Program-made: the position numbers and the translations under genes | NCBI GenBank assembly: GCA_951406725.2 | Contig: OX597816.1 | Span: 17,608,001 to 17,672,000 of the forward strand | Length of the DNA: 64,000 nucleotides | Reading direction: 5' to 3' | Source of the DNA: Octopus vulgaris | Taxonomy: Eukaryota | The notes under the pieces: model-generated | Told to the model about the DNA's origin: nothing | Seen by the model: only the letters and a program-made list of their open reading frames with translations | Database searches by the model: none | Part shown: positions 1 through 64,000 of the stretch, in pieces | Numbering within the stretch: position 1 is the stretch's first letter | Layout of the letters: each line of letters starts with the position of its first letter

Positions 1-859
1 CCTTGGGTCGATTCGTGCTTTTGAGTGAAATTGGGAAAACCGGAAATTGTACGGAAGCTCGTTGTATTACCGAGGCCAACAAAAATTTCTTTTCGTTGTT
101 ATCAAAACATTTGAACCCGAACTAGAAATATTTTAACGCACAGAATTCAAATATGATATCCATTTATGCACCATCATGTCAAGATTTTGAGATACTGGAT
201 CAATAGATTTTCATTTCAATAAAACAGGCATAACATACAAGGATACTTAAAAATTGGTTTTTCTTCAAAACTAATATTTTTTTTTTTAAATTCTACTGAA
301 AAACCAGTAAAAATCCCCAAAATTCTAGAAATTACATCATTGTAATTACCTAAGAATTTGCTTCTGGATGATTTTCTTGGGTGCATAATTAATCATATAA
401 TTAAAAAAAAGTCTAGCTTTGTAGCTCACTGTATCTCATTGCCCAATGATACGCGCATCTATGGAGTACTCAGCCAGTTATTCAACAATTCGGTGAGGAG
501 GTAGATCTGTTGATCAAATAATTGAACCCCGATCGCAGGATACCCGTCTTCTTTTCTAATTATATAAACCTAGGTTTGAACCACGAATCTAACTTTCGTC
601 TTGTCTTTACGAAGATTATATTCACAATTTGTACAGCCTCGTTAGGCACCTGGGTCGTTGAGCTCTACCATGTTACGGCCATTCGTAATTACTTAATTAT
701 AACCATGTGGACTACTTAATTACTTTCTTAGATATATGACTAAATATATTTTCTTTCCTGCGTTTGGCATTATTCTGCACCCAGTGGTGAGGCTCCAGCT
801 CAGGCGTTCTGGAGCTGTGGAGAGGGTGGAGTTATCTCTTCATTACCATCACTCCCAGA

Positions 860-1078
860 TTCGCTGGCAGAATCGTTAGCATGCCGGGCGAAATGCTTTG
901 CGGTATTACGTCTGCCGCTACGTTCTGAGTTCAAATTCCGCCGAAGTCGACTTTGCCTTTCATCTTTTCGGGGTCGATTAAATAAGTACCAGTTACGCAC
1001 TGGGGTCGATATAATCAACTCAATCCGTTTGTCTGTCCTTCTTTGTCCCCTCTGTTTAGCTCCTTGTAAAGAAATCGG
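860..1078 (+). mobile_element. tRNA-derived SINE family A (tail A)
   Basis: Head gctggcagaatcgttagc, B-box-like gagttcaaattcc, central gtcgactttgcctttcatc..gggtcgattaaataagtaccag, tail ttgtcccctctgtttagc..taaagaaat; >15 copies in window. Confidence 0.85.
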
Positions 1079-1461
1079 TATATCTATCAGGGTCCCATCT
1101 AAGGGTTAAAAAGATTTTTGTAAGGGTAGCTTGAACTCCGTAGCTGCAGTGGAAGCAAACAATTTAAGAGATGGAAAATTCCAAAATTTATATCCTCAAC
1201 CAACATGCCCTAAGCCAGTACGGAAGAGTATGACTATTTAAACTAACATGAGGTATGTCCGATTACACAGTCATACTATAGAGGCAATTTTCTCATGCTA
1301 GTGCACATTCTGTCGCAGGCGGAGGTAGCAGGAAGTGGTGATAATTTCTTAACATATGTGACAGAGTAGCTTACGATTTCTGTAATTAATTTACATGTCA
1401 GCGTAAAGCTGGAAAGCCATGGCAGATTGAGGAAAGCGTTAGGTTAGAAAAAAGTCTTGTT

Positions 1462-1632
1462 GCATTGTAACATTCTTTTAGAAGGAAAATAGTTTATTAA
1501 TTGAGAAGAGGTTAAAAATGATATCGAGTCCTTGTTTTGAGGCCCGAAGAAGTTTACGCTTGAAGGATCGACAATTTAAGTACATAAGGATTATATTATC
1601 AATTATGAGGGGAGTTAGTATCTTGATTAAAT
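1462..1632 (+). pseudogene. Highly decayed mariner transposase C-terminal fragment
   Basis: Reads SLEGK*FIN*EEVKNDIES..PEEVY, like the mariner segment after the third catalytic Asp; stops and frameshifts present. Confidence 0.45.
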
Positions 1633-2477
1633 ATATAAAAAAAAAACGATTTAGAGCAAAGGAGAATTTGTTTCTTTCCCCATCGTGAAATGCTGCAAAG
1701 CTTTCTTTCTACTTTCTTTCTAACCTATCATATAACAGCCGTTATGCAATCAAATAAGAACAAAAACTAGAAAGAAGAGAAAGAAGAAGGAAAGCAATAT
1801 AGATAAGGAACTGCTACATGTTGCTGTTGTTGCAAATTCTTTTTTGTAGTCGCCATGAATTTGGTCTCTGATTGTATCAAACACTCAACAAAAGATAATT
1901 TTAAACCGCCGGTCTGTTTCGATTCACAGCTCAAAAGTATTAGATTCAAGGTCTAGAATTTCTCTTGAAACAAACTTGGCATGTTAATATAAAATGATTT
2001 ACTACTGTGCTTTATGTATGTTTGAAAAATGACATTTCGTACTTATCTCGATACATGTTGCTATGAACTAATGTGATAATTGTTCTCGGTCTTTTGGTTA
2101 CTAAGATCAAAGTGTTGCATATTGTTGTTACAGGGTCCGAGGTCAGCGTTGATAGAGTCAAGCTATGATCAAAGGCGTGCCAAACGTAGCCATTCCGTGT
2201 TTTATTCGGTCATGCTGTAATTAATACATCATTATCTAACATGCCTTTCCTTTTTTTGCTAGCGCTAATGTACGATTGCAAAATTAGCTGATATTTCTCG
2301 AAACGCTTTCATTCGCTCAATATGGGTTTTCTGAAGGGATATATTTATTGTTTCCGTGCGTGTACTGGCTTCAGTCATTCAACTGCATCCGTTCTAGGGC
2401 TCAGCCTTCAGTGGTTGTAGGCGATCAAATTGACTCGAATACTTATTTCAATCTGGTGTTTGTTTTACTAATAATAT

Positions 2478-2640
2478 AGACGCAGGCGTGGGTGTCTAGT
2501 AACAAGTTTGCTTGCTAGTCACATGGCTTCGGTTCGGTCCTACTGCATGACACCTTGGGGCAAGTGTCTTCTATTATAGCCAGAACTGGCCAAAGCCTTC
2601 TGAAGAGGATTTGGTAGACGGAAACTGAAGGATGCTCGTC

Positions 2641-2645
<5 letters not shown>
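2478..2645 (+). mobile_element. SINE family B (CORE-type), 5' half
   Basis: tRNA-like head plus caccttggggcaagtgtcttcta CORE-like motif, ending in (TA)n. Confidence 0.75.
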
Positions 2646-2730
<85 letters not shown>

Positions 2731-2756
2731 CATATATGTGCGCGTGTGTGTGTGTG

Positions 2757-3060
2757 TGAAGGTGCATGGCTCAGTGGTTAGACCCTCAAGCTTACGATCG
2801 TGAGGTTGTGAGTTCGATTTCCGGACCGGGCTGCGTGTTGTGTTCTTGAGCAGGACACTTTATTTCCCGTTGCTCCAGTTCATCAGCTGTAGAAATCAGT
2901 TGCGACATCACTGGTGCGAAGCTGTATCGGCCATTGCCTTTCCCTTGGATAACATCAGTGGTGTGGAGAGGGGAGGCTGGTATGCATGGGTGACTGCTGG
3001 CCTTCCATAAAAATCCTTGCCCGGACTTGTGTCGTGAAAGGCCTGGCTGGAGACAATCCT
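2757..3060 (+). mobile_element. SINE family D (tRNA head, CORE-like)
   Basis: A box tggctcagtggt, B box gagttcgatt, ttcttgagcaggacactt; homologous to 14087-14432 and 24930-25220. Confidence 0.85.
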
Positions 3061-3162
3061 GAGTTCTTTTAGAAGGTTCAGAAAAACAGGACTACTAAAA
3101 GATGTGTGTGAATATGAGAGGGGAATGTGTTGAATAGAATGATAATATATATATATTATATA

Positions 3163-3198
<36 letters not shown>

Positions 3199-3239
3199 CA
3201 AAGTGGAGTTGTAAGGTACCGCACGAGTGGAATTATATA

Positions 3240-3400
3240 TGAAAGAAGGTTTGAAAATACAATTTTAAAAGATGTTTATTTACCTGATCGGATTCACTTA
3301 TTCAGAAAAAGATTGACAAAAGTAAAATGTAAAAGCTTTGTTGTGGTAGGCACTGGTTGACACAAAATATTACAATATATGTATACATTCTTTGATAAAA
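3240..3400. repeat. Dispersed unclassified repeat (second copy 59080-59240)
   Basis: gaaagaaggtttgaaaat.caattttaaa...caaaagtaaaatgtaaaa...ctggttg.cacaaaatat shared; both copies follow TA-rich sequence. Confidence 0.7.
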
Positions 3401-3869
3401 ATAAGAACATGTTAAAAACAGTTTACAAGGGAAAATCTTGGGAAAATATAAAAACGTTTAACAAGTTCATTAAAATATTGGGCACAAAAGATTACAATAT
3501 ATATATACATTCTTAAGAAAATGTTAAAAACAGTTTACAGAAAGAATTATTAAAAAGTTCAGAGGAATATTGGTATTGTATCTGTATATATATACACAGA
3601 AAATTATAAGTTCAAAAAGGTTACATTTTAGTAGTATAGTTTTAACTGACCTGATTCACCATATTGTCGTAAAAGACTATATATATATATATATAACTTT
3701 GAATAGTGTTCACTTCCGGATTCTCTCTGTGAAAGTTTCTAGTTCGAATCACACGTGTCTCGAGATGTGCCGAAGATTTTCTATTTTGGATATATTTGGG
3801 GTACTTAGGTCTGCTCGGGACTTAGTGCTTGCTTTTTCCATGGGTATGAGTAAGTATTTCACTTATATC

Positions 3870-3945
3870 CCACGTATTTATCTCTGAAGAGGGGAAAATT
3901 CTTATGAATTAACCCCGAAATTGGACCAATACGGTAATAACGGAT
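3870..3945 (+). ncRNA. Hammerhead ribozyme-like motif in a (TA)n-flanked element (about 3695-4067)
   Basis: CUGAAGA (3884-3890), stem II GGGG..AAUUC-UUAU-GAAUU..CCCC, GAAA (3917-3920), near-palindromic stem III UUGGACCAA, then UA; stem I only partial. Confidence 0.6.
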
Positions 3946-4066
3946 TTTTTAGAAATTTCTATCGGTTTGTTTCGAGGCGCATAAATTATAATGGTTATTG
4001 ACAATTTTTGTCTTTTTTTCGGCATATTTGGCATTAGAATTTTTCTTTTGCCCTTATCTTGTAAAT

Positions 4067-4121
<55 letters not shown>

Positions 4122-4294
4122 CAGTTTTAATAAAATCCGAGATGGAATGTGTAATAGATTTTATATTAATACTGTTACTCCAAAGGCCACATCGAAGTTC
4201 CTGCTATAAATCTACAGATAACAACAGGTAATCGATCCTGTGCCGGTACTTTACTCATCACCAATTTATACATTTTGTATAATTTCTCCATTAT

Positions 4295-4530
4295 ATACTT
4301 ATACATATGCATAATGCATGGTGACTTTATAGAAAGAAGTCCCATAAAACTCGTCAATTTATTTAAAAATGGAGGAGACAAGTTGTTAAAATATATAAGA
4401 AGTTTAATATATAATAAGTTGAAACTTCTAATATATTTTAACAACTTGTCTCCTCCATTTTACAATAAATTGATGAGTTTTATGGGACTTGTCTCCATAT
4501 ATTCACCATACATTATATACAAGTATTACT
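4295..4530. repeat. Long imperfect palindrome (~110-bp arms, short loop)
   Basis: agtcccataaaactcgtcaatttattt..aaaatggaggagacaagttgttaaaatatat.agaagttt is matched by its reverse complement immediately downstream. Confidence 0.9.
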
Positions 4531-4651
4531 TTCATATCTTCGATAATTTACGCCTGTAAACTACCAGCAAAATAAGAAGAACCATCATTAAAAATGTCTT
4601 TTGGAAACCTCCGAAATTAAAGGACGAATCTACATTCAAGTCTTTTATACC

Positions 4652-4698
<47 letters not shown>

Positions 4699-4754
4699 AC
4701 ACACACAACACACACACTCGCACATAATATAAAACATATATATATATCTCATAT

Positions 4755-5072
4755 GCTTTTCTACTCTAGGCACAAAGCCCGAAATTTTGGCGGAGGGGCC
4801 AGTGGATTAGATCGATCCCAGTACGTAACTGGTGCTTAATTTATTGACCTTGAAAGGATGAAATGCAAAGTCAATTTAGAGACGAAATATCGCTAAGCAT
4901 TTCGGCTGATGTGCTAACGCTTCTTTTTTCTTTATTGCCCACAAGGGGCTAAACATGGAGGGGACAAACAAGGACAGAAAAAGGGATAAAGTCGATTACA
5001 TCGTCTCCAGTGCGTAACTGGTACTTAATTTATCGACCTCGAAAAGTTGGAAGCCAATGTCGACATCGGCGG
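4755..5072 (-). mobile_element. SINE family A dimer (tail-A unit joined to tail-B unit)
   Basis: Two central domains; junction aataaagaaaaa|agaagcgttagc on minus strand near 4920. Confidence 0.8.
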
Positions 5073-5130
<58 letters not shown>

Positions 5131-5152
5131 TGTATGTATGTATGTATGTATG

Positions 5153-5215
<63 letters not shown>

Positions 5216-5430
5216 ATATAAACATACATACATATATACATTGTTTTCAAAGAAAGAATAAAAGAATTTGACTAATACTGAATACAAATTTACCCATATA
5301 TCAAAATTCTTTACTTTCAAGTATTTTTTCGTTCCGATATTTGTCATTTATAGAAGAAAATTGAAGTTAATTTAATTTAGTTTTTCTTTAGTTTCGTGTA
5401 AGCTATGCAGGTCATATTATTTGTCTTATA

Positions 5431-5512
<82 letters not shown>

Positions 5513-6048
5513 CATACACATTCGACAATTTATTTACTTTGGAAAAGAGTCGATGGCTGCTGCTAGAGAGCAACTAATTATAGTTCGGTACGAAAAAGAA
5601 AAGACAAAAAGGTTTTTTTCTTTAATTAAAACAACATTGGTTTTTCACAGTTTTCATAAAGACGCAAAGTGCTAAACTGATTCGCGAGAACTGAGAAGAA
5701 TAATTACAGAATAATATTTTAAAAGTTTGTATTCAGCTCTGTTATAAAAATTGACAGATTGACAAAGTAATTTAAAGTACTTAGGATGTTGCATTAACAC
5801 CAATTAAGTAAGGTTGCATGCGATGACAAGTGGTATATTTCAGAAATATATGGTAGACACATATACACGCACACACTCAGACACACACACATACATACAC
5901 ATACACGCGCGTGCACATATATATATATATGTGTATGCATGCATATATATATATAATTAGTGTACATTTAACACATAAGAGGTGATTTGACAGGACCCTA
6001 GCACGCTAGAAGAACCAGAAAAATCAAATCTACGTTTAGGGGTAAGCG

Positions 6049-6122
<74 letters not shown>

Positions 6123-6864
6123 TATACAAGCGAAGAGTGCAAACGCTCATCATATCAGTCAGAGTTGTATTTATTAAGTAACACGTTGACACATTTCCTC
6201 TTGTTTCCGAAGGTTTCGTTCGCTTAAAACTCTGTCCATCTCTTCAGATACTATATATAATTACAGCATATCCACAAAACATTGGAAAAGCCAAATGATT
6301 TAGAAGACGAAGCTAAAACATTCCTTTCAAGAAATGCTGAGATTTGAAAGCTTAGACATAAAAATTAACGTTCTCAGTTTTCTTGAGAGGAATAACTGAT
6401 AAGTTAAAGATAGATTCTTTTCTGTGATACGTGTACAAATTCCGAATGTTTAGTATATTTACGGAATTTTTCTAAGATTAGAATATAAACTTAGCATAGC
6501 TTGTTATTTTTTACGGCATTAAATTGTATATGTCTTATTTAAAATTATGAATATATGAATACATTTTCCTTATTTAGAATTCCAGTCAGATTAAAGATAA
6601 TGTAATTTCCTTAAGGGCAAAGATTCCTTTTCAGTTTTACGATATTCTATCACATTATGCATCGTAGTTTCCTTTAGATTAGCGAACACATGCACACACA
6701 AAGACACGAATGTACACAGAGACACACAAACACGCATGCGCATATAAATATAATTTATTCTTCTCGTTGATTTATTGAGATTGTTTCAGACGATATATGC
6801 ACACAGACACACAAACATATACATACATACACACACAAACACACAGGTACATAGATATAGCTAC

Positions 6865-7175
6865 TAGCACTCCGCCTGTTAAGATGACGGGTGCTACAGT
6901 TCATCCGAAGAACCTGCTCGTGAAATAAACTTGCAAATGTTTGAGCACTCTTCAGACATACGTACCCTTAACATAGTTCTCAAGGACATTCAGCGTGACA
7001 CACAATGTGGCAAGGCTGTCCCTTTGAAATACGGGTATTACTCACTTTTGCCAATTGAGTAGGATGGAAGGAATGTGATATAAAGTCTCTTGCTTAAGGA
7101 CACAGTGCGCGGCCAGATATGGTGCTCATGACCTTACAATCGTGACCCGCATAAGCAAACCACAAAGCCATACAA
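6865..7175 (-). mobile_element. Degenerate SINE family C
   Basis: cctgctcgtgaaat..gtacccttaac.tagttctc..ttcagcgtgacaca matches 16088-16453. Confidence 0.7.
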
Positions 7176-7335
7176 GCACACAGAGAACAGACACACACAT
7201 GCACACACATACACACATACACAGAAGCTTACATACACATCTACATGGATACATTCATATATACATGCATATATACATATATACATATATGCGTACATAC
7301 ATAGATATATGTATGCATACATGAATGCATACACA

Positions 7336-7379
<44 letters not shown>

Positions 7380-7560
7380 TGGTAAGAATGGTAAGACAAC
7401 AAAAGAAAGAAAGAGACCTCGATATTATGTAAATAGAGGAATTTATCAGTGAATGTAATACGTGACAATTATTCGGTAGCCAAAATATAACTCTGAGTTT
7501 CGGACGCGGAGGTGGAAATCCACCTTCAGTTATCCGGCCATCGGAAAAACGCTATGAAAA
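7380..7560 (-). mobile_element. Small (TA)n-embedded element with hammerhead-like motif (copy 39336-39510)
   Basis: ~170 bp shared with 39336-39510; minus strand tggccggataa-ctgaag..ccgaaactcagagtt; part of the core deleted in this copy. Confidence 0.6.
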
Positions 7561-7887
7561 ATGACCGTTATACAAAGGGAAATTACTGTGTTATTGACCG
7601 CTATTTAGACAAAAGAGCTATTCGAATGACCGCTAATTAAGCTAAGTGGGTAAAATGTTCATAGTATTCGCGTAAGCGCGTCTGTTCATACCTACACATG
7701 TGCGCCCGAAACACAGGTGTATATATATGTATATATATAGTATATGTATATAAGAATTCTTTCCGTAATGTGATAAAAAACCAAGGCTGTGTAGATATTA
7801 GAACATTTATAGATAGAAGGTAATTCATAGTTTAGATAGGATACAAAATAGAAAGTGAGGTGGAGGAAAGAAACTAGATGAAAGATA

Positions 7888-7967
<80 letters not shown>

Positions 7968-8261
7968 AATATAATAAAAAAAGGGTAATAACATAGATTA
8001 CTACCAGTGGCCCAGCACAAAAGACGAATTAGTCATTAGACACAATATTATTCATATAGAAAAATATTATTCATATAGAAATATAATTAAGGGCTCCTAA
8101 ATAAGGATGCTAAGTGCTAGGGACACAAAAAGGGATAAATTCATCGAGAGTGAAAATCAAAAACATTTACCATTAACGATATATCCCGGACTGATCAGTT
8201 TCTACCTCTTTCTAGCAAAACAGACATATATATATATATTATAACTTGAATTCCTCTACAT

Positions 8262-8735
8262 ATAAAATAACTGGAAGAGGTATCTGGATGACTGCTTCAT
8301 TCTTTGGCATGAAAGTGTAGAGAGACTTAAAGAATTCCAAGCCCTTCTGAATGGACTTGACATAAACATTCAATCTACGATGGAATATAGCCACCAACAA
8401 CTTCCATTCTTCAACATAATCATCAAGAAATCCAACAACAAAATAGAAACAGACATCTACTATAAGCCCGCGGACTCCCAGTAATATCGTTCCATTCATG
8501 CCAGCCCAGACACACTAGAAGAAATATCCTCTTCAACCTGGCAAAACGGATTTGTACTATACAAGCACTAGGGACACACGACTATATGAGCTAAAGGATA
8601 TACTCATCAGCAGGATCTGCTCACCGTCACTAATTGATATAGGCTTTCAACGTGCACTACAACTCAACAACCACGAACTCAGACACCCCTTACAACTAAA
8701 AGCTCTACCATAAATATCCACACACAACCCGCTTA
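8262..8735 (+). pseudogene. Penelope-like element reverse transcriptase fragment
   Basis: NWKRYLDDCFILW...LNGLDINIQSTMEYSHQQLPFFNIIIKKSNNKIETDIYYKPADSQ*Y gives PLE RT motifs WxRYxDD, LPFLD-like and TDIYxKPT-like. Confidence 0.85.
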
Positions 8736-9134
8736 ACAAGGAAGCCTTCGACACCAAGCTCCAGCACATAGGTGTGTGTGAATGCGCACGTGTGGGTGTG
8801 CGTGTGCATATTTCTGTTTATGGTACCTTGTAAATAAGTACTCAGACATTGAAATACTTATGGTCAAACCGTCGGCCACTAAAGGCACGGGAAAATGTTT
8901 TCTAGTATGTAGAATGTACTCCTTCGGGGACAAGAACATGCTTGTTAAATGGAAAAAAGAAAAATGGCGGACTTCCTTATGGATCAACACTCAATACTGC
9001 ATATTGCCCTCTCAACTTTGAAGTACTCCCTTCTATCGGACTCGCAAGCGGAACAGCCTATTCCGTCGATTTTGTAACGGTCTCGCTGAATTATAAACAT
9101 ACATACATACATACATACATACACACACACGCAG

Positions 9135-9560
<426 letters not shown>

Positions 9561-9660
9561 ATATATATATATGTGTGTGTATATGTATATGCATATGAAT
9601 ATGCATATGTATATATGTATATACTTATATGCATATATATGTATATATATATATATATAC

Positions 9661-9893
9661 ATATCTGAAAAACCTTCATGGAGTAGGAGTAGATGTTTTC
9701 AAGAAACAACTTGATCTGCTGTCCAAGGTCCACGATGAACCTGTATCACAGCAAGAGACTCCAAAGAGGGCAGCTGTGTCGAGCTCACTCCCTCATAAAA
9801 AACAATCTCTTAAGAATTGCTCCTGAAAAGGTGATGACACTGGCAGTGCTCCAGCATGGCTACAGTTTTTGGGCTGTAACATAAACGAAAAGA
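9661..9893 (+). mobile_element. CR1/L2-like LINE 3' end
   Basis: LKNLHGVGVDVFKKQLDLLSKVHDEP..RAAVSSSL resembles a CR1-group ORF2 C-terminus (FKxxLD..VPDEP), followed by a short 3' UTR. Confidence 0.7.
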
Positions 9894-10028
9894 AATGAGG
9901 AATATGAGTGTATGCATGTATGCATGTACGTATGTATGTATGTATGTATGTATGTATGAATGCATGCATGTATGTATGTATGTATGTATGTATGTATGTA
10001 TGTATGTATGTATCTATATATCTATCTG

Positions 10029-10118
<90 letters not shown>

Positions 10119-10128
10119 CATCTATTTG

Positions 10129-10613
<485 letters not shown>

Positions 10614-10615
<2 letters not shown>

Positions 10616-12465
10616 CGCGGACGACACGTGTCTGCATACGCGGACGACGTCACCGTCATAGTGTCTAGCCACGAGCACATCGAGCAGGTCGGCGAGACAC
10701 TGAAAAACTACGAAGCGGTGACAGGAGCGAAAATCAACCGGGAAAAGTCAGTGGGCTTGCGACTAGGCACCTGGAGAAGCAAGCCCATGCCGTCCACCAG
10801 CGCCTCCGTCGTGGGACGCTGGACCGACGGCCCGGTTGAGTTGCTCGGGGTCTGGTTTGGTCCGGACCTCCAAGTGGAGAAGAACTGGAACGAGATAACG
10901 AGTAGGGTGGTCACTCTCGCCCGGCAATGGGCCGAGAGGAAACTGTCCCTAAAAGGTCGGGCGGAGGTGGCGAACACGTACATCGCGTCCGTCATCTACT
11001 ACCGCCTGACCGTCGTGCCTTGTCCCGACCCTACCATCACCAAACTACAACGCATTCTCTTTCGCTTCTTGTGGAAAGGATGCGTCCCGATGGTCAGGCG
11101 ATCCAATTGCTGTCAACACCCGTTAAAAGGAGGACTGTGCATGCCGTGGTTGATGATGCGCAGACACGCGCTGAGACTGCGACATCTCTGGCTCTATGTA
11201 GACGACGGTGAACAGGTGTGGTCGCCGTTTGTGAGGCACGCTTTCCCGCAGCTCGTCTCCATGACCGAACTGCAGTCGTGGATCAAAAAGAGGCCGAGGA
11301 AGGGCGTATGGCACCGCGAGTGTCGCGTTGCTCTCAAGCAACTCTGCCGTCCTGGGTCGACCTTGAGTGACTTCATCACAACCAAAGCATTCTATAGGGG
11401 ATTAGTGGAGGGGAGGTACGACGACGAGCTCAGGGCGAACCTGGACGTCGACGAGGAGTACCTGACCCGCCTATTCGGGACGACTTTCGGGCCAGGGCCC
11501 ATGGACAACTTCCAGAGATCCCTGGCCTGGCAGTGCTACCGAGAAGCGCTACCCGTTCGGGATAAGCTCTACAGACACGGCTCGAGAAACACGGGGCCGA
11601 CCTGCCCAAGATGCGGTCAGACCTGTGGGCTTATGTCGAACAACTGCTGTCACGTGTGGGACGAGTCGGTTTATCAGCTGAGTCTATCGTCAATATTGTC
11701 ACGCCTCCTTCTTTCAAACGGGAAGGAAGAGCTATTTTCATCACCCTTGTGGCTATGGTGAAAGAATGTATCTGGTGGACGCGTCTGAAAGGATTGGAGA
11801 CAAACACTTTCCTCTCTGGTCAATCTCTCATCAACTTCTTCAAGTACCACTTGAAAAGGAAAGTGAGAGTAGAGAGGCAAGTTTTCTCTAGCGAATGTTT
11901 TAAAAAAAGATGGGTGAATGTAGCAAGGATGGCACGTATGAATGACGAAGCCACCTTGAGCATAACCCTATGAACCCAGAAATTGAAAACAGAGGGTTAC
12001 CCACTTGCAAACAAATGTGGTAACATATAACAATATTGACCAAGGTTACCGTGGTCTTTTTCGTAGGCTTTTCTTCCCACGGATAAACCTTACTTGCTTT
12101 CCCCTTTACACCATATATCATAACACTGTGATACACGATTCCTATTGATCGTTTTTTTTCCTCTTCCCCATTTTTTCCCCTTTTTTCTTCCTTTTTCATT
12201 TCTCTTTTCTTTTGTTCCTTTTCCTTTTCTTTTTTTTTCTTTTTCTTTTTTTATTTTTTATAATTTTTTTATTTATTTATTTTTTATTTTTTTATTTTTT
12301 TTGTTTTTTTCTTTCCTTTTACGATCCCTCTTGATCGAAAACCTACGCCACCCCCTTTTTTTTTGTTTCTTTTGTTTTTTGTTTTTTTCATCCTCCAAAA
12401 GAAAAGCTCTACCTTGTAAACTTGTCCCATCTGTGTGCAGCCCTGTGTGGCCAATAAAGAAACTT
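10614..12465 (+). mobile_element. 5'-truncated Tx1/L1-clade non-LTR retrotransposon, copy B (ORF2 RT C-half, zinc knuckle, 3'UTR)
   Basis: SAYADDVTV, GAKINREKS, LLGVWFG, W..RKLSLKGR, RFLWKG, PLKGGL, LPVRDKL, CPRCG; frameshifting deletion near 11620; ORF ends 11973; GC-rich against its flanks. Confidence 0.93.
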
Positions 12466-12474
12466 ACCTATCTG

Positions 12475-12543
<69 letters not shown>

Positions 12544-12546
<3 letters not shown>

Positions 12547-13122
12547 CTTCAAGTACCACTTGAAAAGGAAAGTGAGAGTAGAGAGGCAAGTTTTGTCTAG
12601 CGAATGTTTTAAAAAAAGATGGGTGAATGTAGCAAGGATGGCACGTACGAATGACGAAGCCACCTTGAGCATAATCCTATGAACCCAGAAATTGAAAATA
12701 GAGGGTTACCCACTTGCAAACAAATGTGGTAACATATAACAATATTGACCAAGGTTACCGTGGTCTTTTTCGTTGGCTTTTCTTCCCACGGATAAACCTT
12801 ACTTGCTTTCCCCTTTACACCATATATCGTAACACTGTGATACACGATCCCTATTGATCGTTCTTTTTTTCCTCTTCCCCTTTTTTCCCCTTTTCCTTTT
12901 CTTTTTTTTTCTTTTTATTCTTTTTATTCTTTTTATTTATTCAATTTTTTTTTGTTTTTGTTCTTTTCTTCCCTTTTACGATCCCTCTTGATCGAAAACC
13001 TACGCCACCCCCTTTTTTTTTGTTTCTTTTTTTTTTTTTTTTTTCCATCCTCCAAAAGAAAAGCTCTACCTTGTAAACTTGTCCCATCTGTGTGCAGCCC
13101 TGTGTGGCCAATAAAGAAACTT
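12544..13122 (+). mobile_element. Tx1/L1-clade LINE, 5'-truncated copy C
   Basis: Near-identical to 11836-12465 with scattered substitutions; same 3' terminus. Confidence 0.92.
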
Positions 13123-13148
13123 ACCTATCTGTCTATCTATCTATCTAC

Positions 13149-13312
<164 letters not shown>

Positions 13313-13317
13313 AGAAT

Positions 13318-13525
13318 AACACAGAGAGGACAAACAAGGAAAGACAAACGGATTAAGTCGATTATATCGACCCCAGTGCGTAACTGGTACTTATTCAATC
13401 GACCCCCCAAAGGATGAAAAGCAAAATCGACCTCGGCTGAATTTGAACTCAGAACGTATCAGCAGACGAAATACGGCTAGGCATTTCGCCCGGCTTGCTA
13501 ACGTTTCTACCAGCTTGCCGCCTTC
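13318..13525 (-). mobile_element. SINE family A
   Basis: Full head and central domain; tail abuts the (TATC)n array. Confidence 0.85.
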
Positions 13526-14086
13526 CGAAACCATAACATTGAGAAACGAATTTCTAAACTCTACAGCCTTGCCTGCGCACATTTTTAGGTTATTTGAATT
13601 ATCTCACAGTTAAAACCAACTCCATAAAGCTGATGTCAGTATAGCGTTTATTGATTTTAGCAAGCTTCATATTAACTGGTTTTCTGATTTTTGCTTAATT
13701 TTTCCCTGTGGTTCTCTATCAATCATAGATATTTCATTTCATTGCAGTATATAATTTCCTTTTTGGCACCATATATATTCAACCATTTCTGATTCAAATA
13801 TTTCTAGTCTCATAAAGGATTTTTGATGTTCCTATATTTTGACCTTTCGAGCGTTCTTGGTGTCTTCTTTATGGGACCTCCCCCCAAATACTCTGAATGT
13901 TATGGATTACAGTTTTTATATTCAAGCCATTCTTGGGCAGGCTTACTCTTGGCGAAGAATAAACAAAGTGTATTGTTAATTCTAAATGAAGTTTTCTTAT
14001 TAGATAGGGTTTCCGTAGACAACATTTTACAATTAGCTGGACTTTATTTTAACCTCTATTTTTATGTTGCAGTATAGCTGCATTTG

Positions 14087-14432
14087 GAAGGTGCATGGCT
14101 CAGTGGTTAGAGCGTCGCGCTTACGATCGTGAGGTTGTGAGTTCGATTCCCGGACCATGCTCTTGAACAATACACTTTATTTCACGTTGCTCCAGTTCAC
14201 TCAGCTGTAGAAATGAGTTGCGACGTTACTGGTACCAAACTGTATCAAGGCTTTTCTCTTTCCCTTGGATAACATCGGTGGCATAGATAGGGGGGGATGG
14301 TATGCATGGGCCACATCAGGTCTTCCATAAAAATAACCCTAGGTTGCGCGCTCACCAGTGAGGCAACTTTCCACCCAGACTTGTACCCCGGAGGGGAACC
14401 TCTTAGGTGCACCCATGGTTATTCGTGACCGA
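14087..14432 (+). mobile_element. SINE family D
   Basis: Homologous to 2757-3060; A and B boxes present. Confidence 0.85.
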
Positions 14433-14534
14433 CGTAGTCGACTTATTCGAGTTATAGCTCCAGTCATTATATTCCGGATTGGGCATTTCTTATTCCCGAG
14501 TATAGTTTTTAGGCGATTCATTACTTATTCTTTA

Positions 14535-14712
14535 TGTATTTCTTTACTACCCACAAGGGGCTAAACACAGAAGAGACAAACGGATTAAGTCGATTAAATC
14601 GACCCCAGTGCATAACTGGTACTTAATTTATTGACCCCGAAAGGATGAAAGGTAAAGTCGACCTCGGCGGAATTTGAACTCAGAACGTAGCGGCAGACGA
14701 AATACTGCTAAG
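14535..14712 (-). mobile_element. SINE family A, 5'-truncated
   Basis: Central domain and tail A. Confidence 0.85.
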
Positions 14713-15324
14713 CTATTCTTTATGGTTGGCCTTTTCCTCATTCTTCAACGGTATCGCAGAGACAGTAACATACCCATTTCTTCTATGTCGGGGTTGTTTC
14801 CAGAGGCAAGTGTCTAGCCCCAAGTGAATATACTCTCTCTATACTCATGACTACTCTATGAAGGAAAGACGAGTCAATATGTTCGTAGAATCTATGGAGC
14901 CGCAAGAGGCGGGGGGTGCCAGATTTTGGTTAAGTACAACCTTACAAAATTGCCTTAGGGTAGTCCCTCCGGATTTTTGGATAGGGGTTTACTCACGTGA
15001 TTTTTTTAAGGTTCAATACGTTACCTAGCAAAGCAGCTTGAATATATTCTAGCGGGTACGGCTTGTGCAGTCAGTCTCTCTATCGATGTTAAATTTTCAT
15101 CAGTTCGGTGTAAAAAGGCCCGAGTCCATTAGTTACCATGATGCAGGGTTTGTAAACAGTTACCTTCTATTTGATGGACAGCTAAAGGTCTGAACGGCCT
15201 CATTCTGCTCTTGGTCAGTTGGGGGTGTCTGTGAGGGACCTTCCTGCAGAGGTAATTCCATGACTTGCTAAGTAACCCACAGCTAGGACTCTGGAAGGTG
15301 CTTCTACTCCGAATTAGAGTAGAT

Positions 15325-15735
15325 CTCTTTTACTCTTTTACTTGTTTCACTCATTTGACTGTGGCCATGCTGGAGCACCACATTTAATCGAGCGACCGAC
15401 CCCAGGACTTAGTCTTTGTAAGCATTAGTACTTATTCTATCGGTCTCTTTTGCCGAACCGCTAAGTTACGGGGAAGTAAATACACCAGCATCGGTTGTCA
15501 AGCGATGTTAGGGGACAAACACAGAAACACAAATGTACACGCACAAATACATAAATATATACATATATACGACGGGCTTCTTTCAGTTTCCGTCTACGAA
15601 ATCCACTCACAATGCTTTGGTCGGCCCTAGGCTATAGCAGAAGACACTTGCCCAAGGTGCCACGCAGTGGTACTGAACCCGGAATCATGTGGTTTGTAAG
15701 CAAGCTCCTTACCACACAGCCATTCCTACGCCTAT
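15325..15735 (-). mobile_element. SINE family B, full length
   Basis: tRNA head, CORE-like motif, internal microsatellite, tail tgctccagcatggcc..aagtaaaagagtaaaagag. Confidence 0.88.
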
Positions 15736-16087
15736 AGATCTAGGAACACCTGTGGCCAAGAGTTGATTCGATACTTCTCAAAACGATGGAACTCCAGGAC
15801 CAGGTTCCTACTACCGGCTGCAGTTTAAAAGTACATTGAATAAGCCGACAAATTAGAGCAAAACGCTTGATGTTGTCCCTTGAAATGTTTGTAGATATTT
15901 TCCATCTGACATGTTTTAGTGTTGAACTCTGGCCATGCTGGAGTACCATCTTCAAAGATTTAATCAAAGAAATCAACCCCAGTACTTACGATTCTCTTTT
16001 TGCTTTAAAATAAGGAATTGGCGGTTGTCAAGCATTAATGATAAATGTGACAAACATTCATAAAGATACAATATATAGACACACATA

Positions 16088-16453
16088 GGAGCACTCCGTC
16101 GGTTACAACGATGAGGGGACCAGCTGATACGATCAACGGAACAGCCTGCTCGTGAAATTAACGTGTAAGTGGCTGAGCACTCCACAGACACGTGTACCCT
16201 TAACGTAGTTCTCGAGGAGATTCAGCGTGACACAGAGAGTGACAAGGCCGGCCCTTTGAAATACAGGTACAACAGAAACAGGAAGTAAGAGTGAGAGAAG
16301 GTTGTGGTGAAGTACAGCAGGGATCACCACCATCATCCCTGCCGGAGCCTCGTGGAGCTTTGGGTGTTTTCGCTCAATAAACACTCACAACGCCCGGTCT
16401 GGGAATCGAAACCGCGAGTCCGCTGCCCTAACCACTGGGCCATTGCGCCTCCA
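16088..16453 (-). mobile_element. SINE family C, full length
   Basis: Reverse-complement match to 50427-50803. Confidence 0.9.
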
Positions 16454-18119
16454 CATAGACACACATATACACACAAGCACACACATACACACACATACAT
16501 TTGCGGAGCCACACACAGACAGACACTTGCGGACACATACACACACACACACAACACACACATATACGACATGATCAAGACAATTTCTTTTAACTGAATT
16601 CAGTCACAAGTCTTTGGTTGATCCGGAGCTGACACATACCCAAGGTACCCTGCAGCGGGCGGAACTCGAATCGACGTGTCAGCAAAGCGAACTTCTGAAC
16701 CACTCATCTATGCTTACAAACAATATTCAAAAAATTCCAAATGCTTCATCTCTGAAGGTCGAGGTAAGGGCTTGAAAAATTATCATCTTGTTAATAACAT
16801 CTCATCTCAAAACATTTCGAACATATAATAATCACGTGTTGTTATAACGTGTATAATTGTAATTGAAGGCTTTTGTTTTATAAAATATAATTATTGGCAA
16901 GCTATTGAAATGTGATTTCTGCGAATATGGCAAATAATCTACACGAATCTGCAGAGCACTTCAGTTTCTGCAGGCAGGTTCGTAATAATGGTAACGGTGG
17001 GTGCGGTAGAGAGTTAGAGGTATGTAAACTTCTTAGCAATATCCAAGTGGTAAGGAGTAATTTGGGGGGAAAAACAAGGAGAGCAGTTCCAATTAGCGAT
17101 AACAATCAGGAAACTCTTCTACACGACATTCAACCGTTATTATACGTTTTTAATGTATCTATGTAATTTGAAAATCAATTTTGCTGAAGTAGAAAGCTTC
17201 GCGGATTGTTTTTGTTTTATCAGTTTACCGATACGTTCAAAATCAATTAACGGAGAAATATTCGTATACTGTTTAGCTGAATCTTGCACACAGAGTTTAG
17301 AATACGTTCTCCGTTATTTCATAAATTTCCCACAAGTGAACGAACCAAACGACAAGAGCCGCTGGTGACTTTTCTATTAAGTCGGTACGTTGCATTGTAA
17401 GGAAAGAATAATCATATGGCTATCAGTTCTTTTGGACGATTATAAAAGGCATACACTCAGCGAAGCACGCATTATGGAAGTATGTATATTAACTCACATA
17501 CCGGACTTTTCATACTGTTAACTTCAATGGTTCTCTCGAAATAACTAACAATTTCGCTTAAGGCAATGGAAAGTTAGCAACTTAATGCTACAGACATCAA
17601 AGCTGTTTCGTGTCGTTCCCGATTGTTATCGGAATGGACTAACTCTCGCTTTACTTTGTTTGGTTCTACTACCAGACCCACCACCGTTACAAAACGCCCT
17701 TTCTACTCGAGATGCGAAATCATCGGACTCATTTAATTTGAAGGGTGGGAGAGCCCTTTGAAATAATATCTTTCATTTATTCGATTATCGTGTAAAAACC
17801 ACAACATGATCGGTTTTCGGATCATCGATTATAGAACAGCGTTCGCAACAATCAGAACATTTGACATATACATTATTGGAAATTGAATCGTATTTCCGTG
17901 TAGCAAGAACGTGAAACAGTTTTGTATTCAGCAAAGCAGAACAATTAAATAGCTCCGTTTCTTGCTCACATGAAAACAATAACCAAAATATTTTAATGTC
18001 CTACAAAGCTTATCATTGTCTCACGTAATATAATTTACTTGCCGTTAAAGTGTATGGTAGCAGCTACTAACTTCAAAGGGTAACATTCGATCAATCCCAG
18101 AATTAAATGTTGGTTGGTG

Positions 18120-18630
18120 AGAGAGTGGGGAAAAGTTGGGGGAGAAGCGAGATGCATTAAGCCAGTGAAGGAAGATTGAACAAACGAGAGAGGATGAGAG
18201 AGGGAGGGAGAAGGAGGGGGGAAAGAGAGAGGTGGGAGGTGGGGGAGGAAAAAGGAGGATGCAGACGAATGATAACAGGAAAATGAAAGGTATTGAGAGG
18301 CAAAGAGATAACGACAAAGATAGAGAATCATAGAATATAGGAGACGTAGAAGGGGAAGAAACGCGTGGATGAGAAAAAGCGCGATGAAGAGAGAAAGAGA
18401 GAGAGAAAGAGTGAAAGAGAAAGAGAGAGAAAGAAGGAGAGAGAAAGAAGGAGAAAGAGAGAAAAAGAAGGGGAGAGAAAAAGCCATAAAAATCTTTTAG
18501 GAGGGAAGTCAGGAAAGTATGGGCAAAATGTTCTAGAGTAAGAGAGGAACAGGGAAAGGGAGAGAAAGGAGAGGCAGAGAGAGGCACACAGAGAGAAAGA
18601 GAGGCAGAGAGAAATAGCGAGAGAGAGAAA
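18120..18630. repeat. Polypurine (GA/GAA-rich) low-complexity tract
   Basis: ~500 bp of mostly A/G on the + strand. Confidence 0.85.
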
Positions 18631-19259
18631 ATTCTATAAAAGCATCAATTAGCTATAATATGTCTGGTTATTCATTAAGTAGCCAGCATTAAGTGGCAGA
18701 AAATTATAATCCTTGCGTTGGATTGCCTGAGTATTTCATTAGTATCCTTTATGCAGCTCTCGTCTTCCATAGTAATTTCCTTCCCGTTGCTTGATTTACT
18801 TTTCTAGACAGTCAGGCCTGTGGTGTCGCAGTAATTCGTAGCCATCTTGAATAAGGTGTCAACAGAGCCATGCCCGAGTGCATACGATATTAATAGTTTC
18901 CGTCACGGATTGAAAACTCGGATCGTCCACGAGAACAGAAATTTATGTTTTTAAAACTATCTCCCACCCACCCCCAGCTTGTTATTTAATCCGATTTGAT
19001 CCTATTTAACCTCGGTGTAGAATATACGATGTCAAGATATTGATAATTGCTTTTCGCATTGTCGTGAAGTCAGTCCAACGTTTTCAGTGGAGAGAATAGA
19101 ATAGGTTACGGTACTTACGCCTTAAACAAGAACTCTTATCAATATAAACAGTGATGGAATCCCAAACGGTAACAGAAAGACAATCTTCAGCTAAATTCAT
19201 TAAATAAAGTATCATGGAATCGCAGCGACAACGCACTGTGAGCGAAAACGTACTGTAAT

Positions 19260-19830
<571 letters not shown>

Positions 19831-20124
19831 TATGTGTTCACACATCTAATTTAATATTTGTTTAGTTATGCGGTAATGGAAAGTTGCGACGAGTTTGCTT
19901 GTCTCCAGCGATTTAGTAATTTAAAGTGAGGTTTCACTAGCGCAATGCTAATAGAATTACGAATCCAATTCGCTGGGATGGTAAGTAATGTATACTCGGC
20001 TGACCAATGTAAATGACAAAATCCCCAAGACCTTCCTATTGTCATTTTATACAGAAGGACAAAACTCCTCGAATTTACAGCGGAAATCCATTTTTAAGAA
20101 GTTGAGCCTAAATAGATGTAGATC

Positions 20125-20338
20125 TTTCTACTCTAGGCGCAATGTCTGAAATTACGAGGCGGGAGATTTGACGACTGCATCGTTTCACTGTGCTCTGGGG
20201 CTTATTTCATCAATGTCCGAAAGGATGAAAGGCAAGGTCGACTTCGGTGGAATTTGAAATCTGAATGCGAAGAGTCGGATGAAATGCCGCTAAGCATTTT
20301 GTCCGGTATGCTAACGATTCTGCCAGCTCGCCGCCTTC
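20125..20338 (-). mobile_element. SINE family A (tail B), diverged
   Basis: Head gaaggcggcgagctggcagaatcgttagc and tail cctagagtagaaag on minus strand. Confidence 0.8.
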
Positions 20339-20354
20339 AATCAATTAGATATAT

Positions 20355-20590
20355 TTCGTGACCCCGTGATCAACAAGGCTATCAGATATTGTTACACATC
20401 TCTGGACACAATGCGCTTTGCATCGTTTTAGCCTTCGAATGACACCACGTCGCTGGCAAGACGAGCAGGTCAACATTCCCCACTTTTCGAAAGGGTGACT
20501 GGTACAACGTAAAATAAAGTGTCACCCGGTCTGGGAATCGAACCCACGATCAAGTGATCGTGAGTGCAACAGCCTAAATCCCTGGACCAT
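20355..20590 (-). mobile_element. SINE family C-related (alternative tail)
   Basis: Shares the tail of 9267-9560; B box ggttcgattccc on minus strand. Confidence 0.7.
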
Positions 20591-20593
20591 ATA

Positions 20594-20816
20594 CAGGGTT
20601 GGCCAGAAATCATTCGACAGTAAATCAAACTTCCATGAATACTATCTGAAATTCTGTATTGACTCGAATAAAAAAATGTGTCGCTCAAGAAGGACATCAG
20701 TTTGAACAATTTTCTTGAAGTTTCATATTTAGATGCTTTTATTAAATTCATTCAGTTGCTAAACATAAATAAATCTAGGTTTTGATATACTGTCAGGTGA
20801 CTTTTGGCCAGTCTTG
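20594..20816. mobile_element. Tc1/mariner-type MITE
   Basis: TA|cagggttggccagaaatcattcgacagta ... tactgtcaggtgacttttggccagtcttg|TA: imperfect TIRs with TA duplication. Confidence 0.75.
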
Positions 20817-21301
20817 TATATGTCGCTATTTAACTACTTTATGATGCCTCTAAGAAATGTTTGTGGCTTGTAACATTGCACATGTTTCAGTAACGGGGAA
20901 CTGCTGTCGTAAAATGCCCACACAACAAGTGGGTATCGTCTTTGCTATATGAACTGTAAATATCTCAACGAAACTATTTAGAAATGAATGTATATTTATT
21001 AGGTCCAGTTCTTGTTGCAATGTGATGGCTTGTTTGCCTCAGTGAATCTGAGAGCTACGCCAGTGGAGTGCAGGTTTAAGGTAGGCCTTCCCATATTGGA
21101 GAGGTCAAAAGATAGAGGCTAAATAAATATGGACCACTTTTTCTCAACGTTGAAAATGGTTTGCATAAGGCGAATACCTCTACTTAGGAAAGAAAATCGA
21201 TGACATTTCATAACCAAGAAGATCTGGGGGTGAAGAGAAGCAGAAAAGACAGCTTCGAGTCGAAGACAGAGGAGAAGACCTTGAATAAATAGATGTATTG
21301 T

Positions 21302-21740
21302 AGGCAGAAACGTTAGCACGCCGGGCGAAATGCCTCGCGGTATTTCGTCTGTCTTTACGTTCTGAGTTCAAATTCCGCCGAGGTCGACTTTATCCTTTCG
21401 GGGTCGATAAATTAAATATCAGTTACGCACTAGGGTCGATGTAATCGACTCAATACCTTTACTAGGGTCGATAATATCGACTTAATTCGTTTGTCTGTCC
21501 TTGTTTGCCCCCTCTGTGTGGAGCCCCTTGTAGGCAGTAAAGAAATAAGAAACGTTAGCGTGCCGGGCGAAATGCTTTGCGTTGTTTCGTCTGCCGCTAC
21601 GTTCTGAGTTCAAATTCCGCCGAGGTCGACTTTGCCCTTTATCCTTTCGGGGTCGATAAATTAAGTACCAGTTGCGTACTGAGGTCGATCTAATCGACTG
21701 GCCCCTTCCCCCAAAATTGCAGGCCTTGTGCCTAGAAACG
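21302..21740 (+). mobile_element. SINE family A dimer
   Basis: Tail-A unit joined at aaagaaata|agaaacgttagc (~21548) to a tail-B unit. Confidence 0.88.
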
Positions 21741-22251
21741 AATGTTAATACCAGTTCAAATAAACGTGGGGCTTATTTACGAGTTTGGACTCGTAACAAA
21801 GCCCTTCACTATTATTTTGCCATCGAAAAAGTTTTTCGCTGTAGACAGAATGGTCTTAATGCAGCAATATCAGTTCGCAGCGCCACCTGTCCAGACTGTG
21901 AGAGGCAAACATTTCGGAATAGTTATCTCCTCTTCGGTCACAAACACTAGGCAGGCTGGTGCTGCGAACTGATAAAGAAATTGTTTCTCTTATATGCATT
22001 TATTGTAAAAATTACTTATTCTACATCATTTAAGCATGATTCTTCTCATAAAACTAATCACTGTATTTAGATATGTTTGTGAGGCAGTGATGATGGGTTA
22101 CTAACGGATATGTAAAAGCACATTATTATCAAGATTGATCCATGACATCAAAAGAAATTTCTGTTTTTTTTTTATCTCATTCAGCCACGACTCTAACATT
22201 AACTTTTGTATATATCAGCAATGTTTTGGTTTTAACAATTGGCTACGCTTA

Positions 22252-22622
22252 CAGGCACAGACATGACTGTATGGCTAAGAAGCTCGCTTTGTAACAACGT
22301 GGTTTTGCGTTCAATACATTGGACAAGTATATTCTGCTATAGCCACAGGCAGATCAATTCTTCGTCAGTAAATTTGGTACACGAAAAACGTGTGGAAACC
22401 CGTCGCATATGTGTATGCAAGCGTGCATGCGTGAGTGTCTTTGCATCGGTGTTGGTTTGTTTACATCCCCATAACTTCGCGGTTCAGCAAAAGAGACCAA
22501 TACAGTAAAAAAAAACAGACGTTAAAGAAATAGAAGTACTGGGGGAGAGGTGTTCGACTCAACACTCTTTAAGGTGGCACTCCAGTATGACCGTACTCCA
22601 ACAACTGAAACAAATAAAAGAT
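22252..22622 (+). mobile_element. SINE family B, diverged
   Basis: Head, ggacaagtatattctgctatagcc, tail ggtggcactccagtatgacc..actgaaacaaataaaag. Confidence 0.7.
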
Positions 22623-22707
22623 AAAAAATAACAATATTTCCATGCAGGATTAAATTTTAATTTCTTCATTAAATCGCTTTACGATTCTTATCCCAGACAT
22701 CATAATC

Positions 22708-23516
22708 TTTTCTACTCTAGGCACAAGGCCTGAAATTTTGGAGGAGGGCGGGGCTGTCAATTAGATCAACCCAGTACGAAACTGGTACTTAATTTATCGA
22801 CCCCGAAAGGATGAAAGGCAAAGTCGATTTCGGCGGAATTTGAACTCAGAACGTAGCGGCTGAAGAAATAACTATTTGTTTGTTACCCCCAAGGAGCTAA
22901 ACACAGAGAGGACAAACAAGGACAGACAAACGGATTAAGTCGATTATATCGACCCCAGTGCGTAACTGGTACTTATTTAATCGAACCCGAAAGGATGAAA
23001 GGCAAGGTCGACCTCGGCGGAATTTGAACTCAGAACGTAGCGGCAGAGGAAATACCTATTTCTTTACTACCCACAAGGGGCTAAACATTAGAGTGGACAA
23101 ACAAGGACAGACAAACGGATTAAGTCGATTATATCGACCCCAGTGCGTAACTGGTACTTATTTAATCGAACCCGAAAGGATGAAAGGCAAAGTCGACCTT
23201 GGAGGAATTTGAACTCAGAATGTAACGGCAAACGTATTACCGCGAAGCATATCGCCCGGCATGCTAGCGTTTCTTATTTCTTTATTGCCCCCCTCCCCCC
23301 AAGGGGCTAAACATAGAGGGGGAAAAGAAGGACAGAGAACGGGATGAAGTCGATTATATCGACCCCAGTGCGTAACTGGTACTTAATTTATCGACCTCGA
23401 AAGGATGAAAGGCAAAGTCGACCTCGGCGGAATGTGAACTCAGAACGTAAAGACAAACGAAATACGGCTACGCATTTCACCCGGCGTGCTAACGGTTCTG
23501 CCAGCTCGTCGCCTTC
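22708..23516 (-). mobile_element. SINE family A tetramer
   Basis: Four central domains in tandem; one complete head (23516), three tail-A ends and a terminal tail B. Confidence 0.9.
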
Positions 23517-23954
23517 TACGGACATCATAATCGTCACACCATTTGCAGTATACACTTTCATTTCATCCAACAAAAGGGAAATTAGACGAAATTTCTGTAC
23601 ACTATATACAACAGAAACACAACAAAAATCGAAAATATCTCGGTGGATATTTCACCGAAAATAGTTTACAGGCGGCAGTAAGAACTGTGTGCTGGTATTT
23701 CAATTCTGTATTTCAAAATATTCAACGAAAATGTTTTAGACTCGTAATTTTCTGGCATTTTGATAAATCGATAGGTGTCATTTAGAATTATTCCAAGCAT
23801 ATAGTGGCTGTTTTCTTTGCTATTTACGTCTTAAATTGCCCCATAGGAATTCGAGTTGTACTTTTCTACTTCAAGAACTCTTCTGATCTTAATGGGCATT
23901 GTCTGGGGGTGCAGTTAATGCAAGTAGACAAGTTATTTGCCAAACGTTAGTGTT

Positions 23955-24500
23955 GTTTTGTTGTTGTTGTTGTTGTTGTTGTTATTGTTGTTGTTGTTGT
24001 TGTTGTTGTTCTTGGTCTTCTTCTTCTTCTTCTCCTCCACCTCTTCCTCTTTCTTCTTCTTCTCCTCCTCCTCCTCCTCCACCTCTTCCTCTTTCTACTT
24101 CTTCTTTTTCTTCTTCTCCTTCTCCTCCTCCTCTTCCTCCACCTCTTCCTCTTTCTTCTTCTCCTTCTTTTTCTCCTCCTCCTCCTCCTCCACCTCTTCC
24201 TCTTTCTTCTTCTTCTTCTTCTTCTTCTTCTTCTTCTTCTTCTTCTTTTTCTTCTTCTTCTTCTTCTTTTTCTTCTTCTTCTTCTTCTTTTTCTTCTTCT
24301 TCTCCTCCTCCTCCTCCTCCTCCTTCTTCATCTTCCTATTTTCTTCTTCTTCCTATTTTTCTTTTTCATCTCCTCCTCCTCATCTTCCTTCTCCTACTAC
24401 TTTTTCTTCTTCTTCTTCTTCTTCTTCTTCTTCTTCTCCTTCTCCTCCTCCTTCTTCTTCTTCTTCCTATTTTTCTTCTTCTTCTTCTTCTTACTTTTCT
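23955..24500. repeat. (TTG)n then (CTT/CCT)n microsatellite
   Basis: Direct inspection. Confidence 0.95.
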
Positions 24501-24504
24501 TCTA

Positions 24505-24690
24505 ATTGGCAGAATTGTTGGCACGCCGGGCAAAATGCTTAGCGGCACTTCGTCTGTCTTCCCGTTCTGAATTCAAATTCCGCCGGGGTCGACTTTGCCT
24601 TTCATCTTTTCGGGGTCGATAAAATGAGTGCAAGATAAGTACTGGCATCGATGTAATAGATTATCCTCTTCCCCATAACATAACAGGCAA
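24505..24690 (+). mobile_element. SINE family A
   Basis: Head and central domain. Confidence 0.8.
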
Positions 24691-24929
24691 ATAGTAAAAT
24701 AGATTATTATTATTATTATTATTACCACCACCACCACCACCACCTTCTTCCTCCTTCCTCCTACTCCCATCACCTCCCTCCTCCTCCCTCCTCCTCCCTC
24801 CTCCTTCCTCCTCCCCGCCATCCTCCCATCCTCCCCCTCCTCTTCCACCCCCTCCTCGTAATCTTTGACATTTTGGCAAAGTCAGATCAATTACATCGGC
24901 CCCTGTATTAGACTGCTACATACTCTATC

Positions 24930-25220
24930 GACCGTGATGTTGTAAGTTCGAATCCCGGACCGGGCTGCGTGTTGTGTTCTTGAGCAAGACACTTTATTTC
25001 ACGTTGCTCCAGTGCATTCAGCTGTAGAAATGAGTTGCAAAGTCACAGGTGCCAAGCTGTATCGGTCTTTACTTTTCCCTTGTATATCATTGGTGGCGTA
25101 GAGAGCGGAGGCCGGTATGCATGGGCGACTGCTGGTCTTCCATAAACAATCTTGCCCGGACTTGTGCCTGGGAGGGTAACTTTCTAGGTGCAATCCCATG
25201 GTCATTTATGACCGAAGGGG
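24930..25220 (+). mobile_element. SINE family D, 5'-truncated
   Basis: Homologous to 14087-14432. Confidence 0.85.
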
Positions 25221-25344
25221 ATCACCCATTGTACCATATTTTCATTTATTAATTTTTTAGGCGTGAAAATGCTTATTTTACCACAGATATAATTACAATC
25301 TAAAATAATATAAATTCCTGTCGGCTTCGGAAACCAGCTATATA

Positions 25345-25492
25345 CTGAGGAGTCCGCGATATAAATTTACATATATTAGCCAGAAAAATCCGCGATGTAC
25401 TGAGGGCGCGATATGTGAACCGCGATATGGCGAGTGATTACTGTACTCAGGGCGTGATAAGTGAATCATGATATAGCGAGTGATTACTGTAT
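25345..25492. mobile_element. pogo/Tigger-like transposon terminus, duplicated
   Basis: Repeated ccgcgata motifs and two tandem ends gcgagtgattactg|ta (CAG..TA-type terminus). Confidence 0.55.
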
Positions 25493-25599
25493 TTGAAAGA
25501 AAATATATATAACAACTATATATCATGAACAACAATACTTGCTTCCACACAGTAGTTAGATCTTAAAACAAATATGTTGTGTTAATTTTCTGGGGTGTG

Positions 25600-25745
25600 A
25601 AGGCGGTGTGTTAGCAGAATCCTTTAGCATACCGTGCAAAATGCTTAGCAGCATTTCGTCCATTTTACGTTCTGCGTTCAAATTCCGCTGAGTTCGACTT
25701 TGCTATTCATCCTTTCGGGTCCGATTAAATAAGTACCAGTTAAAC
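25600..25745 (+). mobile_element. SINE family A, diverged
   Basis: Head and central domain. Confidence 0.75.
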
Positions 25746-25759
25746 ATTCATTCGACGAA

Positions 25760-26118
25760 TGAGATTGGCTGGACACTTGCTCAGACTACCATGGGCTGGA
25801 TGCGGCTGGAAGGTAAGGGTAAATGAGGCCGGCCAAGGAAGACATGGCGTAGTACTTGCCATGAAGACCTGCACAGGCTAAACATCATCTGGGAAGAAGC
25901 ATACCGGTTGGCCAGAGACGGAGATAATTGGCGATTACTGATTGCCCGATGTGCCGCTCGAAGGCACCAAGAAGAAGAAGAAAAAGAAGAAGAAGAAGAA
26001 GAAGAAGAGGAAGGAGAGGATGAAGAAGAAGAAGAAGTATGTGAAGAAGAAGCGAAAGAAGAAGAAGAAGAAGAAGAAGTAGGTGAAGAAGAAGAGGAAG
26101 AAGAAGAAGGAGTAGGTG

Positions 26119-26150
<32 letters not shown>

Positions 26151-26266
26151 GGTGAAAAAGAAGTGGAAGAAGAAGGAGTAGGTGAAGAAGAAGCAGAAGA
26201 AGAAGAAGAAGAAGAAGAAGAAGAAGAAGAAGAAGAAGAAGAAGAAGAAGAAGAAGAAGAAGAAGA
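25760..26266 (+). mobile_element. RTE-clade LINE 3' end with expanded (GAA)n tail
   Basis: EGKGK*GRPRKTWRSTCHEDLHRLNIIWEEAYRLARDGDNWRLLI fits the RTE C-terminal GRPxxTW..A.DR..WR motif. Confidence 0.85.
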
Positions 26267-26930
26267 ATTTACTCATTTTACCCCACACACGTTACACCGT
26301 TTCATATACAGGGTTGTATGAAAAGTTTTAAGCCTTCGAAGTCTTTGAGCCTCGAAGTCTTGTATCTTCATCAGAAGTCTTGTACCAAATTACTGGCCTT
26401 GTGTCAACATTTGAAATTATTATTTCTCCGAGTTCTTCGCGCTCTTAGCTCGACGCTGCCGAGGTGACTTAATCTCTTATCCTCTCAGTGATGTAAATTA
26501 CCAGTTCTTTGCAGTTGGTTGAAGGACTTGGCTGAATGTCGAACGAGATGCTTTGTTATATTTATTCCTCCTCTTTGCAATCTGAATTCTTGGGTCTGAT
26601 AGTTGTTGTAACCCCACCATTTGGTTCTTGGGTGACTTCAGCAGAGTGTCCTCTGTTGCAAATTCTCAGAGGAACAGAAGGAAACAGGGCTACAGGCGCT
26701 GCTGTTTCCTCCCTAACTTAAAGGTTAAAAACATACCCACTATACGGAGACAACCAACTATTTGGGGTTGAACACGAAACCTACTTTAATTTTTCTTGTT
26801 CCATCGTCTCAACCATTGCGGAAGTCATTGTTATTATTGTGAGTTTTACTGAAGCACCTAACTCTGGCAAAACTTTCGACTCAAAGGGCAACCTCTCCAC
26901 AATTTATGAATCTACATGATATCTAAAACA

Positions 26931-27110
26931 AATTTAAACACAGAGGAGAGCCTGAACAAGTAGCCTTACATACTACAAGGAACAGTCAAAAAGTCCAAAC
27001 CACAGTTAAGAGCAATTTCGAAGGGAATGAAAAATAAAAACATATACTTTTTGACTGTTCCTTCTAGTATGCAAGACGACCTGTTATGGCTCGCCTCTTT
27101 GTGTTTAAAT
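26931..27110. mobile_element. MITE-like element with ~60-bp TIRs
   Basis: atttaaacacagaggagagcc..catactacaaggaacagtcaaaaagt / actttttgactgttccttctagtatg..ggctcgcctctttgtgtttaaat. Confidence 0.75.
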
Positions 27111-28997
27111 ATACACTAATTTTTATATGAAAAATATGTCTATTGACTTTGTATACATGCTAGGCCACTGGTAGAAAAAATTTCTATAAGTTTTCTAACC
27201 CTATATTAATTTTAAGAAATGATATCTAAAACATAACGTGGAGTGTCTACAGAATGAGACGATTGGGTACAGCTGTTTCGACGCTGATGGTCTGGTACAG
27301 CCGAGTGTTTTGACGATAGTACATTTTGACGCTGAAGACATACGCACGCGCGCACACACACACACTTATACATACACTCACAAGAACACACAAGTAGAAA
27401 TCTGCGCATACAGAGAGAAAGAGTAAAAGAAAGAGAGGAGGATAAGGACATTACTATTTATTGATTGCAAACAACTGACGTAAGGATATTCTGTTTCACC
27501 ATACGCATACATAAGTATGCACTCACATACATAAAGTATGCACGCGCAAAGAGAAAGCTAGCGTCGAAACAGCGACGCCGAAACGACTGTCAAACCTTTC
27601 ATACCTGGATGTTCAGATATCTATTAAAACACAGAATGGTGAATAGCAAAAACGGTGCTGCATCCGCCAAAGGATTTTGTGGTGTTTGGTTGCGTTATTT
27701 TAGATCCTATTGGAATCATCTTAGCTTTTTTTACCCTACAGGAATCAATGAGATGTATGCCAGTCAGGTACGAGCTGCAGCAATTCGAGTTAATCGATTG
27801 TTGCCTTGTCCCAAATTCCCCCGTTTGTTCCCCGCTAAGAAATCAATACTACTAACAATGCACACTTATATCTCAGATGGAGCTAGTTTAATAAACTAGT
27901 GTCACGACAAGTATTTCTCAGAAGTTTATTAGAAAAATTACCGTTAATACAATCGTCACCTACAGAGCTTTTAATATAATTAAATTAATTTTATTATGTA
28001 ATAAATACTTTTCACAAAACGCACAATCGTATTTTTAGCAATGTAAGTTTTAGTAGAAATATAATCAGAACGACATTATTAATTTCATTCTGTGTTTTAT
28101 TATTATTATTTTTCTTTTTATTTTTTCTTTTATTAATTATTTTTATTGAATCGACAGTGAAATATCTCAATAATACTAAAAGAAACTTTAATTTTGTAAC
28201 AATTGTGAAAATTTCAAAGGCAGAAATTTATTAGAAGTGCTAAAGTGTCTTCATCACATGTCACGCTTCGTTTGCTTACAAAGTGAAAAGAAAAGAACCA
28301 AAAAATAATAATAATAATAAATATATAAAAGAAAGAAAGAAAATAGAAATACAAAGAAAAGAAAGGAAAATTTATGAAGACAAATCAGTTACAATTAACG
28401 GATTCAAAGCAAAAGAGGAAACACTTTCGAACACATATTGTTATGATGAAAAGTGATATATTTGTTTCTCGCGAGAATATGAAATAAGATTTTTAGCTTA
28501 CAGTAATGTTTGAAATATTCACGTATATTTTGATGAGACATTTAGCAATCGTTAGATTTATACGCTTAGAGAATAATACTTGGAATCTTATCTTCTAATG
28601 CAATCTATTACCTTTTGCATCTTAAATATAGCCAAATTGATTTAAATTTGAGCTGGTATGTTTTCGTTTTCTATCATAAGATCAAAGAAACATCAATTTA
28701 TTTTTGTTTCCTGTCATGATAGAAACGTTACATTAAGATAAAAAAAAAGTGACTAAGTAGCAACTCAGTAATAAAATGCACCATATATTATGACTATACT
28801 TAGTATTGATTTCACACAAATAATTCAAGCTCAAATATACAACTGATTTTAGCAGTAGAGGTAATTGTATTTGGAGTAGCTGTTGTATATTCATTGCGGA
28901 AAATTCAATCCTGATAACCGTTTAGTCAGCAAATTGTATTTGCCGAGTAATATCATTTCTAATTTTTTTTCGACACAAGGCCAGCAGTTTTGATGGG

Positions 28998-29604
28998 AAG
29001 GTGGTGAGCTGGCAGAAACGTTAGGACACCGGGCGAAATGCTTAGCGGTATTTCGTCTGCTGCTACGTTCTGACTTCAAATTCCGCCGAGGTCGACTTTG
29101 CCTTTCATCCTTTCGGGGTCGATTAAATAAGTACCAGTTACGCAATGGAGTCGATGTAATCGACTTAATCAGTTTGTCTGTCCTTGTTTGTCCCCTTTGT
29201 GTTTAGCTCCTTGCGGGTAGTAAAGACATAGGTATTTCGTCTGCCGCTACATTCTGAGTTCAAATTCCGCCGAGGCCACTTTGCCTTTCATCCGTTCGGG
29301 GTCGATAAATTAAGAACCAGTTACGCAGTGGGGTCGGTATAATCGACTTAACCCGTTTGTCTGTCCTTGTTTGTCCCCTTTGAGTTTAGCCCCTTGTGGG
29401 TAGTAAAGAAATAGGTATTTCGTCTGCCGTTACGTTCTGAGTTCAAATTCCGCCGAGGTCGACTTTGCCTTTCATCCTTTTGGGGTCGATAAATAAAGTA
29501 CCAGTTACGCACTGGGGTCGATGCAATCGACTTAATCCCTTTGTCTGTCCTTCTTTGTCCCCTCTATGTTTAGCCCCTTGTGGGCTATAAAGAAATAGGT
29601 ATTT
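28998..29604 (+). mobile_element. SINE family A trimer
   Basis: Full unit plus two units restarting at ggtatttcgtctgccg (29231, 29414). Confidence 0.9.
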
Positions 29605-29875
29605 AGTTTATCGACCCCGAAGGAATGCCGCTGAGCATGTTGTCCAGTGCGCTAACGGTTCTGCATTTCCCGTTATAAAGCTGCTTATAAGATTTCCAAA
29701 TTCTGTTCAAGATTCATCAATATAACCCTGCATTTTTACGGTTGTAGACAAAGGAAACATAGAATAGAAGGACCTTGCTGTGCAATAGATGTAAAAAAAG
29801 TGATGCCGAATGAGGTGTAAAGCGAATACAACTTCGGGAATGTTTCACGAGATAGAGGAAGTAGCAATTTGTTAC

Positions 29876-30565
29876 CTTTACCTTTTGACCGACAGATTAA
29901 AAAAAATTTTTTTGTAACTAAACACTTTCAGACTTCGGACACTAATAGAATGTGTCATATAAAACATCTTTTACTCTTAGCATTTTCGGGAAAAGCTTAT
30001 ATTTAAGAAGTTATTTCACGTTAAAGTTGTAGTATTTCGGTAATTTCAACCAATCAACGACGTGTATTCAGCTGAATAAAATTACTGTTGTTGTTTGTCA
30101 ACAAGAACTTCGGGCGGTGTATATTTTGTTTGTCACTGTTATTTATGACAAACCTAACCCCTAAAACCTTAACTCTAACCCTAACCCTAAAACTCTAACC
30201 CTAACCCTAACACCCTAACCCTAAAACCCTAAAACACTAATCCTAACCCTAAAACCTTAAAGCTAAAACCAGTACAAACGCGCGAACGATGTCATAAATA
30301 ACAGTGACAAACGAAAAATACACCGCCGATAGTTGTTGTTGACAAACAACGGCAGTAATTTTATTCAGCTGAACACACGTCATTGATTGGTTGAAATTAC
30401 CGAAATACGAGAACTTTAACAAAAAATAACTTCCTAAATATAAGCTCTACTCAAAAACGCTAAGAGTAAAAGATGTTTTATATGACACATTCTACCAGTG
30501 TCCGAAGTTTGAAAGTGTTTAGTTACAAAAAATTATTTTTTAAATCTGTCGGTCAAAAGGTAAAG
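29876..30565. mobile_element. Foldback element: ~275-bp inverted arms around a telomere-like (CCCTAA) spacer
   Basis: Arms 29876-30150 and 30290-30565 (ctttaccttttgaccgacagatt.../...aatctgtcggtcaaaaggtaaag); spacer of ccctaa/ccctaaaa variants. Confidence 0.9.
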
Positions 30566-31702
30566 ATCATATTTTTGGACAATGTATAGTACAGAAATGC
30601 TACCAAAATGAAATATCTCGTAAATATTAAAAAAATTCCAACCGAGCGCGCTTATCACTGATTCATGTTACGCTTATCACGGTAAAATGCGATGTGGCTC
30701 ATTCAGGAAATCCAGTAGGCGCCTGTCGAATAGTTGGAAATGCCTGAGCTGGATTATGGAACATTTTACACCCCTTCTCATATATGGTTATCCCCACACG
30801 ATTCAGTTTTAGAACACTTCAAGACGGCAGCAAAATTCGGACCTCCCTCTCCCTATTGAGGCATTTACTGTAACTTATTTGAAAGCCCCTAACATAACTA
30901 GGTCTACCGACTTACAATCCAGGTTCAGGAAAATCCTTTGTATTCTGACTTCTAGACCTTTGCGAAACAACACTACCACTCTTCTTAAGAGACGCGCTTG
31001 TCACGCAGTCTTCAAAAATAACCGCGTGAGTGTGCACCGCGGAAATTTTGCTGATTGCTGTCATATCGATAACTTATGATATGAGGTTACTAAATAAGTG
31101 GCTTCTAAGTTAGTCCTTGGTCATCCATATTTATACATCCTACACTAATTTTTGACATGTTGATCAGGAAAAAGTAACGCGAGACTGATAAACACACATC
31201 TTGGTCTGATTCAACAGCAGCTAATCCAGTTTTCATTATGGACTGGGTTTCCATATATATAAGCTATTTAGGTATTTTATGTTAAATGTCGAAATAAAGC
31301 ACCTAGACGTCTTAGGAGTTTCCCCACAATATTTTATAGACATCTACGTCATCATCAATATCTGTCTAGGGAATGCTATTTTTGTTTCAAGTTCAGCAAA
31401 ACCTTCCTTTTGTTTTTATCTTGCTTCTCTGTTTTATGCGATGTAATCCATCAAATCATTGGTGTATTTGCTTTCAAAACTGTGAAGTTGATGTAGTTTG
31501 TGTTTTATGTATTTAGTTGATGTTGCTGCGATTATTTTCGTCGATTTTTTTTTCTGTGGTCGGTGTTGCATTTCAGTATTTTTTAAAGTTCGTGTTACTT
31601 GATCTTTTATTATTGTGGTCGAGTGTCTGTGAGTTTTTCTTATGTTCCTGTGGTTATTTTTGTGGTTACTTGTATGGTGGTGGGTTTGACTGCTTTTGTT
31701 GT

Positions 31703-31759
<57 letters not shown>

Positions 31760-31775
31760 ATAGATACATATATCC

Positions 31776-31833
<58 letters not shown>

Positions 31834-31913
31834 ATATCCATACACACACACACACATATCCAATAACTAACAATAACAATAACGGATCGAACCAGTACGT
31901 GTGTTTATTATAT

Positions 31914-32138
31914 ATTTCTTTACTAACCTACAAGGGGCTAAACACAGAGGGGACAAACAAGGACAGACATAGGTATTAAGTCGATTACATCGACCCCAGT
32001 GCGTAACTGGTACTTTATTTATCGACCCTGAAAGGATGAAAGGCAAAGTCGACCTCGGCGGAATTTGAACTCAGAACGTAGCGGCAGACGAAATACCGCT
32101 AAGCATTTCGCCCGGCGCACTAACGCTTCTGCCAGCTC
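31914..32138 (-). mobile_element. SINE family A (tail A)
   Basis: Near-consensus copy. Confidence 0.88.
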
Positions 32139-32236
32139 CCAAGGTTCAGTAGTATTTCTTTCGACACACGAATCCACAATAAGAATCTTGCAAACCAAAT
32201 AAAAATACGAACTATATATATATATATGTATGTATG

Positions 32237-32301
<65 letters not shown>

Positions 32302-32449
32302 TGCTTTCTTTCGTTGTTGCACGAGGAAGTCGGCGAGTCGAAAAGCTCTGAAGTGGGGGAATGTGGACTATCTTCGAAGGTCCCGCTGCTTGTGCGTTAT
32401 TGTGTATCAGACAAACTTGGATGGCTATTTTTTTTTTTTTTTTTTTTTT

Positions 32450-32665
32450 TTGTACTTGTTTCAGTCATTTGACTGCGGCCATGCTGGAGCACCGCCTTTA
32501 GAGTGGTTAAAGAGTACAGCAGGGATCACCACCATCCCCTGCCGGAGCCTCGTGGAGCTTTTAGGTGTTTTCGCTCAATAAACACACACAACGCCCGGTC
32601 TGGGAATCGAAACCGCGATCCTCCGACCGCAAGTCCGCTGCCCTAACCACTGGGCCATTGCGCCA
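32450..32665 (-). mobile_element. Composite: SINE C head joined to SINE B tail
   Basis: 32510-32665 matches the family C 5' part; 32450-32500 matches the family B 3' tail. Confidence 0.7.
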
Positions 32666-33469
32666 TTTGCAGAGTTTTTGTGGTACATTTTGTTGTAGGT
32701 GTTGTTGTCATGGAAATTCTTTTTGTTTTCGTTGGTGCTAGCTCCTGGTGCTGATTTTACCGCTGCAGCTGTTGATGTTGCTGCAGTTGTGGTTGTTCGT
32801 TGTTGTATTTTCTTTTTTACCTTGTCGAGGTTATGGCTAAAGCAGCAATGGGGCAATCTTACCCTTTGCCTAGGCTGGAAGCAGAAAAAACCTTTAGTGA
32901 TTAATAGCGCCTCATAAGAGACATGTTGGATTTCGCAGGTCCACCACCATCAGGAAAACGGCTCCACCTGTAAGTGGCTCAGATCGAGAATGGCATCGTA
33001 CCTCTCCATACTTGTTTGGATCAAGAAGTCGATTCTTATCTCGGACCAATTCTACTTGCACAGCATGTACACATCTATTATCGTGGGATTCTCTCCAATG
33101 TTTGTAAATAGGTTGTTATCAACCTGCAGATGTTCATTTATGACTGGCTTTCTACTACCATCACCATAGCCACATATCGGCCAAGATATGAAAGTATCTG
33201 GATTAATAACTCAATTTTGAGAGATCTATTCGTTGGTTTCTTGCCTCAATGTCCTTTGTCTGTCGATATCTACAATGCCTGCTGCGAATGACAAAATTTG
33301 ATTTAAAACACATACCAGGCACCTTCATACTTCCCATTTTCCCAGTTTTTCCATTTGTCTATATTTTAGCCGTATGCAGCCGTAGGTTATTGTGCACCTG
33401 GTCTCTTCTATCATGTTCTTCTTCGGTTACTAACTTTTGCTCATTGCGATAGAAGGAAGACTGCAAAGA

Positions 33470-34318
33470 TAAAGCACTGTACAAGCACTTGAAAAGGAAT
33501 GAAACTGAAGATAGGTGGATAAAGAAAAGAATGCATAGATAATTTCATAGGGATGTTGAAGATAAGACAGACAGATGAAAAAGATGGCTATGGATGAATA
33601 GAAGTGATTTAAAACCGGAAGTGGTGGCCCGAATCTCTGCTGCCCAAGAGCAAGCATATAGAACCAATCACATCAAATACAGAACAGATCAAAAAGTGAT
33701 AAGTGCAGAATCTGTGAACAAAATGGTGAAACTATATGACATATTACCAGTCAATGTATGCCACTGGCCCGGAGAGACTATAATCCTTGCTATACTGTCA
33801 GTATAGCAAAGAGTTTCCTTTAGACACTTTGCAACAAGTCTGGACTTGACAGAGCAAAAATGTGGTAGGAATATAAACCCGAAGGCAGCATCGAAAATGC
33901 AAAGATCCTATGGGACTTTATGATTTAGTGCGACCATGAGATAAAGAATAAGAAACCAGACATAGTGTTAATTGAAGAAGAAACCAAACGATACTGGATC
34001 ACAAATATAATGCCCAGGTGTGCGATAAGGAAGAAAGAAAAGTCGAAAGATATAACAGGTTAGCTTGGGTGGTTTAGCAGTTGTGATCACTGAAAAAGGT
34101 GGTAATAGTACCAAATGTACATCTTGAGATGTACATGAAACAAATAGGGGGTGCAATAAGAGTGGAACACTTGCAGAAAAGAGCACAGCTTGGAACCGCT
34201 CGAATACTACGGATGGTGCTCGAAAACTGTGGGGCATTAACTTGGTTTACTGGTAGTGACCGGTTGACACCATAGTACATCTCCAGCGTTAGAAGCTGTG
34301 CAAAGACAATAATATAAC
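33470..34318 (+). mobile_element. Decayed R4/Dong-like RLE LINE 3' part (family 2)
   Basis: WLWMNRSDLKPE..AAQEQAYRTN, KCRICEQNGETI*HITSQC, KILWDF..KPDIVLI, LGTARILR; ends in (CAA)n. Confidence 0.85.
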
Positions 34319-34359
34319 AACAACAACAACAACAACAAATTATAATCATATTCATCATG

Positions 34360-34757
34360 CTTTCTATTATAGGTAAAATGCCTGAAATTTTGTGGGAGAG
34401 CGCTAGTCAATTACATTGACTCCAGAATTTCACTGGTACTTTAATTTATCGACCGCGAAAGGATGAAAGGCAAAGTCGAGCACGGCGTAATTTGAACTCC
34501 GAACGTAACGACGGACGAAATACCGCTAAGCATTTCGTCCGGCGTGCTAACGGTTCTGCCAAATCGCCGCCTTAATAATAATAATAATGATGATAATAAA
34601 TTTTTATTTCTTTTACTACCCACAAGGGGCTAAACACAGAGGGGACAAACAAGGACAGACAAAGGGATTAAGTCGATTACATCAACACAACTGCGTAACT
34701 GGTACTTAATTTATCGACCCCAAAGGATGGAAGGCAAAGTCGACCTCGGCGGAATTT
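34360..34757 (-). mobile_element. Two SINE family A copies
   Basis: 34360-34572 (tail B) and 34605-34757 (tail A, truncated), separated by (TAA)n. Confidence 0.8.
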
Positions 34758-34770
34758 TTCCTTTCATAAT

Positions 34771-34862
34771 ATTTACATTATTTACATTATTTACATTCGA
34801 CGGATATTTGTTCTCACCTTGTTTATTGTCGAATGTAAATAATATAAATAATGTAAATAATG
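34771..34862. repeat. Short inverted repeat of (atttacatt)n units
   Basis: atttacattatttacattatttacattcgac ... gtcgaatgtaaataatataaataatgtaaat. Confidence 0.8.
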
Positions 34863-34940
34863 TACATAATTCCTCATCTCTTAAATATAGAACTGTATTA
34901 AATAACAATAATAATAATAATAATACTAGTAGCAGCAGTA

Positions 34941-34988
<48 letters not shown>

Positions 34989-35009
34989 AAAGTAGTAGTA
35001 GAAGTTGTT

Positions 35010-35042
<33 letters not shown>

Positions 35043-35107
35043 ACAGTAATAATAATACTAGAAGTCGTATTAATAATAATAACAACAACAACAACAACCA
35101 CAACAAA

Positions 35108-35175
<68 letters not shown>

Positions 35176-35893
35176 TAATAATAATAATAAAGTTTGTTTA
35201 TTTTAAAAACAACGACTTCTTTCTCATAGCGATAGCATAACTAATCTCTTCCTTTAGAAAGTTAAACGAAGAAGAAACTTAAGCTCTCTGCTTCTTCGAT
35301 TCCGGTTAGACATTCAGTCATGTTTATCTATTACATAGTTGGAAAGAGTTTAGATAGAAAAGATTTGTCATTGTCATACAAAAAAGAAAGAATAAACATC
35401 CTATAAAATTTGAGTTTAATGTCAGATCCTTAAATCTAACCATACTCAAAGCCTTCTCCTCCGAGAAATTTATCGAAAATTTCTTCCAATACTTTTAAAG
35501 ATTATCAGAAAGTATTACTTTCTAGTGTTTCAGATCTGCAAGGTATTATAGCTAGAGCGCATCAGCCTCTACGAATTATGTGATCTATCCGATATCACTG
35601 CAATATAATATAATACAACATAATATAATATAACTTAACATAATATAATATAATATAATATAATATAATACAATATAATATAATATAACACAACATAATA
35701 TAATATAATATAATATATATATATATATATATATATGATATAATATATAATATAATACAATATATATATATAATACATATATGCACATATACATATGCAT
35801 GTTTGTATGTATACATATGTATGCATATATATATATTGTATTATATTATATGTTATATATCATTTATATAAATATATATATATTGTATTATAT

Positions 35894-35961
<68 letters not shown>

Positions 35962-36585
35962 CAATATATGCATATATTCATATGTATGTTTGTATGTATG
36001 TATATGTACATATGTATGCATATATATATATATATACATAGTGGGTGTATGGATATGTACTTAATAAATACAGATAAGCCAGATAAGCATGACATGCAGC
36101 TCATATGGATGCAGCAACTGGGAACATCATATGATCGCTGATGCTGTTCGAAAGAGTGCACTCATCTCTCGTAAATTACACGCTACAATCTTAAATAAGG
36201 AATATATTGGATAATATAGTTTTGTATGGAATTACAGCAATCGAAAAACTGTACAGTATAGGAGAGGCCCAGGGTTAAATAAACTCAACATCAGCTGCTC
36301 GAAAAAGCTTATTCATCTCCCATAACCCCACATTACTGTCATAAATGTGGATGCGTTAGATAATTTCATTTTAGATGCTCCTAAAAGGCAGGGTGGTTAC
36401 GGCTAGATTGGAATTATTGAAATCATATGATTGGATGGTTTAGGCTTGCCCTTGACCCAGGAATAAACAAACACTGCGTAAGCTGTTCGAAACCGTGAAC
36501 CCCAGAGACAACAAGCATTCAACTGAAATATAAGATATATTAGACAATGAAGTTTTTGGTGCCCCTAAAAGGCGGGATGGTTCCG

Positions 36586-37021
36586 GATGGAATCATTCTA
36601 ATAATTAGATTACACTGTGCGCATTATGGTAGACATGGTTCTAAATGAACACGGCATCAGCTACCCGAAATCGTACTCACATTTGCTATAAATTCACAGA
36701 ATAGTCTTTGAAATAAAGGATACATTACATAATTGAGTTCTAGACACTCTTAAACGAAGGGATGGTTACGGTTGGAATTGGCGGAGCCCTGTGAAGAGTG
36801 AGTAAACATCTTGAGAAGTACATAGAATAAATAGGGGGTGCAATAAGGATGGAGCACTTGCAGAAAACAGCAATGCTTGGAACCGCTCGAAGACTACGGA
36901 TGATGCTCAAAAAATATGGGGCATTAACTTAGTTCACTGGTAGTGAACGGTTGACACCATAGTACATCTCCAGCGTTAGAAGCTGTGCAAAGCAACAACA
37001 AAAACAACAACAACAATAATG

Positions 37022-37077
<56 letters not shown>

Positions 37078-37531
37078 CATGCTTTCGGATGGAATCATTG
37101 TAATAATTAGGTTACACTGTGCGCATTATGGTAGACATGGGTCTCAATGAACACAGCATCAGATACTCGAAATGGTTCTCACATTTGCCATAAATTCATA
37201 GTCTAGTCTTTTAAATAAAGGATACATTACATAATTGAGTTCTAGACACTCTTAAACGAAGAGATGGTTACGGTTGGAATTGTCGGAGCCCTGGGAAGAG
37301 TGAGTAAAAATCTTGAGAAGTACATAGAACAAATAGGGGCTGCGATAAGGGTAGAGCACTCGCAGATAACAGCACTGCTTGAAACCGCTCGAATACTACG
37401 GATGGGGCTCGAAAAATATGGGGTATTAAGTTCACTGGTAGTGAACGGTTGACACCATAGTACATCTCCAGCGTTAGAAGCTGTGCAAAGCAACAACAAA
37501 AACAACAACAACAACAACAATAATAATAATG

Positions 37532-37563
<32 letters not shown>

Positions 37564-37768
37564 CATGCTTTCGGATGGAATCATTGTAATAATTAGGTTA
37601 CACTGTGCGCATTATGGTAGACATGGGTCTCAATGAACACAGCATCAGATACTCGAAATGGTTCTCACATTTGCCATAAATTCATAGTCTAGTCTTTTAA
37701 ATAAAGGATACATTACATAATTGAGTTCTAGACACTCCTAAACGAAGAGATGGTTACGGTTAGAATGG
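36586..37768 (+). repeat. Tandem ~490-bp unit (2.4 copies): ~190-bp flank + R4/Dong 3' fragment + (CAA)(TAA)n
   Basis: Flank starts at 36586, 37087 and 37573; LINE piece IVGALG..LEKYIEQIGAAIRVEH..TARILR matches 34120-34318. Confidence 0.9.
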
Positions 37769-38658
37769 AACTAATGTAATCATAGAACTGCACATATTGC
37801 GATAGACATTGCAATAAACAAACACAACCTCGACTGAAATCATTAACGCAGTCGTTTTCTATTATAGTTATAAACTATATAAAGATTTAAATGCAAATTT
37901 CTTTTGTATTCATGATTTAAATTCAATATTATGACAAAATGGTAAACACAAAGCAATAAATAAGCATTGTCATTAATTCAAAACGGTTTTAATGATGTCA
38001 ACCTCAGCTGAAATTTACAGCTTCTGTTCTTGACGTAGATACAGTCTCTGCGGTGAAGGGATTCTTTCGCTGGAATCAATTTGTCTGAAACACGTTTAAA
38101 TAGAAATCTCACTGAAGATTCGATGTCCTCAAATAACAAGACCACTATCGAAATGAGAAATACCTGACGTGGGTGGATGGCAGTGATACCTTGGGGGTAT
38201 TTTGTTATATCTGTTTACGTTCTGAGATTATTTCTAACCAAGACCTATTAAAAAAATTTTTTCTTTTTTACATCTCATTATTCTGACGTCTATAAAATAT
38301 GTACTCGATGATAAAAAGAAAAAAAAATTGTCCACAGATGGATGGATTTATGCGAATAAATTCAGAACAGAATGTTGTTCCTCGTTTTATGTTCAGATAA
38401 AACAGTAAAATAAAAGTAAAAAATCAACGAAAATATAGTTGCATAAATTATTTTGTGGCAAAGACATGTTTAAAGCGACGAGACGTGTGTACCAGTGTAT
38501 GTGTGTGTGTGCTTGCGTGTGTTGATATGTACAGATGTATGTTTGAATATATGAATCTATATTTGTATCTTATTAAATCACAGACGGCAAAACATGTAAA
38601 ACCAAGTTGTTAACCAATATGTCTCTCTCTCTCCCTTTCTCTCCCCCTCCACACTGTC

Positions 38659-38741
<83 letters not shown>

Positions 38742-38856
38742 ATATATATATATACATATATATATATATGCATACACACACACATACATATATACATATA
38801 TATATATACATACACACATATATTTTGTGTGTGTGCATATCTACAACCATACACGT

Positions 38857-38887
<31 letters not shown>

Positions 38888-39229
38888 AACAGAGAGAGAA
38901 AGAGAGAGATAGAAAGAGGCTGTGGGGAGAAGCATACACAATACATATATATACATATATATGTATGTGCGTGTGTGTGTGTGTGTGCGTGTGTGTGTGT
39001 GTATTGCTTGTTCACATTATACTTTTACATGTTTAGCCGTCTGTCACTTAATAAAACTCAAGCGCAAATACATACATACATAATTACATATATTTAAAAG
39101 TTCATATACATAGACACACACATTGACACCTCTCAATCTCCGTGTTTCTTTCTCCCTCTCACATCGCACACAGTTTCATTCTTCATGCACACAAACACAA
39201 GCACGCGCGCGCATATATATATATATATA

Positions 39230-39287
<58 letters not shown>

Positions 39288-39335
39288 CGCATAGTATATG
39301 TATTTATAGTTATATGTATGTGTGTATATATATAT

Positions 39336-39550
39336 TGATTAAAATGGTAAGACAACAAAAGAAAGAAAAAGACATCGATATTATGTAAATAGAGGAATTT
39401 ATCTGTAAAAGTAATATGTGACAATTATTCGGTAGCCATGATAAAACTCTGAATTTCGGATGCCGAGGTGGAAGTCCACGCCGCCATCTCTTCAGTTACC
39501 CGGTCATCGTTTTATCATGGCTACCGAATAATTGTCACATATTACTGTTA
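39336..39550 (-). mobile_element. Small element with a type I hammerhead-like motif inside a ~38-bp inverted duplication
   Basis: Minus strand gggtaa-CUGAAGA-gatg..catc-cGAAA-ttcagagtt-ttatcatggcta; agtaatatgtgacaattattcggtagccatgataaaac is repeated inverted at 39510-39546. Confidence 0.65.
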
Positions 39551-39732
39551 AAGTTATATATATATATATATATAATCTATGTGTCTATTTTCAGCATATT
39601 TTGGCATTAGAAATTTTTTCTTTTACCCTTACTTATATATTGTTTATAAATTTAACCTTTAAAGGTATTTTTAATATGCTGGTCATTGATAGAATTTTCT
39701 TCGAAAAACCTTATATATATATATATATATAT

Positions 39733-39897
39733 ATAGGGAGAGTTTACGAAAAAAACAAAAGACGAAGACAGGTGGTGTACAAAACAAACAGATGTATTAG
39801 TATAACACTGTTCTACAGAAAGGGACACAGAAAAAACAAGGAGGGAATCAAGGAGAGAAAAAAATGTGTGTAGTGGCTAACGATCTATCATGGCGAC

Positions 39898-39900
<3 letters not shown>
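39733..39900 (-). mobile_element. Small (TA)n-embedded element (family of 42669-42865), centre deleted
   Basis: Reverse complement shares agtcgccatgat.gatcg.ta and ctaatacatctgtttgtt..tgtcttcgt.ttttgtttt. Confidence 0.7.
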
Positions 39901-39974
<74 letters not shown>

Positions 39975-40600
39975 ATGTATGTATATATATAATATATAAA
40001 AATTAGTATATATATATACACACAAATCAAGCGATGGCTTCCAGTGTTACTTACAGGAGAGTTTTATGTTACTAACCAAAAAAAAAAAAAAAAAAAAATC
40101 TAACATCCTATATCCACTCCCAACCCAAAGTAATCCGTTCACGGTCAGTCTTGTAATCTAGCAACGAAACATTCCTAATTGTCACCCAGTTCTATTGGAT
40201 CTATTACTTCATATCTTGGATCTCTAACTGCACATATGAAAATGTAGTAGTAATAATCATTATCTATAACTGACACAAAACTAGAACAGATACGTTAAGG
40301 GTGAAAATCAATATATGTCTAAAACGTTTACTTTCATTGGCATATGGCGATAGAGAATGTGAAAGGAAAAACTTGATGTATAGTGTCTGGAATTGTACGC
40401 TGTTTTATAATATTTAGGAAGACAGTGCGCAACGTAATTACAGAGTATAACAAATATCAGCATTTTACTAGTGTGTGGATTTCCATAATGGCTCTTATAA
40501 TTGCACAAATGTCTATCTAAGCATACGACTACGCCGACATACTTGTAGGAAGCTATCCACTCATGTCTAAGTATGTATTTCTACATATATATATATCACG

Positions 40601-40688
<88 letters not shown>

Positions 40689-40907
40689 TATATATATATG
40701 TATGTCTATGTATATATTTATATATATATATTATATAATATATAATATGTATATATATGCATCTGTGTATATATGTGTGTATGTGATGTCTGTGTGTAAG
40801 TTATAAACGTATATGATATTGAATATAAAAATAATAAAGACACACACATACTTTCATGTATATGCGCACGATTATGTCTGTTTATCTATCTATCTATCTA
40901 TCTATCT

Positions 40908-40955
<48 letters not shown>

Positions 40956-41151
40956 CACACACATGCATACATATACATATATACATACATACACACATAC
41001 AGGTATATATACATAGATAAATCAATATAAGCATGTGTGTGTACGTGTGTGTGCATCTATGTGTGCGCCTGCACACATACATACATACATATAAATGCGT
41101 GTGTATATATACATATAAATTCATATACACATGTATGCAGATATATATATG

Positions 41152-41200
<49 letters not shown>

Positions 41201-41238
41201 TCATGTATTTGTATATACACGTATATATATATAACATG

Positions 41239-41300
<62 letters not shown>

Positions 41301-41304
<4 letters not shown>

Positions 41305-41378
41305 AAAAGCAGCAGAAAATTCAACAAAACCTGTTACTCTAAGTAACAGGTTTTGTTGAATTTTCTGCTGCTTTTAAA
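41301..41378. repeat. Near-perfect palindrome (~36-bp arms)
   Basis: aaaagcagcagaaaattcaacaaaacctgttact-cta-agtaacaggttttgttgaattttctgctgctttt, within a (TA)n-flanked insert. Confidence 0.92.
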
Positions 41379-41457
41379 TAAAGCATATTACTCTACCACT
41401 GGTATTTGAGTACTCTTTTTTTCCCACCTTGTTTCACATTTATGTGTTTACTCCGGA

Positions 41458-41524
<67 letters not shown>

Positions 41525-41844
41525 CAGAGACAGAGAGAGAGAGACGGAGAGAGAGAAAGGAGACAGAAACAGTGATAGAGAAAGAGAGAGAGAGACTCTG
41601 ACAGAAAAAGATATAAATATGCATATATATATACATATACGTGTGCGTGCGTTCGTTTGTGTGTTTCAATGTGGGAGTGCGTGTGTTTGTCTGCTTGGGT
41701 GTGTGTGTGTGCTTGTGAGTAAACTTGAAGAAATGAGACCACACGATACTTAGAGAGTCATAACTTGTTGGAAGCTGGACCTAAAGAAAGCGATACTGAT
41801 TTCTGGCCGAGTTTAATCTTGTTGATCAGGCATACATGTACACG

Positions 41845-41883
<39 letters not shown>

Positions 41884-41935
41884 CCCCCCCCCACACACAA
41901 CTATATATAAATAATATATATAGTTATGATATACA

Positions 41936-42325
41936 CAGCAGGAGTGGTTGTGTGGTAAATAGCTTGCTAACCAACCACATGGTTCCGGGTTCAGTCCCAC
42001 TGCGTGGCATCTTGGGCAAGTGTCTTCTGCTATAGCCCCGGGCCGACCAATGCCTTGTGAGTGGATTTGGTCGACGGAAACTGAAAGAAGCCTGTCGTAT
42101 ATATGTATATATATGTATATGTATGCGTGTTTGTGTGTCTATGTTTGTCCCCCTAGCAATTTCTTGACAACCGATGCTGGTGTGTTTACGTCCCCTTCAC
42201 TTAGCGGTTCGGCAAAAGAGACCGATAGAAAAAGTACTAGGCTTACAAAGAATAAGTCCCGGGGTCGATTTGCTCGATTAAAGGCAGTGCTCCAGCGTGG
42301 CCGCAGTCAAAATGAAACAAGTTAA
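41936..42325 (+). mobile_element. SINE family B, full length
   Basis: Near-consensus copy. Confidence 0.9.
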
Positions 42326-42396
42326 TAAAAAAACATATATCAGAAAAGAAACAAACTCTAAAGAATAGAGCAGTAATCATTACAACAATAATTTTA

Positions 42397-42559
42397 TATC
42401 TTGGACATAGAGTTACCCAAGGTTACACAAGGCTAAAGACTTTCCCTACGTCTGCGACGTAGATATTTTAGACTTTGTATTTATATAGAATCTGGCGAGC
42501 TGTCCACAACGCTTTGCTTTGTGGATGCGAAATTTTGGGTAACTCTAAGTCCAAGATAA
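42397..42559. mobile_element. MITE with ~24-bp TIRs
   Basis: tatcttggacatagagttacccaa ... ttgggtaactctaagtccaagata. Confidence 0.75.
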
Positions 42560-42668
42560 AAGATCTTTGTTATAATATATAATATGTCTGTATGTATGTG
42601 GGCATGTGAGTGTGTGTATATACATAGATACATAGACACATACGTACATCAACATACGTATATATATC

Positions 42669-42865
42669 AGTCGCCATGATTGATCGCTAAATCTGCAAGA
42701 CTTTTTTGTTCTCTCTCTGTATATTTTTTCTTATTCATTTCTGCTGAAGAGCGTAGGCACGAAACGTAAACGACTTTCACACGTTCCCGAGCGTCAAACT
42801 GATACACCTGTTTGTTATTCATGCACATGTCTTCGTATTTTGTTTTGCTGTAAATTTCAACTATA
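42669..42865 (+). mobile_element. Small element with a minimal hammerhead-like core
   Basis: ctgctgaaga-gcgtaggcac-gaaacgta (42741-42768); homolog at 39733-39900. Confidence 0.55.
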
Positions 42866-43155
42866 TGTATAGTATGTATGGGTGTGTGTGTGTATATATG
42901 TGTGTGTAAGTAGTATGTATGTATGTATGTATGTATGTATGTATATGATTATAACGACATAGAGAACAAATTGTAGAGTGGATTGTTGGTATTTGACACC
43001 TATTTCTAGCATTGGCGCTGGTCATTTCCAGTAGCGCTTAACTATAATTATATCCTTATAATTTTATACATAAAAAATGAATGTTAACAATACGGTAATT
43101 TTTAAGTGCCAGGCCTCTGACATAATCATTTTATGACTATATCCTTATCTTAGAA

Positions 43156-43219
<64 letters not shown>

Positions 43220-43849
43220 CTGTGTGTATATATAGGATACAAATCCAATCGATGTCGACTCAACTAAAAAGTATTCCAGCCAATCAGAGATAAATATCAA
43301 CTGAAATACACAAACAAAAAAAATGACTACTACTACTATCATGCGTTTATGAGAAATCCCAGCCAGATCTTAATGAATCTAAGAAAACCAACTTCAGACC
43401 GTCTTAGATTCAGTATTTCCAACACACTGCTTAATTCCTGATCTGAAATTTTCGCAGTTGTAGACACAAGGAAAAGTTGTTTTTTTTTTTTAGCAAATTG
43501 AAACGCCCGACACGTGCGGAATGAGTTGTTACCTCGCAAACTTTGACCTATTTTCTGTTATTTAGTTCTATACCTGTTGTGTTTAATGAGCTTTCTGTAA
43601 TCAGGGAGGACGTGATTTCGTTTCTTTCATCCGTTTCAGTTTTTTCCACCAAACTTCTTCACGTTTTTTCCACGTTTCTTTTCTTATTTTCTTACTATCC
43701 AGCGTCCTATTTTGCTAAAACGTATAACATATTGTAAGACTGCTTAAAGATACATAGCGCATTTTATAAATATGCCTGCTCAAGTATCATAAAAGCATGA
43801 AACTATTAATTAGAAGCACTTTCGGTTGTGTATTTACTATAATATATAT

Positions 43850-44248
43850 CTCTTTTACTCTTTTACTTGTTTCAGTCATTTGACTGTGGCCATGCTGGAG
43901 CACCGCTTTTACTCGAACATATCGACCCCAGGACTTATTCTTTGTAAGCTTAGTACTTGTTCTATCGGTCTCTTTTGCCGAACCGCTAAGTTACGGCGAC
44001 GTAAACACACCAGCATCGGTTGTCAAGCGATGTTTGAAGGAGAAACACAGACACATAAACATATACACACATACATATATATAAATATATACGACGAGCT
44101 TTTTTCAGTTTCCGTCAACCAAATCAACTCACAAGGTTTGGCAGGCCCAAAGTAGAAGACACTTGCACAAGGTGCCACACAGTGGGGCTGAACCCAGAAC
44201 CATGTGGTTGGTAAGCAAGCTACGTACCACAGAGCCACTCCTGCGCCT
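43850..44248 (-). mobile_element. SINE family B, full length
   Basis: Matches 15325-15735. Confidence 0.88.
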
Positions 44249-44256
44249 ATATATAC

Positions 44257-44378
<122 letters not shown>

Positions 44379-44501
44379 GATAAATTGAGAGCTATTACAC
44401 ACACACGCAGGTACGTACGTATGTATGTATGCGTGTATGTGAGTATGAATGTGTGTGTGTGAGTATATGTATGTATATATGTATGCACATATATATGCAT
44501 G

Positions 44502-44535
<34 letters not shown>

Positions 44536-44608
44536 TGTATGTATGTATGTATATATATATATATATATATATGTACATACATACATATATACATACATAT
44601 ATACATGC

Positions 44609-44646
<38 letters not shown>

Positions 44647-44955
44647 ATGGATACCTTGATAGATAAATACATGTAAATATATATGCCTATATATACGTTC
44701 ATTCGCACAAACTCACACAGGCTTGTGTATATATAAAGAGTCGCCTTAAGACATGGCCCCGCCGTGCAGTTACTCGGGGGATTCACGCCTCCAGCTGTCC
44801 CATTCTGATGTACAAAAACAGTGGCTTGCTCTTTATAAACAAATCCTATAGGACCAAGTGCACCGATTTTACTCGAAAGCCTACAATTCAACGAAGACAG
44901 CCATGCTTATATGATAAATTGAGAGGTGTTACATACACACACACACTCACACACA

Positions 44956-45006
<51 letters not shown>

Positions 45007-45180
45007 ACAAACACACACATACACACACACAGCAACACACACATACACAGACATACATACACACACGTACGTACGTATATATGTATGTATGTATGTATGC
45101 GTGTGTGTATATGTACGTATATATGTGTGTATAAATGTATGTATATATATATGTATATAAATGCATGTATATGTATATAT

Positions 45181-45238
<58 letters not shown>

Positions 45239-45257
45239 GCACACTGCAACTTTACAG

Positions 45258-45317
<60 letters not shown>

Positions 45318-45319
45318 CA

Positions 45320-45950
45320 TGAGTGTTTGTCTTTGTGGCTGTGTTTGTCTCCACCAACGACTGTAAACAAGTATTGGTATATTTACGATCCCATAACTTA
45401 GCAGCTTAGCAAAAGAGACTGATAAAATAAGTACCAGGCTTGAATGTTAAATAATTACTGGTGACGATTCATTCGACTAAAAATTCTTCTAGTCGGTGCC
45501 CCAGCGTGGCCGCAGTCTAATAACTGTATCTAGTAAAACATAAAACATATATGGTAGTCGCAAAAGTGGATATGTGGTAAAATGCTTGCTTCACAACTAC
45601 ATGGTTCCGAGTTCAGTCCCACTGCGTGGCACCTTGGGCAAGTGTCTTCTACTATAGCCTTGGGCTGACCAAAGCCTTGCGTGTGGGTTTGGTAGGTGGA
45701 AACTGAAGGAAGGCTGTCGTATATATATATATGAATGTATATATTTGTGTGCCTGTGTTTGTCCCCCAACCAACGCTTGACAACTGATATTGGTGTGTTT
45801 ACGTCCCCGTAAGTTAGCGGTTCGGCAAAAGAGACAGATAGAAAAAATACTGGGCTCACAAAGAATAAGTCCTGGCGTCAATTTGTCCACTAAAGGCGGT
45901 GTTCCGGCATGGCCACTGTCACATGACTAAAACAAGAAAAAGAATAAAAG
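45320..45950 (+). mobile_element. SINE family B: 3' half plus a full copy (45558-45950)
   Basis: Two family B tails and one head. Confidence 0.85.
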
Positions 45951-46679
45951 AAAAGAAAACACACACACGAACACACACACACATATATAATATATATATA
46001 TATAAATATATATGCACGAACATATATACATAAATATACATGTAGACACACTCACACACATACATATACATATACATATATATATATAGACACAGCTCCA
46101 TAGATCTACGCGTCCTATCTATTATCGAAATATCAACGCATTCGTCGTATGGGTAGTCATTTCCTTATGCTGCTCTGAACGGATGAACAAAAGCGCAGAC
46201 ATAAAAAATTCCGATCGATCAACAGAAATATTTCATTTGCAGGCAGTCAATGAAATCAAATTGAAATATAATAAGAAATTAGCGCAAACACATAACAACA
46301 AGAATGTAAACCAATAAATGTAAATGTACACTAATGCAACGAAAATACGAATAAATACAAGTTAATAGGAATCCAGTAGAAAAAGATAAAAAAACATTGA
46401 GACATACACTAGGATGGCTTGAATGATAATCAGTGAAAAAACTTGGAAAATCTCAGCGGTTCAAATGTTTTTTGGTTGTATTCACTAGAGATTGACGAAG
46501 ATATATATACTTAATACACATATCCACGTATATACGTACGCACGTACATACAAAGATAAATATGTAAAAATATACTTTTATAGATACATCCATAAGTGTG
46601 TGTGTATGTGTACACAGAGACATACACATTTATTTTTTTGCGGAGAGACACGTAGCCGTTAATATGAATACAAATATCA

Positions 46680-47090
46680 AAGCTGGTGAGCTGGTAGAGT
46701 CGTTAGCACGCCGGGCAAAATACATGTCGGCATTTCACAAGGTTTTCAGTTCTAAGTTCAAAAATCTGTCGAGCACGCTGGGTTAGATGTAATAGACTTA
46801 TCCCTCATACACGAACTCGGTGCACTTGTGTCGAAATTTGAAACTAATATTATCTCTTTGTATGTCTACGGATAAATATTTCTTTTATTTTGTTACTTGT
46901 TTCTGTCATGTGAATCCGGCCATGCTGGAGCACTGCCTTAATCGAGAAAATCGTCCCCAGGATTTATTCTTTGTAAGCCTAATACCTATTCTATCGGTCT
47001 CCTCCGCCGAACTGCCAAACCACGGGGACGTAAACACACCAGCATCGGCTGTCAAGTGATGGTTGGGTGGGGAGAAAAACACAGACTCAC
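46680..47090. mobile_element. Degenerate SINE A (+) and SINE B 3' half (-)
   Basis: gagctggtagagtcgttagcacgccggg; ggccatgctggagcactgcc..ggggacgtaaacacaccagcatcgg. Confidence 0.7.
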
Positions 47091-47909
47091 ATATATATAT
47101 ACAGAGGGTTATTACTCCCAGGGGCGCAAGTGTTTGTATATTCGTGAATGAGTCACTTACCGAAATAAGAGAATCTATTCTTTAGGAAAATGCCATTTAA
47201 TTGTTTAACGGTTGTACTGGATGAATTGCGAAAATAAACTTTAACAGTTCAAAAACTAAGAAGTAAGCATACTCAATTTCATTTTTACCAAATAATTTAG
47301 GAACAAGAATGGATTATTTCTCTTGGCTATATATATACGGATCCCTTCCAGGGGACCTATTATCGAGTTTTTCAACAAGCTGTGTATGCCATCAGGTTTC
47401 CAGACATGAGTTATACACACGTGTCAAGTGTCATCACAATCGATAAACGATGTAGGAGGAGTTAACTAACAACTCCACAAACACAACCACAGACAGAATT
47501 TCCCACATATGCAGTAGCTATGCATATACATAGAGAGAGATTGCTAAACCTCGCTAAGATAAATATTTCAATTAACCTGAAGATTGACTTTAACCATAAC
47601 TCGAATTATTACGAATTGTACAGCCATGAAACGATCGTAGTGTTTTACTCTTTATCTTTTATTAAACTTTTAATACTTTTGATATATATTTAAAATAATA
47701 TAAATTAATTAATTTTATGTATTGGCTTGTGTTTTTCATTGTTTGATTTGCCTAATAGTGGTTTTATCTCTAACTTAATATAATATAATATAATATATTT
47801 TACTATAAAATTGGATTTAATCCTAAATCTGATTTTTCCCAGTAAGTTTGGATTTATTCCCTAATATTATTATTAATATTATTATTATTATTATAAATAT
47901 ATATATTTT

Positions 47910-48131
47910 ACAGAAATTCGGATAGCTTTATATTTACAGTTATTTATTAGTATGTTACATATTTTTTATAAATCATAAATCATATAATAGCGCTTTCGCC
48001 CACTCTGGTGGAGTTGTCAAATTTGTCAACTCCACTAGAGTGGATGAAAGCGCTAATATATGATATATGATTTATAAAAACATGTAACATACTAATAAAA
48101 ATCTGTAAATATAAAACCATCCGAATTTCTG
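47910..48131. repeat. Essentially loopless palindrome, ~110-bp arms
   Basis: cagaaattcggat..tagcgctttcgcccactctggtggagttg.caa|..ttg.caactccactagagtggatgaaagcgcta..atccgaatttctg. Confidence 0.92.
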
Positions 48132-48313
48132 AGTACCTCATTTCTTCTAATATAAAATACCTGTACATCATCTCCAAACCGTCTAACACAAACACACACA
48201 CATACACACACACACACATACACACACACACACATATATATACATATATATACACATATATATACATATATATATATATACATATATGTGCATATATATG
48301 CATGTATGTATGC

Positions 48314-48352
<39 letters not shown>

Positions 48353-48357
48353 ACATA

Positions 48358-48409
<52 letters not shown>

Positions 48410-49244
48410 ACATATATACATAAATGCATATATATGTAGTTATAAGTAATTTCTCTACTTAGAAATAACTCAAAAGTGATGAATCGTATTGCTAACACAA
48501 GAAACAGGACACCGTTGACTTATATACATTTAAATTCAATAGTATGACAAAATAGTAAACATATCGTAATTAACAGGGATTGTCAATTATTCAAAATAGT
48601 TTTAATGATTAATTAAAATAGTTTTAATGATATGCACCTACCAGTTGCCAACAATAAGCTTAATGTGGTTAATATGTAAATTGGTTTATCCAATAGTTTT
48701 ACACCGTTAAAAGCAGAGATTATTTATGTAATGTGTTCGTGGATAGTCGATGGGTTGGATGTGATGCTGAAGAAGGATCAATAACTCCTAAAATGTCCAT
48801 ATACACTCATCACCTATTTTTCTGTCTTCGATCACATTATTTACTTAATCATTTCTGAATACAAAACGAGGTAATTTTCAAAGCTGGCTCTAAATCTCTA
48901 TAGAAAATCTGTAGAGATACTCGAAAGTAATAGACATGTATCTATAGGCAACCACCTATCCCGTTTATTTAAAGATAACTGCCTGTATTAGGACGGATGG
49001 TTAGTGAGTGTATTAAATTACAAATTGTATTACTGAAGCCGCCAATGCATTTCTATATAGTTCTGAATCTTTATAACGATGACATTACCGTAAAAGTACT
49101 TGCTTTATCCTTAGCGCTTGTGTAACACTTCCTAAAGTGTTGACGTTTAACAATGATTATCAGATAACAACTCTTCAGGCAGATTACATGTTACATAAAT
49201 CTGCTTCATAATTGTTATTATTATTATCACTATTACCCTTATCC

Positions 49245-49825
49245 TCTTCTTTCAATTTTGTTTCTATTTCTTACCGAGTGTCTTCCCAACGCCTAGAGCA
49301 AAGAAACTCACTGTATACATTGGTAGGTCATTAAAATAAAGACACCACACAATTCATTTACAAAAGAAATATGAATCCCCCCCCTAAAATAAGGGAGGAA
49401 GGAAAGAAAACTCACAGCGACAATTCCCTTATTATTTTGGTTTGGCTCAGGTTCAGTCTAATTCCGGGAAGGATTTATGTGGGTAGCAGGTTACTACCTG
49501 TAACCTTAGGTATCCACAAGTCTTTCAAGTGCTTAGAATCCTCCTGATAATCCTTGCTGTCCCTAAGAGAGAAACTTTCCGTGGGAGCTCTACCGGGCAT
49601 TCAATTCCAATTACCTCCAGCCATTTGTCTATATCTTGGCTTACCGTTCCCAACGCACCAATTGTTATACGCACGACTTTTACAGTTCTCATGCTCCACA
49701 TTCTTCCTATTTCAAATTTTAAAGGATTGTATTTTCTTCTTGCTCTATCTTTACGATCAAGGAATTAAACGGGCATGACGGGTCGATAAGTAAACTACTT
49801 CGCTTTTCCTTATCTACAGTTGTGT
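49245..49825 (-). mobile_element. R4/Dong-like RLE LINE 3' fragment (family 3) between (TTA)n arrays
   Basis: Minus strand LLIDPSCPF..KYNPLKFEIGRMW..IGALGTV..LLGTARIIRRILST*. Confidence 0.85.
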
Positions 49826-49828
49826 TAC

Positions 49829-49892
<64 letters not shown>

Positions 49893-49894
49893 TT

Positions 49895-50240
49895 ATATTT
49901 TTATTCTTTTTCTTGTTCCAGTCATTTGACTGCGGCCATGCTGTAGCGCCTTCTTTAGTCGAACAAATCGTCCCCAGGACTTATTCTTTCTAAGCTTAGA
50001 ATTTATTGTATCGGTCACCGAACCTCTATGTTACGGGGACGTAAACACACCAACATCGGTTGTCAACTGATGGTGGGGGGAGAAACACAGACAAACTAAT
50101 ATATATATATATATATAAGACGGGCTACTTTCAGATAAAATCTACAAAATCCATCTACCAATTGGCTCGAGGCTAAAGGTGCCACACAGTGGGACTGAAC
50201 CAGGAACCATGTTGTTGGGAAGCAAGCTTCTTGCGCCTAC
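49895..50240 (-). mobile_element. SINE family B with internal deletions
   Basis: Family B head and tail motifs. Confidence 0.8.
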
Positions 50241-50248
50241 CATACAAC

Positions 50249-50290
<42 letters not shown>

Positions 50291-50352
50291 TAAAGATATC
50301 GTTATCATCATCATCATCATCATTATCATCATTATTATTATTATTATTATTA

Positions 50353-50426
<74 letters not shown>

Positions 50427-50803
50427 GGAGGCGCAATGGCCCAGTGGTTAGGGCAGCGAACTCGCGGTCATAGGATCGCGGTTTCGATTCCTAGACCGGG
50501 CATTGTGAGTGTTTATTGAGCGAAAACACCTAAAGCTCCACGAGGCTCCGGCAGTGGGTGGTGATCCCTGCTGTACTCTTTCACCACAACTTTCTCTCAC
50601 TCTTACTTCCTGTTTCTGTTGTACCTGTATTTCAAAGGGCCGGCCTTGTCACTCTCTGTGTCACGCTGAATATCCCCGAGAACTACGTTAAGCGTACACG
50701 TGTCTGTGGAGTGCTCAGCCACTTACACGTTAATTTCACGAGCAGGCTGTTCCGTTGATTCGGATCAACCGGAACCCTCGTCGTCGTAACCGACGGAGTG
50801 CTA
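50427..50803 (+). mobile_element. SINE family C, full length, inside (TTA)n
   Basis: A and B boxes; near-identical to 16088-16453. Confidence 0.9.
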
Positions 50804-51037
50804 CCTCTCTATTATTATTATTATTAGTAGTAGTAGCATGATCTTGTTTAATATTTTTTAAAATAACTATTTGAAGTATTTACTTGGTACATTATTTAAT
50901 TTTATGTTTTAAAGTTTTAGATCTCTTGAACTAATTTTTCACTATCAAACATCACAACCGAACGAAACCCTCTCTGAACTTTTAAAATGTCACATTAAAA
51001 CACTATCAAACGTTTAATCATATTGACTGAGCGTTTA

Positions 51038-51132
<95 letters not shown>

Positions 51133-51747
51133 TTTATTTCTGGCGTCTTTGAAATCGTAAATAACAAGGCAGATGTACACGTCTTTTATTTTATTTAACA
51201 CATTACTTTAAACTTGAAACTAAGAAATCACATCCATTATTAAAAGTACTACAGAGAACTGTGATACAATGGAATGACATAAGTATCGTAATTTCTAGCA
51301 GCTAATCGAGCAATCAATATACTATAACATAAATCACTTCTGTGCATACACCACTAAAAATTTAGTGCAATGTTCTATGATCTCTATGGAGAGTAAAAGA
51401 AACGGTTTTTAATCATCTGCTTGATGTTCGATCAGAACAAAGAGATTAGTAGATAAGTATATTTTTTCCAGAAAAAAAATTATGTAATCTCACTTTTATC
51501 TTTTGATATATCAAAGTTATAAATTACATATTAACATACAAAAGCGATACAGCTATTGCACTGCAAAATGTTAGTGCTGACTACATTTGTCAAAATTATA
51601 CACATCACTTTTTGACGACACGATGTATATTTTATTCAAGAATTTCTATATTGTCCACTTTCCCAAATCTGGAATATTAATGTTCTTGTTTAATACATAT
51701 TTCTTGCTTAAGCGGCGCTGCTATCTCTCTCTGCCAATTTCCTTGAG

Positions 51748-51832
<85 letters not shown>

Positions 51833-51978
51833 GTCACTTTCTTTGAGTGTATCTCTCTCTCCCTATATATATGTATATATATATATATATATTTGCATAT
51901 ATATATATATATTTATGTATATATTTTTGTATATATGTATATATATATGTATATATCTGTCTATCTCTCTCTCTATCC

Positions 51979-52085
<107 letters not shown>

Positions 52086-53504
52086 CACACACATATATAC
52101 ACATATACACACATTCTTTATTCTTTTATTCGTTACAGCCATGTAGTTGCGGATATATATAATTACACACACACATACACACACACACGCACATGTACAC
52201 ACACACACACTCACACACACACACATACAACACATACGCACACACACACATACACAAACATATGTAATTATATATATATATACACATAAATGTGTGTGTT
52301 TGTGTGTATGTGTATGTAATTACATATATTTATACATATATATACATAAAAAATATATATGTGTATGTATATATGTGTATATATGATTATTTTATTTGTG
52401 AAGCAGCGAAGCAGCAGCTGAGAGGAACTTAACGGCTTCAATATAATGAAAAAAAATAACCTGATGCAATATTGTGGTAGGTATGGATGTTTGAAAAGCA
52501 TCATTGTCAAGAAAGAAGTGTTCTGTAGGGTTTTAGTCTGACAAACTTATCAACTATTTTATCGTATCCATACCACAGAGAAACCATAGCGAGGGGGTAA
52601 AAAAGCAACAGCGACAATAACAAAAAGAAAAAAATAAATGTTATAAGATTTATTGAGTAGTGTGAACAGTGCTCGAATTATTATTTGTTGTAGCCTTTTG
52701 AGATATTACAAGGTTTGAGATATTCAAGGTTTCAAATCCAATAATTGTAAAGCCACAAATGTAAAGAGTAGGAATATTTCTGGTAGGTTTAACACGTGTA
52801 GCATAGTATGGTAATATTAAACATTCCCTCAAGAATATTTTAGCAGGACGAGATTTTATATGGAGTTAATGATAGATATGTTCAATAATAGTTTATAATG
52901 GAACTAAAATCTTTCGTACAAAAATAGATAAATAATTTACAATAAACAAATAAACAAAAAATATTTTGACTAAATCATATCCAGTAATTTCCGGTTCATT
53001 TTTTATAAATAATATAGCGGAGAGCCTCTGGATTAAAATTATCGTACCTCGTAGAATACTTCCTTTATGTAAAAGCGTAATCCTCTGCTATCAACAATGA
53101 TTACATCCTTCTCGTTTTCTATTCCACCTCCATGCTTCCATTAAACCTATACTGATATGATAAAGGCCCCCCATTCAATATTCAGCCAGAAAATTAAATT
53201 GGATTGCTTCCAGCATAATTTTCTCTCCCCACTTCCACTACCGCTTCTCTCGTATGAGAACATCCTGATGAGTTCAGAATATGTGGTAATGAAAGAGCTA
53301 TTTACCTTTTTGTGATTGCATTCACTTTCAAGTCAGTACGTGTAACTAACTGCTATCTATTTGAGTCCTAATGTATCATAACGTTAAAAATTATGCTCAA
53401 GAAATATTTTGTTGAATGGGGGAACAACGCAGTTATGCAACACAAGCAAAAATGCTATCGATTTATTTTTATCATTTCCAGCCCACGTGATAAATACTCT
53501 CGTT

Positions 53505-53715
53505 CACTCTTTCTCTTGTTTCAGTCATTTGACTACGGCCATGCTGGGGCACAGCCTTTAGTTGAGCAAATCAACCCCAGGACTTATTCTTTTTAAGCCT
53601 AGTACTTATTCCATCGGTTTCTTTTTGCCGCACCGCTAGGTTACTGAGACGTAAACACACCACCATCGGTTGTCAAGCGATGTTGGGGGGGACAAACACA
53701 GACACATAAACATAT

Positions 53716-53770
<55 letters not shown>

Positions 53771-53928
53771 TATGATGAGCTTATTTCAGTTTCCGTCTAC
53801 CAAATCCACTCACAAGGCTTTAGTCGGCCCGAGGCTCTAGTAGAAGACACTTGCCCAAGGTGCCACGCAGAGAGGATGAACCCAGGACCATGTGGTTGGT
53901 AAGCAAGCTACTTACAACACAGCCACTA
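53505..53928 (-). mobile_element. SINE family B, full length
   Basis: Near-consensus copy. Confidence 0.88.
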
Positions 53929-53949
53929 CTATGATGATGATGATGATGA

Positions 53950-53998
<49 letters not shown>

Positions 53999-54048
53999 GA
54001 TGATGATGAAAATAACGAGAAAGATAACAAGAATAACAAAACAACAGC

Positions 54049-54084
<36 letters not shown>

Positions 54085-54089
54085 AATAA

Positions 54090-54542
54090 TGTTTTCATTT
54101 ATTTTCCACAAGGGCCGAAGACTGGATGGGACAATACAATGACAGAAGTTCTGGGGTTTACATATAATGAAATGATAAAAAATAGAAAGAAGGTAGCTAT
54201 AGACGGTATACATTGGCAAGGAAGTGACGTATGCATGGCATACAAAGATTTAAAGGCAGAAGGGCAGGGAAGATTATAGAGATGTGGCCCTCCTGATACA
54301 GGAAGGCCTCTAGGGATAATCGAGGATTCCCACTGTCCGAGATTTCCATGAAACCCAAAGAACAAGTGCTTTCTCCAATTCCTTCTCTCTAACTGACAGG
54401 TCTACACTTAAAAAGGTACCATCCGCTCTTGCCATTTTTAGCAGCTTTCATCCATCTTTCAATAAACTCATTCGAGGAGGACAGCACTTTCCTCTCCACA
54501 TTCAATCTCCTTTTCAAGTGAAACTCGAAGAATTCAGTGAGA
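54090..54542 (-). mobile_element. 3' end of a second Tx1/L1-clade family
   Basis: LTEFFEFHLKRRLNVERKVL..FIERWMKAAKMAR aligns with LINFFKYHLKRKVRVERQVF..FKKRWVNVARMAR of 11826-11973; terminus gtcccatcc..gcccttgtggaaaataaatgaaaac. Confidence 0.8.
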
Positions 54543-54699
54543 ATTCTTCTCCTTCTTCTTTATTTCCTCCTCCTCCTTTTCCTCCCCTCCTCCTTTTCCC
54601 CTCCTCCTCCAAAACTGATTAAATATTTTTCCTTTTCCCTTTTCGTTCGTTTTATTCCCCTCTTTCTTTCTGTCTTTTTCTTTCTGTCATTTATAAAAT

Positions 54700-54812
54700 T
54701 GAAACCCTAACCCTAACCCTAGCTCTAGCTCTAACCCTAAAGGGTAACATCAGGTCAAAATTAAGTAACCTCGATACACTAAAATCTAATGGCAGAATGT
54801 CGCCATTACTTT
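54700..54812 (+). repeat. Telomere-like hexamers followed by a small hairpin
   Basis: aaccctaaccctaaccctagctctagctctaaccctaa; hairpin taatggc-agaatgtc-gccatta. Confidence 0.6.
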
Positions 54813-54814
54813 CT

Positions 54815-55097
54815 GTCGGAGCTGCGTGGAGCTTAGGTGTTTTCGCTCATAAACACACACATCGCCCGGTCTGAGATTCGAACCCACGATCCCTCGACCG
54901 CGAGTCTGCTGCTCTAACCACTAGGCCATCTGCCTCCACTAAGAGTAAGCGAGTGCAGCAGGGTTCGCACCCCGCCTGCTGGAGCCTCGTGGAGCTTTAT
55001 GTATTTTCGCTCAATAAATACTCACAATTGGGAATCGAAACCGCGATCCTACGACTGCAAGTCCGCTGCCCGAACCACCGGACCATTGCTCCTCCAC
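54815..55097 (-). mobile_element. Two SINE family C-type 5' fragments
   Basis: tRNA-like heads with ggttcgaatctc and gtttcgattccc B boxes. Confidence 0.75.
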
Positions 55098-55342
55098 GCT
55101 TAACAATTATGTGTCTTATATTTACAAAAATGAAACATAATAATAATGATGCTATCAGTATCAGGGCAGCGTGCTTGCAGAATCACTAGCATGCTGGACA
55201 AATGCTTTGTTCCATTTCTCCAGGTCATTTACGTTCTGAGTTCAAATACGGCTGAAGATGACTTTGCCTTATAGCTTTTCAAGATCGAAGTAATTGATTT
55301 TCCCCTCTACCCCAAGATTTCAGGCCTTGTACCTATAGCAGA

Positions 55343-55612
<270 letters not shown>

Positions 55613-56209
55613 CGGAGCCACGCTCAATTATTACAACGTGATTTAATATGAACAAGAGCTGTGTATGGCGCAGAAAGGGTTCGATTGATAATATCTTTCG
55701 TTTGTGACATACATTTTATTATATCAAGCTCTAATTCCCAACACCTGATAACGGCAAATATTTCTCTTCTAGGTATTGTTATACTTTCTGTTGTAACGTA
55801 TAATCGGATAGATATAAATAAGATTTCATTTAAAATAAAATTGATTTAATTTCAACTAGATATAAATAATTTGTGTATAAACGACACGCGAAAGTAGGCC
55901 GCAGAAGCTGCTGTATTAAATCTTCTCTTAAGATGCTGACAAGTAGCAAGATATTAATTTAATCCTTTAGTATATTTATCACGACACACTTCAAATAAGA
56001 GATTGAGCTAATGAGGGAATGTCAGCGCGGATATATGACTTGCTGAAGAGAGCAGCCAAATCTCCATTAGATCATGCTGCATAATTAATGTGAAGGACAC
56101 AGCTTCAATGATTTTGAGTATAGAAGCGTTCAATCCTACATAGAGCTAAGCAACAAGGACGAGCAATGGCAACTCATGGAAGAAGAGATTTTAATGGCAA
56201 AACAAGAAG

Positions 56210-56795
56210 AGCCTTGGCTCTGTGGTAAGAAGTCTGCTTCCCAACCACATGGTTTTGGGTTCAATCTCACTGCGTAGCACTTTGGACAAGTGTCTTCTAA
56301 TATAGTTGCTTCTTTATTACCCACAAGCGGCTAAACATAGAGGGGACAAACAAGGACAGACAAGGGCATTAAGTCGATTACATCGACCCCAGTGCGTAAC
56401 TGGTACTTAATTTATCGACCCCGAAAGGATGGAAGGCAAAGTCGACCTCGGCGGAATTTGAACTCAGAACGTAACGGCAGACGAAATATGGCTACGCATT
56501 TCGCCCGGCGTGCCAACGATTGTGCCAGCTCACCGCCTTCAATGTCTTCAAATATATCCTCAGGTCCCGGCCAAAGCCTTGTAGGTGTATTTGGTTGACG
56601 GAAACTGAAAGAAGCCTTGATGTCCACCTGCTTCGCTTGCGGGTTTAGTAACTTGGCGGTGCGGTAAAAAAGGCCGATAAATTATGTACCAGGCTTTAAA
56701 AACGAATACAGGTGCCGCTTCGGACGGCTAGAAATTATTCAAGGTGGTGCCCCAGCATGGCCGAAAAGTAATGACTGAAACAAATGAAAGATAGA
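56210..56795 (+). mobile_element. SINE family B with nested antisense SINE A (56310-56540)
   Basis: Host split at the CORE motif; degenerate duplication tgtcttctaatata / tgtcttcaaatata on either side. Confidence 0.82.
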
Positions 56796-57514
56796 AGATA
56801 TAATTAACCAATTCTGTTTAATGTGACGGAGTTACAGATCATCTCTATAGAAAATAGTTCCTCGAGGTATAATAATTATTCTTAGATCGTACGTTTGAAT
56901 GGTGTTAGTCCAACGCGAGAAACAAAATTCAAATTCTTTTGAGAAAACGTTTGTCATATTTCTGTTAGTTGACGCTATGCCAGAGAATTATAAATGGTTA
57001 TGAAACATTGATTCCATTTTCAATAAAATTACATCCGTTATAGCCACTAATATCGACGTCGACATAATTGGTAGACGACTCAGTGCATTAATATTATAAT
57101 ATGATGTCCCATTTTATTTTTTCGCATTTTATTCTAAAGCATACCCTGGCGGGGCTAGTACATTTCTGTAAGCTTGTCAAGAGTCACTAAGTTAAGTCAA
57201 AGCCAGATGTTAAAATCATAAATCAATAGACTCTCTATAAATACATATATTTTTTTTCAATCAGAATCTATGGAAATATCTGCCAGTACTTCAAGTGTAC
57301 ACAACAATAGCAAATCATCACCGGGTGCAAATATCAATTCTGAAAATAATGAATATTCTTTGAGACACTCAATCGCATAATATCGTTATATTAGAAAATG
57401 TTTTGCAGTACTCAATAAGACGGCTCATGACGTGCAATCTCGTTGAGAATAAAAAAAACATAGTTTATACGTCCTAGGTTAATTATCAGGATCTTTATGT
57501 ATATCCTGACAGAT

Positions 57515-57667
57515 TTTTGGGACCAGCGTAGAGTAGTGATGATGGAGTTTCTGGCAAGGGGCACCACAATCAACGGGGTATTTTTTGCTACTCTGCTGCA
57601 GAAATTGTTGGACGCCATCAAAGCAGAGAGTCGTGGCATGCTCATCAAATGAGTCCGCCTCTTTCAG
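57515..57667 (+). pseudogene. mariner transposase internal fragment (different subfamily)
   Basis: FWDQRRVVMMEFLARGTTINGVFFATLLQKLLDAIKAESRGMLIK*VRLFQ. Confidence 0.75.
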
Positions 57668-57812
57668 ATTAAAGCGATGGAAGAAGTGTGTCACCAGTCC
57701 CGTGGTGGCTATGTGGAGTGGGATTAATAATAACGCGAAGTTTCGTTTATCCTAATCCTTGGGAAGTAGGTCAGGGGAAATCTTTAATGAACTTCCCTCG
57801 TGTGTTTGTATA

Positions 57813-59066
57813 TATTGGGTTGGCAAGAAAGTAATTTGTTTTTTTTAGAGCGAAATAAAAGTAATTGTTTTCATGCAAGAATGAACTCCAATCAATTATA
57901 TATTTTCCTATTTTTTCGATGAATTTTTGCCATCTTTCTGGCAACTTCATGATTCTGAGTTCATAGAACTTCTGGGCCTTATCAGCCAAAAACTGGAGCA
58001 AGTGTGGTTTCAGGTCGTCATAATTATTGAAAATTTTACCATTCAAAGAATTTTGCAAACTTCCAAACAAATGGTAATCAAATAGTGCAAGACCAGGGAT
58101 AAATGGTGGATTTGACATCACTTCTCAACCAAATTCCAATAATTTTTCATGTGTCAGCAAAGACATGTGTGATCTAGCGTTGTCATGGTGGAACATAGTT
58201 CCTTTACAATTTGCCAATTCTGGCCGTTTTTCTTTGATTACTTCGTCCAGTTTCATTAGTCGTTGACAGTAAACATCAGAATTGACCGTTTGGTTCCTTG
58301 GAAGCAGCTCAAAATACACCTTTGTAATCTCACCAAATTGACAGTATGAACTTTTTTTGATGCAATTCAGCTTTCGATGTGATTTGTGCTGGTTCATTAC
58401 GCTTGGACGTTCTCGATTGATATTAATATTGTAGACAATCCATTTTTCAGCACCAGTGATGATTCATTCCAAAACATGTCGATTTCATTACGTTTGAGAT
58501 GCATACCGCAAATATTGATTCGTTGTGTTAAGTGAATCTCTTTTAATTTAGGTGGAACTAAAATATCGAGCTTCTTAACGAGTCCAACACATTTTAAGTG
58601 ATTTTTCAATTGTAGTGTGTGATACATTTAACATCGCTGCAATCTCTCGCACAGTTATATGACAATCAGATTCAATTATGGCTTTGATTCGGTCATCGTC
58701 AACTTCAGAAGGTCGACTAGAACGTTAGTCATCTTTGACTGAAAAATCTCCAGAACAGAATTTTTTAAACCATTTCTGACATATGCGTTCTGTTAAGCAA
58801 TAAACACCATAAACTTCAAATATCTCTTTGTGGGTCGCAGCAGCTCTCTTGCCTTTGGAGAAATAAAACAGCAAAATTTGGCGAAAATGTTTGCTTTTGC
58901 ACTCCATGTAAAAAATTGACGCTGAACTAACAGCTGTGAACAAAATTACACGCAATTTACCTCTAAAGTAAACTAAAAGTAACGGCTATCAAATATTAAA
59001 AGGAAAAAATCGTAACATTGACAAAAGTCAATCAAGAAAAATCGCAACTCTATTTGCGAAATATAT
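57813..59066 (-). mobile_element. Near full-length decayed mariner (DD34D-type) transposon
   Basis: Fragments HFRQILLFYF..ERICQKWFKKFCSGDFSVKD, LVPPKL (WVPHEL), FHHDNARSH, PGLALFDYHLFGSLQN, KLPERWQK; TIR ta|tattgggttggcaagaaagtaatt; other TIR degenerate. Confidence 0.9.
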
Positions 59067-60132
59067 ATAGAAATATATATGAAAGAAGGTTTGAAAATGC
59101 AATTTTAAAGATGTCTGTTCACTTGACCGGTTTCACTTTTTTAGAAAATATTGTCAAAAGTAAAATGTAAAACTTTGTATAAGCTTTGTTGTGTTAAGTA
59201 CTGGTTGTCACAAAATATCAAAATACATATATACATACTTTGATAATAATAAGAATAATAAGAAAATTTATAATAAAAAAATTTTTCTACAGAGCAAATA
59301 TGAAATTTAAGAATGACTACTAAGACCAAAAAATAATCAATGATAATACTGATGGGTTATGTATAGGAACTGGTTACTGTATGCTATCGATTGAGGAAAG
59401 GTGTCTTTGGATGTTTTCATTCAGAACCACTAAAACAAGCGCGAAGCGGTCCATCATTACACTCTCCCTGAATATGTGATAGCAGAGAAGGACCGAATTT
59501 ACATTTTTATATATTTAATTACCACAGCTAAGACTCTCACACATACATACATGCATGCACACAACATACATGCATGCATGCATGCATACTTGCATACATA
59601 CATACATACATACATACATACATACATACATACATACATACATACATACATACATACATACGTACATCTGTGAGCGGAACAGTAAAAATATGCATGATTT
59701 TTCTCAATTTCCAAATGTGAATTCGTCTGTGTTAATTACATTCCAAAGTTGGAGCCTTGTATACTTTTTGGAAACCAGTTTCTTCTTCAGTGGAAGATTT
59801 ATAATAAAAAATAGAAGAGACATACATACAGACAGACACAGACACACACACAGACACACAGACGCACACACAAACACACACACAGACGCACACACACACA
59901 CATACACACACACACACACATATATCCACACACTTTGACACTTAGATAGGTTTCGGCCAGTATTGGTTCAGGCAATGCCAAATTTAATAGCACCACCTAG
60001 CGAATTAATTCCAATCAGGAATCGGACTACTCAAATAGAGAGTTATTGTTTAGGGAGATATATCCGGGTGTAGGAGGTTTATCCGGGATCTCTTGAAGGA
60101 ATTTGTACAATATGTATATTATTATTATCATT

Positions 60133-61058
60133 CAGTAGTTTTATTTTTATAGCGTGCTTTCACTTCACTACCGAGCACAGCTCTGTGTGCCTTGGGTATG
60201 TGCTGTGATTTGTTGTGATGCTCTGATGGTTACTGTATTGAAAGTGTTCTGCGTAGGATGTGTGCAGTGCCCAGTAGTGCAATTTTCTGTATGTTATATG
60301 TGTTTGTAAGTCCTGGTGTTTTGTTATGTATTTGTCTGAATATTTTTTTATCATGCCTAATGCACCTATTATGATAAGAATTGCTTCTGTTTTTAGATTC
60401 CACATTCTGGTTACCTCTATTTCCAGGTCTTTGTATTTTGAAAGTTTCTCCATTTCTTTTAGAGACACGTTGTCATCTGCCGGTATTGATACATCAATTA
60501 GAAAGCATTTTTTTCTTCATGATCTCTGACAAGTATATCTGATCTGTTGGCCTTAATTTCTCTATCTGTGTGTATCGGCATATTCCAGAGTATGGTTGCT
60601 TTCTCGTTTTCTGTGACCTTTTCTGGTGTGTGCCTATACCATCTATTTTCTGTTGTTATTCTATAATGTTGGCATAGCTTCCAGTGTATGTAGGTTCCAA
60701 CTCTGTCATGTCTGTGAATATATGCCTTCTTAGCCAGGACTGGGCAGCCAGAGATAATATGATTTATCGTTTCTTGTCCATCTCCACATATTCTGCAGTT
60801 ACTTGTTATATTTCTTTTCATTACATGTTTTTGGTAATTTCTGGTGGGGAGGCTTTGGTCTTGTGCTGCAATTAAGAATCCCTCTGTCTCTGCTTTGAGT
60901 CCTGAGCTTCTCAACCATTGCTGGGATTTTTCTTTGTCTCTTTCTTTTGCATTTAGTTTAGTCCATGAAGGGGCTTTTCTTGCTATCGTTTTATCATGGT
61001 TCTTTGCTGTTCTAGTTTTAGTTTGGATTTCATTTGTTTTATAGCTTTTGTTGTTTCT

Positions 61059-61090
<32 letters not shown>

Positions 61091-61145
61091 TTCTTCTTGT
61101 TCTTCTTCTTCTTCTTCTTCTTCTTCTTCTTCTTCTTTTTCTTCT

Positions 61146-61177
<32 letters not shown>

Positions 61178-62203
61178 TTCTTCTTCTTCTTCTTCATATT
61201 TATTAGGTGGTATGATTTCTTGTTAATACTTGTCAGCTTCCTTAAATACTGAGAACAGTTTTTTGTTTCGCTCGTGTTTTGCCGCTGTTTGTAACAGTTT
61301 CCTTTCTTCTGAAGTAGGTATTTTTGCAGTCCTATGGTGGTTATTTTATAGTAGTTTTCCCACTGTATAAGGCCTCTACCACCTTCTATACGTTGTATAT
61401 ATAGTCATTCTATGTCAGATTTTGGGTGATGCATCCTAGATCCTGTCATTATTTTTCTTGTTTTCCTATCTATTTTGGTCAGTTCATTTAGTGTCCAGTT
61501 AAGGATATTGTAGCTGTAACTTATAACTGGGACAGCTAAAGTGTTAATACCTATTATCTTGTTTTTAGCATTGAGCTCTGTTTTTAGTATTGATCTAACT
61601 CGTTTATAATATTCTTTTTTTATTTTCTCTTTCATTTGTGTGTGTTGTGTCTTATCTAGTTCATGGATTCCTAAGTATTTGTAAGTTTGGTTTTGGTCTA
61701 ATTCTTTTATTTCATCGGTTTTATCTAGTGCGATGTTGCTACGCTTAACTAGTTTTCCTCTTTTCAGGGTTACTTTGGCGCATTTTTCTAATCCAAATTT
61801 CATATATATTTCTTTGGTAAATCCATGAACTGTCTTTAATAGTGTTTCCAGCTGTTTGTCATTTGCAGCGTATAGTTTTTGGTCATCCATATATAAAAGG
61901 TGGCTGATCGTTTTGCCGTAACATTTATATCCGCATCCAGTTCTATTTAGCATATCAGATAGAGGTGACAGTGGCAAGCAGAAAAGGAGTGGAGAGAGCG
62001 TGTCTCCTTGGAATATTCCTCTTCTAATGGGGATGGCTTTGGTTTTCATGAGTCCCTCTTTTGTTTGGAGCCGTAGCACTGTTTGCCATTTATTCATAGA
62101 GTGTCCTATGAATTTTATAATTGTTGGTGCTACTTTGTTAATGGCTAGTGTTTCGAGGATCCATGTGTGGGGGATGCTATCAAACGCCTTTTTGTAGTCG
62201 ATC
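60133..62203 (-). mobile_element. 5'-truncated R4/Dong-like RLE LINE (family 1) flanked by (TAA)n
   Basis: IDYKKAFDSIPH, RGIFQGDTLSPLLF, HLLYMDD, CRICG..ETINHIISGC..RHDRV, RSDILV..IDVSIP..KEMEKLSKYKDL; several frameshifts and stops. Confidence 0.93.
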
Positions 62204-62204
62204 C

Positions 62205-62253
<49 letters not shown>

Positions 62254-62578
62254 GATATATTATTGTAGTTATTATTGTAAGAATAGACTTCCATAGACGC
62301 TTTATCTCCGTAACAAAGAAAGCTTTCTGATTTGTTTATAAATATTATATCTAGTATTAGACAGTTTAAGTATATATACCTAAAATTAGTTTGAGAATGA
62401 TAGGTGAGCGTTTGGCCCAATCGGATCCGCATGTAGCCGTGTAAGCGTTGATACGTGGGATCGGTTCTGGCTTGGGTTAGCTCATCATGTTTCAGTCAAT
62501 TTGTTTATATATAAAAGTCGATTTCAATGGAAGAATATATATATATATTATTACTATGGTATATTATCAAAGCTATTA

Positions 62579-62617
<39 letters not shown>

Positions 62618-62885
62618 TAATTAAGGGTAGAAATTGATATTTATCAATTAAAACCAGTGGTCTAGCATATTAAAAAAGAATCCGAAGATTAAAATATTTA
62701 TATATACCAATTAAGGACTGAACATGAAAAGTGGACAGTCAACATACTAGAAATAGACGTCAAATCGCCATTCTCCACAAAGATTATGTTCTCAAATCAA
62801 ATATATATATATTTAAGGTTGGTATATTTATACATACATATATACATTTATATAGCAATATGAATATATTTGTAAGTATGCATAT

Positions 62886-62933
<48 letters not shown>

Positions 62934-63374
62934 TCATACATATATATGCATATATATGCATATATACATATATATACGTACAAACAAAAGATGTTACATT
63001 ATTGATTACCTTACTGGTAAGTAAATCTTCGAATTTCGTTTTAGTTTACAGTACTTTAAATTGATGTATGTTTGTAGCATAAATAAGAAAAGACGTAACG
63101 TATTCATGCAAATATATGAGTTATGGCACCAATAACAGCTCGATTTTTCTTTTCCGTTTATATCCTATCTGTTTATGTCTAAAGTTTCTCACAGTAGAAA
63201 AATGTGTTTCTTGAAAGATGAACATATTCATTATACATACATACATACATACATACATACATACACACATACATACATACATACATACACACATACATAC
63301 ACATATATATGCATACATATGCATATATGTATCAGTATATATATATATATATATATACATTGTATATATGTATT

Positions 63375-63459
<85 letters not shown>

Positions 63460-63580
63460 TGTGAAAATATATACATATATATATATATGTATATAAAATT
63501 TATGTATATACGTGTATTTATATATGTAAATATATATATGTATATATCCGTATGTATATATCTATATATGGATGTCTATA

Positions 63581-63630
<50 letters not shown>

Positions 63631-63665
63631 CTTACGTATATGTATGTATAATGTGCCTGTGTGAG

Positions 63666-63710
<45 letters not shown>

Positions 63711-63780
63711 TCATATCTGTTTATCTAAATGTACATATGCATACATACATAGATACATACATATATATGTATATATACAT

Positions 63781-63862
<82 letters not shown>

Positions 63863-64000
63863 TTATATGTTCTCTTCTTCAGAACGAAAAACACACCAAA
63901 CTTGTCAGCACAGTCTGTATATGAACTGTTCAGATGCATATATTAATATTGCGAATAGAAGGATTATTTTCGTTTGAGAAGGGGAAATATTTGGCGTTTA

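Follow-up and report, generated by a model that had tools for sequence, protein, structure and literature searches.

Does an abundant octopus SINE owe its spread to an L1-related LINE that selects RNA by a specific 3′ tail, and if so, to which LINE? Tail sharing is a textbook mark of SINE/LINE pairs, the eel pair UnaL2/UnaSINE1 being a stringent example from the L2 clade, and human L1, the model of a relaxed LINE, takes poly(A) and therefore copies Alu and mRNAs. The earlier note on the window (the whole stretch of 64,000 nt of Octopus vulgaris DNA analysed here) proposed that its commonest SINE, here called SINE A, carries the 3′ tail of the Tx1-type LINE that ends at 12420–12465 and is mobilised by stringent 3′ recognition. 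The concept of SINE-LINE tail pairing proved right and the named partner, a family we call T1, wrong. The LINE features of the window are as follows.

10238 to 10535 (+): second T1 copy, a 3′ UTR fragment with the same tail
10536 to 10616 (+): (ATCT)n array between T1 copies, the T1 target
10617 to 12463 (+): main T1 copy, 5′-truncated, with the end of the RT, the C-terminal part of ORF2 and the 3′ UTR
12420 to 12463 (+): T1 3′ tail, with a TTGTCCC block, a predicted hairpin (loop CUGUGU) and AATAAAGAAAC, no poly(A)
12464 to 12544 (+): (ATCT)n array 3′ of the main T1 copy
12545 to 13120 (+): third T1 copy, with the ORF2 C-terminus, 3′ UTR and tail
13121 to 13314 (+): (ATCT)n array 3′ of the third T1 copy
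54091 to 54555 (−): T2, an old sister family, with the C-terminus of ORF2 and the 3′ UTR, the tail lying at 54091–54146 and followed by (ATT)n
60131 to 62259 (−): 5′-truncated LINE of another clade, presumably R4/Dong-like, whose 3′ end has no tail A match (negative control)

The T1 family and the shared 3′ tail

The three T1 copies of the window are stacked, 5′-truncated and separated by (ATCT)n. ORF2 of the main copy carries a short deletion with a frameshift near 11620 and is 97% identical in amino acids to intact ORF2 copies. Genome-wide (2.8 Gb) there are many copies, with 97–98% protein identity and open ORF2 frames of 1149 aa (121 copies scored out of 23,493 candidates), and judged by these copies T1 is a young, abundant family of the L1/Tx1 group. 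Pfam recovers Exo_endo_phos (APE endonuclease), RVT_1 (RT) and zf-RVT in ORF2 of both T1 and T5, a related family described below, and among solved structures human L1 ORF2p is the best match to T1 ORF2 (E = 1e-53; R2, E = 5e-20). With an APE endonuclease, an RT and a C-terminal zinc motif, both are classed by sequence as non-LTR retrotransposons of the L1 group (L1 plus Tx1). The sole named close homologue is an Argonauta protein, and no named Tx1 or L1 reference appeared among the homologues retrieved.

Tx1 ORF1 carries a CCHC zinc knuckle, unlike vertebrate L1 ORF1. This feature is present in T5 ORF1 (zf-CCHC in Pfam); in T1 ORF1 a CX2CX4HX4C motif is visible in the sequence, yet Pfam gives no match. 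A preference for microsatellites or repeats, also of Tx1 type, is seen in T1 with (ATCT)n, in family T3 with (ATT)n and in family T11 with the SINE head; T5 is mostly unspecific. Among T1 loci, 29 of 30 3′ ends consist of the tail and then (ATCT)n (L018 gave no tail match), and 5′ junctions are ATCT-like in 29 of 34, three of the other five being borders of ORF1 variants and not true ends. Four T1 copies (L068, L070, L071 and L073) have an unchanged ORF2 with a different 5′ UTR and ORF1 start, that is, 5′ end swapping within the family. One T1 5′ UTR variant (L068:2540, L071:2650) contains a 19-nt match to the SINE hairpin (GCCCCTTGTGGGC).

The colinearity claimed for the LINE end and the SINE A tail was borne out. 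Ungapped BLASTN aligns T1 tail positions 12422–12462 with SINE tail A at 29555–29595 at 80.5% identity (33/41). Local scores against two SINE A tails are 42 and 48, and none of 3,000 dinucleotide shuffles, the control named beforehand, came close (maximum 29–30). The T1 tail is present twice more in the window (10495–10535 and 13079–13119). When a full-length T1 copy was scanned in 302 windows, its 3′ end scored best (35), the next window reached 19 and the top antisense window 24. The sister LINE at 54090 ends alike, as had been stated: the T2 tail at 54091–54146 (−) scores 37 and 47 against the SINE A tails, and for T1, T2 and T4 alike 0 of 3,000 shuffles reach the observed score. Tail A matches in 1.08 Mb of examined DNA numbered 193, of which 100 were SINE, 61 had an L1/Tx1-group ORF2 upstream and 6 were T1 UTR; the remaining 26 were, by inspection, solo or truncated SINE tails, a low-complexity match within another SINE, T2 and a few short ones.

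Two other elements of the window deserve mention. The LINE at 60131–62259 (−) has an ORF2 that contains an expanded (GAA)n, and its C-terminal part resembles a restriction-like endonuclease, and a degraded fragment at 8230–8770 is presumably of Penelope type, with an RT/GIY-YIG look by eye.

SINE A and the LINE families related to T1

The SINE features of the window are listed here.

22756 to 23516 (−): SINE array of three tail-A units, the last unit ending in tail B
28997 to 29597 (+): SINE A array, one head and three body-plus-tail units joined at GGTATTTCG; third tail at 29533–29597
31913 to 32138 (−): SINE A monomer, ~225 bp, longest T run 3
56310 to 56540 (−): SINE A monomer, flanked by what is, by eye, an imperfect target-site duplication

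SINE A is short, non-coding and dispersed, with a defined 3′ end and a target-site duplication, and is thus a SINE. The monomer of ~225 bp contains no run of four T. Its head shows, by eye, an A-box-like TGGCAGAA and a B-box-like GTTCAAATTCC; ARAGORN returned 0 genes in it and Rfam no tRNA match. The body may resemble that of a Nin/Meta-type conserved-domain SINE or of the octopus OK/OR1/OR2 SINEs. Tail A terminates at AAAGAAAT(A), with no poly(A) and no repeat, and 15 of the 31 solo copies that have a head show a duplication of 12–20 bp. The hexamer AGGTAT after the tail was dropped as a part of the SINE because the 5′ copy of the duplication likewise begins GGTA.

The description of SINE A as the commonest SINE stands for one part of it: head plus body matched 21 times in the window and 64 times in 340 kb of DNA sampled evenly, above the four other repeat queries (at most 8 and 41), but tail A alone, with 30 in 340 kb, does not exceed the next SINE (37–41). 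Extrapolated from these 30, tail-A units number ~250,000 genome-wide, and a rough estimate from 13 in 340 kb puts exact copies of tail A at ~107,000. The 99 body ends in 464 kb divide into tails A (50), B (27), C (11) and unassigned (11). The 69 SINE A ends examined, a mixture of evenly sampled and search-selected loci, comprise 22 that continue into GGTATTTCG of the SINE itself, 9 that continue into AGAAACG and 38 solo ends. Neither (ATCT)3 nor (ATT)3 follows any of them.

Tails B and C (e.g. window 22700–22755 (−) and L092:2278–2325) are older, share the CUUGU loop on a GGC/GCC stem and terminate in (ATT)n, as do T2 and T3. No LINE donor for them was found among 90 B and 46 C matches, and nearly all of the 16 B and 16 C matches lacking a clean body motif still have the SINE body upstream; one unclear case is L107, where a tail-B-like end lies 300 bp after an L1/Tx1-group ORF2. 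At L335 the last 30 nt of a SINE A copy are of T11 type (loop CCGGU), likely through a SINE-LINE template switch in the tail or conversion.

The LINEs carrying this tail belong to several families. T2 is old (copies ~80% identical) and T3 young; both terminate in (ATT)n, and T3, which was uncovered via protein P0234 from the second element in L035 and not from T2, often forms 5.9-kb tandem arrays. Such head-to-tail arrays, with a period of ~5.87 kb and short (ATT)n between copies, occur at C50, C47 and C4:93.80–93.83 Mb, contig C50 holding ten copies. A search with the Argonauta homologue returned T3 only. A pattern excluding the SINE gave 160 other ends, and the 30 examined were the LINEs T5, T6 and T7 and the elements T8–T10, none of these 30 ends bearing a microsatellite array. 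T5 is 5.2 kb long, with ORF1 and an ORF2 of 1132 aa intact in two copies and duplications of 14–19 bp. T11 was found beside two loci, after which a pattern gave 74 matches; two patterns for LINE ends at SINE-head sites yielded mostly SINE variants (one with 4 matches; 30 of 36 checked).

ORF2 of T5, T6, T7 and T11 is 56–58% identical to that of T1. In a quick RT tree of 46 rows and no labelled anchor, these four form one clade (SH-aLRT 100) and T1–T4 another (85), and the two group together at 99. T8 is an ORF1-only element of ~1.9 kb, presumably a HAL1-like passenger, and T9 and T10 show no ORF2; all three have essentially only the last 45–55 nt in common with T5, T6 and T11. At L291 and L204 the ORF1-only element T8 is in tandem, sharing only its last 45–50 nt with T5/T6. 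Another derivative (L285, on C1, ending near 105509863 (−); also L246 and L251) is a T5 in which a deletion removes ORF1 and ORF2 from about aa 32 to 1081; the L285 type is nested in a SINE A head between GGC and AGAAACG, the host SINE's duplication being intact around the 2.46-kb unit. The T11 loci L325–L354 fall into two subfamilies that differ at the base before the landing site, TCGTATTT occurring mostly in the younger and TGGTATTT in the older, and the 5′ junctions of full-length T11 show a head variant, AGCCGTATTT.

Which enzymes copy SINE A

It is likely that SINE A is copied by L1/Tx1-group enzymes of the T5/T11 branch, which would recognise a predicted hairpin in the tail and not poly(A). 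We favour this branch because its tails are closer to the SINE, its ends lack microsatellites and T5a and T11 share landing sites with SINE A. The alignment of tails over families, proposed earlier as a check, placed T5 and not T1 nearest to the SINE: compared with 41 SINE A tails, the mean number of matching bases in the final 44 nt is 36.3 for T5/T5a, 35.7 for T10 and for T6/T7, 33.7 for T11, 32.4–32.6 for T1, 32.1 for T2 and 30.2 for T3 (SINE against SINE, 38.8), a ranking that favours T5–T11, as these were first found by patterns requiring a SINE-like stem. T11 ends at the SINE-head site between G and GTATTTCG in 27 of 29 examined cases, and 10 of 20 longer T11 stretches have a matching 5′ junction with a 15-bp duplication; of 69 SINE A ends, 22 lie nested at this same site and 9 at AGAAACG. 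An AGAA start was seen at 7 of 12 T5a ends, two of them inside the SINE head, and at 0 of 17 among other T5 copies. Median pairwise identity is 88.5% for SINE A, 90.7% for T11 and 93.5% for T5a, and the age ranges overlap. T5a and T11 have the insertion signature of SINE A together with an overlapping age, and T1 does not have that signature. The T11 loop (CCGGU), however, is unlike that of the SINE (CUUGU).

Tail variant and landing site are associated within SINE A: CAA tails coincide with AGAA 7 times and with GGTA 0 times, TAG tails with AGAA once and with GGTA 20 times (p = 7e-6; solo copies, p = 0.005). This split can be read in two ways, as two enzymes (T5a-like and T11-like) serving two SINE subfamilies or as read-through RNA of nested master copies pairing with the target. 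The mechanism may run as follows. Pol III would read SINE A past its end, there being no T4 terminator inside. ORF2 would bind the hairpin, and reverse transcription would start, by analogy with the L2 model, some 5 bases beyond AATAAA, at a site nicked by the endonuclease of ORF2. T11-like enzymes would place the SINE between G and GTATTTCG, T5a-like enzymes between C and AGAAA; because both sites lie within the SINE's own head, nested arrays would result. T1 would be a related family that has this tail too but has become specialised for (ATCT)n and carries the SINE rarely at most. The observations underneath are a shared terminal sequence, the same poly(A)-less end point, duplications, a tail conserved where the remaining UTR diverges, shared landing sites, the RT phylogeny and overlapping ages.

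Alternatively, the true partner could be another family of this group, now extinct or outside the sample, that had the full 65-nt tail, T5 and T11 being relatives only. The tail donor was not found, since no LINE has the whole 65-nt tail (of 41 pattern matches, the 30 checked all proved to be SINE or solo tails) and the SINE tail is, in the 20 nt at its upstream end, more like T2 and T3 than T5. In age, SINE A copies also lie somewhat above most copies of T5a and T11. Against this stand the landing sites that T11 and T5a share with SINE A, the overlap of the age ranges and the one SINE A copy with a T11-type tail end, and we regard a lost partner as unlikely.

We consider it distinctly improbable that the tail was captured once from an L1/Tx1-group LINE and then kept for 3′-end processing or stability, recognition being loose and any RNA acceptable. 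AATAAA lies just before the end and may have been kept as a Pol II signal, and human L1 needs no tail according to the portion of PMC3747384 consulted. However, the commonest SINE A variant (TAG, 37/69) has AGTAAA in place of AATAAA, and all passengers retain precisely the tail segment and share one poly(A)-less end point. Identity over the last 45 nt is 76% among 11 element types, compared with 45–51% in four upstream windows (55 pairs). The fold check suggested at the outset found a conserved stem-loop: a hairpin, a 3–4 bp stem closing CUUGU (CUGUGU in T1, CCGGU in T11), appears in 11 of 12 minimum-energy tail folds and is the sole consensus helix that RNAalifold finds in an 18-row alignment. 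Folds of single tails are weak and for the most part do not beat shuffles (for 2 of 12 tails, at most 10 of 200 shuffles did as well), which suits loose recognition, but the stem pairing survives base changes. In the hairpin columns 93% of cells pair, against 73% when shuffled and 20–48% when slid, in an alignment that was hand-trimmed and has the 6-nt loop of T1 off register. Three of four pairs vary on both sides; most of these changes are contributed by SINE tails B and C, whose relation to these LINEs is putative. The sharing of a ~45-nt tail without poly(A) by SINE A and L1/Tx1-like LINEs suggests that their enzymes pick RNA via this small predicted hairpin.

That T1 itself mobilises SINE A is very unlikely. 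In favour of T1 are its abundance, its youth, numerous intact ORF2 frames and the 33/41 tail match; moreover, 151 tail-A-type ends genome-wide lie before TATCTATC. Twelve of these were inspected and all were SINE A; since 5 of them are flanked by ATCT-like arrays at either end, T1 may carry the SINE on rare occasions, and among the matches listed 7 of 100 end in T1's own GAAACATATC. However, 151 is ~0.14% of the ~107,000 exact tails (a rough figure) and about twice the chance figure of 68. Where T1 junctions and ends are in (ATCT)n at 29 of 34 and 29 of 30 loci, SINE A ends are so at 0 of 69, and other families match its tail better; T1 is not the main route. The remaining rival, that AT-rich 3′ ends are alike by chance or convergence, can be dismissed almost entirely: the shared block is short, contains a common hexamer and scores weakly for T3 alone (2 and 21 of 3,000 shuffles), but T1, T2 and T4 stand at 0 of 3,000, the top-scoring window along an entire LINE is the 3′ end, the unrelated LINE end at 60131 has no match (70 and 1796 of 3,000) and reversed-pattern controls of the tail searches gave 0 matches.

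This returns us to the T5/T11 branch, the probable engine of roughly a quarter-million SINE units in this genome. What the sequences best suggest is that enzymes of the L1/Tx1 group mobilise RNA in a stringent, tail-dependent way. The claim of stringent recognition is accordingly supported, for an enzyme of the L1/Tx1 group, in that the tail match is beyond chance, 3′-terminal, group-wide and tied to a conserved hairpin, and fails for T1 as the partner, a LINE that sits in (ATCT)n, where SINE A almost never does. More speculatively, an animal L1/Tx1 lineage may be fully stringent, one 45-nt hairpin tail being the RNA handle for at least eight LINE families, several ORF2-less passengers and the main SINE. 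Target choice would vary freely, set in part by pairing of the read-through RNA end with the nicked site; the three SINE tails (A, B, C) would reflect partners that followed one another within a single hairpin class, and the SINE would supply its carriers' landing pads. Such a lineage would separate RNA recognition from target choice.

Comparison with known SINE/LINE systems

In molluscs, the partners named for SINEs in the consulted parts of three papers are CR1, CR1-Zenon, L2 and Nimb (PMC4758252, PMC4824008, PMC11481361). Those SINEs are like SINE A in having a conserved body with swapped, LINE-derived tails (35–61 bp, 72–95% identity), but no L1/Tx1 partner is described in these parts, and Tx1 is unmentioned in those of PMC11481361 and PMC4824008, as also in the available text of PMC5786205 and PMC5804259. 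A 2026 octopus repeat annotation has, in the sections at hand, 13 recently active L1-Tx1 families, most SINEs unclassified and no pairing (PMC13282606). The literature searched yielded no account of an L1/Tx1 tail on an octopus SINE; repeat databases or supplements could record the pair.

Stem-loop binding has been demonstrated by assay in the L2 clade, where ORF2 of zebrafish ZfL2-1 and ZfL2-2 binds the 3′ stem-loop, the stem being recognised generally and the loop specifically (PMC4176376, in part), whereas in octopus such binding is proposed, and for an L1/Tx1-group enzyme. Among Tx1 elements, relatives target microsatellites or other transposons, according to the excerpts of PMC4494074. 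The crocodilian pair SINEU/Tx1-Mar described there is like ours in that the Tx1 partner was assigned via target preference and age and that insertion is in tandem; unlike SINE A, SINEU has snRNA heads and poly(A) tails and targets Mariner, and those excerpts cite no shared tail sequence. Kibi, Koshi and the crocodilian relatives (same excerpts) target microsatellites, as T1 does with (ATCT)n and T3 with (ATT)n, but their repeat units are different ones and kinship is putative.

The closest precedents lie in plants and algae. In the parts of PMC3472496 and PMC3747384 consulted, tail sharing with the L1 group is confined to three SINEs, all plant or algal: maize ZmSINE2 and ZmSINE3, together with sorghum SINEs, pair with LINE1-1_ZM, and Chlamydomonas SINEX-3_CR pairs with L1-1_CR. 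The case for stringency in the ancestors of human L1 has so far rested on these three, as presented in the same part of PMC3472496. Compared with them, the octopus system is animal, has no poly(A) at all and includes ORF2-less passengers; several LINE families with different targets keep the tail, and SINE and LINE share landing sites in the head of the SINE itself. The stringency of L1 ancestors is testable here, in an animal lineage of the L1/Tx1 group with intact young copies, a 45-nt tail, natural loop variants and a natural passenger.

Follow-up and report, generated by a model that had tools for sequence, protein, structure and literature searches.

The window analysed here is a 64-kb stretch of the Octopus vulgaris genome (assembly GCA_951406725.2, contig OX597816.1, positions 17,608,001-17,672,000, forward strand). 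It contains four loci at which units of one SINE family stand in tandem, namely two dimers, one tetramer and one trimer, together with fragments of a putative L1/Tx1-type LINE. The features, including target duplications (TSDs), are as follows:

4754..5078, minus strand: dimer; 5'-eroded tail-A unit (5078-4925), nt-15 joint, tail-B1 unit (4924 to about 4754)
10243..13124, plus strand: (TATC)n-targeting LINE of putative L1/Tx1 type, three nested 3' fragments; the 3' end resembles tail A (39/51 columns)
21303..21745, plus strand: dimer; tail-A unit (21303-21547), nt-15 joint at 21548, B1-type unit; end approximate
22707..23513, minus strand: tetramer; units 1 and 2 are tail-A 23513-23275, nt-15 joint, and tail-A 23274-23057, nt-48 joint
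23056-22707, minus strand: tetramer, continued; units 3 and 4 are tail-A 23056-22873, nt-48 joint, and tail-B1 22872-22707
23519..23532, minus strand: outer TSD of the tetramer, upstream copy; 14 nt, 13/14 identical
22694..22707, minus strand: outer TSD of the tetramer, downstream copy, partner of 23519..23532
28968..29003, minus strand: tail C of the antisense host of the trimer, host side of the trimer's 5' join
29000..29597, plus strand: trimer; tail-A units 29000-29230, 29231-29413 and 29414-29597
29598..29665, minus strand: 5' part of the antisense host, an older copy of the same family; insertion at antisense nt 136, a GGTA site

At the window junctions tail A ends exactly in ...AAAGAAATA and is followed by one of two positions in the head of the next unit: nt 15 at 4924 (-), 21548 (+) and 23274 (-), and nt 48 at 23056 (-), 29231 (+) and 29414 (+), with a degenerate nt-48 junction at 22872 (-). 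The first-pass annotation had described these two recurring junctions at the four loci, and they were confirmed both here and genome-wide, where 20,700 exact junctions lead from tail A to nt 48 and 3,153 to nt 15, with 0 in the reversed-pattern control for each. Tail B1 terminates both dimers and the tetramer, and not the trimer, as had been noted; the accompanying statement that tail B is never internal holds in the window and fails elsewhere, with four clear internal cases (L013 twice, L043 and L171) against 218 tail-A junctions counted.

The minus-strand dimer has lost its 5' end within a (TA)n/(TATG)n tract, and the plus-strand dimer is without a clear TSD. Unit 1 of the tetramer is a full tail-A unit, and units 2 and 3 have four departures from the consensus in common. 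The unique flank continuous with the tetramer 5' end was also seen in public contigs of runs labelled as three other organisms; in the contigs of the four runs compared, other copies swamped the unit-number signal. Both internal junctions of the trimer fall at nt 48, with a 184-nt period. Its last tail is not free, joining GGTATTTAG within an antisense copy of the same SINE family, and about 30 nt of this antisense host are absent at the 5' join.

The tail-A SINE is 231 nt long, and 124,639 exact tail-A ends were counted genome-wide. TSDs flank 24 of 48 full monomers and 7 of 13 that are 5'-truncated, over a background of 0.3%; at non-self sites they measure 9-23 nt (median 16, 42 cases) and occur without poly(A). 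The element is thus a SINE, a non-autonomous retroposon that is short, non-coding, high in copy number, TSD-flanked, often 5'-truncated and equipped with a 3' tail shared with LINEs. The head had been called tRNA-derived: A-box-like and B-box-like motifs can be recognised by eye against the consensus, and neither ARAGORN (0 genes) nor Rfam called a tRNA in the window or in one young head. The MetaSINE superfamily is marked by a 66-bp Meta domain behind the head. No likeness to the BivaMeta rows in the supplement of PMC4824008 was seen by eye, a comparison that covers those rows. Three tail subfamilies diverge from their own majority by 7.3%, 6.1% and 4.0%, indicating different ages.

Genome-wide, the sequence after tail A had been expected to reveal whether junctions are fixed or dispersed. 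Two junctions dominate, and about half of the random tail ends lie elsewhere: 35 of 68 sampled ends were at nt 15 or nt 48, and 30 of 68 lay outside SINE sequence, where DRWA is loosely preferred. Strict patterns place 33,787 of about 125,000 tail ends at self sites, so at least a quarter, as compared with about half in the random sample. A hand count covered 100 listed tail-to-B-box matches, every one of them within the initial 4.6 Mb of contig C1: the same 21-nt gap was present in 95, four others also restarted at nt 48 and one at nt 15. The per-site rate at nt 48 in 800 kb of random sequence was about 70-fold that at other GGTA sites (18 loci at 114 nt-48 sites versus 9 ends at 4,048 GGTA words). 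The fixed junctions are not due to chance, and the SINE is only about 50% site-specific, much less than the LINE that shares its site.

Direct evidence for self-insertion comes from older family members that hold a full-length copy at nt 48, flanked by target duplications of host-specific sequence; these TSD-flanked cases bear out the claim that the SINE inserts at fixed sites in the head of its own family. In 87 exact matches a full head stands behind a variable-length copy of nt 48-65, and in 26 of 30 matches examined (read by eye, two of them representing one locus) the host continues from nt 48 directly behind tail A. At nt 59 the upstream copy agrees with the downstream host in 26 of 27 comparisons and with the insert in 13 of 27; at nt 61 the corresponding figures are 21 of 26 and 8 of 26. 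Such TSD-flanked insertions were found in hosts of all subfamilies. Among first nt-48 junctions not chosen for visibility, 2 of 85 were visibly TSD-marked; the remainder would likewise have arisen by insertion. Head marker nt 19 was tried as a host/insert test and is uninformative in B1 hosts, where heads mostly share the letter of tail-A heads; in B2/C hosts it was host-like in 3 of 7. In GGCA hosts the downstream TSD copy reads GGTA in some cases and GGCA in others. An apparent 'correction' of the downstream copy toward the lineage motif was set aside, being biased by the way in which the classes had been picked.

Most joins are seamless. In arrays of this kind the first unit has the letters of the insert at nt 59-61, not those of the host (T61 shared in 4 of 14, C59 in 0 of 4). 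The seamless homologous 5' joins proposed earlier do exist; the host head is not simply kept as far as the target duplication, since the insert-like letters indicate that host head sequence was likely lost or overwritten. Read-through dimer RNA would give the same insert-like first unit. On that alternative, a few self-insertions would seed dimer or trimer loci, Pol III would read from the head of the insert through tail A, whose consensus has no internal T4 terminator (longest T run, 3), as far as the tail of the host, and the whole multimer would be retrotransposed with an insert-type head. The rarity of visible insertions is in keeping with such multimeric masters, as is the ratio of B1 to B2 and C last units, which is higher in seamless arrays (58:12) than in visible ones (13:9). 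However, the autonomous LINE at nt 48 has the same B1 bias (16/27 classified), and old-subfamily B2 and C hosts also end 12 of 70 seamless arrays. Furthermore, TSDs are kept by 7 of 13 truncated monomers, whereas of 13 truncated arrays a single one, lying in a TA repeat, has a TSD; the contrast, in small numbers, was 7/11 versus 1/9 (p = 0.03) after LINE-preceded hosts and internal deletions were removed by eye. Movement of whole-unit dimers of the Alu type, for which TSD-flanked 5'-truncated multimers would speak, is not borne out in these small numbers. We consider multimeric masters, which had been raised as an alternative from the outset, quite unlikely. In the random set 5' truncation is about equal in arrays (4/24) and monomers (6/28). 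First units were less diverged than last units across all 70 seamless arrays (7.1% vs 8.3%, p = 0.011); the 17 arrays with the least bias did not show this (10.7% vs 7.8%, p = 0.29).

One LINE family (L369-L400) joins the SINE at nt 48: a script assigned 28 of 30 loci to this base, and inspection showed that the remaining two reach it as well. Its tail matches tail A in 41 of 48 columns. The unit behind its junctions is B1 in 16 loci, A in 8, B2 in 2, C in 1 and unclassified in 3; because the LINE lands mostly in tail-B1 hosts, terminal tail B is explained without a dimer master. Most copies carry the C-variant tail, which in the SINE is tied to nt 15, so there is no simple correspondence between tail and partner. 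The (TATC)n LINE of the window was the first guess for a partner and was dropped because its target is unlike the SINE sites; it is a sister of the nt-48 LINE (45-63% identity of one nt-48 copy over RT and C-terminus) and probably not the SINE's main partner. This sister has Exo_endo_phos, RVT_1 and zf-RVT domains, with human L1 ORF2p as best solved relative (E 1e-53), and sister LINEs end in (TATC)n or (ATT)n tracts. The domain layout of the sister and sequence-specific insertion into repeats would class the partner LINEs as L1/Tx1-type; 56 homologues included no named Tx1 reference. No LINE with exact tail A was found among 100 of 1,599 listed candidates, and no autonomous LINE at nt 15 among 30 loci examined, which yielded just two related ORF1-like elements. 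The earlier suggestion of a sequence-specific Tx1 endonuclease therefore keeps its L1/Tx1-type partner at nt 48 and loses its strictness, given the non-SINE share of SINE tail ends; the LINE found accounts for nt 48 only, not nt 15. Two further leads were discarded: the tail B1 that closes LINE locus L098, at first sight a link to a partner, belongs to a separate truncated SINE, as 29 relatives end in (ATT)n, and a search seeded with homologue P0001 yielded another (ATT)n family.

Local duplication also lengthens the long arrays. Neighbouring units in these arrays have private substitutions and deletions in common, a two-unit pattern runs through a 9-unit array, and the short head repeat is itself expanded at some loci. 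Adjacent pairs within 3% of each other make up 29 of 125 overall and 6 of 66 in unselected arrays, versus 0.4-0.5% between arrays. Outside the long-array picks, the 66 adjacent pairs have a median divergence of 9.3%, versus 9.9% between arrays, and 42 of them differ by >8%. Arrays could in principle form with no targeted insertion at all, either as a SINE-derived satellite built purely by tandem duplication of DNA or by repeated copying from a template that is circular or has been jumped. Such an account leaves unexplained the one fixed genome-wide junction, the host-specific TSDs around full-length inserts, the differing first and last tails, and the presence of an unrelated LINE at the same base. 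As an overall reading it is highly improbable; as sole cause, including the reiterative copying put forward in the first-pass annotation, it is refuted, and it stays as a secondary step.

Taken together, the arrays probably originate by self-insertion at nt 48 or nt 15, likely through a borrowed L1/Tx1-type enzyme, followed by further insertion and local duplication. A tail-A copy would insert at one of these positions in an older copy of its own family, and the remainder of the host SINE would become the last unit of the array. The fixed junctions, the TSD-flanked self-insertions, the nt-48 LINE with its matching tail and the private variants common to neighbours in long arrays are direct observations. 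The enzyme was likely borrowed from LINEs that share the SINE tail and land at the same base, with this LINE group as the presumptive supplier. The duplicated head was likely overwritten or collapsed, being either avoided at insertion or lost later: the cDNA may anneal to the homologous head of the host as it integrates, or the neighbouring head repeat (about 65 nt) may collapse afterwards. Some arrays would then lengthen through further insertion and local duplication. Against this explanation we count the few visible insertions, the insert-like first units, the equal truncation of arrays and monomers, the first units that are not less diverged in the least-biased arrays, the C-variant tails of the nt-48 LINE, and the searches that returned neither an exact-tail-A LINE nor an autonomous nt-15 LINE.

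The tail variant predicts the class of target, including unrelated non-SINE sites (Fisher p = 9e-7; similar in a re-parsed set). CAAT tails lie at AGA targets in 12 of 25 cases and at GGT in 2 of 25, and TA[AG]T tails at GGT in 21 of 43 and at AGA in 1 of 43; the older tail subfamily prefers nt 15/AGAA and the younger ones nt 48/GGTA. This preference may reflect successive partner enzymes, or pairing of read-through RNA with the primer strand. The latter modifies the favoured explanation only in how the site is chosen: read-through RNA ending in GGUA... or AGAA... would pair with the nicked target and each subfamily would re-select its source site type. RNA-target annealing has been proposed for SART1Bm (PMC7265360), and the absence of an internal terminator in tail A would permit the read-through. 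However, the subfamilies differ in age, so successive enzymes explain the switch equally; both TSD copies mostly contain the motif (their first four letters agree in 30/42); and position -1, which no RNA pairing would include, shows a mild excess of C (13/42, p = 0.03). RNA guidance is thus possible, and we put it forward tentatively. A fuller scheme, a self-homing SINE whose read-through RNA carries the opening letters of the landing site and steers a borrowed Tx1-type enzyme back to that base in the family head, whose cDNA overwrites the host promoter region, whose target choice is inherited through RNA with a switch from nt 15 to nt 48, and whose every insertion adds targets for SINE and LINE, seems to us rather unlikely.

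Among Tx1-type LINEs, Tx1L targets Tx1D in Xenopus. The octopus LINE likewise targets another repeat at one base, and its TATC sister has the APE, RT and zf-RVT layout; the target differs in being a SINE whose tail is that of the LINE group itself. The closest known system, as described by Kojima (2015; PMC4494074), is crocodilian SINEU/Tx1-Mar, in which a SINE has its preferred sites within an abundant repeat in common with a Tx1 group. Common traits are the shared sites, the loose specificity of the SINE (13-90% site-specific in SINEU families, below the expectation for a strict enzyme) and two preferred regions. Tandem SINEU-3 copies are ascribed there to sequential insertion, with the TSD sandwiched in tandems and another element, Mariner-N4_AMi, as target; the octopus SINE targets its own head, each new copy brings new target sites, and most joins are seamless. 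The same account covers Kibi, Koshi and the crocodilian microsatellite-targeting Tx1, to which the octopus sister LINEs with their (TATC)n/(ATT)n ends may be likened.

For the squamate SINE-derived satellites (sSats), Vassetzky et al. (2023; PMC10702118) describe duplication and satellite amplification at few loci, along with jerboa multimers of full-length Dip/B1 SINEs. As in sSats, octopus tandem units are part of a SINE, the terminal unit is longer and longer arrays are later homogenised; homogenised partial-SINE units, the sSat hallmark, occur in long arrays and not in typical dimers and trimers. Unlike sSats, the octopus arrays are short, dispersed, tens of thousands in number and set to one junction by insertion. 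For R2, PMC3774820 relates a proposal that cDNA homologous to DNA upstream of the nick anneals and yields precise 5' joins, with >80% precise joins in a cited in vivo test and occasional direct duplications. This resembles the seamless majority and rare duplicated heads seen here; R2 is autonomous, with a restriction-like endonuclease and a ribozyme, whereas the octopus homology would be supplied by the element's own head.

The system would form a closed loop, the SINE serving as landing pad for a tail-sharing LINE group and for its own copies, and we found no counterpart in the literature searched. It offers a concrete route from dispersed to tandem repeats, and a safe haven for retroelements, which take up one another's insertions. 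It also supplies thousands of natural replicates for two questions about TPRT, namely to what extent RNA-target pairing, as opposed to the endonuclease, sets the site and how homology affects the 5' join. The random set comprised 28 monomers, 17 dimers, 6 trimers and 1 tetramer, and repeat annotation would mis-split such arrays into many families.

We screened the 2.80-Gb genome (227 contigs) for the SINE A family. The majority sequence of 91 full copies is 231 nt long; the body is common up to approximately nt 165 and is followed by one of at least four tails (A, B1, B2 and C); the 3' end of tail A is sharp, ...AAAGAAATA, and without poly(A). The two recurring junctions in the SINE head described by the first-pass annotation were recovered in the window, three times at nt 15 and four times at nt 48:

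4754..5078, minus strand: dimer, tail A joined at 4924 to nt 15 of the head
21303..21745, plus strand: dimer, tail A joined to nt 15 at 21548
22707..23513, minus strand: tetramer, tail A joined to nt 48 at 22872 and 23056 and to nt 15 at 23274
29000..29597, plus strand: trimer, tail A joined to nt 48 at 29231 and 29414

The tetramer is flanked by an outer target-site duplication (TSD) of 14 nt, and the last tail of the trimer abuts a GGTA site within an antisense family member that carries tail C. The different terminal tail noticed earlier in three of these arrays is B1; the accompanying statement that tail B is never internal holds only as a tendency, internal copies being rare but real (4 clear cases vs 218 tail-A junctions). 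The window also carries other SINE-like families, apparently unrelated to SINE A (24930-25240 and 9268-9560), and a degenerate (AACCCT)n telomere-like tract within the chromosome arm (30150-30255).

Genome-wide, the junction to nt 48 was present as 20,700 exact words and that to nt 15 as 3,153; reversed control patterns gave 0, and exact tail-A ends numbered 124,639. A pattern joining the tail to the B-box region across any gap of 0-30 nt matched 33,787 times; among the 100 matches listed, from the first 4.6 Mb of contig C1, the gap was 21 nt in 95 by hand count, and of the remaining five, four resume at nt 48 after small indels and one resumes at nt 15. A random sample, made up of the window and 80 stretches of 10 kb spaced evenly, yielded 68 tail ends, followed by nt 48 in 30 cases, nt 15 in 5, non-SINE sites in 30 and others in 3; the structures in this set were 28 monomers, 17 dimers, 6 trimers and 1 tetramer. 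Junctions therefore concentrate at nt 48 and nt 15 and are not dispersed, dispersal being the outcome that the first-pass annotation had set against its own reading. The per-site rate at nt 48 was approximately 70× that at other GGTA words (18 loci/114 sites vs 9 ends/4,048 words).

At non-SINE sites, TSDs measured 9-23 nt (median 16, 42 cases), and their first letters fit a loose DRWA motif (77 sites). Three insertions lie antisense within the family, two at antisense nt 136 (GGTA) and one at antisense nt 85 (AGAA) (window 29598, L048 and L181); these are the two motifs used in sense, now on the opposite strand. At locus L067 (G000:C2:210.000 Mb), two successive tail-A elements occupy one non-SINE GGTA site with a common 14-nt TSD: a regenerated site used again.

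A strict pattern for a full head directly behind nt 48-60 of another head returned 87 matches. By-eye reading identified a full tail-A copy followed by the host, the older SINE copy, resuming at nt 48 in 26 of the 30 matches examined (two matches being one locus); 17 further loci had such a nested structure, and all subfamilies were represented among hosts. In these visible cases, which keep the duplicated head, the upstream copy shared the downstream host's letter at nt 59 in 26/27 and at nt 61 in 21/26, and the insert's own letter in only 13/27 and 8/26, respectively. Because it tracks host rather than insert letters, the upstream copy represents a host-specific target duplication. These TSD-flanked full copies demonstrate directly that the SINE inserts into older copies of its own family, and at a fixed site in the head, as the first-pass annotation had proposed. 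The self-targeting system is real and genome-wide, and is probably a variant of Tx1-type targeted SINE mobilisation.

Among 85 first nt-48 junctions not chosen for visibility, the duplicated head was present at only 2. In seamless arrays, the first unit carried the last unit's letter in 4/14 cases at T61 and 0/4 at C59 (p=0.002 vs the visible class), indicating that the insert's sequence replaces the host's there. Such a join could form if cDNA pairs with the homologous host head, or if the adjacent head repeat collapses later; this repeat was observed to expand at some loci. cDNA pairing with a homologous target has been proposed for R2 RNAs carrying upstream 28S sequence (PMC3774820); the homology lies in upstream 28S in R2 but would lie in the SINE head here. 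At L266 (G000:C5:87.874-87.875 Mb) and L267 (C13:69.036 Mb), a 65-69-nt head repeat, originally the product of visible self-insertion, has expanded to a many-copy minisatellite.

The insert-type letters at nt 59-61 of seamless first units also fit read-through dimers retrotransposed whole, that is, multimer masters, to which we assign a minor share. Similar 5' truncation in the random set (arrays 4/24, monomers 6/28) and a higher B1 share in seamless than in visible arrays agree with such masters, as does a first/last-unit age gap that was significant when all 70 arrays were taken together but not in the 17 with the least bias. However, TSDs flanked 1/13 truncated arrays (in a TA repeat) vs 7/13 truncated monomers, and 1/9 vs 7/11 (p=0.03) once LINE-preceded hosts and internal deletions were removed by eye.

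Long arrays grow by local duplication: among the 20 listed, chosen for length, private substitutions and deletions were common to neighbouring units, and a 9-unit array displayed a two-unit pattern of shared variants. Adjacent pairs within 3% numbered 29/125 overall and 6/66 without the length-picked arrays, where median divergence was 9.3% between adjacent units vs 9.9% between arrays. Most short arrays resemble the outcome of separate events or of old duplications.

We then consider the LINEs sharing the tail, and two further elements at nt 15:

10243-13124 of the window: young L1/Tx1-type LINE targeting (TATC)n, three nested 3' fragments
L412 and L414, exactly at SINE nt 15: two related elements that are 81% alike and carry a zinc-knuckle ORF1-like frame

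The 3' end of the window's LINE resembles tail A in 39/51 columns. Copies of its family are mostly followed by (TATC)n. The family has approximately 3,700 exact 3' ends on the plus strand alone and many intact frames of 1,149 codons; an intact copy encodes an ORF2 of 1,145 aa with Exo_endo_phos, RVT_1 and zf-RVT domains, its nearest solved structure being human L1 ORF2p. The tail is similar in sister families, whose copies end in (ATT)n. One of these, also young (L339-L368), has intact 1,145-codon frames and forms head-to-tail arrays with a period of ~5.87 kb and up to 10 in a row (e.g. G000:C50, C4:93.80-93.83 Mb). At L310-L338, (ATT)n tracts that hold an ATT-targeting LINE often also hold a B2- or C-tailed SINE right behind it, which suggests that the LINE family at these loci is the partner of those SINEs.

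A third family, the nt-48 LINE, has a protein 45-63% identical to that of the TATC family and a tail matching tail A in 41/48 columns. It joins SINE nt 48 exactly in 28 of the 30 best loci, and the other two do likewise on inspection; the SINE unit behind has tail B1 at 16 loci, A at 8, B2 at 2 and C at 1, and is unclassified at 3. Multimeric SINE masters cannot account for junctions made by a LINE, and terminal tail B1 is therefore explained as what is left of the host. The shared tail and shared site suggest that LINEs of this group mobilise the SINE. No LINE with exact tail A occurred among the 100 of 1,599 candidates listed. Of 116 atypical junctions at nt 15, 30 were inspected: 24 scored as SINE, and no autonomous LINE was among the 30. 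The 3' region of L412 and L414 is a long AT-rich repeat, their tail is of Tx1 type, and the stretch analysed gave no ORF2 match.

Tail-A subfamilies diverge from their own majority by 7.3% (CAAT), 6.1% (TAGT) and 4.0% (TAAT). At loci partly chosen by junction, not by tail variant, CAAT tails joined nt 15 in 21 cases and nt 48 in 7; for TAGT tails the figures were 4 and 98, respectively. At unrelated sites, CAAT tails met AGA in 12 and GGT in 2 of 25, whereas TA[AG]T tails met GGT in 21 and AGA in 1 of 43 (p=9e-7). The C variant of the tail is the one found in most copies of the nt-48 LINE, so tail identity alone does not choose the partner. The split may reflect a change of partner enzymes over time, or else pairing between read-through RNA and the primer strand. 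The longest T run in the SINE consensus is 3, and RNA pairing with the target has been proposed for SART1Bm (PMC7265360). C just upstream of the TSD was mildly in excess (13/42, p=0.03), which points to some enzyme contribution to site choice.

Crocodilian SINEU and Tx1-Mar form the closest system in the literature: they have preferred sites in common in a Mariner element and give tandems by sequential insertion (PMC4494074), the target here being instead the SINE's own head. Squamate SINE-derived satellites have similar array shapes, formed by duplication (PMC10702118). No case in which a SINE and its partner LINEs target the head of that SINE was found in the literature passages searched, some of them from PMC4824008 and PMC4758252; the family may already be described in Repbase or in a 1994 paper on octopus SINEs. 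Recently active L1-Tx1 families are listed for an octopus in PMC13282606, with no SINE structure in the passages searched. Relative to the body, summed depth of tail A and the nt-48 junction was approximately 5× lower in run X13 (labelled organism E) than in the other three runs, which, depth not being copy number, no more than hints at an expansion of tail A in one lineage.
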